From an uncultured archaeon (GTDB lineage Archaea > Asgardarchaeota > Lokiarchaeia > Sigyniarchaeales > SOKP01): a DNA stretch of 64,000 bases. Where the stretch lies: the NCBI GenBank assembly GCA_964486045.1, contig CAZALK010000001.1, positions 128,001-192,000 of the forward strand, read 5' to 3'. A program made the translations under genes and the position numbers. Position 1 is the first letter of the stretch, and every line of letters begins with the position of its first letter. The notes beneath the pieces were generated by a model. It had not been told where the DNA came from and did no database searches. It saw only the letters and a program-made list of their open reading frames with translations. This document shows, piece after piece, positions 1 to 64,000 of this stretch.

Positions 1-426
1 ATTATTTGAATCTTCAATACAGTTATCTAAATCAATTTTAAAAAACTCCCCAATAGAAGGGAATTCATCCAAATCAATTTGGTCTATAGGTTTAATATTC
101 TCATGGAATGCATCGTTTGGGCAAATAACGGCACATAACATACAGTAGCAGCATTTCTCATGATCTATCAAGATTTGTGGGTTACTATCGTCCAGGATTC
201 CTTGAGCTATATCCGAAATGGGACCAAGTTCTATAGCATCAACAGGGCAAACTATTTTGCATAAAGAACACCCTACACATTTTTTAATATCATAAGTTAG
301 CTTTTTATCAATATTTTGAAACTTCCATTTAAGTATCAATTGATCTGGTGTAATATCTATAACTTTTTTAATCTCTTCCTCTTCCAAGTTTTCTTTATCT
401 TGTATATTCTTAGAAATCTCGACCAC
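1..426 (-). CDS. Polyferredoxin / multi-[4Fe-4S] protein (FwdF-like), 5' part only, runs off the window edge
   Basis: Manual translation from GTG at 426: ...CVGCSLCKIVCPVDAI...CCYCMLCAVICPNDAF..., two CxxCxxCxxxCP motifs; frame stays open to position 1; absent from the ORF track. Confidence 0.8.
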   Translation of the reverse strand, partial: MVEISKNIQDKENLEEEEIKKVIDITPDQLILKWKFQNIDKKLTYDIKKCVGCSLCKIVCPVDAIELGPISDIAQGILDDSNPQILIDHEKCCYCMLCAVICPNDAFHENIKPIDQIDLDEFPSIGEFFKIDLDNCIEDSNN

Positions 427-704
427 TCGATAAACTTTCTGAAAATCCAATAATTTAAGCTACAATTTAAAAGATTGTTCTCTAATTTTATTTAAAGAAA
501 AAGGAAAAAAAAATCTTTCGATAATATTCTACAATTTTCTGCTTGAATTCGATAACAGAAATTATATTTTGATCTTTATGACAAAAAAGTTAAGCATAAA
601 TATTATAATTATTGCTATTTTCTTTAATGATCAAAACAAAAAAAATATGGATTATGTCCTATTTTTAATTATTTTGTCATTGAAAATATAAACAGGGATA
701 TTTC

Positions 705-2231
705 TTGATTGATAAATTTAAAAATTTAAAACTTGACCGCCAATGGTATTCCACGACCCTAAAGAGTATTGGTGATGGGGTAATAGCAACCGATAAGGAT
801 GGTAGAATATTATTCCTTAATTCGGTAGCAGAGACCATAACAGGTTGGGCTTTTGAAGAATCAACCGGTTTAGATTTAGAAAAAGTTTTCAATGTTATGA
901 ACGAAGAGACTAGTGAAAGAGTTGATAACCCTGTGGAAAAAGTTATTGCAACTGGAAATGTTGTTGGTCTATCAAATCACACAATATTAATAAATAAAGA
1001 AGGAAAAGAAATTCCCATTGATGATAGTGGTGCTCCTATAAGGAATGAAAAGGGTGAAATAATCGGTGTGGTACTTGTTTTTAGAGATATTTCTGAAAGA
1101 AAACGATCACGGGAAAAATTAAGACGAATAGAAGAGGATTTTCAGAAACTGTTTAACAGTATGGTTACTGGTTTTGCTCATCATAAAGTTGTCTTTGACG
1201 ATAAAGGAAAGCCCATAGATTATATTTTCTTGGAAATAAATCCGATGTTCGAGAAATTAACCGGGTTAAAAAAAGAAGATATCATTGGAAAAACCGTTAC
1301 TGAGGCGCTTCCTGGAATAGAAAATTCAGAATTCGATTGGATCAATTTTTATGGGGAAGTTTCACTTACTGGGGAAAAAAAAGAATTTGAACAATTTGCA
1401 GAACCCTTAAATAAATGGTATTCTGTTGAAGTTTACAGCACTAAAACGGGCTATTTCACTACTATTTTTTCAGATATAACCAGAATTAAACAAACAGAAC
1501 AAAAATTGAAAAGTTCAGAAACAAAGTATCGAGAAGCTTATAATCGAGCTCAATTTTATAAAGATCTTTTTGCTCATGATATAAATAACATTTTACAGAA
1601 TGTTCAATCTTCTACTGACACGTTAATGCTAGCCAGAAAAACTGGAGAAGAAAAAGAAATTTCAAATGAGATGCTAAAAACCATTAAAACTCAAGTTAGT
1701 AGAGGTGCAAAATTAGTATCTAATGTCAGAAAACTCTCTGATATTGAAGATACTGAATTTCATTTAAAGCTAGTTGATTCAATTACCTTTTTAAAAAATG
1801 CAATAAACTTCGTAAATGAAAGTTATAAAGAAAAGAACCTTACTATTGAACATGAATCCGAAAATAATGAATATAATGTAAAAGCAAATGATCTTATATT
1901 AGACGTATTTGAAAATATATTAATAAATGCAATAAAACATAATAGAAAGCAAAATATCGAAATAATTATAAAAATCTCTAAAGAGAAAAAAGACGAAGAC
2001 CATTTTGTTAAATTCGAGTTCATAGATAATGGTATAGGTATACAAGATGAAAGGAAACAAATGATATTTCAAAGATCTAAGAGAACTAGTGTTACTGGAA
2101 TGGGATTGGGCCTATCTCTAGTAAATCACATCATAATGAAATACAAAGGGCAGATTTGGGTTGAAAATAAAGTTAAAGATGATTACTCTAAAGGTTCCAA
2201 TTTTATTTTATTAATACCTGAGGTGAAATAA
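705..2231 (+). CDS. PAS-PAS sensor histidine kinase
   Basis: Two PAS domains (SIGDGVIATD..., FNSMVTGFA...), H-box AHDINNILQ, N-box NILINAIKH, DNGIGI and GMGLGL. Confidence 0.93.
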   Translation: MIDKFKNLKLDRQWYSTTLKSIGDGVIATDKDGRILFLNSVAETITGWAFEESTGLDLEKVFNVMNEETSERVDNPVEKVIATGNVVGLSNHTILINKEGKEIPIDDSGAPIRNEKGEIIGVVLVFRDISERKRSREKLRRIEEDFQKLFNSMVTGFAHHKVVFDDKGKPIDYIFLEINPMFEKLTGLKKEDIIGKTVTEALPGIENSEFDWINFYGEVSLTGEKKEFEQFAEPLNKWYSVEVYSTKTGYFTTIFSDITRIKQTEQKLKSSETKYREAYNRAQFYKDLFAHDINNILQNVQSSTDTLMLARKTGEEKEISNEMLKTIKTQVSRGAKLVSNVRKLSDIEDTEFHLKLVDSITFLKNAINFVNESYKEKNLTIEHESENNEYNVKANDLILDVFENILINAIKHNRKQNIEIIIKISKEKKDEDHFVKFEFIDNGIGIQDERKQMIFQRSKRTSVTGMGLGLSLVNHIIMKYKGQIWVENKVKDDYSKGSNFILLIPEVK

Positions 2232-2232
2232 G

Positions 2233-2601
2233 TTAAAAACGATTTTTATTGCTGAGGATGATAGAGATCTTCAAAGGTTATATGAACTACTCTTAAAAAT
2301 GTCGGGATTCCAAGTATTAGGGATTGCGAATAATGGAGATGAGGCAATAAAAATGTTTAAATCATTTCAAAAAAAACCGGATATCATAATCTTAGATTAT
2401 AGAATGCCGATTAAAAATGGGATTGATGCTCTGAATGAAATCTTAGAAATTGATAATAGCTCAAAAATTATATTTGCAAGCGCTGATAGAACTATAAAAG
2501 AGGAAGTGTATCTTCAAGGAGCAATGGGATTTTTAGATAAACCATTTACGCACAAGAAATTGATGACTGTATTAAAAAGTATTCTAAATGACTCACCCTA
2601 A
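2233..2601 (+). CDS. Stand-alone response regulator receiver (CheY-like); true start lies upstream of the ATG at 2299
   Basis: In-frame upstream sequence gives LKTIFIAEDDRDLQRLYELLLK (beta1 plus acidic pocket), then DYRMP, FASA and KPF; GAGGTGA at 2220-2226; in-frame TGA at 2224. Confidence 0.9.
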   Translation, partial: LKTIFIAEDDRDLQRLYELLLKMSGFQVLGIANNGDEAIKMFKSFQKKPDIIILDYRMPIKNGIDALNEILEIDNSSKIIFASADRTIKEEVYLQGAMGFLDKPFTHKKLMTVLKSILNDSP

Positions 2602-2649
2602 AATAATATACAATTTGATACTTACCCCGAGATTACTATTTAAAACGGA

Positions 2650-3150
2650 TTATGAATAATAATCATAGCTTCCTCTATCGAAATCATAGATATACTCAAT
2701 AGGGATCCCATCTCGTTGGAGATCAGGAGGAGCATAAATTAACTGTAAATTAGGAAAGTAAGCACCAATACCCTTCTTTGCAAGTACAATAGCTGGATGG
2801 TCGGCTTCTTTAAATATCGCTTCACTTACTCTCAAGGTGATAGAGCGACATTGCATTTCATTTAGGGCTCCTAGGGCATGAATATATTCATGTAAAAGGA
2901 TGTGATATGTATAAGCCCAAAGAATTTCATAAGGTTGTTCTCTAAGGAGTATCTTTAAGGGCGTTTTATTCATGACAATGTCCGTTCCTGGAGAAAAATG
3001 CATTCCTCCAATAAATCCTCCTTGGTACATCCCCATTTCGACTAGTCCTAAAGTTAATCCCGCTCTTTTTTTACCTGTTATTTTTCGAACATCATTTTTT
3101 ACCTGTTCGAATATTACCGGCATTTTCTTTTTCAGTTCATCGAGTGTTAT
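2650..3150 (-). CDS. Small HEXXH zinc metallopeptidase-like (zincin) protein
   Basis: HILLHEYIHALG motif; first ATG at 3123, with an SD-positioned in-frame ATA at 3150. Confidence 0.75.
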   Translation of the reverse strand: MTLDELKKKMPVIFEQVKNDVRKITGKKRAGLTLGLVEMGMYQGGFIGGMHFSPGTDIVMNKTPLKILLREQPYEILWAYTYHILLHEYIHALGALNEMQCRSITLRVSEAIFKEADHPAIVLAKKGIGAYFPNLQLIYAPPDLQRDGIPIEYIYDFDRGSYDYYS

Positions 3151-3184
3151 TTTGATTACCTCAATAAAATTATAAAACTAATTT

Positions 3185-3973
3185 TTATATATCAAAGAAG
3201 AAAAAGTTATCTTCATCTTCATACATAAAATCCATCAATTTAGATAAATCTCTTAACAAGTAACTTATCGATATTTTATTCTGAGCTCTTCTTATTTTTC
3301 CCATATCTGAGAAAAAAATATCATCTATTAATGTGTCAATATTTATTCTTTTAAAATATTTAGTTGGATTATAAAAGATTGTGTAAAAGATTTCCTTTTC
3401 CAGATTCGGTTGCTCTCTCTTTTTAATATCTTTGTCATATAAATCTCTCATTATATTTTTTAACTCAATTATAAAGCATTCTTTATCACGTAACAGCACA
3501 TTTCTTTCGACTTCCAATTCGCTAATATTTTGTTCAACTTCTCTTATTCTTGCTCCCAAAAATCTAAGCTTCTCATTTGGATTACTGATTTTTTGATAAT
3601 CTACATGACAACTAGTGTCTTTTAGTTTCAAATTTTCTCTGAAGTCATCAATTTTGGAGACGGCATATGTGATGCTATAATAGTCTGGAGTGATGTTAAT
3701 TCTTAAAGAAAGATTACTCTTAATCCTGTATTTAATATTTCTTGGATCTGCACCAAAGCTTTCAATAATATTATAATCAGTAAGTGATTTAAGCTGTGAG
3801 TGAATAGCTTGTCTTGAGATCTTCCTTCCAAATGAAGCAGCTAATTCTGAAGCGCCCAGTGGTACTTTAGCTAATTTAGAGAGAATAATTCTTCTCGTTG
3901 GGTTTCCCAATATCTCAAGTAAATTATCCAAACTAAGAAACAATTTCGTTCCCCTCTGCTCTTCCAATTCCAT
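3185..3973 (-). CDS. ArsR-family winged-HTH regulator with coiled coil (archaeal heat-shock regulator Phr/HSR1-like)
   Basis: LEILGNPTRRIILSKLA...ISRQAIHSQLKSL wHTH followed by a heptad coil; directly downstream of cdc48 and hsp20. Confidence 0.8.
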   Translation of the reverse strand: MELEEQRGTKLFLSLDNLLEILGNPTRRIILSKLAKVPLGASELAASFGRKISRQAIHSQLKSLTDYNIIESFGADPRNIKYRIKSNLSLRINITPDYYSITYAVSKIDDFRENLKLKDTSCHVDYQKISNPNEKLRFLGARIREVEQNISELEVERNVLLRDKECFIIELKNIMRDLYDKDIKKREQPNLEKEIFYTIFYNPTKYFKRINIDTLIDDIFFSDMGKIRRAQNKISISYLLRDLSKLMDFMYEDEDNFFFFDI

Positions 3974-4027
3974 TAAGATAACTCCTTATCTTTTTTTCTC
4001 TTAATAATTAAATTAGCATTAAGATTT

Positions 4028-6256
4028 TTAACGATATAACCCTTCTGAGGGTTGTTCTTTTGAATAACTTTCATGTGATACTCGTGCTTTCTCAGCAGAC
4101 TTTAAAACTTTTTTAATCGCATCCTCAAATTCAGCTTTTGAAACTTTTACTTTTTTTACCGACATAGCATCTTGTGTATTGATATCTGTATTCAATACTG
4201 CCTTGCGAATAGTTAAAAGTGTGGCTTCTTCACATATTGCTTTAATATCTGCTCCAGTATAGCCTTTTAATTCTTGTGCCATCTGATTATAATCTACATT
4301 GGATGCTAAAGGTTTATTCCTAAGGTGAATTTTGAATATCTCTTCTCGTGCTTCTTTATTTGGCATTGGTATCTCTACATGCCTTCCAAATCTTCCTGAA
4401 CGTAATAAAGCCGGATCAAGCATATCTGGCCTATTAGTTGCTGCTAGTAAAATGACATCTTTCAATCCTTCCAGGCCATCCATTTCAGTAAGTAGTTGAG
4501 AAACGACTTGTTCAGTTACCTGAGAACCTGCAAAACGTCCTCTCATTCCCGCAATTGCGTCTATCTCATCAAAGAATATGATGCAAGGGGATGCAGCTCT
4601 AGCTTTACGAAATGTTTCTCTTACTGCTTTTTCGCTTTCACCAACCCATTTAGATAGGAATTCTGGTCCTTTTACAGATATAAAATTAATCTCAGTTTCA
4701 TGAGCTAGAGCTTTTGCTAATAAAGTTTTTCCGCTTCCAGGAGGGCCGAAAAGTAATATTCCATTTGGAGGTCGCGAATTTAAATGATTATAGAGCTCAG
4801 GATACTTTAATGGCCATTCAATTACTTCTCTTAGTTGTTGGATTGCGTCACTTAAACCACCAATGTCATCCCAAGTCTCAGATGGTTGAGTAATTAAAAC
4901 TTCTCTTAAAGCCGAAGGTTCAATACCATTCAACGCCGTTTCAAAATTCTTCATAATAATTTGAAGATCCATAAGAATTTCAGGGGGAATTGGTTTGTCC
5001 AAGTTAATATTTGGTAATATTTTTCGTATTGCGAGCATAGCTGCTTCCTTTGCCAGTGATTCAACATCCGCTCCGACAAATCCGTGTGTTTTTTCAGCCA
5101 TAAGACGTAAATCAACATCATCATGTAAAGGCATACCACGAGTATGAATTAGTAGGATATCATACCTACCATCTGTATCAGGAACTCCAATCTCAATTTC
5201 TCTATCAAATCTACCAGGACGCCGAAGTGCTGGATCAATATCATTAACTCGATTTGTCGCACCAATTACAATAATTTCGCCTCTACCTTCTAAACCATCT
5301 AATAATGAAAGCAATTGAGCCACTACTCTTCTTTCTACCTCACCTGTAACCTCTCCTCGTTTAGGAGCAATTGAATCTAGTTCATCGATAAAGATAATTG
5401 AAGGAGACATATCTTTTGCCTCTTCGAATACTTTTCTTAAATTTTCTTCACTTTGACCATAAAATTTGCTCATAATTTCAGGTCCACTTATCGTGATAAA
5501 ATGTGCCTCAGTTTCATAGGCAACAGCTCTAGCGAGTAATGTTTTGCCAGTACCAGGAGGACCATGGAGTAAAACACCTTTGGGGGGATCAATACCTATT
5601 CGTTTAAAAAGTTCAGGATGCCGAATGGGTAATTCAATCATTTCTCGAATTTTCTGAATTTCCTCTTCCAACCCACCAATATCTTCATATGTAACCCTTC
5701 TATTTTCTAACTCTTCTATTTCTTTATGAGATTTCTCAGATATTGTAATTTTTGTCTCTAAATGAATTCTTACAGCATCGGCTCGAGGAGCGTAATCAAT
5801 AACGATAAAATCAATCCTTCTACCCATCGCATTAAAACTCAGAATATCACCCTTAGTAATAACACGATTTTCTAACATCCTCACTAAACGATTTGGATCC
5901 CGTATTATTACCGACTCTTCTACTCCCGCAAAAGTTATTCTGTCGGCTAAACTTGCCTCAATCTTACGAATTTCTACAATATCATCTAAAGACGCATTTA
6001 AATTACGTCGCAATGAAGAGTCTATTCTTACGACATTCCTTCCTTTATCTTCATCCTTTCCTGGATATAACAATGCTGCAGTCTTTTTCCCAGATACAGC
6101 ACTAACAATTTCAATTACATCTCCAGTTTTAAGATTCATCTCTTTTATTACAAGAGGATCAATTCTTATTCGACCTCTTCCTGCATCTCCCTTATATGCA
6201 TCCTTGATTCTTACTTTTTTCTCTCTTCCCTTATATTCACTGGATATCCCACTCAT
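4028..6256 (-). CDS. cdc48: CDC48/VCP (VAT) AAA+ ATPase
   Basis: N-domain [10 protein letters not shown], two AAA modules ([28 protein letters not shown]), SRH motifs, C-terminal HbYX (LYR). Confidence 0.97.
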
Positions 6257-6319
6257 ACTTTCCTACCTCGTTTTTGTTTACTGAAATAATTATTTTTAAT
6301 ATCATTATTTTATTCATTT

Positions 6320-6940
6320 TCAGGTTACTTTACTCACATTTATTATTGTCACGCCATTATTTACTTCTAATTCACAAGTTTCTTCTGAGGTTTGAAAGGG
6401 TAGAGGTATAGTCGTCATATATCTACGCCTATCATTCTCCGCCTTGAAATCTAACTTCCTTCCCCCTTCTCTGAATCTAATTTCTATATCCTCCCTCTCA
6501 ATGCCAGGAATCTCAATTAGAATTTCAATAGAACCTTCACGGTCACATACTTCTGTATATGGTTCTAAAATTGATAAATCATTATGATTGTTTTTTTCTT
6601 CAAATGATTCTAAAGAAAGAGTTTTCGCATCAATTTCTTTTGTAGACTGGGAATCGTAAATTTCTCTTACGTTTGGGAGTTTAGATAAATCTGTATCTTC
6701 CAAATGTTCCCATACTTTTTTACTATCAATATTTCCCTCAATTTTAATTTCTGGTTTTTCCATATCACTCTCAAAATGATATGAGATTTTAAAACCTTTA
6801 ATTTTCTCCCTATTGGGAGCTTTAACTCTTTTAATTTCTGATTCTGGAAGAAATAAAAAATCTATTTCAAACATATCTGAATCTAATTTGAAATATGTTT
6901 TAATTTTATCAATAAAATCATCAAATTCGTCTTGCATCAT
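6320..6940 (-). CDS. hsp20: Small heat-shock protein (Hsp20/alpha-crystallin family)
   Basis: EPYTEV...ILIEIPGIEREDIEI...VNNGVTII alpha-crystallin core; upstream of cdc48. Confidence 0.85.
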   Translation of the reverse strand: MMQDEFDDFIDKIKTYFKLDSDMFEIDFLFLPESEIKRVKAPNREKIKGFKISYHFESDMEKPEIKIEGNIDSKKVWEHLEDTDLSKLPNVREIYDSQSTKEIDAKTLSLESFEEKNNHNDLSILEPYTEVCDREGSIEILIEIPGIEREDIEIRFREGGRKLDFKAENDRRRYMTTIPLPFQTSEETCELEVNNGVTIINVSKVT

Positions 6941-6964
6941 TTACCACGTTAATTTTCAGTATTA

Positions 6965-7002
6965 ATGTCAATTTTTAATTGTCAACAATTAATATTTTAC
7001 AT
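6965..7002. promoter_or_regulatory. 38-bp imperfect palindrome upstream of hsp20; candidate repressor operator
   Basis: ATGTCAATTTTTAATTGT-CA-ACAATTAATATTTTACAT, 15 of 18 arm positions pair; perfect core TTAATTGT-CA-ACAATTAA. Confidence 0.55.
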
Positions 7003-7070
7003 CTAGAATATGATCTAGGATCTATAAAAACTTAACGTTTCTGAAAAATAAGGGAGAAAAGCCTGAGAGC

Positions 7071-9035
7071 CTAGTTTGATGGTAAACAGTATTGCTTTTT
7101 TAATAATTTATTTATTTCATTTTCATCAACGTTGAATAGTTCAAAGAATAACTTATCAATTGAATTTTGTATAATATTATTATCACAGTATAATAATGCA
7201 TTCATATTTTTTAGGGTTAATTGGTCATTTTTTAAGGGGAAAAAATTATTTGAAATCAGTTTTTGGTAAGTTTCTTTTCCTTCAATTTTCGAATATTTAT
7301 CGTCAGTGGTATTAATAAGTAAAGTAGTAAGTTTTTTGATTAAATTTATAATAGCAAATTTTTCAAAAGATTGGAAATATTTAAGGCAGGGGATCGGTAA
7401 TCCATGCTCAAGTTTTGTTTTACTTCTTTTTATATTGATGTTTTTAGCTTTAAATAAAAAGGAAACAAGTTTAGAGTTCAGATAAGCAAGTGTAAATAAG
7501 TAATCTATTTTGTTATTTGTTAACGGCCAAAGGAAATAAGTATCTGAAGTAGCATAATAAGGATCACATGAATAACCGAAGACATTTTCTCTCGAAATGA
7601 ATTTAAAAAAGATTTTTTGTTTGTTTTCGTAAAAAGGTTCGAGATCTACTAGCCTATCTTTTCCATTTTCATCTATTCTTCGGATGAAAGAACCTCTTCT
7701 GGGATAATAAAAGTCTTCAGGATTTTCCTTAGCATTAACTAAGATCTTTCGTAAACTTATTTCAAATTGCTTGAGATATTTAGTGAGAGCTGGATATTTC
7801 AGCTCAAGTAATTTGTTTCTCTCAGATAATGTTTGCTGATTGAATTCACGTTTATTGAAATATAATAAATATCCAATAGAATTTTCAGTATTATAGCCAT
7901 AGGGTTTAATAGATTTACTTTTAAATAACTTTTTAAGTCGGTTCTTTTCTATTTCATTTAGTTTCAAGTATTTTCCGTTGACTTGCACATAATAATTGTT
8001 ATTTTGAATTTTTAGTTCTTACCCTTCTTTTAAGATAAAGATACTGTCACTTATCAAAATTAGACCATTACGTATAATGAAATAATCTTGGATTTTTAAT
8101 ATGGATCCATTGTTTTCACAGTAAAACTCAATTTTATCGACAATCTCTTTTATTTTCTGAGTGTAAATTAGGTTCCAATTACCTGTTGGAGATAAATCAT
8201 TATTAGTTAGAGCAGAATTATATTTTCTTACATATTTCGAATTTGGATTCACAATTAAATCTCTGAAAAACCGTTTTTTCAATCCTTCCTCAATAAGTTG
8301 AGATTCACTACTTCTTAAGGTTTGGATGATTTGAATTTTCTTATTTTTTTTTCTTATTTTTTCTTGCTCTGTCTTTTTTTGTAATACGAAAATACAATTA
8401 TGTTGTCCCTTTGCTCCTTCAAATATATTTAAACTTGATAGATCTATATATTGAATTAAATAACATTCATCTAGGATATGTGGTTTTAATAATTTTATAC
8501 CTGTTTTTTGAGATTTAGTAACCCAATAATTTGTCGTAATATACGAGAGAAGTCCTCCCGGTTTTAATTTTTCTATTCCTAAATGAATGAAGAAGTAGAA
8601 CAAATCCATATTCCCTATGAAAAATTTGGCGCAAATGGGATAATTTTTTATGTATTCTTGGAAAATTTCAGCATTGTAGTTTTGACCCAGATAGGGGGGA
8701 TTCCCAATTATGAGATCAAATTTCTCTGAAATATTAGAACTTAAAAAATTATCAAATCTAAATTTTATTTTCGGAAAAGAATCAGTTAGAATTTTTTTCA
8801 GAGATAAATCCATCTCATATGCATATATATTTGAAAATGAGTTATTTTTCAGATGTTTTAAAAATATACCTTCCCCTGCCGATGGTTCTAAAACCTTAAA
8901 ATTTCGAGAAATTTTGTTATTATTTTTCTGAATAAAATTTACACAGTTTTTCACCATAAATTCTGCAATATAATCGGGTGTAAAAATTTGTCCGATAGTG
9001 TGATTTCTGTTGATATCAATCTTTTTTGAAACCAT
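7071..9035 (-). pseudogene. N6-adenine DNA methyltransferase (TaqI/Eco57I-like) with target-recognition domain, interrupted by one in-frame TAA at 8019-8021
   Basis: GQIFTP, LEPSAGEGIF and IGNPPY motifs; ORFs 8019..9035 and 7071..7988 share a frame: FILKEG*ELKIQNNNYYVQVNG; LAYLNSKL TRD motif. Confidence 0.85.
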
Positions 9036-9153
9036 ATGATCTTAATATTAATTTAAAAATCTATAAAATTGGTGGTTTAAATTATTTTTCATAACTTGAA
9101 ATATCCTATTTATTAGGGATTTAAAAAAAGAAAGCATTGTGAAGCTATTTCAC

Positions 9154-10677
9154 TTAGCTATGGTGATGTTCTTGATGCTCCATCTTAATATTGATAGGTT
9201 TTAAATTCCCAATTGCCCAACCGGGAACTTCATTAAGAGAAGGATGGATAACCATAGAATTATAGATAGGCATAAAAGATCCTGCTTCTGGACATGCCAT
9301 TTCTAATCTCGGGAAATTACGATCACTTTGAGGTTCTGGTGATGAGCATGTGAATCCAGAATTCATTAAATATGCGAATGGTTGAACTAAAATCGCAGCA
9401 TTAGGGCCAACTATATGAGCCCCTAGTATTCTATAAGTTTTATCAACAATTAATTTTGCAAATCCATCATCTTCATCATTACTGGTAAATCCCATCGCAA
9501 AACCCTTGGCAACGCTTGAGTAATTCTTTTTTGCTACAAATATTTCATGTCCTTTTTCTATTGCTTCTGATTGAGTCATACCTACGTGTCCTATTTGGGG
9601 ATAAGTAAAGATCGCCCAGGGTACAGCAGAATAATCTACGGACTTCTTTTGGTCTTCTGGTCCGAAAATATTATTAGTGCAGATTTCTGCTTCATAGTTA
9701 GCTTTATGTCGAAATTGATAGCGCCCATTGGCGTCACCAAAACACCAGATATTTTTTGTACTTGTTTCTAAGTATTGATTAGTTTTAATCCATCCTCTTT
9801 CATCAGTATCAACACCAGTCTTTTTCACATTCAATATATCTGCATTTGAGCGTCGTCCAGCAGCAATTAGTATTTCCTCGGCTGAAACTTCAATTTCTTT
9901 CCCATTATTCATATTTTGGGCAATTATAATTTTATTCTTTTTCTTACCCATTGCTTTAATCGCTTTGTGGTTTACATAAACAGTCATGTGCTTCTTGAAA
10001 TTCTGCTCTAAAAATTTACTAATCTCAGGTTCTTCGGTTGTTATTAAACGTGGAAGCATTTCTACTATAGTTACCTCAGTTCCCATTGCGGAGAATATGT
10101 GAGCGAACTCAGCAGCAATTACTCCTCCACCTATGATTATAAGGCTTTTCCAAGGTTGTTTTGGAAATTTATCACCAAAAAAACTTTTGTTAGTTACATA
10201 ACCAACTTCTTCTAATCCTTCAATTGGGGGTATAATTGACCTAGCTCCAGATGTGATAACAAACTTCTCCCCTTTAAATCTCCCGAGACTTTTCTTTCCG
10301 TCTTGAGACTTTACTTCCATTTCAAGTTCACCAACAAATTCACCAACACCTCTGTACAATTTTAAGTTTGGTAAATGTGATAATCCTTCCTCCATTTGCT
10401 TGCTTTCATCAATTTGTGACCACATTCTTTTGGAAATTAATTCCCAGTCTATTTTTTCAATATTAAAATGAATCCCCACTTTTTTTGCATGTTGAGCCTC
10501 TCGAATTAAATCAGCAGGATGAACCAATACTTTAGAAGGAATACAACCACGTGTTAAGCATGTTCCACCCAATTTCGTATCTTCAATTAAGGCACACTTC
10601 ATTCCGACTTGAAGACCTACATTTAAGACACTTAAACCAGCCCCACTCCCGATTACTACTAAATCATAAGTTTCCAT
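9154..10677 (-). CDS. Pyridine nucleotide-disulfide oxidoreductase class I (dihydrolipoamide dehydrogenase / mycothione reductase-like)
   Basis: GSGAG, GGTCLTRGCIPSK redox disulfide, GGGVIAAE, HPSLNE His-Glu dyad. Confidence 0.9.
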   Translation of the reverse strand: METYDLVVIGSGAGLSVLNVGLQVGMKCALIEDTKLGGTCLTRGCIPSKVLVHPADLIREAQHAKKVGIHFNIEKIDWELISKRMWSQIDESKQMEEGLSHLPNLKLYRGVGEFVGELEMEVKSQDGKKSLGRFKGEKFVITSGARSIIPPIEGLEEVGYVTNKSFFGDKFPKQPWKSLIIIGGGVIAAEFAHIFSAMGTEVTIVEMLPRLITTEEPEISKFLEQNFKKHMTVYVNHKAIKAMGKKKNKIIIAQNMNNGKEIEVSAEEILIAAGRRSNADILNVKKTGVDTDERGWIKTNQYLETSTKNIWCFGDANGRYQFRHKANYEAEICTNNIFGPEDQKKSVDYSAVPWAIFTYPQIGHVGMTQSEAIEKGHEIFVAKKNYSSVAKGFAMGFTSNDEDDGFAKLIVDKTYRILGAHIVGPNAAILVQPFAYLMNSGFTCSSPEPQSDRNFPRLEMACPEAGSFMPIYNSMVIHPSLNEVPGWAIGNLKPINIKMEHQEHHHS

Positions 10678-10825
10678 AATTTCAACTTTGTTTATATTAT
10701 TTTTAAAGTTTATAGTAATATTTTAGATAAGAACTATGAAAATTTCTTCGAAATATCTCATTCGAGAAAAGTTAATAAATATCCCATCTGAAATTAGAAT
10801 ACAGGAAGTGAAAATAGAAGTCTAA

Positions 10826-12778
10826 TTAAAATTCTTGAAGTAATAAAACAAAATTGCTTCCTTGTTTGTATTCTCCTTTAACTCTATCTTCAACCCAAAT
10901 ATCTCCAATATAACTATCTATTATTTTTTTTACGAGAGATAATCCAAGACCCATTCCCTTGCTTTTTTGGCTCTTCCGTGTTCCTTTCTCAAATATACTT
11001 TTTTTTCGATAATCAGATATCCCAAGCCCATTATCTTTAAATTCCATCCTGATATAATTCTTTTCTTCAATTATTTCTCTGTTAATTTCTATAATTATCT
11101 CAATTTTTGTCGAAATGTTATGCCTAACAGCATTTATCAAGATGTTCTCAAATACGTCCAATAAGAGGTTATTAGCCATTACAAAAACTTTATTCTCTGG
11201 TTTATTTATTTTAACATCCACAATTCTTGCCTGAAAGCTATTTTTGAGAAATGTTTCTGCATTTTTTAAAAATTTAATAGCTTCAATTTTTTCTAATTCA
11301 ACTCCCGATTCTTCAATTTCATTTATTTTTCTAACATTTTTAATTAATTTCCTTCCTCTCTCTACTTGTTCATTAATGATCTCATACAATTCACTTATCG
11401 TATGTAATTTTTCAGGATTGTTAAGGTAGAGTGAGCTGAGCTCGGCTGAAGAATTGATATTTTGGAGTATATTGTTGATATCGTGAGCAAAAATATCTCT
11501 ATAGAGGTTTGCTTGATAATATGCTTTTCGATATTTTTCTTCAGACTCCTTTAATTTATTATCCATTTCCTTTGGATCAGTAATATCGCGCAAAATTGAG
11601 TGAAGATAGGTCTTTTTATTGATTATTATGGCTTTTGCATGAATTAATATATCCCTTACTTCACCTGATTTAGTTTTATATTTCGATTCAAAAACATCAA
11701 ACCCCTGTTTGACGATTCTTTCAAGGTGGGCTCGATATTCATCGTTTCCCTCCATCATATCAAAGTCTGGTACTCTAATATTATTAAACTCCTCTCGTGT
11801 ATAACCGAGATTTTCATGCATTTTATCATTAAAATCTACGATCTTGCCATTTTCTGTATCGAGAACGATTATCATATCTCCTGCTTGCTCAAAAAGAGCG
11901 CGGTATTTAATCTCTGAATCTCTTAATTCCTTAGCTCTAACTTCTATTCTTTGTTCTAGTTCTTTATTTAATTTTTTTAATTTATCTTCAGATTCTTTTA
12001 ATTTATTTTCTGCCATTTTATGATCAGTTATATCGGCGATCATTCCTATACCATAAAGTGGCTTTCCATCATTTCCTCTAATTATCGAAGCAGTGAGATT
12101 CCCCCACAAAATTTTTTTATTCTTTTTAAAAAAACGTTGTTCGAGGGCGAAAAATGGTATCTCTCCTCTGATTAATTTTTCTTTAAGTCTGTTTTCTTTT
12201 TCTAGATCTTCAGAATGAGTTATATCTTGAATATTAAGGTTAAGTAATTCTTTCATTGTGTAACCAAACATATTAACCATCATCGAATTAGCCATCGTTA
12301 TGTGGTTATTTTTTAAATCAATTATAGTCATCCCAAGAGAACTCTCCTCAAAAACTTTACGAAATCTTTCCTCTGATTCTTTTAAAGCTTCTTCAGCTTT
12401 TTTTTTATCTGAAACATCTTTATAAATCGCTACTATTAACCCAGAAGGCAATTTATAGACGTAATTTTCCACCCATTGAGAAATCCTTTCATCTTTATAT
12501 TGTGAGATTGGATGATTTTCTGATTTTCCTGATCTCCAAACTCTTTGAAACACTTCAAATAAACCTAAATCTTTTATCCCTGGGAAAATTTTAGTTACTA
12601 GTTTACCGACGACCTCTTTTTGGTTAACTTGACTTATTTCCTCTCCTGCTTTATTTAGATCTTTAATTATAAAATCATTTCCGTCCTTAATTGGTTTATA
12701 TACTGCAACTCCGCTGCTCATATTATCAAAAAGTTCTCTAAATACTTTTTCTGATTCAATAAATGATTTCTCTATCAA
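10826..12778 (-). CDS. Multi-PAS sensor histidine kinase (3 PAS)
   Basis: Three PAS repeats, AHDINNILQ, NILINAVRH, DNGLGI, GMGLGL. Confidence 0.93.
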   Translation of the reverse strand: MIEKSFIESEKVFRELFDNMSSGVAVYKPIKDGNDFIIKDLNKAGEEISQVNQKEVVGKLVTKIFPGIKDLGLFEVFQRVWRSGKSENHPISQYKDERISQWVENYVYKLPSGLIVAIYKDVSDKKKAEEALKESEERFRKVFEESSLGMTIIDLKNNHITMANSMMVNMFGYTMKELLNLNIQDITHSEDLEKENRLKEKLIRGEIPFFALEQRFFKKNKKILWGNLTASIIRGNDGKPLYGIGMIADITDHKMAENKLKESEDKLKKLNKELEQRIEVRAKELRDSEIKYRALFEQAGDMIIVLDTENGKIVDFNDKMHENLGYTREEFNNIRVPDFDMMEGNDEYRAHLERIVKQGFDVFESKYKTKSGEVRDILIHAKAIIINKKTYLHSILRDITDPKEMDNKLKESEEKYRKAYYQANLYRDIFAHDINNILQNINSSAELSSLYLNNPEKLHTISELYEIINEQVERGRKLIKNVRKINEIEESGVELEKIEAIKFLKNAETFLKNSFQARIVDVKINKPENKVFVMANNLLLDVFENILINAVRHNISTKIEIIIEINREIIEEKNYIRMEFKDNGLGISDYRKKSIFEKGTRKSQKSKGMGLGLSLVKKIIDSYIGDIWVEDRVKGEYKQGSNFVLLLQEF

Positions 12779-13009
12779 ATTTTCCTCAATCTCCTGTTTT
12801 TCTTCAAATTTTCTTATGCAACTATTAATGCTATATGTTTCTTTTCATTTATTTTGATTAAATCTTCTTTAAGTCTATTAAAGCACATATATAGTTAACT
12901 AATTGTATTTAAATCTATGTGGTTTATTCTTATATCCGATTAATCTTTATGAAATAATAATGAATTTAAGACGTTGTAGTTGGTACTCTCAACTTGCGAA
13001 AAATAATTT

Positions 13010-13765
13010 TTATTTGTCGGAACCAACCGGGATTAATAATACAAATTTAGAGCCTTTTGAATAATCTCCATTGATTCTGTTCTCAACCCAAATAATTCCA
13101 CTATAACTATCGATAATTTTTTTTACAAGCGATAATCCAAATCCCATTCCTTTACCATGTGTGCCCTTTATAAAGCTAGTGTTGAATATCCATTCCTTTC
13201 GATCATCAGTTATTCCTATACCGTTATCAATAAATTCGACTTTTATGTAACTCCGATTTTCTTTTAAGGATTGTGTGATCTGAATAGTAACATCAACGGA
13301 ATTATTTAAGTTATGGAGAACTGTATTAATCAAAAGGTTCTCAAAAATTTCGACTAACAATTCGTTTGCTTCCACCCAGATATTATCCTTAAAAGGATTG
13401 ACTTTAATATTTAATTTTTTATCTCGAAAATTTTTTTGTACGAAATTGATCGCTTCTTCTAATGGTTTAATTATATTTATTTGCTCTGTTAAGTTGTTTA
13501 TTTTTTTTATTTGAGATAAATTTCGAGCATTTGATATTAGTTTAATTCCACGCGCTATCTGACCATTTATTATGTCGAATTGTTCACGAACTTTACTTAT
13601 TTGAGATGAATTGCCTAAAAAGATTTTACACAATTCGGTGGAACTTCGAACATTATTAAAAATATTGTTTATATCATGAGCAAGGAACTCGAAGGATTTT
13701 GAATTCTGAGACTTTTCATCTATTTTCTTTAACTCCCTTTTTTTTGCTGGATCTTTGAGATTCAA
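13010..13765 (-). CDS. Sensor-less histidine kinase (HisKA plus HATPase only)
   Basis: AHDINNIFN at about residue 30, NLLINTVLH, DNGIGI, GMGFGL; no input domain. Confidence 0.88.
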   Translation of the reverse strand: MNLKDPAKKRELKKIDEKSQNSKSFEFLAHDINNIFNNVRSSTELCKIFLGNSSQISKVREQFDIINGQIARGIKLISNARNLSQIKKINNLTEQINIIKPLEEAINFVQKNFRDKKLNIKVNPFKDNIWVEANELLVEIFENLLINTVLHNLNNSVDVTIQITQSLKENRSYIKVEFIDNGIGITDDRKEWIFNTSFIKGTHGKGMGFGLSLVKKIIDSYSGIIWVENRINGDYSKGSKFVLLIPVGSDK

Positions 13766-14062
13766 ATTTTATTCTCTTAATACTTTTCTTGATGTCGATT
13801 TTTTTTAAACTAAGGCATGGCATTATAATCTTAGATTTCTAATTTAAAATTATTCTAAAAAGCAATAAAGAAATGATAGCAATTAAAATTAGATCTTTTT
13901 TTCTTCTTCATATTTCTTAGATTGGCTTTAGGATAATCCTAATTCTTCTTTTTTCAATCTATTTTAATTCTATTTAAGACATAAATTTGAACTCATTGAA
14001 AATAATTCCTGTTTTTTCTTTAAATATTTCTGTTTCTATCCTGCAAAAGATAATAGATTTCT

Positions 14063-17000
14063 GTGAATTTAATGAAAAAAAACTCAAAAGTTATAATTAT
14101 TTTTCTCATATTTGTTGTAATTGTGTGCTTTTCTCAAGTGACCATGGAAGGTAAGGTAGAAAATCTACCTAACAGTTTAAATTCGCCTTCAGAAGCTAGT
14201 TTTAATAGTTTAAACTCTGTCTTTGATGAAAAAATTGACGCTTATAATACTTTTGGATTCTTTCCTCAAGTTTATGGCTCATCCTTACAAGCCACTTATT
14301 ACGGGCTATATATATTAGACTCTATTGGGAAGTTAGATGGCTTAAATAAATCTAAGTTTACCCAATATATTATGAGGCATTACAATTCCAGCTCAAATCT
14401 GTTTATAGATAGATTTGCCAACCGATATTTAGACACTGATTTTTCTCATTCATATTACCCTCTTTCAACCGTTCTTGAGATCAACAGTTATGCGATCCTA
14501 TCATTGTCACTCCTGGATGAATTAAATTTAATAAATATTAGCAAATCAATTGATTTCTTGTGGAGTTGTTATAATCCAGTTTCAAGCGGTTTTATTGGAC
14601 AGCCATATGATCCCCAGTTGGAAGCGTATTTCAAAATTTCAACCATGGATAATACCTATTTTGCAGTTACAACCTTAGATTTGTTAATGGGAAGTTGGTC
14701 AGGATATACTCAACAAAAAAGCGAATTAATTGTTTATATTAATTCCCTTCAAATGTCAGGTGTTATGGGTTGGAAACTCGGGGGATTTAAAAATGATGAT
14801 GCCTCATCTTTTAATTCACTCACGATTCTATTTGAGCCAAATTTACTCTCTTCATTTTACAGTATAAAAACTTTAGAGGTGTTTGGGATGGAAAGCACTA
14901 TTAATTATCCAAATTTTTATAATTTCTTAGGCTCTCTTTATGACTCTGCGAATCATTTTTTTCGAATATCACAATTAGATTTTAATAACAACTTCACTAA
15001 CTTAATAGCTACAGCATTAGGATTAGAACTTTCAGATATTACGGGTTTTGTTTCTTTTAATCGAACTGAAGTATTAAATTTTCTTTATAATAACAGAAAT
15101 TCACTGGGAATGTGGGATGCTTCTACTACTATTCAAAAACATGAATTAATAGATACTTTCCAGATTATGAGGACCTTGCAAAACACGAACGAGATCATCA
15201 TGCTTAATTTTAATGATAGAAATCAGATTAGTTATAATAGCCTATCTTATTTTTCAAGTAGCAATAGTAGCTTTTCTCTCTTATCAAAAGATTATAATAC
15301 AATCAGTTTACTCTATACCATAATAGAATCATTTAATCTGTATGATAGAATCTCTGAACTGGACATCCAAGGGTTATATACTACTATTACTGAATCCTAT
15401 TATTATGACGATTATTATAGATATGATGGATTTATCTCTTATACAAATATTGATACAAATCATATTGGTTTCAGATCCTATCCCATTGAATTTTACAGTG
15501 CGGGAAATAAAGAATATTTCGATGAGATCGGGTATCTTTTTTCGCATAAAGCTACCTTTCAAGCCTTAAGATCTTTAAATAGGTTGTTTAAATTAGATGA
15601 TTTTGGATTAACGCATGATTTATCGAGATTAGTAGGAAATATCATCGATACCCAATTTCTTAACTCTTCCTACCCTGACCAACATGGTGGGTTTTTACCC
15701 ATTATGGAATATGATCCTCAGTGGAGAGAATTTCTAAGTAAAAACATATATCTTGAATATTCGTATTACGCAATTAAGGCATTGGAATTACTTAGCGAAC
15801 ACTTGGGGTTGGGAGGAGTAAACAACCTTACTTTTAATAAAAGTGCTTTAAACCTCTATATCCATAATAAATTTTTCGAAGATGCAACAACTCTTTATTT
15901 TCAACCAGATCATAGTACCCAGCCAGAAACCCTAATCGAGAATACCTACTATGCTATCTATATCCTAAAACAGATTAATTTTTCCGATGTGGATGAGCAG
16001 AAAATAGCAAACTTCGTATCCACTAACATCAATTACTCAAATATAAAAAGTGTCTATTTTGCATATAAACTCTCAAAACTCATTGCTCCAGAGATTTATC
16101 TAAACTATGATTTAATTTATCAGTTAATTGGCGCTATTTACGACGATGCTATAAAAGAATATTACCTAACAACAGATAAAGAAGAAATAATGCAAGAAGC
16201 TTTTTTATGGATATGTGATATGGTTGTAAATGACTTAAGCATCTCTACAACCACGATCAATATTGAGTATCTTGCAAATTCTGAATTCTTATCTACGGGA
16301 AATAATATAAATTTCAGTATCGTCTCGAAATATGGTGGAACTTACTGGTTCTGGGTGAATGGAGTACTTACCAGTTCAAGTACATTTCAATCTAATAGCG
16401 AGAATATATCCCTCTCTCTTGATAGTTATGCAAACATGTTAGGAAACTTTACGGTTAAGATTAACGCTACTGCCCTAGATGGTCAATATGCAGAGGCTAC
16501 ATCTACTTTTAGTGTGTATTCTGATTCAAGTACAGTTGTCAATGTTGAGAACCTTTCAAATTGTGAATTTTTATCAATAGGAAATAATATCACTTTCAGT
16601 ATTACCGCCAAATATAGTGGAACTTACTGGTTTTGGGTTAATGGGATACTTGGTAATTCAAGCACATTTCAATCTTATGGTGATAATATATCAATTTCTC
16701 TTAATAATTATACAGATACGTTAGGAAACCATACGATTAAAATAAACGCTACTGCGCTTGATGGTCATTACGGAGAAATGATATCCAATTTTAATGTATA
16801 TTCTGATTCAAGCACTATTGTAAACATATTATCTCTTAATAACTATGAGTATAGCACTACAGGACATAACATTAATTTCAGTATACATTCTGATTATCCA
16901 GATTGGTATAATGTGTCAATAAACGGTTTTGAGATCAGTTCAGGTACTTATTATGATGATCAAGTCTTTAATATCTCTATTGACAGTTATGACATAGGTA

Positions 17001-19456
17001 ATCATGATATTGTTATTTGGGCGCGAGGATTAGATAATAAAGAAGGGGTTGCAAATGGAAATTTTTCAGTGTTTTCCACTTCTGAAACTATTTTAACGAT
17101 TCACACAGTAGATAATTATGTATATAACTCAACGGGAAATGTTATTAATTTCAGTATTAGCTCTGATTTCCCCGAATATTATACCATCGAAATTGATAAC
17201 GTTGTTGTTGGTGAGGGTTTCTATATTAATAATGTCCCCATACTCTTTTCGGTTGATGGTTATAACATAGGATTACATACAATAACGATCTGGGCAAATA
17301 GTACCGATAAAAAAATCGTAAACTTAACTGTTGATTTTGATGTATTTAGCCAATCTTTTTTGGAAATTGAAATACAAAATCTCCAAAATTATGAATTTAA
17401 GTCAAAAGAGAATTATATCTTATTTTTTATTAATGCCTCGTTTCCTGATTCATTTAAATTCTATATAAATGGAGAGTTAAATTTTTCTGGAATTTATTTG
17501 TATGGGGGGGAGTTGTTTAACTTCTCTATTGATAGTTATTTTGTGGGCGAACATAATGTATCAATTTGGGCAAATTCTACAGATGGAAAAGAATTCCAAT
17601 ATGTTTCAAGTTTTACTGTATATTCTCTTTCAAATACAATAATTAATATCGCAGAATTACCAGATCATGGATTTCTAACTACGGGTAACTTCGTCAAATT
17701 TAATATTAGTTCCCTTTATCCCAATTATTATATACTATCAATAGACGGACTAGAAGTCAATAGAAGCGACTATGAAAGTAATATCTATTATTATGTTCCG
17801 ATTGATGGGTATGCTATGGGCCTTCATTCTCTTTTGATCTGGGCTATTGGGGAAGATGGGAAAGTCGGGACTGCTTCAGGACAATTTAATGTGTATTCTA
17901 ATTCAACCACAATTATAACTGTAAATCAAATTCCTAGTTATGAGTTTATGACTACGGGGAATATCATCAATTTTTCCATAAACTCTAACTATATTGGGAC
18001 CTATAATGTCTCAATAGATGGAATTCTAATTGATAGTGGTAATTATACTGTAGATGGGATTATAATATGCTCATCAGATGGATTTATTGTAGGCGTTCAT
18101 AATGTTTCAATCTACGCGAAGAGTATCGATGGAAAAGAGACTCAATACCACAGTAATTTTATAGTCTATTCAAATTCAACTATTTTGATAAATGTACATG
18201 GGCTTGGGGGGCTTGAATTTATGTCTACAGGAAATTCCTTAAATTTCTCAATATATTCAGACTTCCCTGATTATTATGAATTGTGGATTAACGGGATTTT
18301 AGTATCGATTGATAATTATTCTAGCGGTAGTTATATCCTATATTCACTTGATAATTACACGAACATAATAGGAAATCATTCCGTCTATATTTGGGCGATT
18401 GGGAAGGATTTTACAGTGGGAAATATCTATGCGGAATTTAGTGTGTATTCAGCCTCATCTACAATAATTTCCATCAATGAATTAGGAGGCTGTAATTTCA
18501 TGTCTACAGGAAATACCTTAAATTTCTCAATATATTCAGACTTCCCTGATTACTATGAATTGTGGGTTAACGGGATTTTAGTATCGACTGGTAATTATTC
18601 TAGCGGAGGTTATATTTTATATTCCCTCGATAATTATACCGATGTATTAGGAAACCATTCTGTTTATATTTGGGCTATTGGTAATGATTTTATTGTGAGT
18701 TCTGTCTATTCAGAATTTAGCGTGTTTTCGGCTTCATCTACAATACTTACCTTAAATGAACTGAAAGACGCCGAATTTTTGTCTCGAGGAAATTATCTCA
18801 ACTTTACAATTTTCTCTACGTATCCTGATTATTATGAGTTGTGGATAAACGGAATTTTAATTTCTACTGATAATTACTCTAGCGGAACTTACATTTTGTA
18901 TTCCCTTGATAATTATACAAGTGTTATAGAAAATCACACAATTTTTATATGGGCGGTTGGATTGGATGGAAAAGTAGGATCCTTGACAGTAGAATTTAAA
19001 GTACTCTCACTATCGAATGATATTTCTATTACAATTATTAAGCTTGATGATTACGAGTATAACTCTACTGGAAATGAATTACAATTTAGTATAAATAGTA
19101 AATATCCTAAATACTTTATAATAACCATTGATAATGTCATGGTAAGCTCTAAAAACTACACAGAAGGAGGATTAAATATTATTTCAATTGATAATTATGG
19201 TCTGGGATTACATAACTTAACGATTTGGGCAATTGGGTTAGATGGAAAAGAAATTGAGGTTGAAACAGTGTTTATAGTTTATTCCGAAATTGAATTAGAC
19301 AGACCAGTAAATAAAACTAAATTTCATCCACCAGTAACAGCCATCGTCCTTAGTAGCATTCTCATAATTATACCTAGTATGTTTATTGGTGTTTCCCATA
19401 GATATAAACAAAAAGTAAAATCAATCCTGCATTTGAAAAAATCCAAATTTCATTAA
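14063..19456 (+). CDS. Giant cell-surface glycoprotein: signal peptide, prenyltransferase/squalene-cyclase-like helical repeats, 11 Ig-like repeats, C-terminal TM anchor
   Basis: N-terminal KK plus hydrophobic stretch; repeated TYYG/A..L..L and GGF motifs; 11 repeats of about 91-94 aa; many NxS/T sequons; TM (VTAIVLSSILIIIPSMFIGV) plus basic tail. Confidence 0.85.
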   Translation: MNLMKKNSKVIIIFLIFVVIVCFSQVTMEGKVENLPNSLNSPSEASFNSLNSVFDEKIDAYNTFGFFPQVYGSSLQATYYGLYILDSIGKLDGLNKSKFTQYIMRHYNSSSNLFIDRFANRYLDTDFSHSYYPLSTVLEINSYAILSLSLLDELNLINISKSIDFLWSCYNPVSSGFIGQPYDPQLEAYFKISTMDNTYFAVTTLDLLMGSWSGYTQQKSELIVYINSLQMSGVMGWKLGGFKNDDASSFNSLTILFEPNLLSSFYSIKTLEVFGMESTINYPNFYNFLGSLYDSANHFFRISQLDFNNNFTNLIATALGLELSDITGFVSFNRTEVLNFLYNNRNSLGMWDASTTIQKHELIDTFQIMRTLQNTNEIIMLNFNDRNQISYNSLSYFSSSNSSFSLLSKDYNTISLLYTIIESFNLYDRISELDIQGLYTTITESYYYDDYYRYDGFISYTNIDTNHIGFRSYPIEFYSAGNKEYFDEIGYLFSHKATFQALRSLNRLFKLDDFGLTHDLSRLVGNIIDTQFLNSSYPDQHGGFLPIMEYDPQWREFLSKNIYLEYSYYAIKALELLSEHLGLGGVNNLTFNKSALNLYIHNKFFEDATTLYFQPDHSTQPETLIENTYYAIYILKQINFSDVDEQKIANFVSTNINYSNIKSVYFAYKLSKLIAPEIYLNYDLIYQLIGAIYDDAIKEYYLTTDKEEIMQEAFLWICDMVVNDLSISTTTINIEYLANSEFLSTGNNINFSIVSKYGGTYWFWVNGVLTSSSTFQSNSENISLSLDSYANMLGNFTVKINATALDGQYAEATSTFSVYSDSSTVVNVENLSNCEFLSIGNNITFSITAKYSGTYWFWVNGILGNSSTFQSYGDNISISLNNYTDTLGNHTIKINATALDGHYGEMISNFNVYSDSSTIVNILSLNNYEYSTTGHNINFSIHSDYPDWYNVSINGFEISSGTYYDDQVFNISIDSYDIGNHDIVIWARGLDNKEGVANGNFSVFSTSETILTIHTVDNYVYNSTGNVINFSISSDFPEYYTIEIDNVVVGEGFYINNVPILFSVDGYNIGLHTITIWANSTDKKIVNLTVDFDVFSQSFLEIEIQNLQNYEFKSKENYILFFINASFPDSFKFYINGELNFSGIYLYGGELFNFSIDSYFVGEHNVSIWANSTDGKEFQYVSSFTVYSLSNTIINIAELPDHGFLTTGNFVKFNISSLYPNYYILSIDGLEVNRSDYESNIYYYVPIDGYAMGLHSLLIWAIGEDGKVGTASGQFNVYSNSTTIITVNQIPSYEFMTTGNIINFSINSNYIGTYNVSIDGILIDSGNYTVDGIIICSSDGFIVGVHNVSIYAKSIDGKETQYHSNFIVYSNSTILINVHGLGGLEFMSTGNSLNFSIYSDFPDYYELWINGILVSIDNYSSGSYILYSLDNYTNIIGNHSVYIWAIGKDFTVGNIYAEFSVYSASSTIISINELGGCNFMSTGNTLNFSIYSDFPDYYELWVNGILVSTGNYSSGGYILYSLDNYTDVLGNHSVYIWAIGNDFIVSSVYSEFSVFSASSTILTLNELKDAEFLSRGNYLNFTIFSTYPDYYELWINGILISTDNYSSGTYILYSLDNYTSVIENHTIFIWAVGLDGKVGSLTVEFKVLSLSNDISITIIKLDDYEYNSTGNELQFSINSKYPKYFIITIDNVMVSSKNYTEGGLNIISIDNYGLGLHNLTIWAIGLDGKEIEVETVFIVYSEIELDRPVNKTKFHPPVTAIVLSSILIIIPSMFIGVSHRYKQKVKSILHLKKSKFH
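16247..19285 (+). repeat. Intragenic tandem array of 11 Ig-like repeat units (about 273-282 bp)
   Basis: Consensus xIxIxxLxxYEFxSTGNxINFSIxSxYPxxYxxxINGxxxxxxxY...SxDxYxxGxHxxxIWAxxxDGK...FxVYS; near-identical DNA at 18221 and 18500 (279-bp period) and at 16328 and 16610 (282-bp period). Confidence 0.9.
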
Positions 19457-19494
19457 GGAAATTAATCGATGAATGTCATAACGGTCATTGTCTT

Positions 19495-19767
19495 TAGTGT
19501 TTAATTTTTTAATTTGAGATATATTTTGAGAATTTGATATTAATTTAATTCCACGGGCTATTTGACCATTGATTATCTGAAGTTACTCACTAATTTTTCT
19601 TATTTGAGTTGAATCACCTAAAATAGTTTTCCTTAATTCGGTAGAACTTCAAATATTATTAAAAATATTGTTTATGTCATGAGCACGGAAATTAAACGAT
19701 TTTGAATACTGATTTCCTTGATTTTTTGCCTTTAACTCCCTTTTTTTTCAGGATCTCTGATATTCAT
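19495..19767 (-). pseudogene. Decayed 5' fragment of the sensor-less histidine kinase (paralogue of 13010..13765)
   Basis: MNIRDPEKK/RELK...FRAHDINNIFNNI*SSTEL...SE*LQIINGQIARGIKLISN aligns with MNLKDPAKKRELK...LAHDINNIFNNVRSSTEL...REQFDIINGQIARGIKLISN; one frameshift, two stops, no ATPase domain. Confidence 0.9.
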
Positions 19768-21269
19768 TATCCCACGAGCATGGAGGGTAATATCTTAGCT
19801 AAGGGAACGGCTAATCCACCGAGGAGAGAACCAATTGAACCAATTTTTTTAAGATAAGTTTTTATATCTTTTGATACTTTCACTGACCGCGTCTTTCCTT
19901 CGATAATTGTCCCATCTTCTGAGAGTAAGAATATCTGGATTGTTTGTTCTCCTGTTGCTCTCGGTTCTAAAGTTAACCACGTTGTATCTCCATTTTCTAG
20001 CATGCTTGATAATACACCTGCAATATCACTCCCTTCAGATGAGATTAAGGGAATGGGTTTATCAGGTATTAAAAAACTTCCCCGACCCTCAACCTCCACC
20101 TCTAGTTTTAATTTTGAAGGTTCAAATCCTGGAGCATTTATTTTAATTATGTATTTTTTAGCATCTGGAAAATTATTATAGAGAAAACAAAAAATGTTTA
20201 ATTCTGAATTCAAAAATACAACTTCCTGAGCAGTAGAATCCATATAAATTGGATCTTTTGATATTCGTTCAATATTATCTGCGAGTTCTAGTTGTAATCT
20301 ATCTATTATATTGAAAAATCCAGGATTAAATTTTTTGATATACGCAAAAAGCTTTCCGATATCATTTTGAGAAAAATGCCATATATTTTCTATTAGCATA
20401 CCCTTTTCAATATCAAAAGTATCTGAATCAACATCGATTACTTCTTTTAGTTCTTGATTGAACTGTTCCTCAGTTAATACATCTTGGAACTTCAAATAAT
20501 ACAGAAATAATATCTTTTCCACGGCAAATGTAATTGGTAGCTCATCAGGTTCATCTTCTTTTATTTTTTGTATAAAATTTGGAGTTAGTATTTTATTTAT
20601 TTCTGTTAAGTATTCATCCCATTTGAGGAAAGTAACTGGATCTAAATGATTTGATAGTATTTCCGCGAAAAAATTATCTAAGAAAATTTGGTGGGTTGTA
20701 GGTTTGTAAAAGTCTTGAAGTCCATTAACATCATGAATATTAAGATTCAAACTTCGGATTAATAATGCTAAACCTAAACCTACTAATGAAAATCCCGCTG
20801 CTGCGAATCCCAAATTAGTTCCCATATCTCCTTCCCCAAATAAAAGCATTACGAGGAATAGTATTAAAGCAACAAGACAAATCACAGAAATAATTTTTAA
20901 TAAGTTCGTAACTCTCTTTACATTGTTCGCCAATAAATCAAACCCGTCAAGACTATCTATTGGTCTACCCCTTTTTCTTTCAAAGTTTAAACGCATTTTC
21001 AGTGATGATTCCGTTGAATTAGCACCTAAGAAGAGCATTATTGAATTGAATAAGTAGATTATTAGAATGGCATAAAAAATTATAATCAAAGTAGGATCAA
21101 GAGCATTGAATAATGTAAGAATTGTAATTGCTACGAGTGCTATAGGAAGTACAAAAAGTAATAACTTCCCCACTTTTGACATGTAACTTATCATATTCCC
21201 TTGAAATTTTTCTTTTTTGAGAATTTGTGATAAATCCTTTTCGAATTCTCTCTCCATCTTTTCTATCAA
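19767..21269 (-). CDS. Uncharacterised membrane protein (4 N-terminal TM helices, large soluble region)
   Basis: 500-aa ORF with four hydrophobic segments and a hydrophobic C-terminal helix; no family recognised. Confidence 0.75.
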   Translation of the reverse strand: MIEKMEREFEKDLSQILKKEKFQGNMISYMSKVGKLLLFVLPIALVAITILTLFNALDPTLIIIFYAILIIYLFNSIMLFLGANSTESSLKMRLNFERKRGRPIDSLDGFDLLANNVKRVTNLLKIISVICLVALILFLVMLLFGEGDMGTNLGFAAAGFSLVGLGLALLIRSLNLNIHDVNGLQDFYKPTTHQIFLDNFFAEILSNHLDPVTFLKWDEYLTEINKILTPNFIQKIKEDEPDELPITFAVEKILFLYYLKFQDVLTEEQFNQELKEVIDVDSDTFDIEKGMLIENIWHFSQNDIGKLFAYIKKFNPGFFNIIDRLQLELADNIERISKDPIYMDSTAQEVVFLNSELNIFCFLYNNFPDAKKYIIKINAPGFEPSKLKLEVEVEGRGSFLIPDKPIPLISSEGSDIAGVLSSMLENGDTTWLTLEPRATGEQTIQIFLLSEDGTIIEGKTRSVKVSKDIKTYLKKIGSIGSLLGGLAVPLAKILPSMLVG

Positions 21270-21454
21270 CTTTTTAATTGGTATATTTTAAATTATGTAA
21301 TTAGAATAATAGAACTAGATATTTATAATATTATTGCAACAAAAAACATGAAAATTAAAAAGTTGCAAAATGAGATTTTAAAATAATACTTTTCAACTGT
21401 GATGTTGAATTAGATAGAAGAAATTTTAAAGTTCATTAAGTAGTATAACACATT

Positions 21455-23806
21455 TTATGCCTCTGGTATCAACACAATAAAATTACTTCCTTTGGAGGAA
21501 TCTCCCTTAACTTTATTCTCAACCCAGATTTCACTATTATAGCTATCTATGATTTTTTTTACTAGGGATAATCCAAGACCCATTCCCTTACTTCTCTTAT
21601 CTTTCCTTATTCCTTTTTCAAAAATACTTTTCTTACGATAATCCGAGATACCTATGCCATTATCTTTAAATTCTACTTTTATGAAATTTCCATTTTCTCT
21701 ACTCTCCATGGAGATGTCAATAAAGATCTCAATTTTTGGATTTTCATTATGCTCTACAGCATTAATAAGTATATTTTCAAAAACATCTAGTAAAAAACTA
21801 TTGGCTTTTCCATTTTTTTTTTTACCATTATTGTTAACTTGTATATCTATTTCTCTTGTTTGGTAATTCATTTTAAGAATCTCAATTGCTTTTTCAAGAT
21901 ATTTGCTAATGTAAATTTTTTCTAATTGAATTTCAGATTCGTCAATTTCGGTTATCTTTCGAATGTTATTAATTAATTTTTGCCCTCTTGTAACCTGTTC
22001 ACTAGTAATTTCGTTTAACTCTTTTACCGTATGTAATTTCTGAGGATTATTTATATAGAGGGAGCTGAGCTCCGCGGAAGAATTAATATTTTGAAGGATG
22101 TTATTCAGATCATGAGCAAAGACATCTCGATAAAGATTAGCCTGATAATAAGCTTTCCGATATTTCTCCTCAGAATCACTTAATTTTTTTGTTCTTTCTT
22201 TAACTCGGAGTTCCAATTCTTCGTTTAATTTTTTTAAGTTTTCCTCTGATTTTTTTAATTTCTGTTCAGAAATTTTTCGCTCAGATATGTCCTCAATCAT
22301 CCCTAAACCATAAAGAACATTTCCATCCTTATCTCTAATTATCGAACTTGTAAGATTACCCCATAAAATTTCATTATTTTTTTTGAAATAACGTTTTTCC
22401 AATGTGAAGAATGATATATCTCCTCTAATTATTTGTTCCAATAGCTCGAGATCATTATAATCATCTTCAGGGTGAGTTATATCTTGAATTTTAAGAGCAG
22501 TAAGCTCTTCTTCTGTATAACCCAACATGGTACATAACATAGTGTTAACCTTTGATAGTGAAAAATCATCTAAATTTATAATCGCCATTCCTAAAGGACC
22601 CTCTTCGAAAATCTTCCGAAATCGTTCTTCAGATTCCTCTAACTTTTTTTCTCCTAGTCGTCTTTCGGTTATATCGTTAACTTGATTTAAATAATATTTA
22701 ACAGATTCTTTATCTTCAGAGTAAATTGGACTAATCATGGCATCAAAATACAAAGAACCAGTTTTCCCAGCTCTCAAGGTTTCTTCAACTTTTTTAAAGT
22801 CGTAAAGAACTTCGAATTTAACAGTTTCACCTTTTAAAATTCTTGTCTTAATATCCCTGGGCATATTTGGATCATCAAGAATATCAAAACCTTTTAGTTG
22901 TTCAACATCTGTTATGTTAATTAAATTGAGACAAGCTTTATTTGCATCAACGAGTTTGCCATCAGAGTCATAAAGAGTTATTGAATTTGGTGACTCCATG
23001 AAAATGCTTTTAAATCTTAATTCTGAATCGAAAAGCTTTTGTTGTACCATAATGCGCTCAGTAACATCATGATTAATTGTAACCATCCCTTTTGGATTAC
23101 CTTCGTCATCCTTGATAATAATTGAGGCTGATAAAATATTAATTAGAGTTCCATTTTTATGGTACTGAATTACTTCACCTTTCCATACCCCTTTTTCAAA
23201 GAATTCTTTTTCCACCTCTTCACGAGTCTCATATATAAACTCTACAGGAATAATCTCGTCGATAGTTTTTCCAATTGCTTCATTCTTCTTATATCCATAT
23301 ATTTCCTCTGCAGTTTTATTCCAACTCGAGATTTTATAATCTAAACCAAGATAAAATATCGCACTTTGAGCGTTTTCGACTAAAAGTTGAGATTCTTCTA
23401 AGGATGTCTGTAATGCTTTTTCTATTTCTTTTTGTTCCGTAACATCATCGAAGATTGCTACGATGTGACCTGAAGGGAGTTTAAAAACGTAATTTTGTAC
23501 CCATATTGTAATTCTTTCATCACTATACATACTTGTAGGATGAGTTTCAGCACTTCCGGTTTTCCAGACTCTTTGAAATACTTCAAATAAGCCAAACTCT
23601 TTAACTCCTGGGAAAACTTCAGTTAACATTTTTCCAATTATGTCGTCTCGTTTAATATTGCTTATTTTCTCACCAGCATTGTTAAATTCCTTGATAACAA
23701 AATCCTCTCCATCATTAAGCACTTCATATATCCCCACACCACTACTCATATTATCAAAAAGCTCTTTGAATAAATTTTCTGACCCAAAAATTGATGCTTC
23801 AGTCAT
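21455..23806 (-). CDS. Multi-PAS sensor histidine kinase (4 PAS)
   Basis: Four PAS repeats, AHDLNNILQ, NILINAVEH, DNGIGI, GMGLGL; close paralogue of 10826..12778. Confidence 0.93.
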   Translation of the reverse strand: MTEASIFGSENLFKELFDNMSSGVGIYEVLNDGEDFVIKEFNNAGEKISNIKRDDIIGKMLTEVFPGVKEFGLFEVFQRVWKTGSAETHPTSMYSDERITIWVQNYVFKLPSGHIVAIFDDVTEQKEIEKALQTSLEESQLLVENAQSAIFYLGLDYKISSWNKTAEEIYGYKKNEAIGKTIDEIIPVEFIYETREEVEKEFFEKGVWKGEVIQYHKNGTLINILSASIIIKDDEGNPKGMVTINHDVTERIMVQQKLFDSELRFKSIFMESPNSITLYDSDGKLVDANKACLNLINITDVEQLKGFDILDDPNMPRDIKTRILKGETVKFEVLYDFKKVEETLRAGKTGSLYFDAMISPIYSEDKESVKYYLNQVNDITERRLGEKKLEESEERFRKIFEEGPLGMAIINLDDFSLSKVNTMLCTMLGYTEEELTALKIQDITHPEDDYNDLELLEQIIRGDISFFTLEKRYFKKNNEILWGNLTSSIIRDKDGNVLYGLGMIEDISERKISEQKLKKSEENLKKLNEELELRVKERTKKLSDSEEKYRKAYYQANLYRDVFAHDLNNILQNINSSAELSSLYINNPQKLHTVKELNEITSEQVTRGQKLINNIRKITEIDESEIQLEKIYISKYLEKAIEILKMNYQTREIDIQVNNNGKKKNGKANSFLLDVFENILINAVEHNENPKIEIFIDISMESRENGNFIKVEFKDNGIGISDYRKKSIFEKGIRKDKRSKGMGLGLSLVKKIIDSYNSEIWVENKVKGDSSKGSNFIVLIPEA

Positions 23807-24116
23807 GATTTATCATGTTATTTAGCACTTAGATATAATAAATTCGATTTTGTAATGAAGCTAGAACTATCTAATCTTTAACCTCTCATAAAATCACCTA
23901 AATAGTAGGTTAATTGTTTATAAATATTTGGTGTTAAAACCTTAAAAGAGATGATAATATTCACTGCTGTAAATTTTTCAATCAAAGATAAAGATTTAAA
24001 TTTGAGATTGCTGCGAATATTGAGAATTAAATGAAATTAGTGCTAATCCAGAAAAACAAAAGTAAAAATTCACAGTTTAATTCTAACTAATAATACTTGA
24101 ACGAGGCTGTTTTACA

Positions 24117-25142
24117 TTGTTCTTTTCAAATTTTAATTCGGAAATAAATAAAATTGAAGATGTTCATCAAATCAAAATTGATGTTCCATGGTCAGTGAAA
24201 AATGTAAGCGTGTATCTGTTTGACCATAATGGGAGCAAGATTCTTTTTGATTCAGGATTTAAGATGGCAAATTGGAGTAAACTATTTTTCTCAGCCCTCA
24301 GCAATATTGGTATATCAGTACAAGATATTAATTATTGCTTTATATCCCATAATCATACTGATCATGTTGGATTAGCCCCCACATTAAAGAAAAAAAATCC
24401 GAATCTTAAAATTTTAATGCATGATATAACCAATGAAACCCTTAAATGGCAAACTGATGATGAAAAGTTATATGAAATTGAAAAAGAAGCTAGAAAAATC
24501 GCAGATCAAATGATACAGTATGGATTCAACGAAAACCAATCCGAAAGAGCAGTGCAGTTTCTTAGTTATTGGCCCAAATTACGCCAGTACCAAAAACCTG
24601 ATATAATTTTACATGATGGAGATAAAATATTAAACGATTTAGAAATAATTTGGACTCCTGGTCATAGCTTTGGTCATATTTGCTTGTTCAATACAAAAAA
24701 TAAATTCTTATATTGCGGGGATCACATACTGAGCCGAATTACTCCGCATATTGGGAATTATATTATTCCAAAATTTCTCACAGAACAATATAAAGGTTAT
24801 GATTTCAATAATATTCTCCGTCATTATTTGGATTCACTAGACCGTATCGATAATCTTAATCCAAAAATAATATTCCCTGCTCACCAAGATATAATCTATG
24901 AACCTCACAAAAGAATTTCAGAAATCAAAGATCACCATAAAAATAGGTTAACAGAGATATCAAGAGTAATCAAAGACAACCCCCTTACACCGTTAAGAAT
25001 CTCCCAGTTACACTTTGGAGATCTAGATGATACTAATTCATATTTGGCACTTTCTGAAGTGCTTGGTCATTTATTTTTCCTTGAAAATCAAGAATTAGTA
25101 AAATCTGTAGAGAAAAATGGGAAGATATTATATTTTAGTTAG
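24117..25142 (+). CDS. MBL-fold metallo-hydrolase with C-terminal winged helix
   Basis: SHNHTDHVG, TPGHSFGH, GDHIL, PAH motifs. Confidence 0.92.
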   Translation: MFFSNFNSEINKIEDVHQIKIDVPWSVKNVSVYLFDHNGSKILFDSGFKMANWSKLFFSALSNIGISVQDINYCFISHNHTDHVGLAPTLKKKNPNLKILMHDITNETLKWQTDDEKLYEIEKEARKIADQMIQYGFNENQSERAVQFLSYWPKLRQYQKPDIILHDGDKILNDLEIIWTPGHSFGHICLFNTKNKFLYCGDHILSRITPHIGNYIIPKFLTEQYKGYDFNNILRHYLDSLDRIDNLNPKIIFPAHQDIIYEPHKRISEIKDHHKNRLTEISRVIKDNPLTPLRISQLHFGDLDDTNSYLALSEVLGHLFFLENQELVKSVEKNGKILYFS

Positions 25143-25212
25143 AAATATAGAAATAATTATAATCTGAGGAAATTAATTTATACATCAGAAAAATGTTGTA
25201 AAAAGTGGTATT

Positions 25213-25737
25213 TTAAGAGGACTGGGATGACTCTGTTCTTTCAAAAATTGTAGATATTTTTGTATTATATATTTTATAAGTGAATCCTTCAGGAATTTCC
25301 TCATCCAAAATTTTGATGAGATTTTTGATTCTATCGGCTTCAGGTTTGAATGATTCATCATATTTATGAAAGTAAATTGAGACTTCAAAAGAATAACCTA
25401 CTGATTTAACTACAGTTAGTATTTCTCTTAAAAAAACTACAGAAATAAAGTATACGTTTTCATCTTGAATATCAATAACATAAATAATCTCATCCGTTTG
25501 AGCAATATATTTTTTCATGTTTAGTTTATATTTCTTTCGATACTGTTCTTGCCCGCCAAAATCCCATAATAAAAATTCTGATGTCTCATCTTCAAACTTA
25601 GAGATCTCTATTTCTGTTGTAGGGATTAAAGAAGTAAAGGATGATAAGTTTGTAATCTTCTGCATTGAAAGAGATATAGATGTCTTCCCACTATTTGCTA
25701 AACCTAATATTAAGACCTTCTTCTTTTTTTTCTCCAT
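25213..25737 (-). CDS. Small Ras-superfamily GTPase (Arf/Rag-like, Asgard type)
   Basis: GLANSGKTS (G1), PT (G2), WDFGGQ (G3), HKYD (G4). Confidence 0.9.
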   Translation of the reverse strand: MEKKKKKVLILGLANSGKTSISLSMQKITNLSSFTSLIPTTEIEISKFEDETSEFLLWDFGGQEQYRKKYKLNMKKYIAQTDEIIYVIDIQDENVYFISVVFLREILTVVKSVGYSFEVSIYFHKYDESFKPEADRIKNLIKILDEEIPEGFTYKIYNTKISTIFERTESSQSS

Positions 25738-25878
25738 ACAAGTTAATAGGAAAAAAATTATTATTTAAAATCTTATTATAACATAGATTTAAATATGGAA
25801 TAAAGAAGTCTATAAATAGACGGTTTTCATCTTTGGTCTGAAAAAATACCTTCTTTTTAGATTCTAGTTAACTTTTTA

Positions 25879-25932
25879 TTATTTGTTTCTCTTTGGTCTT
25901 CCATGTATCTTAGTGTTAGACCTAGTTCCCAT
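25879..25932 (-). CDS. Possible 17-aa basic micropeptide MGTRSNTKIHGRPKRNK
   Basis: ATG preceded by AGGAG and a TTATAAAT box; ends in TAATAA; lies in a 345-bp gap. Confidence 0.25.
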   Translation of the reverse strand: MGTRSNTKIHGRPKRNK

Positions 25933-26082
25933 AATTAGGATACTCCTAAACTCGATTATTTATAAGAATATATGTGATAGTTTTATTAAAAATTGGGATA
26001 TAAAAGTGTAATAAACTGAATTAATATTTTCTCTTTTCAATAAATATCAGTTCTCTAAAAAAAAATATGAAAAATGAACAGT

Positions 26083-27012
26083 TTAACTCTTTATTACTTC
26101 AATCAATTTAGGAAAAATTCTTGTATAGTGCGCTGCCAAACAATGAACTCCCGCTATCAACCCTTTTGACTTTAATTCGGTTATAAAAGGTTTAAAAAGG
26201 TCATAATTCAATTGGTCATAGGTTTTTTTTTGTTCTTTTTTATCAGAAACGCTTGTTTTAACTCGTTTCCATCTCTCGAGAATATCTTTTGGGACATCTA
26301 CTCCAGAACCAAACGTATCAAATTCCTTTGCTATAGAATAACTTTTAATGGGAAAAATTCCTAGAAATAAAGGTATATTGTATTTTTTAAGTTCCCTTAG
26401 AAATTCGATTGCAATATCTATATTGCAGACTACCTGAGTTTGAACAAATTCTGCCCCGGCTTCAACTTTTCTGCTAATTTTCAATATCTCAGCCTCCATA
26501 GGATCTGAATTAGGATTAGCCGAACTTCCTACATGGAGTTTCGGAGGATGTTTAATTTCATGACCATTGATTGAGCCTGTATCCACCATTTCCCGTACAA
26601 GTTTTATTAGTGTAGCAGAGTCTAAATCAAAGACTGGTTTCGTTTCTGGGCAATCACCTAATGCAGTATGATCACCAGTAAGAGAAAGAATATTATGCAG
26701 TCCTAATGCGTGGGCACCCATTATCTGCCCAGCGATACCAATTTTATTGCAATCTCTAGTTGTTAATTGCCACACACATTCTAATCCTGCTTCTCTTTGA
26801 ATTATATGAGCAGCTACCATTGAATTAATTGTAACATTTGCATGAGTACTATCAGTTACATTTGCAGCAACAACATAAGGTGCCATTTCTCTTGCTTCCT
26901 GAATCAAATTTGAAAGATCACACGTTTTTTCTGGTTCAATTCTACCAGTTAATACAAATTCTCCCTTTTTAATCGACTCTCCTAGTTTAGAAAAGACTTT
27001 TTTCTCTGTCAT
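26083..27012 (-). CDS. metF: Methylenetetrahydrofolate reductase, MetF subunit
   Basis: NVTD, QLTTRDCN, LSLTGD, VFDLDS, KVEAGAEFVQTQ motifs; directly downstream of metV. Confidence 0.9.
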   Translation of the reverse strand: MTEKKVFSKLGESIKKGEFVLTGRIEPEKTCDLSNLIQEAREMAPYVVAANVTDSTHANVTINSMVAAHIIQREAGLECVWQLTTRDCNKIGIAGQIMGAHALGLHNILSLTGDHTALGDCPETKPVFDLDSATLIKLVREMVDTGSINGHEIKHPPKLHVGSSANPNSDPMEAEILKISRKVEAGAEFVQTQVVCNIDIAIEFLRELKKYNIPLFLGIFPIKSYSIAKEFDTFGSGVDVPKDILERWKRVKTSVSDKKEQKKTYDQLNYDLFKPFITELKSKGLIAGVHCLAAHYTRIFPKLIEVIKS

Positions 27013-27018
27013 CAGCCT

Positions 27019-27684
27019 TTACCTCCAAACTACTTCTCGTTGATGACCTGATTCACTCCAGTTGACAGGATTCCTTAATTTAATAAATAAATCTAATCTT
27101 CCTAAGACTTTCAAACGGTTGAAAATTAATACCCATCCACAATCTATTTCAAAATTCCCAACTTCACATTTACCATGAACCATTCCACCACAAGGCCCAT
27201 TCATCAGTGATTTAGCGCAAGTTGTAATTGGACAAATTCCACCAGTCTCGTTTAGCAAACAATCACCACACCCGTTACAACGTTGGTAAAATCTTCCAAT
27301 TCTCTCCGTCATCCCCATAAATTCAGTATTTGTTGCGATAAACACAGGGATATCTGGATGCATTCTAGAAAGTATTTGAGAAATGCTTGCAACACCTAAT
27401 CCACAACTTAATGTTAATATCGCGTTAATATTTTGCAAATCTTCTTCAATTTTTCGAAAATCCTTCATCATCACTCTATTATCGCATACTTCCTCAGAAA
27501 CCATTGTAACTACTACCTCAAACCCTTCTTGCTCTAGTTTTTTGACAATCTCTTTTGCTCCTTCGGTACCTCCCGTTTGACACATAGCCGCACAATTACC
27601 ACAGGAGACCAACCCAATTTTGTTCATATTCTTTAACACGCCTAAAATCTCTTCAAAAGGCTTTTTTGTTGTTATAATAGTCAT
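27019..27684 (-). CDS. metV: MetV (MTHFR C-terminal-like Fe-S/Zn subunit)
   Basis: CGNCAAMCQTGG, SCGLG, CNGCGDCLL..TGGICPITTCAKSLMNGPCGG...CE...CGW. Confidence 0.92.
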   Translation of the reverse strand: MTIITTKKPFEEILGVLKNMNKIGLVSCGNCAAMCQTGGTEGAKEIVKKLEQEGFEVVVTMVSEEVCDNRVMMKDFRKIEEDLQNINAILTLSCGLGVASISQILSRMHPDIPVFIATNTEFMGMTERIGRFYQRCNGCGDCLLNETGGICPITTCAKSLMNGPCGGMVHGKCEVGNFEIDCGWVLIFNRLKVLGRLDLFIKLRNPVNWSESGHQREVVWR

Positions 27685-27840
27685 TTTATTTGTAACAGCG
27701 ATTTTATTAGTTTTGATTATTTTATCAATATTTGAAATTAAAGGATAAATAATTGAATAAACCTATTAAAATTATTAAAAGGTAGCATAACCATGGATTA
27801 AAAAAAAGGGATATAATAGGAAAACTTCTTCTTATATAAT

Positions 27841-27945
27841 CTAATCATACTCGATTTCTCGCAATCGAATCCTTACTTCACGAGGAATCAAAGATTTTCT
27901 TATCATTGTCAAAACATTCACGTATAGAGTTTTCAAATTATCCAT
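27841..27945 (-). CDS. Possible 34-aa small protein or AbrB-like remnant
   Basis: MDNLKTLYVNVLTMIRKSLIPREVRIRLREIEYD; IPREVR resembles the AbrB IPxExR motif. Confidence 0.2.
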   Translation of the reverse strand: MDNLKTLYVNVLTMIRKSLIPREVRIRLREIEYD

Positions 27946-28058
27946 TTTTGCTTGATGAAAAATATGAAATTCGAGTGAAAAAAATCAATATAGTCAAAAA
28001 AATGACTTGCAAAATAGCAAATAATGACTTTTTTTTTTAAAGAAATATTAATCTAATC

Positions 28059-29729
28059 ATGGGAATTGAGAAATATTTACCAACATTAAAACTAGTTAAA
28101 CCAATAGGTGGTTTTCATGGAGTTTCAGCTATTTTCCCCACATTGAAGGATGTAATAGATTATGAGGAGCATAATATTGTAATAAATCATGGTTACCCAC
28201 GATTTGTAACTCATCCAATAGTTAAGATAATTGAAAATAAATATAAAAAAAAATTTGGGGCAATAGGTGCAATTAGTTGTCACAGCTATGAAGCTGCAAT
28301 TTTCTTAGTTGTCGATTACTGTTTCAGACATGGGAATAAGATATATTTTGATAAGGGGGTACCATTAGAGTTTTATAATATGCTTAATGAAAAATTTCCT
28401 AACCTTGTCAAAAGGACTGAAATGGCAGACGCAAATATATTGTTTATCAAAACTCAAGGAAATAAATTCCAAAATGATGCTAAAGGAAAAATTGTTATTG
28501 GTATTTTAGAAGATATCAATTTAGGAGATGACTTAAAAAACTTAGGATTCAACATAATACTTCATCATGATAAGAAACATGATATTGGGATAATATTAAT
28601 TTTTAGCATAAGATATGCTATGTTAGATATTCTACGAAGGCATTGTGGATTCAATGTGAGTTCTCGAAAATTAATTAAGAAATTTAGATCTTCTAGTGAA
28701 TTAACAAAAGGTTATGATTATAATCTAAGAAAAAGAATAGCAGAATTAGAAAAAACATCCCCAGAATTTTGTTTTTTATATTCATCTGGCATGGTAGCAG
28801 TTTTTAGTTCAATTTTATCTTTAATATCCTCAAAAAAAGGCAAAATTATCGCAATCGGCTCATTGTATGTTGATACTCTTAGAATTTTAGAGAGTTGGCT
28901 TGAAAAGTATGACTTACCTAAACCAGTTTTTATTAGAGATAATTTTGTTGAGAATTTAAAAAACTGTATTGATTTGAATACAGCGGGAGTTATTGTCGAG
29001 ATTCCCTCAAATCCTTTAATTCAATTGGTAGATATCGATGAAATTGTGAGGATTTCTCATTCTAAAGGTGCAAAAGTAATAGTTGATAATACTGTTGCTA
29101 CACCATATAATTTTAATCCTTTCCTTTACGATGTTGATATAGTTGTTCATAGTACAACCAAATTTCTTAGTGGAAAAAACAATCATATTGGTGGAGTAGT
29201 CTTAATTAATGAAGAGGAATTGGAGGAAAAATTCGAAAATTTTAGCAAAATTACAAAATTAAAAATGGATTTCAATGATGTTAAAGTCTTATCTCGAAAT
29301 ATTAGGAGATTTGAAGAACGAATGGAAAAAATAAATAATAATAGTGAAATTGTTGCTAACTTCTTGAATAATCATGAATTAATCAAAAGGGTATATTATC
29401 CATCAATAAAAAATGATCAATATCACCTACTTATGAAAAAGTATCTTAAGGGGGGAAGCGGATTATTAAGTTTTGTTTTAAAGGAATCTACTGAGGAGAA
29501 CGCTAAGAAGTTTTACGATAATTTGCTCCCTCCAATTTTGAAGGGTCCAAGCCTAGGTTCTGAAAAAACTTTATTATGTCCGTATGTCATAATGGCTCAT
29601 TATCATGATTCAAAAGAGGAATTAGAACAACTAGGTTTTGATTTTTATTTGATGAGGATGTCTGTAGGAATTGAACCAGTTGATAAAATAATAAGAAGCC
29701 TTGAAAATGGTCTTAAGAATTTAGAGTGA
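28059..29729 (+). CDS. PLP-dependent cystathionine gamma-synthase-like enzyme, long form
   Basis: SSGM, EIPSNP, VDNT, HSTTKFLSG (PLP lysine), GPSLG, RMSVG; N-terminal VIDYEE...GYPRF extension. Confidence 0.88.
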   Translation: MGIEKYLPTLKLVKPIGGFHGVSAIFPTLKDVIDYEEHNIVINHGYPRFVTHPIVKIIENKYKKKFGAIGAISCHSYEAAIFLVVDYCFRHGNKIYFDKGVPLEFYNMLNEKFPNLVKRTEMADANILFIKTQGNKFQNDAKGKIVIGILEDINLGDDLKNLGFNIILHHDKKHDIGIILIFSIRYAMLDILRRHCGFNVSSRKLIKKFRSSSELTKGYDYNLRKRIAELEKTSPEFCFLYSSGMVAVFSSILSLISSKKGKIIAIGSLYVDTLRILESWLEKYDLPKPVFIRDNFVENLKNCIDLNTAGVIVEIPSNPLIQLVDIDEIVRISHSKGAKVIVDNTVATPYNFNPFLYDVDIVVHSTTKFLSGKNNHIGGVVLINEEELEEKFENFSKITKLKMDFNDVKVLSRNIRRFEERMEKINNNSEIVANFLNNHELIKRVYYPSIKNDQYHLLMKKYLKGGSGLLSFVLKESTEENAKKFYDNLLPPILKGPSLGSEKTLLCPYVIMAHYHDSKEELEQLGFDFYLMRMSVGIEPVDKIIRSLENGLKNLE

Positions 29730-29772
29730 TTTAATTAATTAAACAAAAAGGAGTTATAAAAACAGAGACGAA

Positions 29773-30471
29773 ATGGTAGATGTAGAAGAAATTGCTTGGT
29801 CCGTTGAAAAGGATCTTCTCGAAAGAGAGATTATTGTAAAACAACCTTATAGAGATTTGGACAAAAATCAAGATTATTACTTAATATCAACTCCAAACGT
29901 CTTTAAAAAGGATCATATCTTTATTATAGCCTCCGGGCATCCTGAAATTGCCGGAGTTTGGTCAAATACTCTATTAAGTGAAGGGAGAATAGAGGAATCA
30001 AGCATGGAATCCTATTTTAAAGCATTTCATAAAGAAAACTGGGGTTTAGTGGCATTGAATCCACATCTAATTGAGGATGACTTAGTTGGGACAAACTATT
30101 TCAATCAATTAGGAAAAATAATAGAAACATCGAAACCTGAGAGTAAATTCGGATTTATAGGTTTTTCTATGGGTGGTAGGATTATTTATGATTTCTTAAA
30201 TAACAATAAGAGTTTAATAAAGAATGTAATTGCTATTGCTCAAGTAGATCCTGTTATTCAAAGTTTTAATTGGGATAAAATTATCATAAACAATCTCGAA
30301 GACAGAACAATTTTATTTGCATCAAGCACAGACAAATATAGATTTGGGGCTATTGCATCAACAATTTTAAAAATCTCAAGTACTCCGGTAGAGGGTAAAC
30401 ATGGAGCACTTCCAAGTAGATGTTTGGAGAGTATTATCGATTTTTTTAAAACTCAAATCAAAAAATTATAG
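29773..30471 (+). CDS. Alpha/beta-hydrolase-fold protein resembling the Arb2/FAM172A domain
   Basis: AGVWSNTLL...WGLVALNP, GFSMGG, IAIAQVDPV, GKHG...SIIDFF. Confidence 0.75.
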   Translation: MVDVEEIAWSVEKDLLEREIIVKQPYRDLDKNQDYYLISTPNVFKKDHIFIIASGHPEIAGVWSNTLLSEGRIEESSMESYFKAFHKENWGLVALNPHLIEDDLVGTNYFNQLGKIIETSKPESKFGFIGFSMGGRIIYDFLNNNKSLIKNVIAIAQVDPVIQSFNWDKIIINNLEDRTILFASSTDKYRFGAIASTILKISSTPVEGKHGALPSRCLESIIDFFKTQIKKL

Positions 30472-30532
30472 CCCTGGAAGTTATTTATTGAATCTTAGTT
30501 TTCCTTTTAATTTTTTGCATATCATAAATGTT

Positions 30533-31711
30533 CTAACTTTCTTGAGTAGCTCTTGGCCGTTTGTTTATATGTATTTTTTCGAAGATAAAATGGCTCAATA
30601 GATAGCAAAGGATGACTGTTAGAGGAAATACAATGGTGAATTTTATAACAGGTAATATGGGTATAAATGCAAATCCGAGGGATACAAAGACAAGGACGGG
30701 TGGGTGAATTAGGTACATAGGAAATGCGCTAGAAGATAGGTTCTTTAGAATTTTTCCTTGCTTGTTGAATTTTGCATAAAAAATCTTAATTAATACAAAA
30801 ATCATCCCCATAGCTATGACATTTTCTACAACAGCAAATACAAGAGCATGCAAATTAAATCCCCCAAATAAGACACTATAATCTGAAACTATTCCCAGAG
30901 CCATAAAAGCGTATATATAAAATAATACAAACATAACTGCTATTATAATTGACCAGACTTTGACATGATTTCTAGTCATCTTTTCAAACCAATCATATCG
31001 AACAGCAATAACACCAATACTGAACATCATGAGATACGGAAAGAAAAATCCGAATGGGATTCCCAGCGGAAATTTGTCTACAGGAGAGATTAAGCGAATT
31101 AAAAAAGTAGCAAATCCTAAACTAATGGCTAAAAAGAGTAAATAGATATAACTTGGGATTGAAAATTCCTTTTGGATTCGACTTTGCACTGAGTCGATCT
31201 TTGTTATCTGACGCCATAGAGCATAAATAGCAGTAAAAATTAATAAAAGAAAGAGGTACCACATAGGACCAGTTCTTGTAAGAAAACCGATAAATACTTC
31301 CAGTGATTGAAATTGGCTCAAATAAAAATCTATTAAAGATCCTTGTGGTTCTATAATATAAGCCAAAAGAGGATTAATTAGCAAAATATATAAAACGAGA
31401 GGAATACCAAGACGTAGAAGCCGTTCTTTCCAGAATGAGGATGCGCCTTTTTTATCATAACTTTTGGGAGTAAAATACCCACCCATTAGAAAGAATAATC
31501 CCATAAGTGAGGCTTGAAAAAGACCTCCAATTGAGCTTAAAATTGTAAAAAATATAATGCTGAAAAGATCACTTGGTGATGCCTCAATATAATACCACCC
31601 ACCCGACCCACCATAAGTGACCCTCACGTGTTGGAATATCACGAGAATAGTAAATAAGACCTTAATATTATCTAGGAAAAAAAGCTTTGGTTTCTTAGGT
31701 TCTGTATTCAT
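30533..31711 (-). CDS. Membrane acyltransferase family 3 (OpgC/MdoC-like)
   Basis: LDNIK...LVIFQH, MGLFFLMGGYF, ERLLRLGIP, GPMWYL, YLIH; about 10 TM helices. Confidence 0.92.
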   Translation of the reverse strand: MNTEPKKPKLFFLDNIKVLFTILVIFQHVRVTYGGSGGWYYIEASPSDLFSIIFFTILSSIGGLFQASLMGLFFLMGGYFTPKSYDKKGASSFWKERLLRLGIPLVLYILLINPLLAYIIEPQGSLIDFYLSQFQSLEVFIGFLTRTGPMWYLFLLLIFTAIYALWRQITKIDSVQSRIQKEFSIPSYIYLLFLAISLGFATFLIRLISPVDKFPLGIPFGFFFPYLMMFSIGVIAVRYDWFEKMTRNHVKVWSIIIAVMFVLFYIYAFMALGIVSDYSVLFGGFNLHALVFAVVENVIAMGMIFVLIKIFYAKFNKQGKILKNLSSSAFPMYLIHPPVLVFVSLGFAFIPILPVIKFTIVFPLTVILCYLLSHFIFEKIHINKRPRATQES

Positions 31712-31870
31712 AAGAATGATAACCTCTGATTAATCATAGTTTTTTTAATAATATTACTTTATTAGAATTATCCAAAAATTTGGTTCTAATAAAACTTTTT
31801 AGATTCCAATTTAATAAATAAAAACTTAGAACACGCATTTATATTATTTAACAATAATAAAAATAATACC

Positions 31871-32953
31871 CTATTTTAAAGCCGGTTCTATTAGACCTAG
31901 ATCGATCATAGTTTGTCCGGTTTCGTACAACGTATCCTTGATGGTATGAGTCTTTAGGCCAAGTTCCTCGCGTGCCCGATCACAATGTGCAAGTGGTGCT
32001 TGGTAGACCTTCCCATATTTTTCGATGATCTTGTGTATTTCACCAGGTGGACCTCCCACATTGATTTGAGGGAACAAATCCTGTAGGTGGGCTTGAAGTT
32101 GCAACGCATCAATTTCTCCTGATTCATCTGTAGCACTCAATTGATAACGCCAGCTATTCTTACAGATATCGTTTTCGATCATTAGCGCCTGAGATTGGCC
32201 AACATCGCGCACGTCAATGATATTCCATAATGCATTCCATTGACGCCCGCAGGGCTTCCCAGCCAGCATACGACCAAGAAACCATTGCCAAGAACCTACT
32301 CGTTCATGCACCCGAGAAAGGAGTGGTCCCAGTACGGTAATGGGACATACAGATATGGCGTCAAAACGACCATCGATCCCAGCAAATCGGTATACCAGGA
32401 GCTCAGTCTCGACCTTGGCCATTGAATAAGCCATCTCGCCATCCTCATCAATTCTCTTTGAAGTCCAGTTCGGGTCATTCTCACGATTGTCCGACGCCCA
32501 ATCTTTCTCAGTGAAGATATAACCAGATGGCATTGGATGATGGATGGCAGAAAAAGAGCTTGTGTAAACGAACCTTTTTACCGTACCCACTTTTTTGACC
32601 GAATTGAGGACGTTTTTAGTGCCGTTTATCGCACCATCATAGATCTGTCGGGGATTATTGGAGCCACCATAACCCATTGGTGTGCCAGCATGAAGCACGG
32701 CACTACAATCCGTGAATGGTTCATCATAACTACCCTCCTCGAGCAAATTTCCGGTAAAAAGCTCCAAATGGCCAGAGTATTCTCCCCCATTGAGTGTCAG
32801 TAAATGTTCAGTCTTATCTGGGTTGTTTAATTCGGTTATACAAGCATGAATAGTATATCCGCGCTTCATCAACGCGATCACCACATGGGAACCTACATAG
32901 CCTGAGGCACCAGTCACCGCAATTGGACCATCCGATGGCGTTACTGCTGGCAT
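31871..32953 (-). CDS. NAD(P)-dependent epimerase/dehydratase (aldehyde reductase / DFR-like extended SDR)
   Basis: VTGASGYVG, YTSS, YSMAK, IDVRDV; GC clearly above its neighbours. Confidence 0.9.
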   Translation of the reverse strand: MPAVTPSDGPIAVTGASGYVGSHVVIALMKRGYTIHACITELNNPDKTEHLLTLNGGEYSGHLELFTGNLLEEGSYDEPFTDCSAVLHAGTPMGYGGSNNPRQIYDGAINGTKNVLNSVKKVGTVKRFVYTSSFSAIHHPMPSGYIFTEKDWASDNRENDPNWTSKRIDEDGEMAYSMAKVETELLVYRFAGIDGRFDAISVCPITVLGPLLSRVHERVGSWQWFLGRMLAGKPCGRQWNALWNIIDVRDVGQSQALMIENDICKNSWRYQLSATDESGEIDALQLQAHLQDLFPQINVGGPPGEIHKIIEKYGKVYQAPLAHCDRAREELGLKTHTIKDTLYETGQTMIDLGLIEPALK

Positions 32954-33235
32954 TTAACCTTCCTCGAATGTCTAAGAATGTAAACTCGAAAAACTCTATT
33001 TATTTTTCTCATCATATTCATCGTATATTTGAATTAATTTATAAATTTATAAATAGGCAAATCTATCATATATTCTCTAATTTTTTATTATTTAAACCAT
33101 AGAAATATCGCTCTGATATTCTTCTTTTTTCTTGAGAACCATTCTATTCTCATTCAATATTGAAATCTAATTCTTTCACCTTTCACAACAACATTTTCAT
33201 ACATTAAAATACTGTTTTGCGTAATACTTCTTATT

Positions 33236-34078
33236 TTACGGAATTTCAACACCTGGAACCTCTACTTTTACGAATTCAATTCTTCCACTTGATCTTTTTT
33301 GCTCGAATAATTGACTTGTGCAAAGAAAAAGGGTTCTTCCATCATCTCCACCCAGAGTGCATGCATACACATTTGTATCTTTTACTTTAATTGTAGAAGT
33401 GATTTCACCCCCTTCCAAAACACGTAAGACTTCTGCTTTGGATGGATTTGCGACCCATATTGCGCCTTCCTCATCAAGACATATACCATCTGGTGTAAAA
33501 TCTTTAATTTCAGCCCAAACTCTTCGATTTATTAGATTCCCTGAATTTTCAATATCAAAAGCAGTGAGTCGTCCTCCTTGGGTTTCTGCAACAATGAAAG
33601 TCTTGCAATCGGGAGTCACGATACATCCGTTTGGAAATAGAAGACCTTCAGCAACAACTTTAGCTTCACCATCCTGAGTGACCACGATGATGCATGTGGG
33701 TTTAGCTGGGGATTCAAGGGATTTAGTGCCCCAATTTCCTATGTAAGTTCGTCCGTTGGCATCAGTTACAGAGTCATTGCAGTTATATTCTGTAAATTTG
33801 CTTAAATCCGCATGAATTTTCAATCCTTCTGGATCTAAACGCATTAGACACCGATTTTGCATTGAAACTATAAGCATCCTCCCATCATTTAAAAAACCTA
33901 ATCCTGATGGCCAATCTTGTATTTGAACAAGATCTTCAGATTCCCCTTTCTCATCGACGGCAATGACTTTTCCTCCAGCAGCATCCGAAAAGAACAACTT
34001 ACCGTTTCGCCATCTAGGCCCTTCAGGGAACTCAAGATCCGATAATAAAACTTTAATCTCCGTTTTCATATTTATCAA
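33236..34078 (-). CDS. SMP-30/gluconolactonase family protein
   Basis: FPEGPRW, CND, FPNG, PDGICLD motifs. Confidence 0.93.
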   Translation of the reverse strand: MINMKTEIKVLLSDLEFPEGPRWRNGKLFFSDAAGGKVIAVDEKGESEDLVQIQDWPSGLGFLNDGRMLIVSMQNRCLMRLDPEGLKIHADLSKFTEYNCNDSVTDANGRTYIGNWGTKSLESPAKPTCIIVVTQDGEAKVVAEGLLFPNGCIVTPDCKTFIVAETQGGRLTAFDIENSGNLINRRVWAEIKDFTPDGICLDEEGAIWVANPSKAEVLRVLEGGEITSTIKVKDTNVYACTLGGDDGRTLFLCTSQLFEQKRSSGRIEFVKVEVPGVEIP

Positions 34079-34135
34079 TTTGATTCTATTTTATATAATA
34101 TATCCTTTTTTTCATCTCTTGTTGCTCTAGATGAT

Positions 34136-35353
34136 TCAAGCTGGAATTTGATATTCTGTTAAAGTTTTTGATCCTTTTATCCATTGAATTAACAATATTG
34201 TGAAAAAAATTGCTGATAGTGCAGGGAGTAATAATGAAGGAAGATATTGAATCATTGCACCACTTAAAATTGGGGTGATAATTTGTGCAATACTAGACAA
34301 AGCATTATTCACACCTAAAACACTTCCAGTTTCTTCTTTACTTACACTTTTCGTTAATTTACTTGTGAAAATTGGCCGACACACCCCAGTCCCAAATGCA
34401 ATAAAAATAAAGGGGATAAATGCAAAGATATAATCCGTTGTAAAAACAAGTATAACCATAGTAAATACCATTGAAATTATACCAAAAATCAGAGTGGAAT
34501 TTTCACCAAATTTTTTCTGAAGGGGATTTATGAGAAGAATCTGAAAAATTACTCTTAAAATACCAACCCATGCCATCAAGAATCCAACTTCTTGAGCAGT
34601 AACCTGTATCTGATATTTTGCAAATAATGGGAAACTTGTTATAAAAAGCATAAATCCGAAACTATAGACAAAGAAAAGTAGTAAGACCTTTCTCACGTTT
34701 GAATCTTTGAAAAATCGTTTTATTTCACCGACGGGAATAATCTCGTTAAATTTTATTTTAATTTTCTCATTTTTCGATGATAATGATTCTGGTAAAAATA
34801 ATATCACTAAAATTATAGAAATTAAGCTTATTCCTGCAGCGAATAACATCGGAATGGAATAATTAATTGTTGATAATATACCGCCAATCAAGGGACCAAA
34901 AATTAAACCTGCTCCAAATACTGCACTTGAATATCCGTAAATTTTTGTTCGATCTTGTGGAGAGGTTACATCACTAATATATGCTTGGCTTACAGTCATA
35001 TTACTCCCTATAAGTCCATCAATTAAACGTGCAGCAACTAAGAGCCATACAGAATCCGCGATACCAAGAAGAAAAAATCCAACTAAGGTACTAGTCTGAC
35101 TTATTAAAAGAATAGGTTTCCTACCAAAACGATCACTAAGCTTACCCGTAATAGGGCTAGCAAATAATTGACTAAAGCTGAAAACACTCATAATTAAACC
35201 TATTTGAAAAGGATTTAACCCTAATGATAATCCTAAAAAGGGCATTATAGGTATCACCATACTGAAGCCTAAAACTTCAGTAAACATAATTACAAAAATA
35301 ATCATCAAATGTTTTTTGAATTTAGCTTTCTGAGGTGGAATTGTGGAGACCAT
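34136..35353 (-). CDS. MFS transporter (TetA/DHA1-like)
   Basis: GKLSDRFGRKP motif A, GPLIGG motif C, 12 TM helices. Confidence 0.93.
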   Translation of the reverse strand: MVSTIPPQKAKFKKHLMIIFVIMFTEVLGFSMVIPIMPFLGLSLGLNPFQIGLIMSVFSFSQLFASPITGKLSDRFGRKPILLISQTSTLVGFFLLGIADSVWLLVAARLIDGLIGSNMTVSQAYISDVTSPQDRTKIYGYSSAVFGAGLIFGPLIGGILSTINYSIPMLFAAGISLISIILVILFLPESLSSKNEKIKIKFNEIIPVGEIKRFFKDSNVRKVLLLFFVYSFGFMLFITSFPLFAKYQIQVTAQEVGFLMAWVGILRVIFQILLINPLQKKFGENSTLIFGIISMVFTMVILVFTTDYIFAFIPFIFIAFGTGVCRPIFTSKLTKSVSKEETGSVLGVNNALSSIAQIITPILSGAMIQYLPSLLLPALSAIFFTILLIQWIKGSKTLTEYQIPA

Positions 35354-35671
35354 AGTAAGTCAATGATTTAAGCTCAAAAAAAATGATTTATTTTGTTAAC
35401 TGAAATCTTGAAGAGATTAAAAGCATGTACTTTTTAATATATTACTAAAAATTTTTGTTTTACAAAACGAAGTTCAATAAAGGATGACAAAAATTAACGT
35501 GACCTATTGTTTTGAATGCTTCTTAAATTTGATTTTTTTGTAAATAATAAATAACACTTCATATAAAACTCGTCGCTCCAGATGATTCTACCAATACCAA
35601 GGATTCAGCATGATCCATGTAGTGCAAATCTTTTAATTTTTGAAAATATTTTTTGAAATAGTGAATTTAAA

Positions 35672-36868
35672 ATGATAAATATTATTCAAGTAAATCCAGA
35701 ATCATTAGATGATGTTAGGCTAGCTATGGAAAAATTAATTGAACACCTTGATTATACACCATCAAAACCACGAATTTTTTTGAAACCAAACGTTGTAGAT
35801 GCTTTACCTCCAAATCAGGCTGTAGATGTAGACCCAATAGTATGTGCTGGTTTAATTTTAGCGCTTAATGATAAATTTGACATAGAAGAATTTGTTATTG
35901 GGGAAAACTCGGGTTATTTTTCAGAAAAACCTGAAAGTTTTCAACGTCTTATTGAAACATCAGGTTATGAGAAAATGGTGGAGAATTTAAAAGAGAATTA
36001 TAGTGTTCCTTTAAGTATCGTTAATTTGGAGTATGTAGATTTAGATGAGTATAAATGGAAATTCCCGCCTTATAAAATAAAACTACCCTCTCTTATAAAA
36101 ACGCACAGTTATATTAATCTACCTAAGATGAAAACACACGGGGCTTGTATGGTTACGTTAGGACTTAAAAATCAAAAAGGACTTCTCCTTTTGAAAAATA
36201 AGAAAAAGTTCCATCTCGGATATAGAGATGAAAATGATGTATACCATAGTACTCTACATGAGTGCATTTTTGAATTAGGGAATTTAGTACAACCTGAGCT
36301 TACAGTTTGCGATGCCACTCTTGCTTTAGAAGGAAATGGGCCTACAACAAATCCGGGTTTAACTTGGGTGAAAAAACTAGATATTTGCATTGGGGGTACC
36401 GATATGTTTGAAGTAGATAATGCTTGTTGTCAAATTATGGGAATTCCAGTGGATCTAGTTGAACACTTGCCAGAAATTAATGTCTCTTTAGCACCAGGTA
36501 GTCTACCTTTAACTTGTAAAGAACCATTTAAAAGACCAGTCAAACGTACTAAACCATTTGGTAATATGTATCATCACTCATCTATGTGGACATGCACAGG
36601 ATGTCAAATGACTTTAACTCGAATGAATAGAAAAATCACTTTCACTCCCGAATTAAGAGAGAAATTAAAGGAGAGAAATAAAAAGTATGAAAGAATTGAT
36701 TTTTTTGTAGGAAGAACAGAAGAAAACGATATTCCTGAAGACCACGGTGTTCTTCTATTTTGTGGAAATTGTACAAAAAAAATTGCTCAAAAATATCCAG
36801 AAGCAACATATGTTTCGGGTTGTCCACCCCATTACCGGGAGTTAGCAAAATTCTACGTAGACCTCTGA
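35672..36868 (+). CDS. DUF362 domain Fe-S protein
   Basis: LKPN, INLPKMKTH, TLGLKN.KG, EGNGP, CTGC, GNCT, GCPP. Confidence 0.88.
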   Translation: MINIIQVNPESLDDVRLAMEKLIEHLDYTPSKPRIFLKPNVVDALPPNQAVDVDPIVCAGLILALNDKFDIEEFVIGENSGYFSEKPESFQRLIETSGYEKMVENLKENYSVPLSIVNLEYVDLDEYKWKFPPYKIKLPSLIKTHSYINLPKMKTHGACMVTLGLKNQKGLLLLKNKKKFHLGYRDENDVYHSTLHECIFELGNLVQPELTVCDATLALEGNGPTTNPGLTWVKKLDICIGGTDMFEVDNACCQIMGIPVDLVEHLPEINVSLAPGSLPLTCKEPFKRPVKRTKPFGNMYHHSSMWTCTGCQMTLTRMNRKITFTPELREKLKERNKKYERIDFFVGRTEENDIPEDHGVLLFCGNCTKKIAQKYPEATYVSGCPPHYRELAKFYVDL

Positions 36869-36952
36869 CTTATCTTATTCTGAGAACATAGGAAGATTTT
36901 AAAATAGAGTTTGATTTTTCTTCCTCAATTTTGTTTTACTAATTTTACCCGT

Positions 36953-38119
36953 TCATAATAGTTCATAAATTTTCTTAACAAGTCGGTTTCCCCGGCTATC
37001 GGTGGTGTATCTGTTTTTTCGGGTTTCATCCAGAGGTTGTCTTCGCATCTTATTCATAACATAAGCAATACTCATTTTATTATCTAAATCCATAATGAGG
37101 GAGGATCCTCCCATACCTCCCCAATAAGCCGTATTTGGACTTGGTAGAGAGTGAAAATCATTTTTCAGACCCCAACCCAACCCATACCGAACTTTAGTGC
37201 CTAAAACTAAATCTGTATCAAAAATTTGCTCTTCTATAGATTTTGCAATCGTTTCTGGTTTTAAAATCTGGACTCCATCTAAAAATCCCCCGTTAGCAAT
37301 AATGGATCCTATTTTTACTACGGACCTTGCATTTCCAAACCCACGGGTTTCAATATCAAGCCATATTAAATCATTATCATGTACATTTTTCAAATCAGGA
37401 TTAGACCAAACTTTAAAAAAATATGAGTTTCGATCTATGCTTTCATCCCATACAAGTACCCCTAAAGGTATTTTGGGGGGAATCATATCTGCACGATTTG
37501 CTCTGAATTTTTCTGGTAGCATAATATGGTAATCAATATTGAAGGGTTCAGCTATTTCTTCTCTGAAAAACTTATTTATGGGTTTTCCTGAAATTCTCCT
37601 CACCAATTCTCCAAGCAAAAAGTACATTGTAGAACCATGGTAACCACATTTTGTACCGGGTTCCCACATTGGTTTTTGTTTAGCTAGAATGTTAACTATT
37701 TTATCCCAATTTTTTAAATCCTCAACTGTAATTTTTTCATCAAAAACGGGAAGACCCGCTGAATGACTAAACAAATTCCGTACAGATAATTTTTCCTTCC
37801 CCGATTGCGCAAATTCGGGCCAGTATTTTGCAACAGGAGCATCCAAATCTAATAAGTCCTTATCTACAAGAATGAGGGCGCAAATGGAAGTGATAATTTT
37901 ATTAGTTGAATAAACTTTAGCGATTGAATCTTTATTCCACTGTTGAGTTTTTTCTGAGTTTGAATATCCTCCCCAGATGTCTACGACTAATTTGTTGTCA
38001 AAAAATACTGCAAAGGAAGCACCAAATTCATTGAAATCATTAAAATTCTCCTTAAACACATCTCTTATAGCTTCAAATTTCGGATCTGTATAACCTTTTA
38101 CTTCTATATCACTTGACAT
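36953..38119 (-). CDS. Serine hydrolase, beta-lactamase-like esterase family
   Basis: STNK (SxxK), SHSAGL, WEPGT..GYH, WGGMGG. Confidence 0.92.
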   Translation of the reverse strand: MSSDIEVKGYTDPKFEAIRDVFKENFNDFNEFGASFAVFFDNKLVVDIWGGYSNSEKTQQWNKDSIAKVYSTNKIITSICALILVDKDLLDLDAPVAKYWPEFAQSGKEKLSVRNLFSHSAGLPVFDEKITVEDLKNWDKIVNILAKQKPMWEPGTKCGYHGSTMYFLLGELVRRISGKPINKFFREEIAEPFNIDYHIMLPEKFRANRADMIPPKIPLGVLVWDESIDRNSYFFKVWSNPDLKNVHDNDLIWLDIETRGFGNARSVVKIGSIIANGGFLDGVQILKPETIAKSIEEQIFDTDLVLGTKVRYGLGWGLKNDFHSLPSPNTAYWGGMGGSSLIMDLDNKMSIAYVMNKMRRQPLDETRKNRYTTDSRGNRLVKKIYELL

Positions 38120-38214
38120 TTCTTTATTTGTGCTTTGAAAGTATTTATAATCAAACTAAATATGTAGAGAAAAAAGAAAGAGTGAATAAAAATGTATGCG
38201 AAAGCAATAAATCT

Positions 38215-39483
38215 TTAAATTTGTTGATAATTTACACCAGGGGTAATTCCAGCAATTTTAAACAGATCATCTTGGTCAATTAATTCTTCTATTGTTTCTT
38301 GAGGCAACTGATTATAAAAGATTGGCTCTAAAAAATTTTCAGCACCTGTATATGGTTTATTTAATTTCTTTTGTAATGATGGATCCTCTTTTATTAAGCT
38401 AGCTAAGGGAGTATGGTTATAAATCCGATAATTAAAACTTATTCCAACTGTAAATGGTCTATTAATTTTTAAGAAATCAATCATTTTTTTAACTGACTTT
38501 AGAGTCTCATTAGCGTATCCGACTAATAAATCTATTGCTAGTTTAATATCGTATTTTTGGCAATAGTTTACAATTTGAGATAAATCATCATAGCTATACT
38601 TATTTGACTTCTGAATTCTCTCATCACTATCAACTGAAAGCGTTATTAAATAAGCCTTTGATTCATGTAAAAATTTAAATAGATCTTCGCTATATGGGGT
38701 TGGTTTCATATAAAGAGCCCATTTTAGGCCTAAATTTCTTTTAATTAATGCCAAACAGAAATCTATTGAAAACTTTAAGTTAGAATTAAACTCGGTATCA
38801 CATGTATGAAAATGATTATAACCTTGGTTAACCAAGTGAGTTAATTCCTTAACAATTTTAGGAATATCTTTGAATTGTACCCGTGTATTAGCTTCTATAC
38901 AATAAGGACATTGATTATTACAGCCAACATGAGTTTGAAATCCAACTATTCCTTCCTCCTTTAAATATTGTGGATAATTTAATTTGTTTCCTCTCAAGTT
39001 TACTAATTCTTTATCAACTCCTGTATACCAACCATCGAAAATTTTTTGCGTTAAATTATTTGATTGCCATAATTCTAAAAACATTGGAAATATCAACTCT
39101 CCAGGACCAATAATACCGTAATCTGCTTTAAGATAGTCTAAGATTTCGTTAGGCATGGCTGAGAATCCTGAACCTCCTAATACGACTGGAATATTTTGTT
39201 CTTTAACCCGTATCACTATAGGTTTGAAATCGGTTAAATAAAATTCGTTATTAAAATAAACTGCCGAATCAATATTACGGATGGTTAACCCTACTAAATC
39301 AAATGAATTTTTATTAAGAATTTTATCCAAATCCTCAGCTGGTGTATCTGAAAAACACAGGTCTAATATTTCAACATTATGGTTGTGTTTTTCTAACGCT
39401 GTAACTAGATATTCCAAACCAATTGGGATTACTGGAGGATTGTAAAACCTATTTGGGTTTATTAATAATACATTTAATCCCAT
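38215..39483 (-). CDS. B12-binding radical SAM protein
   Basis: PIGLEY, IRNID, GGSGFS cobalamin domain; CNNQCPYC. Confidence 0.9.
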   Translation of the reverse strand: MGLNVLLINPNRFYNPPVIPIGLEYLVTALEKHNHNVEILDLCFSDTPAEDLDKILNKNSFDLVGLTIRNIDSAVYFNNEFYLTDFKPIVIRVKEQNIPVVLGGSGFSAMPNEILDYLKADYGIIGPGELIFPMFLELWQSNNLTQKIFDGWYTGVDKELVNLRGNKLNYPQYLKEEGIVGFQTHVGCNNQCPYCIEANTRVQFKDIPKIVKELTHLVNQGYNHFHTCDTEFNSNLKFSIDFCLALIKRNLGLKWALYMKPTPYSEDLFKFLHESKAYLITLSVDSDERIQKSNKYSYDDLSQIVNYCQKYDIKLAIDLLVGYANETLKSVKKMIDFLKINRPFTVGISFNYRIYNHTPLASLIKEDPSLQKKLNKPYTGAENFLEPIFYNQLPQETIEELIDQDDLFKIAGITPGVNYQQI

Positions 39484-39547
39484 ATATCGTATTAATGCTA
39501 AGTTCGGATATATAATTTACTCAAGAATATTATCAAAACAATTACCA

Positions 39548-40471
39548 TTATAGCTTCAATTCCCATTGTTCTTCAGCCAGTTCTTGCCCCCAAATAAAGT
39601 GTTTTTTGGATTCTATTAATTGAAATCCATTCTTTGAATATAATTTACGGGCTTTTTTAAGGTCACTAAATGTCCCTAAAATGACTTTTTGGTAACCTTG
39701 ATGTCTGCAAAAACTAAGAGCTTCATGCATTAGTTTCGTTCCGATACCCTTATTTCTTGCATTAGGTTCAACAAGAAGCCAACGAAGTTGGCCAACTTTG
39801 TCATCTACATTCACTATAGCAATACAACCGACAATCTCATTTTCATTCTCAACAATCCACAAGTGGTCTTTAGTTGGATCATAGTTTTCAACAAATTTTG
39901 CCATATATTTTGCCACATAGGCTTCAAAAGTTTCATCAAGTTGATATTCATCGGCATAAATCACCCCATGTCGATATGTAATATACCCGATGTCGCCCGG
40001 TTTATGAGAGTGTAAAGTAAAAATTTCTGATTTCCTTGTCTCACCTTTTAAAATTCTCTCGATGGTATTCATTGCGGTGATGAGTTGTTCTTGGACCTCA
40101 TCGTTTACATTCCCCAGCAATGTGATAATCTGATCATTTGCTCTTTCCTGAAGTTCTAAAATCGCATGCTGTCCTTTGGATGTTAATGAGAGTAGTTGTT
40201 TTCGCCTATCCGTTTTTAACTTTTCTTTTTTAATTACGTTTTTTTCTTCAAAACTACTCAATATTCTGCTGAGATAAGCTGGATCCAAGGAAAGGAGTTT
40301 TACAAGGTCACTAGCAGTTGCTCTTGATAAACGGTCAAGTTCAAACATAATTCTCACTTCTGTTAAAGAATAACTACTTTTTAGCAGGGTTCGATCCAAA
40401 AGTCCGAGTAAATTGGTATAGTAACGGTTAAAACTTCTTATTTTTCCTACTCTATCCAAGTTTTGTGTCAT
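39548..40471 (-). CDS. Bifunctional MarR HTH regulator / GNAT acetyltransferase
   Basis: RSFNRYYT...LSLDPAYLSRIL...DRR MarR domain; LRWLLVEP.ARNKGIG GNAT domain. Confidence 0.93.
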   Translation of the reverse strand: MTQNLDRVGKIRSFNRYYTNLLGLLDRTLLKSSYSLTEVRIMFELDRLSRATASDLVKLLSLDPAYLSRILSSFEEKNVIKKEKLKTDRRKQLLSLTSKGQHAILELQERANDQIITLLGNVNDEVQEQLITAMNTIERILKGETRKSEIFTLHSHKPGDIGYITYRHGVIYADEYQLDETFEAYVAKYMAKFVENYDPTKDHLWIVENENEIVGCIAIVNVDDKVGQLRWLLVEPNARNKGIGTKLMHEALSFCRHQGYQKVILGTFSDLKKARKLYSKNGFQLIESKKHFIWGQELAEEQWELKL

Positions 40472-40489
40472 TATTATTCATAATAGAAA

Positions 40490-40544
40490 ATGATTTTATC
40501 AATTTTAATCTTGACAAAATCAACTAAATATTTAACTTTATCAA
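40490..40544. promoter_or_regulatory. Three phased TTGA-N5-TCAA boxes; candidate MarR operators
   Basis: ATGATTTTATCAA (40490), TTGACAAAATCAA (40511) and TTAACTTTATCAA (40532), at exact 21-bp spacing. Confidence 0.6.
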
Positions 40545-40601
40545 GTTTTTTTGAAATCAAGAGCTTTTAAAACATAGATCATAAATTTAAAGGTGATATT
40601 A

Positions 40602-41702
40602 ATGGGGAAGAATGAAACTACAAATAAACTATTCATCTTTTACTTTGACCAAGTAGAAGGACCAAAGTTATTTTTCAGTAAGAGTGAATATAATCCTTTT
40701 AGCAGTGTTATTCTGGATATGCTCTTAAGTTATGGGAGTGGAGAGAAACCTTTCCCAATTGCTTTTGAAGACTTCCAGACGTTAAATTATAGATTTTATA
40801 TTCCCTCAAAACTTGCGAGAAGTGGATTTGAAGAATTTATGATAACTTTTTTAGTTAATGAACAGTCTACAGAGAACTTTAAATCTTTAAAACTTAAATC
40901 TCAGATTATTAAAGAATTTGCCCATGAATTAAAAAATCTTAAAGAGTTCCCAAAGATTCTTTCTGAGAAGCGAAAATCCCGAAAGGATATAGGAGAGTTG
41001 GGTTATAGCAAATTTAAAAACACCCTCTGGGATATATATGATAAATACTATAAATTTTTTTCATTACCATTCGCAGGAAAACCAAATGAGAAGACGATAT
41101 GCATTTTGAAAAACAACATTAAGTCGGAAATTTTGATTTACATAATTCATGCTTGTTTATTTAGGAAAAAGATTTTAGTTTCAATTAAGAAGGAGTTTAC
41201 ATATTTGATTCCTGAATTAAACGATTTTATCGATTACATCTTTCAAAAATCTTTTACAGGAGATATTCTCATTAAATCTAAATCACAATACAAGAAAAAC
41301 CGACAGCTTTATGAAGGATATATTGTTATGGATGAAAAAGATTTAGTGAATGAAACACGAAAGTTGATAAATTCAAACCAATTAATGCAAGAAAGGGAAT
41401 TTGTAAGATTATTCTACAACAATAATGATAACAATGCATGTGTTCTTAATTTAAAAGAGAAATTGGAAGGGATTTACATTTTAACGAAACATATTTATAA
41501 CTATTTTGAAAGAAATTGTAATAACATCCTGTTTACTCCAAGAACGGTTGTTAAACATCTCGAAGAGTCTCTTTCAGTTAGAAAAATTAGAAGGCAATAT
41601 CTTTATTTTTTAACAGATATTATAAGAGCATATTTTGGGTTAAATATTGTATGGCGGTGGGAAAAACTTGGTGAAAAAATTGATGAACTATGGAAATGCT
41701 AG
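40602..41702 (+). CDS. Longin/DENN-like protein (Asgard type)
   Basis: N-terminal FYFDQVEGP and IPSKLARSG.E..MITF longin-like motifs; central IIHACLFRKKILV cDENN-like motif; ATG at 40602 follows GGTGA. Confidence 0.6.
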   Translation: MGKNETTNKLFIFYFDQVEGPKLFFSKSEYNPFSSVILDMLLSYGSGEKPFPIAFEDFQTLNYRFYIPSKLARSGFEEFMITFLVNEQSTENFKSLKLKSQIIKEFAHELKNLKEFPKILSEKRKSRKDIGELGYSKFKNTLWDIYDKYYKFFSLPFAGKPNEKTICILKNNIKSEILIYIIHACLFRKKILVSIKKEFTYLIPELNDFIDYIFQKSFTGDILIKSKSQYKKNRQLYEGYIVMDEKDLVNETRKLINSNQLMQEREFVRLFYNNNDNNACVLNLKEKLEGIYILTKHIYNYFERNCNNILFTPRTVVKHLEESLSVRKIRRQYLYFLTDIIRAYFGLNIVWRWEKLGEKIDELWKC

Positions 41703-41746
41703 ATTTTCCATCCTCCAACTTTATATTAAAGATATGAATTTAACAC

Positions 41747-43351
41747 TTAGCGCTTTTGGTAGGCAATTTTACCATCTATTATCGTCATGAATATTGGGAT
41801 GTCTTTAATTCTATCTGGGGAAACTGTTAAGATATCTTCTTCGAGGATAACGAAATCTGCGAGTTTATTTGGTTCAATTGAGCCAAGAATATTTTCATCA
41901 AAAGAATGATAAGCAGCATTAATGGTGTAAAGTTTTAACGCTTCAATTACTGAGATCTTTTGACTTTTTCCAATTTCCCTCCCAGCTTTGGTTTTTCTGT
42001 TGACTAAAGCATGAATTGCCATGAGTGGTGGAAAAGGAGAGCAGGGGTGATCAGAATGTGCTGCAACTATAACACCAGCATCTAAGAAAGAACGAGCAGC
42101 AAACATATTTTCTAACCTCTTTTCACCAAAAGAGGGGATCAGTTTATCGCCATGGTAATATGGATAAGCACCAAAGATAGTAGGAAGCACGTTTAATTCT
42201 TTAATTCTTCTTACTAATATTTCGTTGACCACACTGCAATGGATATCCCTATTACGAGGGTCTTCTCTTGGAAAATTCTTTTGAAGCTCTTCAATAATAT
42301 CTAAGTATATTTTAATAGCACGATCTCCATTAGCGTGAGCAGAAATTCTAAACTCTTTTTCATAGGCTTTTGTAAGAAGTTCAGTAGCTATTTCTTTGGT
42401 AGTTGACATCACTCCGTAAAAATCTGGTTTATCTAAATATGGTTCTGAGACGGCTGCTGTCCTTGCTGAGACTGCCCCATCAAAGAAGAATTTTAACCCG
42501 CAAATACGAACCCAGTCATCCCCGAGTCCTCTATATATACCAAGTTTATCTAACTCTTCAAGAAGTTCGATGGTAACATCCATTCTAATCCTAATAGGAA
42601 GTTCTCCATGGTTTTTTAAATCAATTGCTGCTCGGATCTCTGATTTTCCAACTAAATCATATACGCATGTTAAACCAACTGAACTACATTCATTCAGAAT
42701 CTGTTTAGCTCCTGAATAAGATTGATTTCGACTCGGTTGTGGAGGTCCTTCAGATCTCAGAGAAAAATAGGCTCCCTCATGAAGACCCCCAGTTAATTCC
42801 CCGGATTCTTGATTCCTATCAAATTTTCCTCCTTCTGGGTCAGGCGAATCCTTTGTGATATTCGAAAGTTCAAAAGTTTTTGAATTTGCCATCCAAAAAT
42901 GACCTCCAACAGTAGTTATTAAAATAGGGTGTTCTTTGGAGATTGCATCAAGTTCTATTCTATTTGGGTGTCTTTTCTCTTCAAGTTTTGAATCATCTTC
43001 TTGATATCCAAAAATCCAATCACCTATAGGTGTGTGTTCTGCTTTTGTTTTTAGAATTTTTTGAATATCAGAGATTGAATGAATTCCAGCTTCTTCACTT
43101 AGATCAACATATATTTGCTTAGAGGAACCCTCATTTATAAAATGTCCATGTGAATCGATTAATCCGGGGATTACTGTTTTCCCTAAGAGATCTATTATTT
43201 TAGTTTCCTCCCCACCATATTTATCGACATCAGAATTGCTTCCAACGGTTATTATCCTATTAAACTTAACAGCTAAAGCTTGGAATACAGATTCTTGAGG
43301 ATTTAAACTTATAATCTTGCCGTTCCTTAGAATGAGGTCAGCAAAAATCAT
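41747..43351 (-). CDS. Amidohydrolase 3 family (YtcJ-like)
   Basis: PGLIDSHGH, KFFFDG, HANGD, HSDHP, GSIEPNKLADF. Confidence 0.93.
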   Translation of the reverse strand: MIFADLILRNGKIISLNPQESVFQALAVKFNRIITVGSNSDVDKYGGEETKIIDLLGKTVIPGLIDSHGHFINEGSSKQIYVDLSEEAGIHSISDIQKILKTKAEHTPIGDWIFGYQEDDSKLEEKRHPNRIELDAISKEHPILITTVGGHFWMANSKTFELSNITKDSPDPEGGKFDRNQESGELTGGLHEGAYFSLRSEGPPQPSRNQSYSGAKQILNECSSVGLTCVYDLVGKSEIRAAIDLKNHGELPIRIRMDVTIELLEELDKLGIYRGLGDDWVRICGLKFFFDGAVSARTAAVSEPYLDKPDFYGVMSTTKEIATELLTKAYEKEFRISAHANGDRAIKIYLDIIEELQKNFPREDPRNRDIHCSVVNEILVRRIKELNVLPTIFGAYPYYHGDKLIPSFGEKRLENMFAARSFLDAGVIVAAHSDHPCSPFPPLMAIHALVNRKTKAGREIGKSQKISVIEALKLYTINAAYHSFDENILGSIEPNKLADFVILEEDILTVSPDRIKDIPIFMTIIDGKIAYQKR

Positions 43352-43635
43352 TATACTTTTATCAAAAATGCATTTGATTTAATAATTACTGTTTTTGTAG
43401 TATTTTTCAGAAAGCTATGATAGAAAGAATACAATAAAGGAGAGAAGAAACTTTAAGAATTTAAGAAGAAAATTAGTCTCCGATTATAATATATCCTATA
43501 AACGCTAATAAGGTAAATATTGCCATTTTTAACCTCCAAAATTAATTTGATTATTACATTGAATTTTGGTAAATATATATAAAGAAAAAAATGGAAAAAA
43601 TTGGATTTTAAAAATCTAGATGTAAATTTATAGAT

Positions 43636-44229
43636 ATGATTGTTGATCACGTCGATAAAACAATTAGTATAAAAATTGTATATTTTGGACCGGCTCTTTC
43701 TGGTAAGACAACTTCAATAAAAACTTTATTTTCTCTTTTTGGTAAGGAGGAGGAAATATGTAGTATTGAAAGTACAGTAAATAGAACTTTATTCTTTGAT
43801 TATGGTATTGTTTCCTTTCAAAATCAGGATTGGAAGATCAAAATTCATATTTATACTACAACTGGCCAGGATTTCTATATAATAACTAGGTTAATTACAT
43901 TACATGCGGTAGATGGAATCATCTTTGTATTAGACTCTCAAAAAGAAGTTTACGACCGAAATTTGGCATCTTGGAAAGAACTTCTTTCATATTTTAGTGA
44001 ATCTATTGAAACCATTCCAACTATTATAGCATTTAACAAACAAGATTTGCCTATAAAATTTAATCCTGAAACGTTCTTGCATAACATTAATTTTGGGAAA
44101 TATAAAAACATTGATACAATATATACCAGTGCAAAACTAGGAGAAGGTATTTTGGACTGTTTTGAAAATATTTTGCAATTAATTTTAAAAAAATACTATA
44201 AAAACAAAATAGTTAATGTATTAAATTAA
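43636..44229 (+). CDS. MglA-like small GTPase (no adjacent MglB)
   Basis: KIVYFGPALSGKTT, RTLFFDY, TTGQ, NKQD, SAK. Confidence 0.9.
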   Translation: MIVDHVDKTISIKIVYFGPALSGKTTSIKTLFSLFGKEEEICSIESTVNRTLFFDYGIVSFQNQDWKIKIHIYTTTGQDFYIITRLITLHAVDGIIFVLDSQKEVYDRNLASWKELLSYFSESIETIPTIIAFNKQDLPIKFNPETFLHNINFGKYKNIDTIYTSAKLGEGILDCFENILQLILKKYYKNKIVNVLN

Positions 44230-44265
44230 AAAAGAAAAAGAGATATCTTATTTTTTCTTCCTTGT

Positions 44266-46179
44266 TTAGCTAAGCAACCATTCCAATTTTAATTTCTTTA
44301 AGGTTTCTTCAGTAGGGTTTCCAGTTTCATCGTCCCATCCGGCCTTTTTATAATACATTTCCTGAGCCTTATAGAATTTCTCCTTATCAATCCCAATGCC
44401 TTTTCCGGGACCTTCAGTGAGAGGTTTAAAAACACGTTCTGGTAATTTATCATCTTCTTTCGTAAAACCTTCTCGCGCATTAAAATACCTCATCATATTA
44501 ATCCTACGCGCTCCAACTTCTAAAAGTTCTTTTATAGTCGTATTCCACCCAATTCCGTATTTACATAAATCCAACAAGTTATCGGGACCATAAAGCTGCC
44601 AAGCAATACCCCAGACAAACTGACAAAGGCCTAAAGAATCTGTCATAGAATAAAAACATTGACCATCGAAAATATATCGAATTTTATTTTCATCCAAAAT
44701 GGTTGAATTTGCGTAGTGATTATAATCTCCAATCATATCTATACGACCTTTAAAAGGATTTCCAGGGATTGCGATCATAGTATCATGTTCACAAATTTCA
44801 TGATCTGCACCATAGGGATTTATAGAATAGGCAATTCCTAAACCAGGTTTAATTTGAGGCATATGAGCTGGTAATTCTTGCCCTTTAACACCCATAAATA
44901 AAGGAATTGCTTTTTCACCGAGTTGATCAGCACATCTTTTACTTCCTTCTGCGAGAAAATCTCCAAATCCTTCTCTTTTTGCTATTTTCTCTGTTAAAAT
45001 CGGAAGGACATCTTTATTCCCAAAGGTTAGTTCTAATCCTTCAGTTTTCTCTTTTGTGAGAATCCCTTTTTCAAAGCATTCCATAGCGAAAGCAATAGTT
45101 GCCCCGGTGGAAACAGTATCAAGCCCGTACATATTACATAACTGATTACATATGCAAACAGTCTCTAAATCAGTTACTCCACAATAAGAGCCAAAACTGG
45201 CCAAAGTTTCATATTCTGGACCTCCATATTTAGGATAAACCTTCCCAGGAATGTCAATTACTCTTTTACACCTCACAGCACAAGCATAGCAAGTTTCTCT
45301 TTTTTTTAAAATCCCAGTTTCAACCATTTTTCTTCCATCAATATTGGGTGCATCTTCTAGATACCCTTCTGAATAATTTTTAGATGGAAGAAAACCACTT
45401 CTATTTTGGGTAAATAAGAAAGTTCCAGTTCCACCAGAGCCCCACCCGTCTGCAAATCCTTTAATTCTACCTATCATTTCAGAAGAACTAGTTAATGAAT
45501 TAAATCCTTCTTTATCGTAAGGTACTATCGTTGTTTTTCTTTTAACTACGACAGCTTTCAAGTTTTTTGATCCCATTACTGCTCCTGTACCATTTCTTCC
45601 ATTTGCTCTTGTCAGATTATTTATCACACAAGCATATTTGACAAGATTTTCCCCTGCTGGTCCTATTTGGGCAACTTCAATATCTGTATCTCCAATTTCT
45701 TTTTTGATTATTTCTTCCGCATCCCCGGTTATTTTACCCCACACATTTTTTGCATCTTTAAGTTCAATTTCTTCTCCATCAATATACACATATAATGGAC
45801 TATCAGCTTTCCCACGAAAGATGATAGCATCATATCCGTTAGCTTTTAAGAATACAGGGAAATCACCTCCAGCTTGACTATCCCCACAACCCCCGGTCAA
45901 TGGGCTTTTTGTTGAAATTGTTAACCTACTTAAACCACTGACAGGTAAACCAGCAAACGGTGATACTGAAAAGACTAGTATATTATCAGGAGAAAAGGGA
46001 TCTATTTTGGGACCCATTTCTTGCAGCATTAGGTATACACCTAAAGCAGAACCTCCTGGATATAATCTATATATATCACCTGGGAGTGTTCTTTTGGAGA
46101 TTTTTTTGTTTGTTAAGTCTATATCCAAAATTTTTGCTTCTGGGAATGAAACCTTTGATTTATCTTCTGTTATTGTCAT
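44266..46179 (-). CDS. Tungsten aldehyde:ferredoxin oxidoreductase family protein
   Basis: KSPLTG, IGPAGE, GR.GTGAVMGSKNLKA, CYACAVRC, GPEYET, GLDTVS, DSLGLC. Confidence 0.95.
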   Translation of the reverse strand: MTITEDKSKVSFPEAKILDIDLTNKKISKRTLPGDIYRLYPGGSALGVYLMLQEMGPKIDPFSPDNILVFSVSPFAGLPVSGLSRLTISTKSPLTGGCGDSQAGGDFPVFLKANGYDAIIFRGKADSPLYVYIDGEEIELKDAKNVWGKITGDAEEIIKKEIGDTDIEVAQIGPAGENLVKYACVINNLTRANGRNGTGAVMGSKNLKAVVVKRKTTIVPYDKEGFNSLTSSSEMIGRIKGFADGWGSGGTGTFLFTQNRSGFLPSKNYSEGYLEDAPNIDGRKMVETGILKKRETCYACAVRCKRVIDIPGKVYPKYGGPEYETLASFGSYCGVTDLETVCICNQLCNMYGLDTVSTGATIAFAMECFEKGILTKEKTEGLELTFGNKDVLPILTEKIAKREGFGDFLAEGSKRCADQLGEKAIPLFMGVKGQELPAHMPQIKPGLGIAYSINPYGADHEICEHDTMIAIPGNPFKGRIDMIGDYNHYANSTILDENKIRYIFDGQCFYSMTDSLGLCQFVWGIAWQLYGPDNLLDLCKYGIGWNTTIKELLEVGARRINMMRYFNAREGFTKEDDKLPERVFKPLTEGPGKGIGIDKEKFYKAQEMYYKKAGWDDETGNPTEETLKKLKLEWLLS

Positions 46180-46320
46180 TTTTTTAAAGACTCCATTATT
46201 TAATTTTATATTTTGACATTATTTTTAATAAAATTCCACAATTATAATCTAAAATCAGACAAAAATAAAAAAGGCTTCGAGATAAATGTATTATGAAAAA
46301 CCCCAAACCATAGATATTTG

Positions 46321-47211
46321 TTATAATTTCAGTTTTTTAAGCTTAGTTTGTGCTTTCTTCTTAAGTTTTTTCTCATATTTATTTAGGAATTTTTCTTTTA
46401 GGAGGAGCTCCTTATTTCGGATTAATTGCCTTAGTGCTATTATGATAAAAAATTTCCCATATTCATCCTGAAATAAAGCAGATATTTCTTTGAAAATCTT
46501 TTTTGTGCTCTTTGAATTATAAATTGCTTGATTTCTTAAGAGGTTCGTTTGCATTAGGATCGAGCTTATATTTTCTACTAAGGTGGACTTCGCATTTCGG
46601 TCATAGAACCGTGCAATCTTATAGTTATTATAAGTTGTACATAAAAGATTCCAATTTGGGATATATGTGAAATTTACGTTACGAATAAAGAAAGATTCAA
46701 ATCTTTTTCTAAATAAATTCGGAGCTATTGTATCCGAATTAGTGAAATGAAGCCCAAAGGGTAATGTTGCAGTAATTTTTTCTTCTTTATATATAATATT
46801 TACATAATAAACTCTCCCTCTATATAGTTGATGTAGCCTTATTTCAGCTGGAGAGATCTTCATGTTTCTAGCATGTTTTGGATCCTTAGGGGAACCCACA
46901 CATCTCCCATCTCCATATAAAATCCATAGTACATAAATTCCTCTATTATTATAATCTTTAGTTCGAGCTGTAATTTCTCTGGATGTTATAGGAGAATTTT
47001 GAATCTCGATAGCTACTTCTTGACCTGATTTTAATTTAAAATAAACATCAGCACGTCGTGACTTAAAATATTTTTCTAAAGATGCTTCAGCGATATTAGA
47101 ATTATTCTCTAAAATTTTCTTGTAAAGCAATTGTTTTATTACTTTATGAGCAAATGACTCCGATTTAGATTCAATTTTAGGGATTAAGGAATTCAATAAT
47201 TTATATTTCAT
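46321..47211 (-). CDS. CoiA-like PD-(D/E)xK nuclease
   Basis: ESFAHKVIK, RRADV, AIEIQNSPI...RT..Y...GIYVLWI. Confidence 0.82.
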   Translation of the reverse strand: MKYKLLNSLIPKIESKSESFAHKVIKQLLYKKILENNSNIAEASLEKYFKSRRADVYFKLKSGQEVAIEIQNSPITSREITARTKDYNNRGIYVLWILYGDGRCVGSPKDPKHARNMKISPAEIRLHQLYRGRVYYVNIIYKEEKITATLPFGLHFTNSDTIAPNLFRKRFESFFIRNVNFTYIPNWNLLCTTYNNYKIARFYDRNAKSTLVENISSILMQTNLLRNQAIYNSKSTKKIFKEISALFQDEYGKFFIIIALRQLIRNKELLLKEKFLNKYEKKLKKKAQTKLKKLKL

Positions 47212-47227
47212 GATTTAAAAGAAATTA

Positions 47228-47407
47228 TCAAATGAGATTCTCTATCAGGGGTTCTCTTTTCAACTTAGTAACAATACATTTTGTATGAAAATAATAGGAG
47301 TTATCAGCATGAAATTTCCCATTAATAAAGTCACCTACTCGTATTAGAAAATTCTTAGGTACCTCTTTTTGTTCGATGAATGCACCACATATAGCACAAA
47401 CTCCCAT
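47228..47407 (-). CDS. 59-aa zinc-finger protein (CxxC...HxxC), absent from the ORF track
   Basis: MGVCAICGAFIEQKEVPKNFLIRVGDFINGKFHADNSYYFHTKCIVTKLKREPLIENLI*; 16 bp upstream of the CoiA-like gene. Confidence 0.8.
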   Translation of the reverse strand: MGVCAICGAFIEQKEVPKNFLIRVGDFINGKFHADNSYYFHTKCIVTKLKREPLIENLI

Positions 47408-47596
47408 GAGATTTTTAAACCCCTATTTATTTAAGTTAAAAGCCTAAGAAAAAAAAAGAATATCTCCGATTTAAATGAAAAGACAATGGAAATTTTTAGG
47501 TTTCTATTTACTTAAAGAATTAAATTCTATTACTAAGTAACACTTAACTTATTTCAAAAAATCAGTTTTCTCTTTTTCTTTATATACACTGAACGA

Positions 47597-47610
47597 ATTA
47601 TGATCATAAT
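47597..47610. promoter_or_regulatory. Perfect 14-bp palindrome between the TATA-like box and RBS; candidate operator
   Basis: ATTATGATCATAAT downstream of TTTATATA (47579-47586) and upstream of AGGTGA. Confidence 0.4.
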
Positions 47611-47633
47611 ATTATATTGAAAGGTGACAAAAA

Positions 47634-48317
47634 ATAGTAGACACTCATAATCAAAGTTTTTTTGGACAATCCACCGGGATGTTTATTCAGAGCTCTTCTA
47701 AAAAAGAATCTTTTATTTTTATGAAATTTATTAAAAAGAAGGGAGATGGATCCTGGGAAAAATTATCAACAAGAGAAGGAAAAACTATAAAGGTTGGTTT
47801 AGAAGAAGTCGTAATGATTCTTGAAGTGCTGAAAAAAAAGATTAAATCTTGGTCCACTATTCACAGTTTTAAAGATGATAAAACACCTATTTCTGTCAGT
47901 TGGGAGGGAGACAGCAAAGTGTGGTTTAATATAGGTAATTACCCCAAGATGTTAGGTTTTGCTCAAATTGAGATTTTGAAGTTATTGCTCTTACATCTCC
48001 TTGAAGAGAAAATTGAATTTGCCACTACATCTGATATGCCTAAAAATCAGGTTGTTGTGGAACAAAATGTAGTCAAGAAGCAAGAAAAAGTTGAACTCAC
48101 CGTAATAGAGGAAACCAATCCCGAAAGTGATCTTCAGAAAGTAGAAGGAATGATTACTGGAGAGACCGAAAAAGCTGTTCTTCTCAAATTAAATAATGGA
48201 GCTGAAAATTGGTTTCCAAAATCTACGATCAAATCTCAATATTCTCCTGAAAAGGAAACTTCCCAAACATTCTTAATAGACTCTTGGATAATTGAAAAAA
48301 ATAAAATCCCTGTTTAA
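47634..48317 (+). CDS. Uncharacterised protein, possibly ssDNA-binding (PC4/Whirly-like N-domain, small beta-barrel C-domain)
   Basis: ORF from ATG 47679, extendable to an SD-positioned ATA at 47634; C-terminal GETEKAVLL...WFPKS motif. Confidence 0.65.
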   Translation: MVDTHNQSFFGQSTGMFIQSSSKKESFIFMKFIKKKGDGSWEKLSTREGKTIKVGLEEVVMILEVLKKKIKSWSTIHSFKDDKTPISVSWEGDSKVWFNIGNYPKMLGFAQIEILKLLLLHLLEEKIEFATTSDMPKNQVVVEQNVVKKQEKVELTVIEETNPESDLQKVEGMITGETEKAVLLKLNNGAENWFPKSTIKSQYSPEKETSQTFLIDSWIIEKNKIPV

Positions 48318-48323
48318 TATTAG

Positions 48324-48333
48324 TTTTTTTTTT
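48324..48333 (+). terminator. Oligo-T archaeal terminator candidate
   Basis: T10 run 6 nt after the stop codon at 48317. Confidence 0.4.
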
Positions 48334-48435
48334 AATATCAAGAGTTTTTATTAATATTCTTTATTTCTAATTTCTTAATAAATTCTTTATTACAATATTA
48401 ATTGTTAATTTTATTGAGACTCATGCTTTAAATTT

Positions 48436-49377
48436 TTGAAAATGAATAAAATCTTTATTAAATCTCAAGCTAATAATGTGAAAGAAACCAAGATAAGAGA
48501 TGACGTTTTATCCTCTGAAATGAATTATCCACTATTTAACTCGTTTACATTTGTAAAAGGGATTGGTGAAAAAACAGAAACAACACTCAAAGAATTAGGA
48601 ATAAATAGTTGGGAGGATGTGATAAAAAAGAAATGTCCTGAACTGTTTCCAAAACAAAAATGGCATGCCTTATGGAATGGCGTCAATTCAGTCTTAGAGG
48701 CACTAAAAATTCTTGACATTTCCCAATTAACAAGTCTCTTACCCAAAATACAACATTGGAAGATGATTCCAAACTTTCTTGACCGAATCGCCTACCTCGA
48801 TATTGAAACGACAGGGTTAAGTCCTCAATATAGCTATATAACGACAATTGCTGTTTATGATGGAAAGAGAGTTCACGATTTTGTCCGAGGTGAAAATTTA
48901 AATGAATTTCCTAGGTTTATTTCAAAATTTCCTGCAATAACAACTTTTTATGGCAAGGCTTTCGATATTCCGTTTATCAAGCAAGAAATGGGAATTAACT
49001 TTAATCAAATCCATTTTGATGTGTGCTTCTTACTCAGGAAATTAAAGATTAAAGGAGGATTAAAAAGAATTGAGAAAAGGTTTGGAATTTCGCGCGGAAG
49101 TCTCGAAGACTTGGATGGCTATTCTGCGGTACTCTTGTGGAAAAAATTTAAGAAAAGCCAAAAAAAAGAATATCTCGAGACTTTATTAGCCTATAATAAC
49201 GAAGATGTTATCAATCTCGAGTTCCTCTTATATCAAGCTTATAATCTTCTAATAGAAAAAGAACACGTCTTTACATCCCCTTTAGAATTTCCAAAAAAGA
49301 AGGTAAAGAATCCCTTTCTGGCAAACAAACGGGTCGTAGATGAAATATTAGGGAGAGGGATCAATTTGTACAGTTAA
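48436..49377 (+). CDS. DEDD 3'-5' exonuclease, RNase H-like (YprB/MrfB-like), with N-terminal HhH
   Basis: KGIGEKT HhH; YLDIETTGL, GKAFDIPFI, HFD, LKRIE, YNNEDV. Confidence 0.9.
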   Translation: MKMNKIFIKSQANNVKETKIRDDVLSSEMNYPLFNSFTFVKGIGEKTETTLKELGINSWEDVIKKKCPELFPKQKWHALWNGVNSVLEALKILDISQLTSLLPKIQHWKMIPNFLDRIAYLDIETTGLSPQYSYITTIAVYDGKRVHDFVRGENLNEFPRFISKFPAITTFYGKAFDIPFIKQEMGINFNQIHFDVCFLLRKLKIKGGLKRIEKRFGISRGSLEDLDGYSAVLLWKKFKKSQKKEYLETLLAYNNEDVINLEFLLYQAYNLLIEKEHVFTSPLEFPKKKVKNPFLANKRVVDEILGRGINLYS

Positions 49378-49531
49378 TACTCTCTATTCTATATCTCTCT
49401 TTACTTTACTTCTAGTAAAAATATTGATAGATTTACATTTAATACGTTAACTTAAAGAACCTTAATCTTTATTTTTGTTTAAAGAATGCCATGAATTTGT
49501 AATAAAACATGAAACTTCTTCTACTCAAGAA

Positions 49532-58507: not shown

Positions 58508-58825
58508 ATGAGAGAAATTGAGGAAATTGGCACTTGCCCCAATTGTGATTGTTCTCTAATGATTTACAAAACAAATAATTATAAGAGATTCGTCAAATGT
58601 GAGATATGCGGTATGTCCTATCCACTGCCAAAAAGAGGGAAGATCAGTAATTCTGCCTTATTATGCCCTCGGAAAAAAGTACCGGTGTTGATTATTGAAA
58701 AGCCTAAACAGAAAGCGTATTTCTGGGCAGACATGCCCTGTTTTAGTTGTATAGATACCGATAATTGTGAGAGAACTCAGGAACTTATTTCTGAATTTAA
58801 AGAATTGCAGGTGTATGGCTATTAG
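58508..58825 (+). CDS. Multi-cysteine zinc-ribbon protein (topoisomerase IA C-terminal ribbon-like)
   Basis: IGTCPNC..L..YKT...KRFVKCEIC..SYPLP..G.I......CP, CFSC. Confidence 0.78.
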   Translation: MREIEEIGTCPNCDCSLMIYKTNNYKRFVKCEICGMSYPLPKRGKISNSALLCPRKKVPVLIIEKPKQKAYFWADMPCFSCIDTDNCERTQELISEFKELQVYGY

Positions 58826-59825
58826 GAATCATAGAAAAGTAACTACATTGATTTTTTTTGCATCTTTAATTCTTTTCTTTGGTAGTTTTAATATACTGAA
58901 CCGATCTCCTTTACAAAAAAATAATGCTAATCCAAAAATGAGTGGACCAGATCTCCCTGATAAAGTTTATTTATTTCAATCCCCTCAAGATACTCTTATG
59001 CTAAATGATATAGTCCTAGAGCAATATTATGTATATTACCTATATGTTGAAATTGTAACACCATATAACTGCTCGATAAAGATCACTCTTTGGGATCCTG
59101 AAAGTAAACAATTTAATATTTTTGAAAGTGGCCTGTTTGTTGAGCCGGAAGGCGCCAATTATTTTGAAATACCGTTTGGAACCGCATTAGCAGGTGATTA
59201 TGATATTAAGGTTGAAGTTATTACCCTTGGAAATGTAAATGTTTATATCAAGATGGAAAAGGGCCCAAAATGTTTATATGATAAAATTCCGATGGAAGAG
59301 GTTGATGATATTAAGCTTTACCAGGTCACTCGTTTTTCTAATGAAATGAATATTAATCATACGGTACTGTTTACCACCGATTATATGTACAAATTTTACG
59401 TGGGAAGAGTTTCTCCTATCTCGGTAATGGAAAATAATAAAGTACGGCTTGATTTTACTATAAAAGATCCTGAGGGAATTATTTATCCTATCTTCTTAAA
59501 CGCAACTCTTGTAGAAATCGATGATATAGCCCGGTTTAAGTTTGGAACCGCTATTGGTGGTCTCTATACGTTTGATATAACTATATATAGTAGTGTGGGG
59601 TATGTTAATATCGGCTACTCAATTATCCAGATGTATCAGATAGGTGTCGGACCAGAAGTGAACCAGACCGAACCGACTAATAGCTCAACTGTAGTTAATC
59701 GCTATTTTACAATGCCTATCGAATGGACCATAGGGATATTGGGGTTTATGGGAACGATTTCAGCTATTGTCTTAGTTATCTTGTATAAACAAAAAAATAA
59801 AAATGTCATAAGTTCTGATTTTTAA
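58815..59825 (+). CDS. Exported beta-rich protein with C-terminal membrane anchor and internal duplication
   Basis: Signal-like N-terminus, repeated DPE...FGTA(L/I)xGxY motif, C-terminal TM plus basic tail; ATG at 58815. Confidence 0.75.
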   Translation: MAIRNHRKVTTLIFFASLILFFGSFNILNRSPLQKNNANPKMSGPDLPDKVYLFQSPQDTLMLNDIVLEQYYVYYLYVEIVTPYNCSIKITLWDPESKQFNIFESGLFVEPEGANYFEIPFGTALAGDYDIKVEVITLGNVNVYIKMEKGPKCLYDKIPMEEVDDIKLYQVTRFSNEMNINHTVLFTTDYMYKFYVGRVSPISVMENNKVRLDFTIKDPEGIIYPIFLNATLVEIDDIARFKFGTAIGGLYTFDITIYSSVGYVNIGYSIIQMYQIGVGPEVNQTEPTNSSTVVNRYFTMPIEWTIGILGFMGTISAIVLVILYKQKNKNVISSDF

Positions 59826-59938
59826 ACCGATGACTTTTTGTTTCTACATGTTCAAACAATCGATCTCCAAATCTATATATAAATTGATTTTATAATTTAT
59901 CTGTTGGACCAAATAAGATATAATTTCTTTCGTGAAAT

Positions 59939-61783
59939 ATGAATAGATTAAACGAATCGGAACATAAACTAGCAGAACGCGTTAAAGAACTTACTTGCCT
60001 TTATAGTATATCTAAACTTATTGAGAATCCCGATATAACTCCAGAAGGAATAATACAAGGAACCGTAAATTTGATCTCGCTTGCATTTCAATATCCTGAA
60101 ATAGTGTGTACAAGAATAAAATTTAAAAATAAAGAGTTTAGAACGGACAATTTCAAAAAATCTGAATGGAAACTCGCTTCCACTTTAACTATAAGAGATG
60201 AGAAGATGCAAATTGAGGCCTATTATTTTGAGGACAAATCCTTTCTCAAAGAGGAAGAATCATTGTTGGAAGAAATAGGCCATCGCATAAAGATAATTTT
60301 GGAACAAAGAGAAATACAGCAAGAATTGAAAGAATCTGAAGAAAAATACCGCACTATCAGTGAACAATCTTTCATGGGGATAATAATTGTTCAAGATCGA
60401 ATGATAAAATATGCAAATGAATATTTACCAAGAATTTTGGGATTTAGTCTTCAAGAAATAACAAAGTGGTCGGTACTAGATTTTTTCAAATTGATTCATC
60501 CTGAAGATGTAAATATTGCGATAAAACGATTTCAACAAATACAAACGGAAAGTACTATTGAATCTAATTCTTACAGAGTATTTACTAAATCAAAAAAAAT
60601 AATATGGATCGACGTAAATTCGAGAATTATTCAATTTCAAGGAAATAGGGCAATTATGGCTACTCTCGTTGATCGGACTATTGAAAAAAGAGCAGAACAA
60701 CAAATAAAGGAATCTGAACAAAAATATAGGCTCATTATGGATAATGCCAATGATTTAATTGCCGTATTTGACCAAAAACTCAATAACAAGTATATGAATG
60801 AGGGATATAAAGAGATATTAGGATATTCAAAAGATGAATTGTATAAGTCTAACGCTTTAGAATTCATTCATCCCGATGATAAAAGATTAGCAATTGAAAG
60901 TTTTCGAAGGGGGCTAAAAACAGGAACTGGTAAGGAAGAATTAAGAGTTCGACATAAAGATGGTACGTACATATGGTTTGATGTAAAAGGAAGTACGTTC
61001 AACAGTATAAATGGTGAATTAAATGCCCTGATTATTTCTAGGGATATTAGCAAGCGAAAAAAGGCTGAGGAAAAGCTAAGAGAATTAAATAATTTAAAAT
61101 CTGAATTTCTGAGAAGAGCTTCACATGAATTAAAAACCCCGTTAATATCAATTAAAGGGTATTCCGACTTAATTCTAAGTCTATATGGTAATCAGTTCGA
61201 GCCAAAAGTTATTGAGTACTTGAATGAAATTGGTCATGGTTGTGAACGTCTTCAGTATATCATTAATGATATTTTAAAATCTTCTCAACTAGAATCAATT
61301 GATTCAAAGCCAGTTTTACAAGAAGAGGATTTATCATTTCTCATAAAATATTGTGTAAATGAATTAGAGCCTTTCGCAATAAAAAGAAATCAATCTATTG
61401 AATTAGATATTCAAAAACAACTAATGCTAAATATAGAAAAAGAAGAAATTCACGACGTTCTTTCAAACTTACTCTCTAACGCAATTAAGTACACTCCCCG
61501 AGATGGAAAGATTGAGGTAAAAACAGAAATAAAAGATGGATTTGTTGTGATATCTGTAATTGATAATGGGATTGGCTTCACGGATGATCAGAAAGAAATG
61601 GTATTTAAACGCTTCGGAAAAATCGAACGATATGGTCAAGGGATTGATTTAGGAATTGATGGAACTGGTTTAGGATTATACATTTCAAAAGGTATTGTAG
61701 AATCGCATGGGGGGAAAATCTGGTTGGAATCAGAGGGATCTCAAAAAGGTACTTCTTTTTATTTCACTATCCCAATTACTTGA
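59939..61783 (+). CDS. PAS-PAS sensor histidine kinase (classical HisKA)
   Basis: ERVKELTCLY N-domain, two PAS, SHELKTPL, NLLSNAIKY, DNGIG, GTGLGL. Confidence 0.94.
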   Translation: MNRLNESEHKLAERVKELTCLYSISKLIENPDITPEGIIQGTVNLISLAFQYPEIVCTRIKFKNKEFRTDNFKKSEWKLASTLTIRDEKMQIEAYYFEDKSFLKEEESLLEEIGHRIKIILEQREIQQELKESEEKYRTISEQSFMGIIIVQDRMIKYANEYLPRILGFSLQEITKWSVLDFFKLIHPEDVNIAIKRFQQIQTESTIESNSYRVFTKSKKIIWIDVNSRIIQFQGNRAIMATLVDRTIEKRAEQQIKESEQKYRLIMDNANDLIAVFDQKLNNKYMNEGYKEILGYSKDELYKSNALEFIHPDDKRLAIESFRRGLKTGTGKEELRVRHKDGTYIWFDVKGSTFNSINGELNALIISRDISKRKKAEEKLRELNNLKSEFLRRASHELKTPLISIKGYSDLILSLYGNQFEPKVIEYLNEIGHGCERLQYIINDILKSSQLESIDSKPVLQEEDLSFLIKYCVNELEPFAIKRNQSIELDIQKQLMLNIEKEEIHDVLSNLLSNAIKYTPRDGKIEVKTEIKDGFVVISVIDNGIGFTDDQKEMVFKRFGKIERYGQGIDLGIDGTGLGLYISKGIVESHGGKIWLESEGSQKGTSFYFTIPIT

Positions 61784-61968
61784 ATTGGAAAACTAAATTT
61801 CAAAATCCTATATTTTTAGTAAACTTATTTCCGTAGAAAATTCATTTTATCGCAATTAACAAATAAATGTTAGTCCTTGATGTTATTTTGCCTGTAAAAC
61901 TAAGATCATTAAATTTGTGGGAAAGTGACAAATGTTTTTAAGGAAACCGTACTTTCCTATTTTTAAAA

Positions 61969-63336
61969 ATGATAGATGTACTATTATTAAATCCTTATCA
62001 GAGAAAAGGAAATTCATTAGGGTCATATAGAGATAAAATTAAGTTTCCTGTTCTTAGTTTGTTACATTTGGCATCTTTTTTAGAAAAGGAGGGATTTAGG
62101 GTTGAAATTCTGGATCTTAACATTAAATTGTTAAGAAACAAAAATATTTTACGAGTAATAAAAGAAAAAAATCCAATAGTAATCGGAATTACCTCTACTA
62201 TTGCATCTATATATGAAGCTTACAGGTTAGCTAAATTAATTAAATCGAGTTTTAAGATCCCATTGGTTATTGGGGGACCACATGCTACTTTTTCCGATGA
62301 GGAAATCTTAAATAAATCAAATTTTGATATAGTTGTGAGGGGAGAAGGGGAAGAAATTCTTAATGAAATTGTAAAAACTATTAAGAGAGGGCATAACCTT
62401 GACGATGTTAGTGGAATAAGTTATAAAAAAGACGGAAAAATCGTTAAAAATAATTCTCGGGAGTTTATTGCAGATTTGGATAAATTGCCTTTTGCAGCAA
62501 GACATTTAGTACCCCTTGAAAAATATGAATCTCATGCTTTTACGTTTATAACTTCGAGGGGATGTCCTTTTAATTGTGGTTTTTGCCAAGTTTCCGGAAA
62601 AGATGGGTTAAAGTGGAGATATCGATCTGCAACGAATATTATTGAAGAGATTAAACTAGTGCTCAGAAACTATCCTAACGTAAAAAAGGTGAGTGGCCCA
62701 GAAGGCAAGAGACCGATGGTTTTTTTTGTTGATGATAATTTTATGGTGTCTATCAAGAGAGTAGAAGAAATATGTAATATGATAATAGAACAAGGAATTA
62801 ATATTTATTGGGATGCAAATGCTAGAGTCGATACTATAGCGAATATTAGTGAAGAAAGATTGGAATTATTGAAAAAATCCGGCTGCCTGCATATATTTTT
62901 AGGTGTTGAGTCAGGTTCTGAAAAAATTTTGAAATCTTTCAACAAGCAAATAATAAAAAGTGATATTCTAAAATCTGCTGAAAGGTTAAAGAAAAAAGGA
63001 ATTTTTTTTACTGCCTCCTTCTTGTTAGGGTATATAGATGAAACAAAATCTGATTTGAAAGCAACCATACAGTTTGCTAAAAAGATGGACCCTACAATAG
63101 TATCTTTCAGAATTTTAATCCCTCTCCCGGGCACAAAAATTTATGAGAAATATGTAAAAGAAGATTTAATCATAGATTTCAATTACTCTAATTATACTTC
63201 GGGAAAACAAATCATAAAACATAAAGAAAACCTAGAAAGATGGTTGCTAAAGTGTTACCTGATGTTTTATTTAAGACTAAGAAAAGCATATTTAGATTTA
63301 GGAATGTGGAAAATAATATTTCAAATATTTAGTTAA
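61969..63336 (+). CDS. B12-binding radical SAM protein (class B methyltransferase-like)
   Basis: GGPHAT, GEGE, SRGCPFNCGFC, DDNF, GVESG. Confidence 0.93.
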   Translation: MIDVLLLNPYQRKGNSLGSYRDKIKFPVLSLLHLASFLEKEGFRVEILDLNIKLLRNKNILRVIKEKNPIVIGITSTIASIYEAYRLAKLIKSSFKIPLVIGGPHATFSDEEILNKSNFDIVVRGEGEEILNEIVKTIKRGHNLDDVSGISYKKDGKIVKNNSREFIADLDKLPFAARHLVPLEKYESHAFTFITSRGCPFNCGFCQVSGKDGLKWRYRSATNIIEEIKLVLRNYPNVKKVSGPEGKRPMVFFVDDNFMVSIKRVEEICNMIIEQGINIYWDANARVDTIANISEERLELLKKSGCLHIFLGVESGSEKILKSFNKQIIKSDILKSAERLKKKGIFFTASFLLGYIDETKSDLKATIQFAKKMDPTIVSFRILIPLPGTKIYEKYVKEDLIIDFNYSNYTSGKQIIKHKENLERWLLKCYLMFYLRLRKAYLDLGMWKIIFQIFS

Positions 63337-63340
63337 GTAC

Positions 63341-63360
63341 TTTTATTTTATTTTTTTTTT
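63341..63360 (+). terminator. Oligo-T archaeal terminator candidate
   Basis: TTTTATTTTA followed by T10, right after the stop at 63336. Confidence 0.45.
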
Positions 63361-63469
63361 AATTCGCACCATTCCTTGCAGAAATTAAGACTCAAGCTAT
63401 TGTTCCATGTCCTTAAAATATCCCCCAATATCGAGAAAAAGAAGGATATGGTTTTTAGTAAAGCGATAA

Positions 63470-63883
63470 TTAGAAAGAATATGTCTTCAATTTTAATGTA
63501 GGGAATATGTTTCCTATACTTTTTTCAGTGGTATGGAATGTAAATTTCTTATTTAAGGCATAAGCGATGGCAAAACAATCGTTATATGACAGAATCTTAG
63601 CATGTTGGCATTTTAATAGACCTGCTTTAATTATAAGAGATTGATTCAAATTTACTAATTTAATCGGAAAAGTATTAAGAAATGTCGCTAATATCGTTTC
63701 TGCTGCAACTTTTCCACTTAATTTGCATATATGAAAAAAGGTTTCAGCCATAAGAGGAGATAGAACGTGAGCTTCAACAGTTTCCTCCTTGATAGTTTTA
63801 AAAAGTTGCAAAATTGATTGAGGAGCGTCTTTAGAATATAGGAGTGTGATCATTCCTGTATCTAAACAAATTACTTTTCCCAT
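63470..63883 (-). CDS. vapC: PIN-domain toxin (VapC)
   Basis: ICLDTG, AE, LSYNDCFAIAYA, TTE; TAATG overlap with the upstream ORF. Confidence 0.85.
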   Translation of the reverse strand: MGKVICLDTGMITLLYSKDAPQSILQLFKTIKEETVEAHVLSPLMAETFFHICKLSGKVAAETILATFLNTFPIKLVNLNQSLIIKAGLLKCQHAKILSYNDCFAIAYALNKKFTFHTTEKSIGNIFPTLKLKTYSF

Positions 63884-63999
63884 TATGTTTCCCTACTTAA
63901 TTCTTCTGCTTTACTCTTTTTCATTTGATTTAGCATTTCTTTTGTATTGTAAGATTTTTTTTTCAATTCATCTATATCCTTCAAGGGAATAATCTTCAA
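63883..63999 (-). CDS. 3' end of a probable antitoxin (VapB, AbrB-type); truncated by the window edge
   Basis: ...LKIIPLKDIDELKKKSYNTKEMLNQMKKSKAEELSRET*; its stop overlaps the vapC ATG. Confidence 0.7.
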   Translation of the reverse strand: MKIIPLKDIDELKKKSYNTKEMLNQMKKSKAEELSRET

Positions 64000-64000
64000 T

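What the first reader, a model, noticed from the sequence alone, without database searches (positions are those of the whole stretch)
29773..30471. Stand-alone Arb2/FAM172A (ARB2A)-like protein: candidate eukaryotic signature protein
Seen motifs, in order: YLISTPNVFKKDHIFIIASG-HPEIAGVWSNTLL...SMESYFKAFHKENWGLVALNP...FIGFSMGG...VIAIAQVDPV...KHGALPSRCLESIIDFF. These are collinear with human FAM172A as I recall it (FMSEDAL...LMVLIHGSGVVRAGQWARRLI...TQIPFIKRA...GYGVIVLNP...FVAHSYGG...VTAVALTDSV...HELTSWKSFPSIFKFF). Established: Arb2 domains occur in S. pombe Arb2 (Argonaute chaperone complex), in AGO2-associated ARB2A, and at the C-terminus of class II HDACs Hda1/Clr3. Inference: an archaeal precursor of this RNAi/chromatin module that keeps a GxSxG serine and a His, so it may still be an active hydrolase.
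Basis: partly seen in the sequence, partly recalled or inferred. Interest (0 to 1): 0.8.

Follow-up and report, generated by a model that had tools for sequence, protein, structure and literature searches.

The report
Prokaryotic Arb2-like serine hydrolase gene
This Asgard archaeon carries a small, probably active esterase-type enzyme that is a true relative of the eukaryotic Arb2/FAM172A domain, but the family is rare, also occurs in bacteria, and sits among cysteine/methionine genes rather than RNAi or chromatin genes.

Summary
The ORF at 29773-30471 (+, 232 aa) is real and all quoted motifs are present. Homology to Arb2/FAM172A holds. Pfam Arb2 (PF22749) passes its cut-off and outscores generic hydrolase families. 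An exhaustive phmmer search found only a small prokaryotic family plus animal FAM172A proteins. The high-confidence model has Clr3 and Hda1 Arb2 domains as its two best solved matches. A GxSxG serine, an aspartate and a histidine are conserved in both the prokaryotic family and FAM172A, so an active hydrolase is likely.

The evolutionary and functional reading is not supported:
- True members occur in only 7 of 400 sampled genomes of the window's phylum.
- They also occur in Planctomycetota, Kiritimatiellia and SAR324 bacteria.
- The tree backbone is unresolved, and AU tests reject neither archaea-with-eukaryotes nor bacteria-with-eukaryotes.
- The genome has no Piwi gene, and its HDAC genes lie far away.

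The neighbours point to sulfur metabolism. In the closest relatives the gene ends a cysK-metX-metW-aminotransferase-CGS-like cluster. Two other clades place it beside a MetY-like enzyme or a cysteine desulfurase.

Most likely this is an accessory, lid-less serine hydrolase linked to sulfur amino-acid metabolism. The scan noted the same stretch once before, and a similar protein in another genome.

The parts
29773..30471 (+). Arb2-family alpha/beta-hydrolase gene, 232 aa (P0001)
   Evidence: ORF. Pfam PF22749 above cut-off. AF2 model with pLDDT 94.8. Best solved matches are the Clr3 and Hda1 Arb2 domains.
29935..29961 (+). G55...W63 block (SGHPEIAGVWS) after strand 3. It is the family signature shared with the FAM172A HGSGVVRAGQW block and is the probable oxyanion-hole loop (inference).
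   Evidence: G55 and W63 are present in 31/33 and 33/33 prokaryotic rows and in 120/120 eukaryotic rows. This region gives the best Pfam Arb2 stretch, residues 32-98.
30166..30168 (+). Codon of Ser132 in GFSMG, the nucleophile elbow between strand 125-131 and helix 133-144
   Evidence: Conserved in 31/33 prokaryotic and 119/120 eukaryotic rows. Secondary structure. Codon position.
30247..30249 (+). Codon of Asp159 (IDP), just after strand 152-158. Candidate catalytic acid, or a structural Asp.
   Evidence: Conserved in 32/33 prokaryotic and 120/120 eukaryotic rows. It aligns with the D of the FAM172A TDSVH block.
30331..30333 (+). Codon of Asp187, after strand 179-184. Alternative catalytic acid at the canonical post-beta7 position.
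   Evidence: Most prokaryotic rows have an acidic residue at positions 185-187. Which acid serves the triad could not be measured, because no model coordinates were available.
30400..30402 (+). Codon of His210, after the last strand (203-206). Catalytic histidine position.
   Evidence: Conserved in 33/33 prokaryotic rows and 101/120 eukaryotic rows, 13 of the rest being gaps.
28059..29729 (+). Upstream same-strand gene, 44 bp away: a 556-aa Cys/Met-metabolism PLP enzyme of the cystathionine gamma-synthase/lyase family, with an unassigned N-terminal extension of about 220 aa
   Evidence: Pfam PF01053 at 254 bits over residues 222-553. NCBIfam CGS and methionine gamma-lyase families match but below their cut-offs. 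The same gene directly precedes the Arb2-like gene in L001, L012 and L058.
26083..27684 (-). Divergent metF-like (MTHFR, 309 aa) and MetV-like (DUF5981, 221 aa) genes
   Evidence: Pfam PF02219 at 113.9 bits and PF12225 at 112.6 bits.
30533..31711 (-). Convergent downstream gene: membrane acyltransferase-3 family, 392 aa. Not conserved next to the homologues.
   Evidence: Pfam PF01757 at 100.9 bits. It does not appear among the recurring neighbours.

Best explanation
The gene encodes a minimal, lid-less alpha/beta-hydrolase that belongs to the Arb2 domain family (Pfam PF22749). This family also holds FAM172A/ARB2A and fission-yeast Arb2, and is related to the C-terminal domain of Hda1/Clr3. Unlike the Hda1/Clr3 domain, this protein keeps a nucleophile-elbow serine (Ser132 in GFSMG). 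It also keeps a histidine after the last strand (His210) and a conserved acid (Asp159, or Asp187).

It most likely works as a soluble serine hydrolase: an esterase, thioesterase or amidase. It lacks the eukaryote-specific N-terminal extension and the NLS loop of FAM172A. It is a rare accessory gene found in a few Asgard archaea, PVC bacteria and SAR324 bacteria.

In the window's clade it is probably co-transcribed with a long cystathionine-gamma-synthase-like PLP enzyme. In close relatives it is the last gene of a cysK-metX-metW-(class-V aminotransferase)-(CGS-like) cluster. My best guess is therefore that it hydrolyses an acylated or thioester intermediate or by-product of cysteine/homocysteine metabolism. 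Examples are an O-acetylated amino acid, homocysteine thiolactone or a sulfur-carrier adduct.

Shown: the gene, family membership, the fold, residue conservation, the distribution and the neighbourhoods. Inferred: catalytic activity, co-transcription and the substrate class.
For: Family membership:
- Pfam Arb2 scores 33.1 bits against a cut-off of 26.8. The best generic family, Abhydrolase_1, scores 21.5 and is below its own cut-off. 17 of 20 family members hit Arb2.
- An exhaustive phmmer search of 1.84 billion representatives returns 34 hits. All are about 230-250-aa prokaryotic relatives plus three eukaryotic sequences, two of them named FAM172A-like or Arb2-domain proteins and the third unnamed. 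No generic esterases appear.
- hhalign against FAM172A gives probability 98.8 and E 6.7e-17 over 228 columns end to end. A control against generic Asgard hydrolases aligns only 123 central columns.
- The FAM172A profile in turn hits the Clr3 Arb2 domain at E 1.4e-8.

Fold:
- The model has pLDDT 94.8.
- Clr3 (Z 18.6) and Hda1 Arb2 (Z 17.7) rank 1 and 2 of 48,161 chains and align from residue 1. Generic hydrolases align only from about residue 17-21.
- Foldseek's top hit is Hda1 Arb2.
- In the ESM Atlas, rows 1-6 are all Arb2 clusters (TM 0.78-0.93). Generic hydrolases reach TM 0.74 at most.
- 26 of the 30 nearest language-model clusters are Arb2.

Activity: Ser132, Asp159 and His210 are conserved in 31/33, 32/33 and 33/33 prokaryotic rows, at canonical secondary-structure positions.

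Sulfur-amino-acid link:
- The window has a CGS-like PLP gene 44 bp upstream and divergent metF/metV genes.
- L001 and L058 carry cysK (453 bits), metX (471), metW (193), a class-V aminotransferase, the CGS-like gene and then the Arb2-like gene, all on one strand with short gaps.
- The CGS-like and Arb2-like genes stay paired in this genome even though metW and the aminotransferase lie on another contig.
- A MetY-like gene is the divergent neighbour in L062.
- A NifS/IscS-like cysteine desulfurase lies directly downstream in 7 SAR324/delta loci.
Against: - The structural margin of Arb2 domains over generic hydrolases is small: Z 18.6 and 17.7 against 17.4, and Foldseek E 4e-8 against 1e-7.
- A profile of the prokaryotic family alone does not reach Hda1 or Clr3 by sequence.
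- Triad geometry could not be measured, and the identity of the acid is ambiguous.
- The neighbourhood is not conserved across all clades. PVC loci have oxidoreductases, MgtE and peroxiredoxin. Heimdall-type loci have TnpB, an MFS transporter and a histidine kinase. The P0030 locus has a molybdopterin enzyme.
- The long CGS-like gene is found in 11 of 135 genomes of the family, but only 2 of them have the Arb2-like gene. The pairing is therefore not obligatory.
- No experimental data exist for any member.
Confidence: 0.6

Rival explanations
1. Vertical ancestor: the Asgard protein represents the lineage from which the eukaryotic Arb2 domain was inherited, so it is a true eukaryotic signature protein.
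For: - Homology to eukaryotic Arb2 proteins is real.
- The family is present in at least two Asgard lineages: the window's family, and family f13 with a Heimdallarchaeaceae sequence.
- A tree holding archaea and eukaryotes together is not rejected (p-AU 0.35).
- The prokaryotic proteins are the simpler form, without the NLS loop or the N-terminal extension.
Against: - Only 7 of 400 genomes of the phylum have it, and 3 of 54 in the window's own genus, although many genomes without it are over 95% complete.
- Bacterial members exist in three phyla, and 72% of the Atlas cluster members with a known taxon are bacterial.
- The archaeal rows are not one clade in the best tree, and eukaryotes attach to an unresolved backbone by a very long branch.
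- A tree holding bacteria and eukaryotes together is equally unrejected (p-AU 0.22).
- Only animal sequences could be sampled for eukaryotes.
Confidence: 0.2
2. Transfer from eukaryotes: a eukaryotic Arb2/FAM172A-like gene entered a sediment prokaryote, was trimmed to its core, and then spread patchily among Asgard archaea, PVC bacteria and SAR324.
For: - The distribution across unrelated prokaryotic phyla is very sparse and patchy: 7/400, 1/401 and 8/88.
- One Heimdall-type copy lies beside a TnpB/IS605 element.
- The family is broad in eukaryotes, with Atlas clusters from arthropods, oomycetes, ascomycetes and basidiomycetes.
Against: - Prokaryotes form one clan, separated from all sampled eukaryotes by a long, fully supported branch, rather than nesting among them.
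- Prokaryotic members differ by up to about 75% from one another and form deep clades, which suggests age.
- They are embedded in ordinary operons and have host-like GC.
Confidence: 0.12
3. Non-catalytic adaptor: like the Hda1/Clr3 Arb2 domain, the protein is a binding scaffold, for example a partner of the neighbouring PLP enzyme, and does not hydrolyse anything.
For: - The closest solved structures are non-catalytic Arb2 domains that bind histones and dimerise (PMC5036196; PMC11878206).
- One archaeal branch (L014, identical to P0047) has lost the serine (AYGIGA) yet stays an open frame.
Against: - Ser, Asp and His are kept in nearly all prokaryotic members across deep divergence. Hda1/Clr3 are described as lacking a triad (PMC11878206), and Clr3 shows GGGKA at the elbow in the alignment.
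- The eukaryotic insertions tied to dimerisation and nuclear import (PMC10205598) are absent.
Confidence: 0.1
4. Generic esterase: the resemblance to Arb2 reflects only the shared alpha/beta-hydrolase fold, not a specific relationship.
For: - Many esterases score close behind in the structure searches.
- A profile search of PDB sequences hits only esterase nucleophile elbows, weakly.
- hhalign against generic Asgard hydrolases also gives E 5e-15.
Against: - The Pfam gathering threshold is passed for Arb2 only.
- phmmer hits outside the family are FAM172A-type proteins only.
- Only FAM172A aligns end to end, including the N-terminal helix and the G..AG.W block.
- The Atlas searches by structure and by sequence features clearly separate Arb2 clusters from generic hydrolases.
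- In Asgard genomes, true members score 189 bits or more against the family profile, and generic hydrolases 35 bits or less.
Confidence: 0.05

Closest known systems
FAM172A / ARB2A (animals; Pfam PF22749 Arb2 domain)
   Same: - Collinear over the whole 232 aa (hhalign probability 98.8, 228 columns).
- Shares the G..AG.W block, the LNP(H/N) strand, the GxSxG-type elbow with Ser, the (I/T)D(P/S) motif and the C-terminal His.
- Predicted folds are close: TM 0.84 to the CG10038 cluster.
   Different: - FAM172A is about 300-420 aa. It has an N-terminal extension and a long loop carrying a bipartite NLS and CK2 sites that splits the domain (PMC10205598). That loop falls between residues 108 and 109 here and is absent.
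- FAM172A acts with AGO2 and CHD7 in the nucleus. This protein sits in a Cys/Met gene cluster, in a genome without a Piwi gene.
- Sequence identity is only about 17-24%.
Arb2 domain of class II histone deacetylases Hda1 (5J8J) and Clr3 (5IKK)
   Same: These are the best solved structural matches: Z 18.6 and 17.7, 208 residues aligned, rmsd 3.2-3.3, covering residues 1-230 including the N-terminal helix. They are also the Foldseek top hit and rank 6.
   Different: - Those domains are fused to an HDAC domain. They lack the catalytic triad and carry a protruding arm that mediates dimerisation and histone binding (PMC5036196, PMC11878206).
- This protein stands alone, keeps Ser/Asp/His, and is shorter.
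- The prokaryotic profile does not reach them by sequence.
Small lid-less serine hydrolases of the alpha/beta-hydrolase superfamily (for example dienelactone hydrolase 2O2G, ABHD10 6NY9, feruloyl esterases, kynurenine formamidase 4E15, valacyclovir hydrolase BPHL 2OCG)
   Same: Same core fold, a nucleophile elbow and a histidine after the last strand. Z is 15-17.4. This is what the protein probably works like.
   Different: They lack the Arb2-type N-terminal helix and strand pairing (alignments start at residue 17-21). They also lack the G..AG.W signature, and no Pfam family of these types passes its cut-off.
MetX/MetW-MetY direct sulfhydrylation gene clusters
   Same: Relatives of this gene lie in one same-strand cluster with equivalog-level cysK, metX and metW, plus CGS/OAH-sulfhydrylase-family PLP enzymes.
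   Different: To my knowledge no Arb2-type hydrolase is part of the described pathway. MetX itself is a different, lidded alpha/beta hydrolase of about 375 aa. The role of the extra hydrolase is inferred, not known.

Membership tests
Arb2 domain family (Pfam PF22749) | Scores above the curated Pfam gathering threshold | tested here: met
   33.1 bits against a cut-off of 26.8, E 4.7e-8. 17 of 20 relatives also match. The genome scan gives 33.8 bits in frame.
Arb2 domain family (Pfam PF22749) | Specific sequence relationship to bona fide members (FAM172A), beyond the general alpha/beta-hydrolase signal | tested here: met
   The phmmer hits outside the family are three eukaryotic sequences, two named FAM172A-like or Arb2-domain proteins (E 2.7e-4 to 8e-4 in 1.84 billion proteins). 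hhalign gives E 6.7e-17 over 228 columns, against 123 columns for generic hydrolases.
Arb2 domain family (Pfam PF22749) | Arb2-type fold: alpha/beta-hydrolase core plus an N-terminal helix and extra strands, as in Hda1/Clr3 | tested here: met
   Clr3 and Hda1 rank 1 and 2 of 48,161 chains and align from residue 1. Atlas rows 1-6 are all Arb2 clusters. The margin over esterases is modest.
FAM172A/ARB2A orthologue group | Domain split by a bipartite NLS/CK2 loop, plus an N-terminal extension | tested here: not met
   The FAM172A insertion falls between residues 108 and 109 and is absent here. The N-terminal roughly 100 residues of FAM172A have no counterpart (PMC10205598). The protein is therefore filed under the domain family, not as a FAM172A orthologue.
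Arb2 as an RNAi/chromatin module | Association with Argonaute, a class II HDAC or histones | tested here: not met
   No Piwi domain in the 99% complete genome. Its HDAC-family genes are on other contigs or at least 150 kb away. Neighbours are metabolic in all 19 loci examined. Physical binding was not tested.
Catalytic serine alpha/beta hydrolase | GxSxG nucleophile elbow between a strand and a helix | tested here: met
   G130-F-S132-M-G134, between strand 125-131 and helix 133-144. The Ser is in 31/33 prokaryotic rows.
Catalytic serine alpha/beta hydrolase | Histidine after the last core strand, and an acid after strand 6 or 7 | tested here: met
   His210 is in 33/33 rows, after strand 203-206. 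Asp159 is in 32/33 rows, after strand 152-158. Most rows have an acidic residue at 185-187.
Catalytic serine alpha/beta hydrolase | Triad residues within hydrogen-bonding geometry; measurable activity | not testable with these tools
   Model coordinates are not returned by the tools, and no biochemical data exist.
Eukaryotic signature protein of Asgard archaea | Among prokaryotes, restricted to or strongly enriched in Asgard archaea | tested here: not met
   Members occur in Pirellulales, Sedimentisphaerales, Kiritimatiellia, Deltaproteobacteria TL4 and SAR324. SAR324 phylum: 8/88. Asgard phylum: 7/400. Bacteria make up 72% of the Atlas cluster members with a known taxon.
Eukaryotic signature protein of Asgard archaea | Asgard sequences are sister to eukaryotes in a phylogeny | tested here: inconclusive
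   The backbone is unresolved. AU tests give p 0.35 for archaea with eukaryotes and p 0.22 for bacteria with eukaryotes. Only animals were sampled for eukaryotes.

The most novel reading that the evidence does not exclude
The eukaryotic Arb2 domain is the scaffold in FAM172A/ARB2A, fission-yeast Arb2 and class II HDAC tails. On this reading it descends from an ancient prokaryotic serine hydrolase tied to thiol or sulfur amino-acid metabolism, which the archaeal ancestor of eukaryotes already carried. Because FAM172A keeps the same Ser-Asp-His residues (119/120, 120/120 and 101/120 rows), FAM172A itself would still be an enzyme whose substrate could be guessed from the prokaryotic operons.
Probability: 0.15. 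Interest if true: 0.7.

Novelty: new variant of a known kind. Interest (0 to 1): 0.45.

Why it matters
The Arb2 domain is known from eukaryotic gene-silencing and chromatin proteins and from the CHARGE-syndrome-associated protein FAM172A. No biochemical activity has been assigned to it, and its structurally studied representatives are dead hydrolases. A minimal prokaryotic form shows where the domain comes from in fold and sequence terms. It keeps the catalytic residues and lies in recognisable Cys/Met operons, so it offers a tractable protein for asking what an active Arb2 domain hydrolyses. That question also applies to FAM172A, which keeps the same residues. As evidence on eukaryote origins it is weak, because the family is rare in Asgard archaea, is shared with bacteria, and has an unresolved phylogeny. 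I found no paper describing prokaryotic Arb2 homologues, although automatic Pfam annotation already tags them.

Tried and rejected
- **PDB by sequence.** The single protein and the prokaryotic profile gave only weak esterase-elbow hits (E 0.04 or worse) and a chance fimbrial match. Hda1 and Clr3 were not reached directly. The link to them goes through FAM172A and through structure.
- **NCBIfam.** Nothing meaningful.
- **Rfam on the window.** No matches.
- **The search for related loci with the wide alignment A3.** It failed for lack of conserved stretches. The run with A1 uses only two peptide patterns, so its 8 loci undercount the family.
- **Homologue searches for eukaryotes.** The search with the mixed alignment was capped by candidate number and added only one eukaryote. 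The FAM172A search returned animals only. Fungal, oomycete and plant Arb2 sequences could therefore not be put in the tree.
- **AU tests.** Three groupings were tested and none was rejected.
- **Rooting with generic hydrolases.** Considered and not done, because of the expected long-branch attraction to the eukaryotic stem.
- **A universally conserved neighbour.** None exists. All-against-all BLAST of the flanking ORFs of 19 loci shows only clade-specific partners.
- **Co-occurrence of the long CGS-like gene with the Arb2-like gene.** Weak: 2 of 11 genomes.
- **Intergenic 44 bp.** It has an AAGGAG about 19 nt from the ATG and an AT-rich TATA-like run. Neither is decisive in a 31% GC genome, so co-transcription remains an inference.
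- **Literature.** No paper combines Arb2 or FAM172A with Asgard or archaea in a relevant way.
Full report
**Observation.** The window holds one ORF at exactly 29773..30471 on the + strand, with an ATG start, encoding 232 aa. Nineteen full-length homologues align from residue 1, which supports the start codon. The gene's GC (0.318) matches the window's (0.315).

**Organism.** One homologue is named after a Promethearchaeota archaeon, and the closest genome locus is a Promethearchaeota MAG. The assembly is 5.18 Mb, 99% complete, and carries a single copy. An Arf/Gtr1-type small GTPase lies nearby, so this is a real Asgard contig and not a mis-binned bacterial one.

**Family membership by sequence.**
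- Pfam Arb2 (PF22749) scores 33.1 bits against a curated cut-off of 26.8. The best generic family, Abhydrolase_1, scores 21.5, below its cut-off of 25.8. NCBIfam gives nothing useful.
- An exhaustive phmmer search of 1.84 billion representatives returned only 34 hits at E up to 0.001. They are a set of about 230-250-aa prokaryotic proteins plus three eukaryotic sequences. One is a Paralvinella Arb2-domain protein, one is a Priapulus FAM172A-like protein, and one is an unnamed 862-aa tandem form. No ordinary esterase appears.
- A profile of 20 prokaryotic members aligns with a profile of 16 animal FAM172A proteins at probability 98.8 and E 6.7e-17, over 228 columns end to end. A control profile of generic Asgard alpha/beta hydrolases aligns over only 123 central columns.
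- The FAM172A profile hits the Clr3 Arb2 domain at E 1.4e-8 and Hda1 at E 0.008. Esterases come in at E 0.03 or worse.
- The prokaryotic profile alone does not reach Hda1 or Clr3 by sequence.

**Family membership by structure.**
- The AlphaFold2 model is confident (pLDDT 94.8, pTM 0.93). It shows a lid-less eight-stranded alpha/beta-hydrolase core preceded by an N-terminal helix.
- An exhaustive structural alignment against 48,161 chains ranks Clr3 (Z 18.6) and the Hda1 Arb2 domain (Z 17.7) first and second. Both align 208 residues starting at residue 1. Generic hydrolases follow closely (Z 17.4 or less) but align only from about residue 17-21.
- Foldseek's top hit is also Hda1 Arb2, with Clr3 in the top six, again with esterases close behind.
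- Against the ESM Atlas the separation is clearer. The six nearest family sets are all Arb2: a prokaryotic cluster at TM 0.93, FAM172 CG10038 at 0.84, then Arb2-kinase, Arb2-syntaxin-18, an HDAC tail and Atg29-Arb2. Generic hydrolases reach 0.74 at most.
- The language-model search agrees, with 26 of the 30 nearest clusters being Arb2.
- I therefore accept membership of the Arb2 domain family. I do not accept orthology with FAM172A. The NLS/CK2 loop that splits the FAM172A domain (PMC10205598) would fall between residues 108 and 109 and is missing, as is the N-terminal extension.

**Is it likely to be catalytic?**
- Ser132 sits in GFSMG between strand 125-131 and helix 133-144, a textbook nucleophile elbow. 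His210 follows the last strand. Asp159 follows strand 152-158, and Asp187 follows strand 179-184.
- Across 33 prokaryotic rows, Ser, Asp159 and His are present in 31, 32 and 33. Across 120 animal FAM172A rows they are present in 119, 120 and 101, and 13 of the remaining rows are gaps.
- The Hda1/Clr3 domains are described as lacking a triad (PMC11878206), and Clr3 shows GGGKA at the elbow.
- The prokaryotic family therefore looks like the active form of the fold.

**Distribution.**
- With the family profile, true members score 189 bits or more and generic hydrolases 35 bits or less, so the two are easy to separate.
- In 400 sampled genomes of the window's phylum, only 7 have a true member. Three of 54 are in the window's genus, one is in a sister genus, and three are in another family (f13). 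Many of the genomes without it are over 95% complete. A named Heimdallarchaeaceae sequence groups with the f13 set.
- Bacterial members occur in Pirellulales, Sedimentisphaerales, another Planctomycetota MAG, Kiritimatiellia, Deltaproteobacteria TL4 and SAR324.
- Sampling gives 1 of 401 genomes in the Planctomycetota phylum and 8 of 88 in the SAR324 phylum.
- The Atlas cluster is 72% bacterial among members with a known taxon.

**Phylogeny.**
- I built a 46-row maximum-likelihood tree (LG+C20+F+G4). Animal FAM172A forms one clan (100/100) on a very long stem.
- All prokaryotes sit on the other side in well-supported clades: two Promethearchaeota clades, one f13/Heimdall clade, one PVC clade and one SAR324/delta clade. 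The order of these clades is unresolved.
- AU tests do not reject archaeal monophyly (p 0.22), archaea with eukaryotes (p 0.35) or bacteria with eukaryotes (p 0.22).
- The data therefore neither support nor refute an archaeal origin of the eukaryotic domain. They also do not show the archaeal genes nested inside a bacterial clade.

**Genomic context.**
- In the window the gene lies 44 bp after a same-strand 556-aa PLP enzyme of the cystathionine gamma-synthase/lyase family. That enzyme has an unassigned extension of about 220 aa at its N-terminus. Upstream of the pair, divergently oriented, are metF-like and MetV-like genes. A membrane acyltransferase converges downstream.
- In the closest relatives (L001 from MAG LW60_5, and L058/L059 at 65% identity) the gene is the last of six same-strand, tightly spaced genes. 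These are cysK (453 bits, cut-off 351), metX (471, cut-off 331), metW (193, cut-off 189.5), a class-V aminotransferase of the cysteine-desulfurase family, the long CGS-like enzyme, and the Arb2-like gene.
- In this genome metW and the aminotransferase lie on contig 2, while the CGS-like and Arb2-like genes have stayed together on contig 1.
- In an unrelated clade (L062) a MetY-like O-acetylhomoserine sulfhydrylase is the divergent neighbour.
- In seven SAR324/delta loci a NifS/IscS-like cysteine desulfurase follows directly.
- PVC loci carry disulfide oxidoreductase, peroxiredoxin-thioredoxin and nitroreductase genes.
- Heimdall-type and some other loci show no such theme. Their neighbours are TnpB/IS605, an MFS transporter, a histidine kinase and a molybdopterin enzyme.
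- The long CGS-like gene occurs in 11 of 135 genomes of the family, but only two of them have the Arb2-like gene.
- The genome has no Piwi domain, and its HDAC-family genes are far away.

**Interpretation.** The best-supported reading is an accessory, lid-less serine hydrolase of the Arb2 family. In several independent lineages it has been recruited next to cysteine/homocysteine-handling PLP enzymes. A plausible chemistry is hydrolysis of an O-acyl, thioester or thiolactone derivative in that metabolism. This step is inference from neighbourhoods only.

The 'archaeal precursor of an RNAi/chromatin module' and the 'eukaryotic signature protein' label are not supported by distribution, phylogeny or context.

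**Novelty.** Automatic Pfam annotation already marks these proteins as PF22749. I found no paper describing prokaryotic Arb2 homologues. I rate it a new variant of a known kind, of moderate interest. Its main value is as a handle on what an active Arb2 domain does, a question that extends to FAM172A.

**Earlier notes in this scan.** The scan had noted this same stretch before. It had also noted an Arb2/FAM172A-like hydrolase in another genome, said to lie in a defence island. I did not test the latter.

Noticed in passing
window 28059-28718 (+): The first roughly 220 aa of the 556-aa CGS-family PLP enzyme match no Pfam family. They contain a GYPRF..HP stretch that resembles the N-terminal part of the same enzyme family (from memory), so this may be a degenerate partial duplication. 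This long form is an accessory gene, found in 11 of 135 genomes of the family.
   Followed up: partly
G000 contig C2:58000-62154 (L073, L065): metW and a class-V aminotransferase, with an upstream ORF in the position metX occupies in relatives (not scanned here), lie on contig 2. The last two genes of the relatives' six-gene cluster lie in this window on contig 1, so the Cys/Met cluster is split in this genome.
   Followed up: partly
window 25216-25737 (-): A 174-aa small GTPase matching the Arf, Gtr1/RagA and SRPRB families, typical of Asgard genomes. A similar Arf/Gtr1 gene lies near the homologue in L058.
   Followed up: no
window 32001-34000: GC rises to 0.41 against about 0.31 elsewhere, over an NAD-dependent epimerase/dehydratase gene and an SMP-30/gluconolactonase-like gene. 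This may be foreign DNA.
   Followed up: no
L060:1250-2548: In a Heimdallarchaeaceae-type contig, the Arb2-like gene is followed directly by an OrfB_IS605/Cas12f-like TnpB gene. A second contig with the same protein has a DDE transposase nearby. This hints at mobility of the gene.
   Followed up: no
L014 (G014:C14), identical to P0047: One archaeal family member has lost the nucleophile serine (AYGIGA in place of GFSMG) and sits on a very long branch (2.4 changes per site), yet remains an open frame. It may be a pseudo-enzyme.
   Followed up: no
P0065 (862 aa, MetaClust): A eukaryote-like protein with two tandem Arb2/FAM172A-like units separated by a charged linker. Both units have Gly in place of the serine (AHGGGG).
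   Followed up: no
L006:4366-5976 and L008:4414-5070: In the SAR324/delta loci the Arb2-like and cysteine-desulfurase genes are flanked by a 4'-phosphopantetheinyl transferase. In L006 they are also flanked by a type-B carboxylesterase, a U32 peptidase and a radical-SAM-like gene. This may be a small biosynthetic cluster.
   Followed up: no
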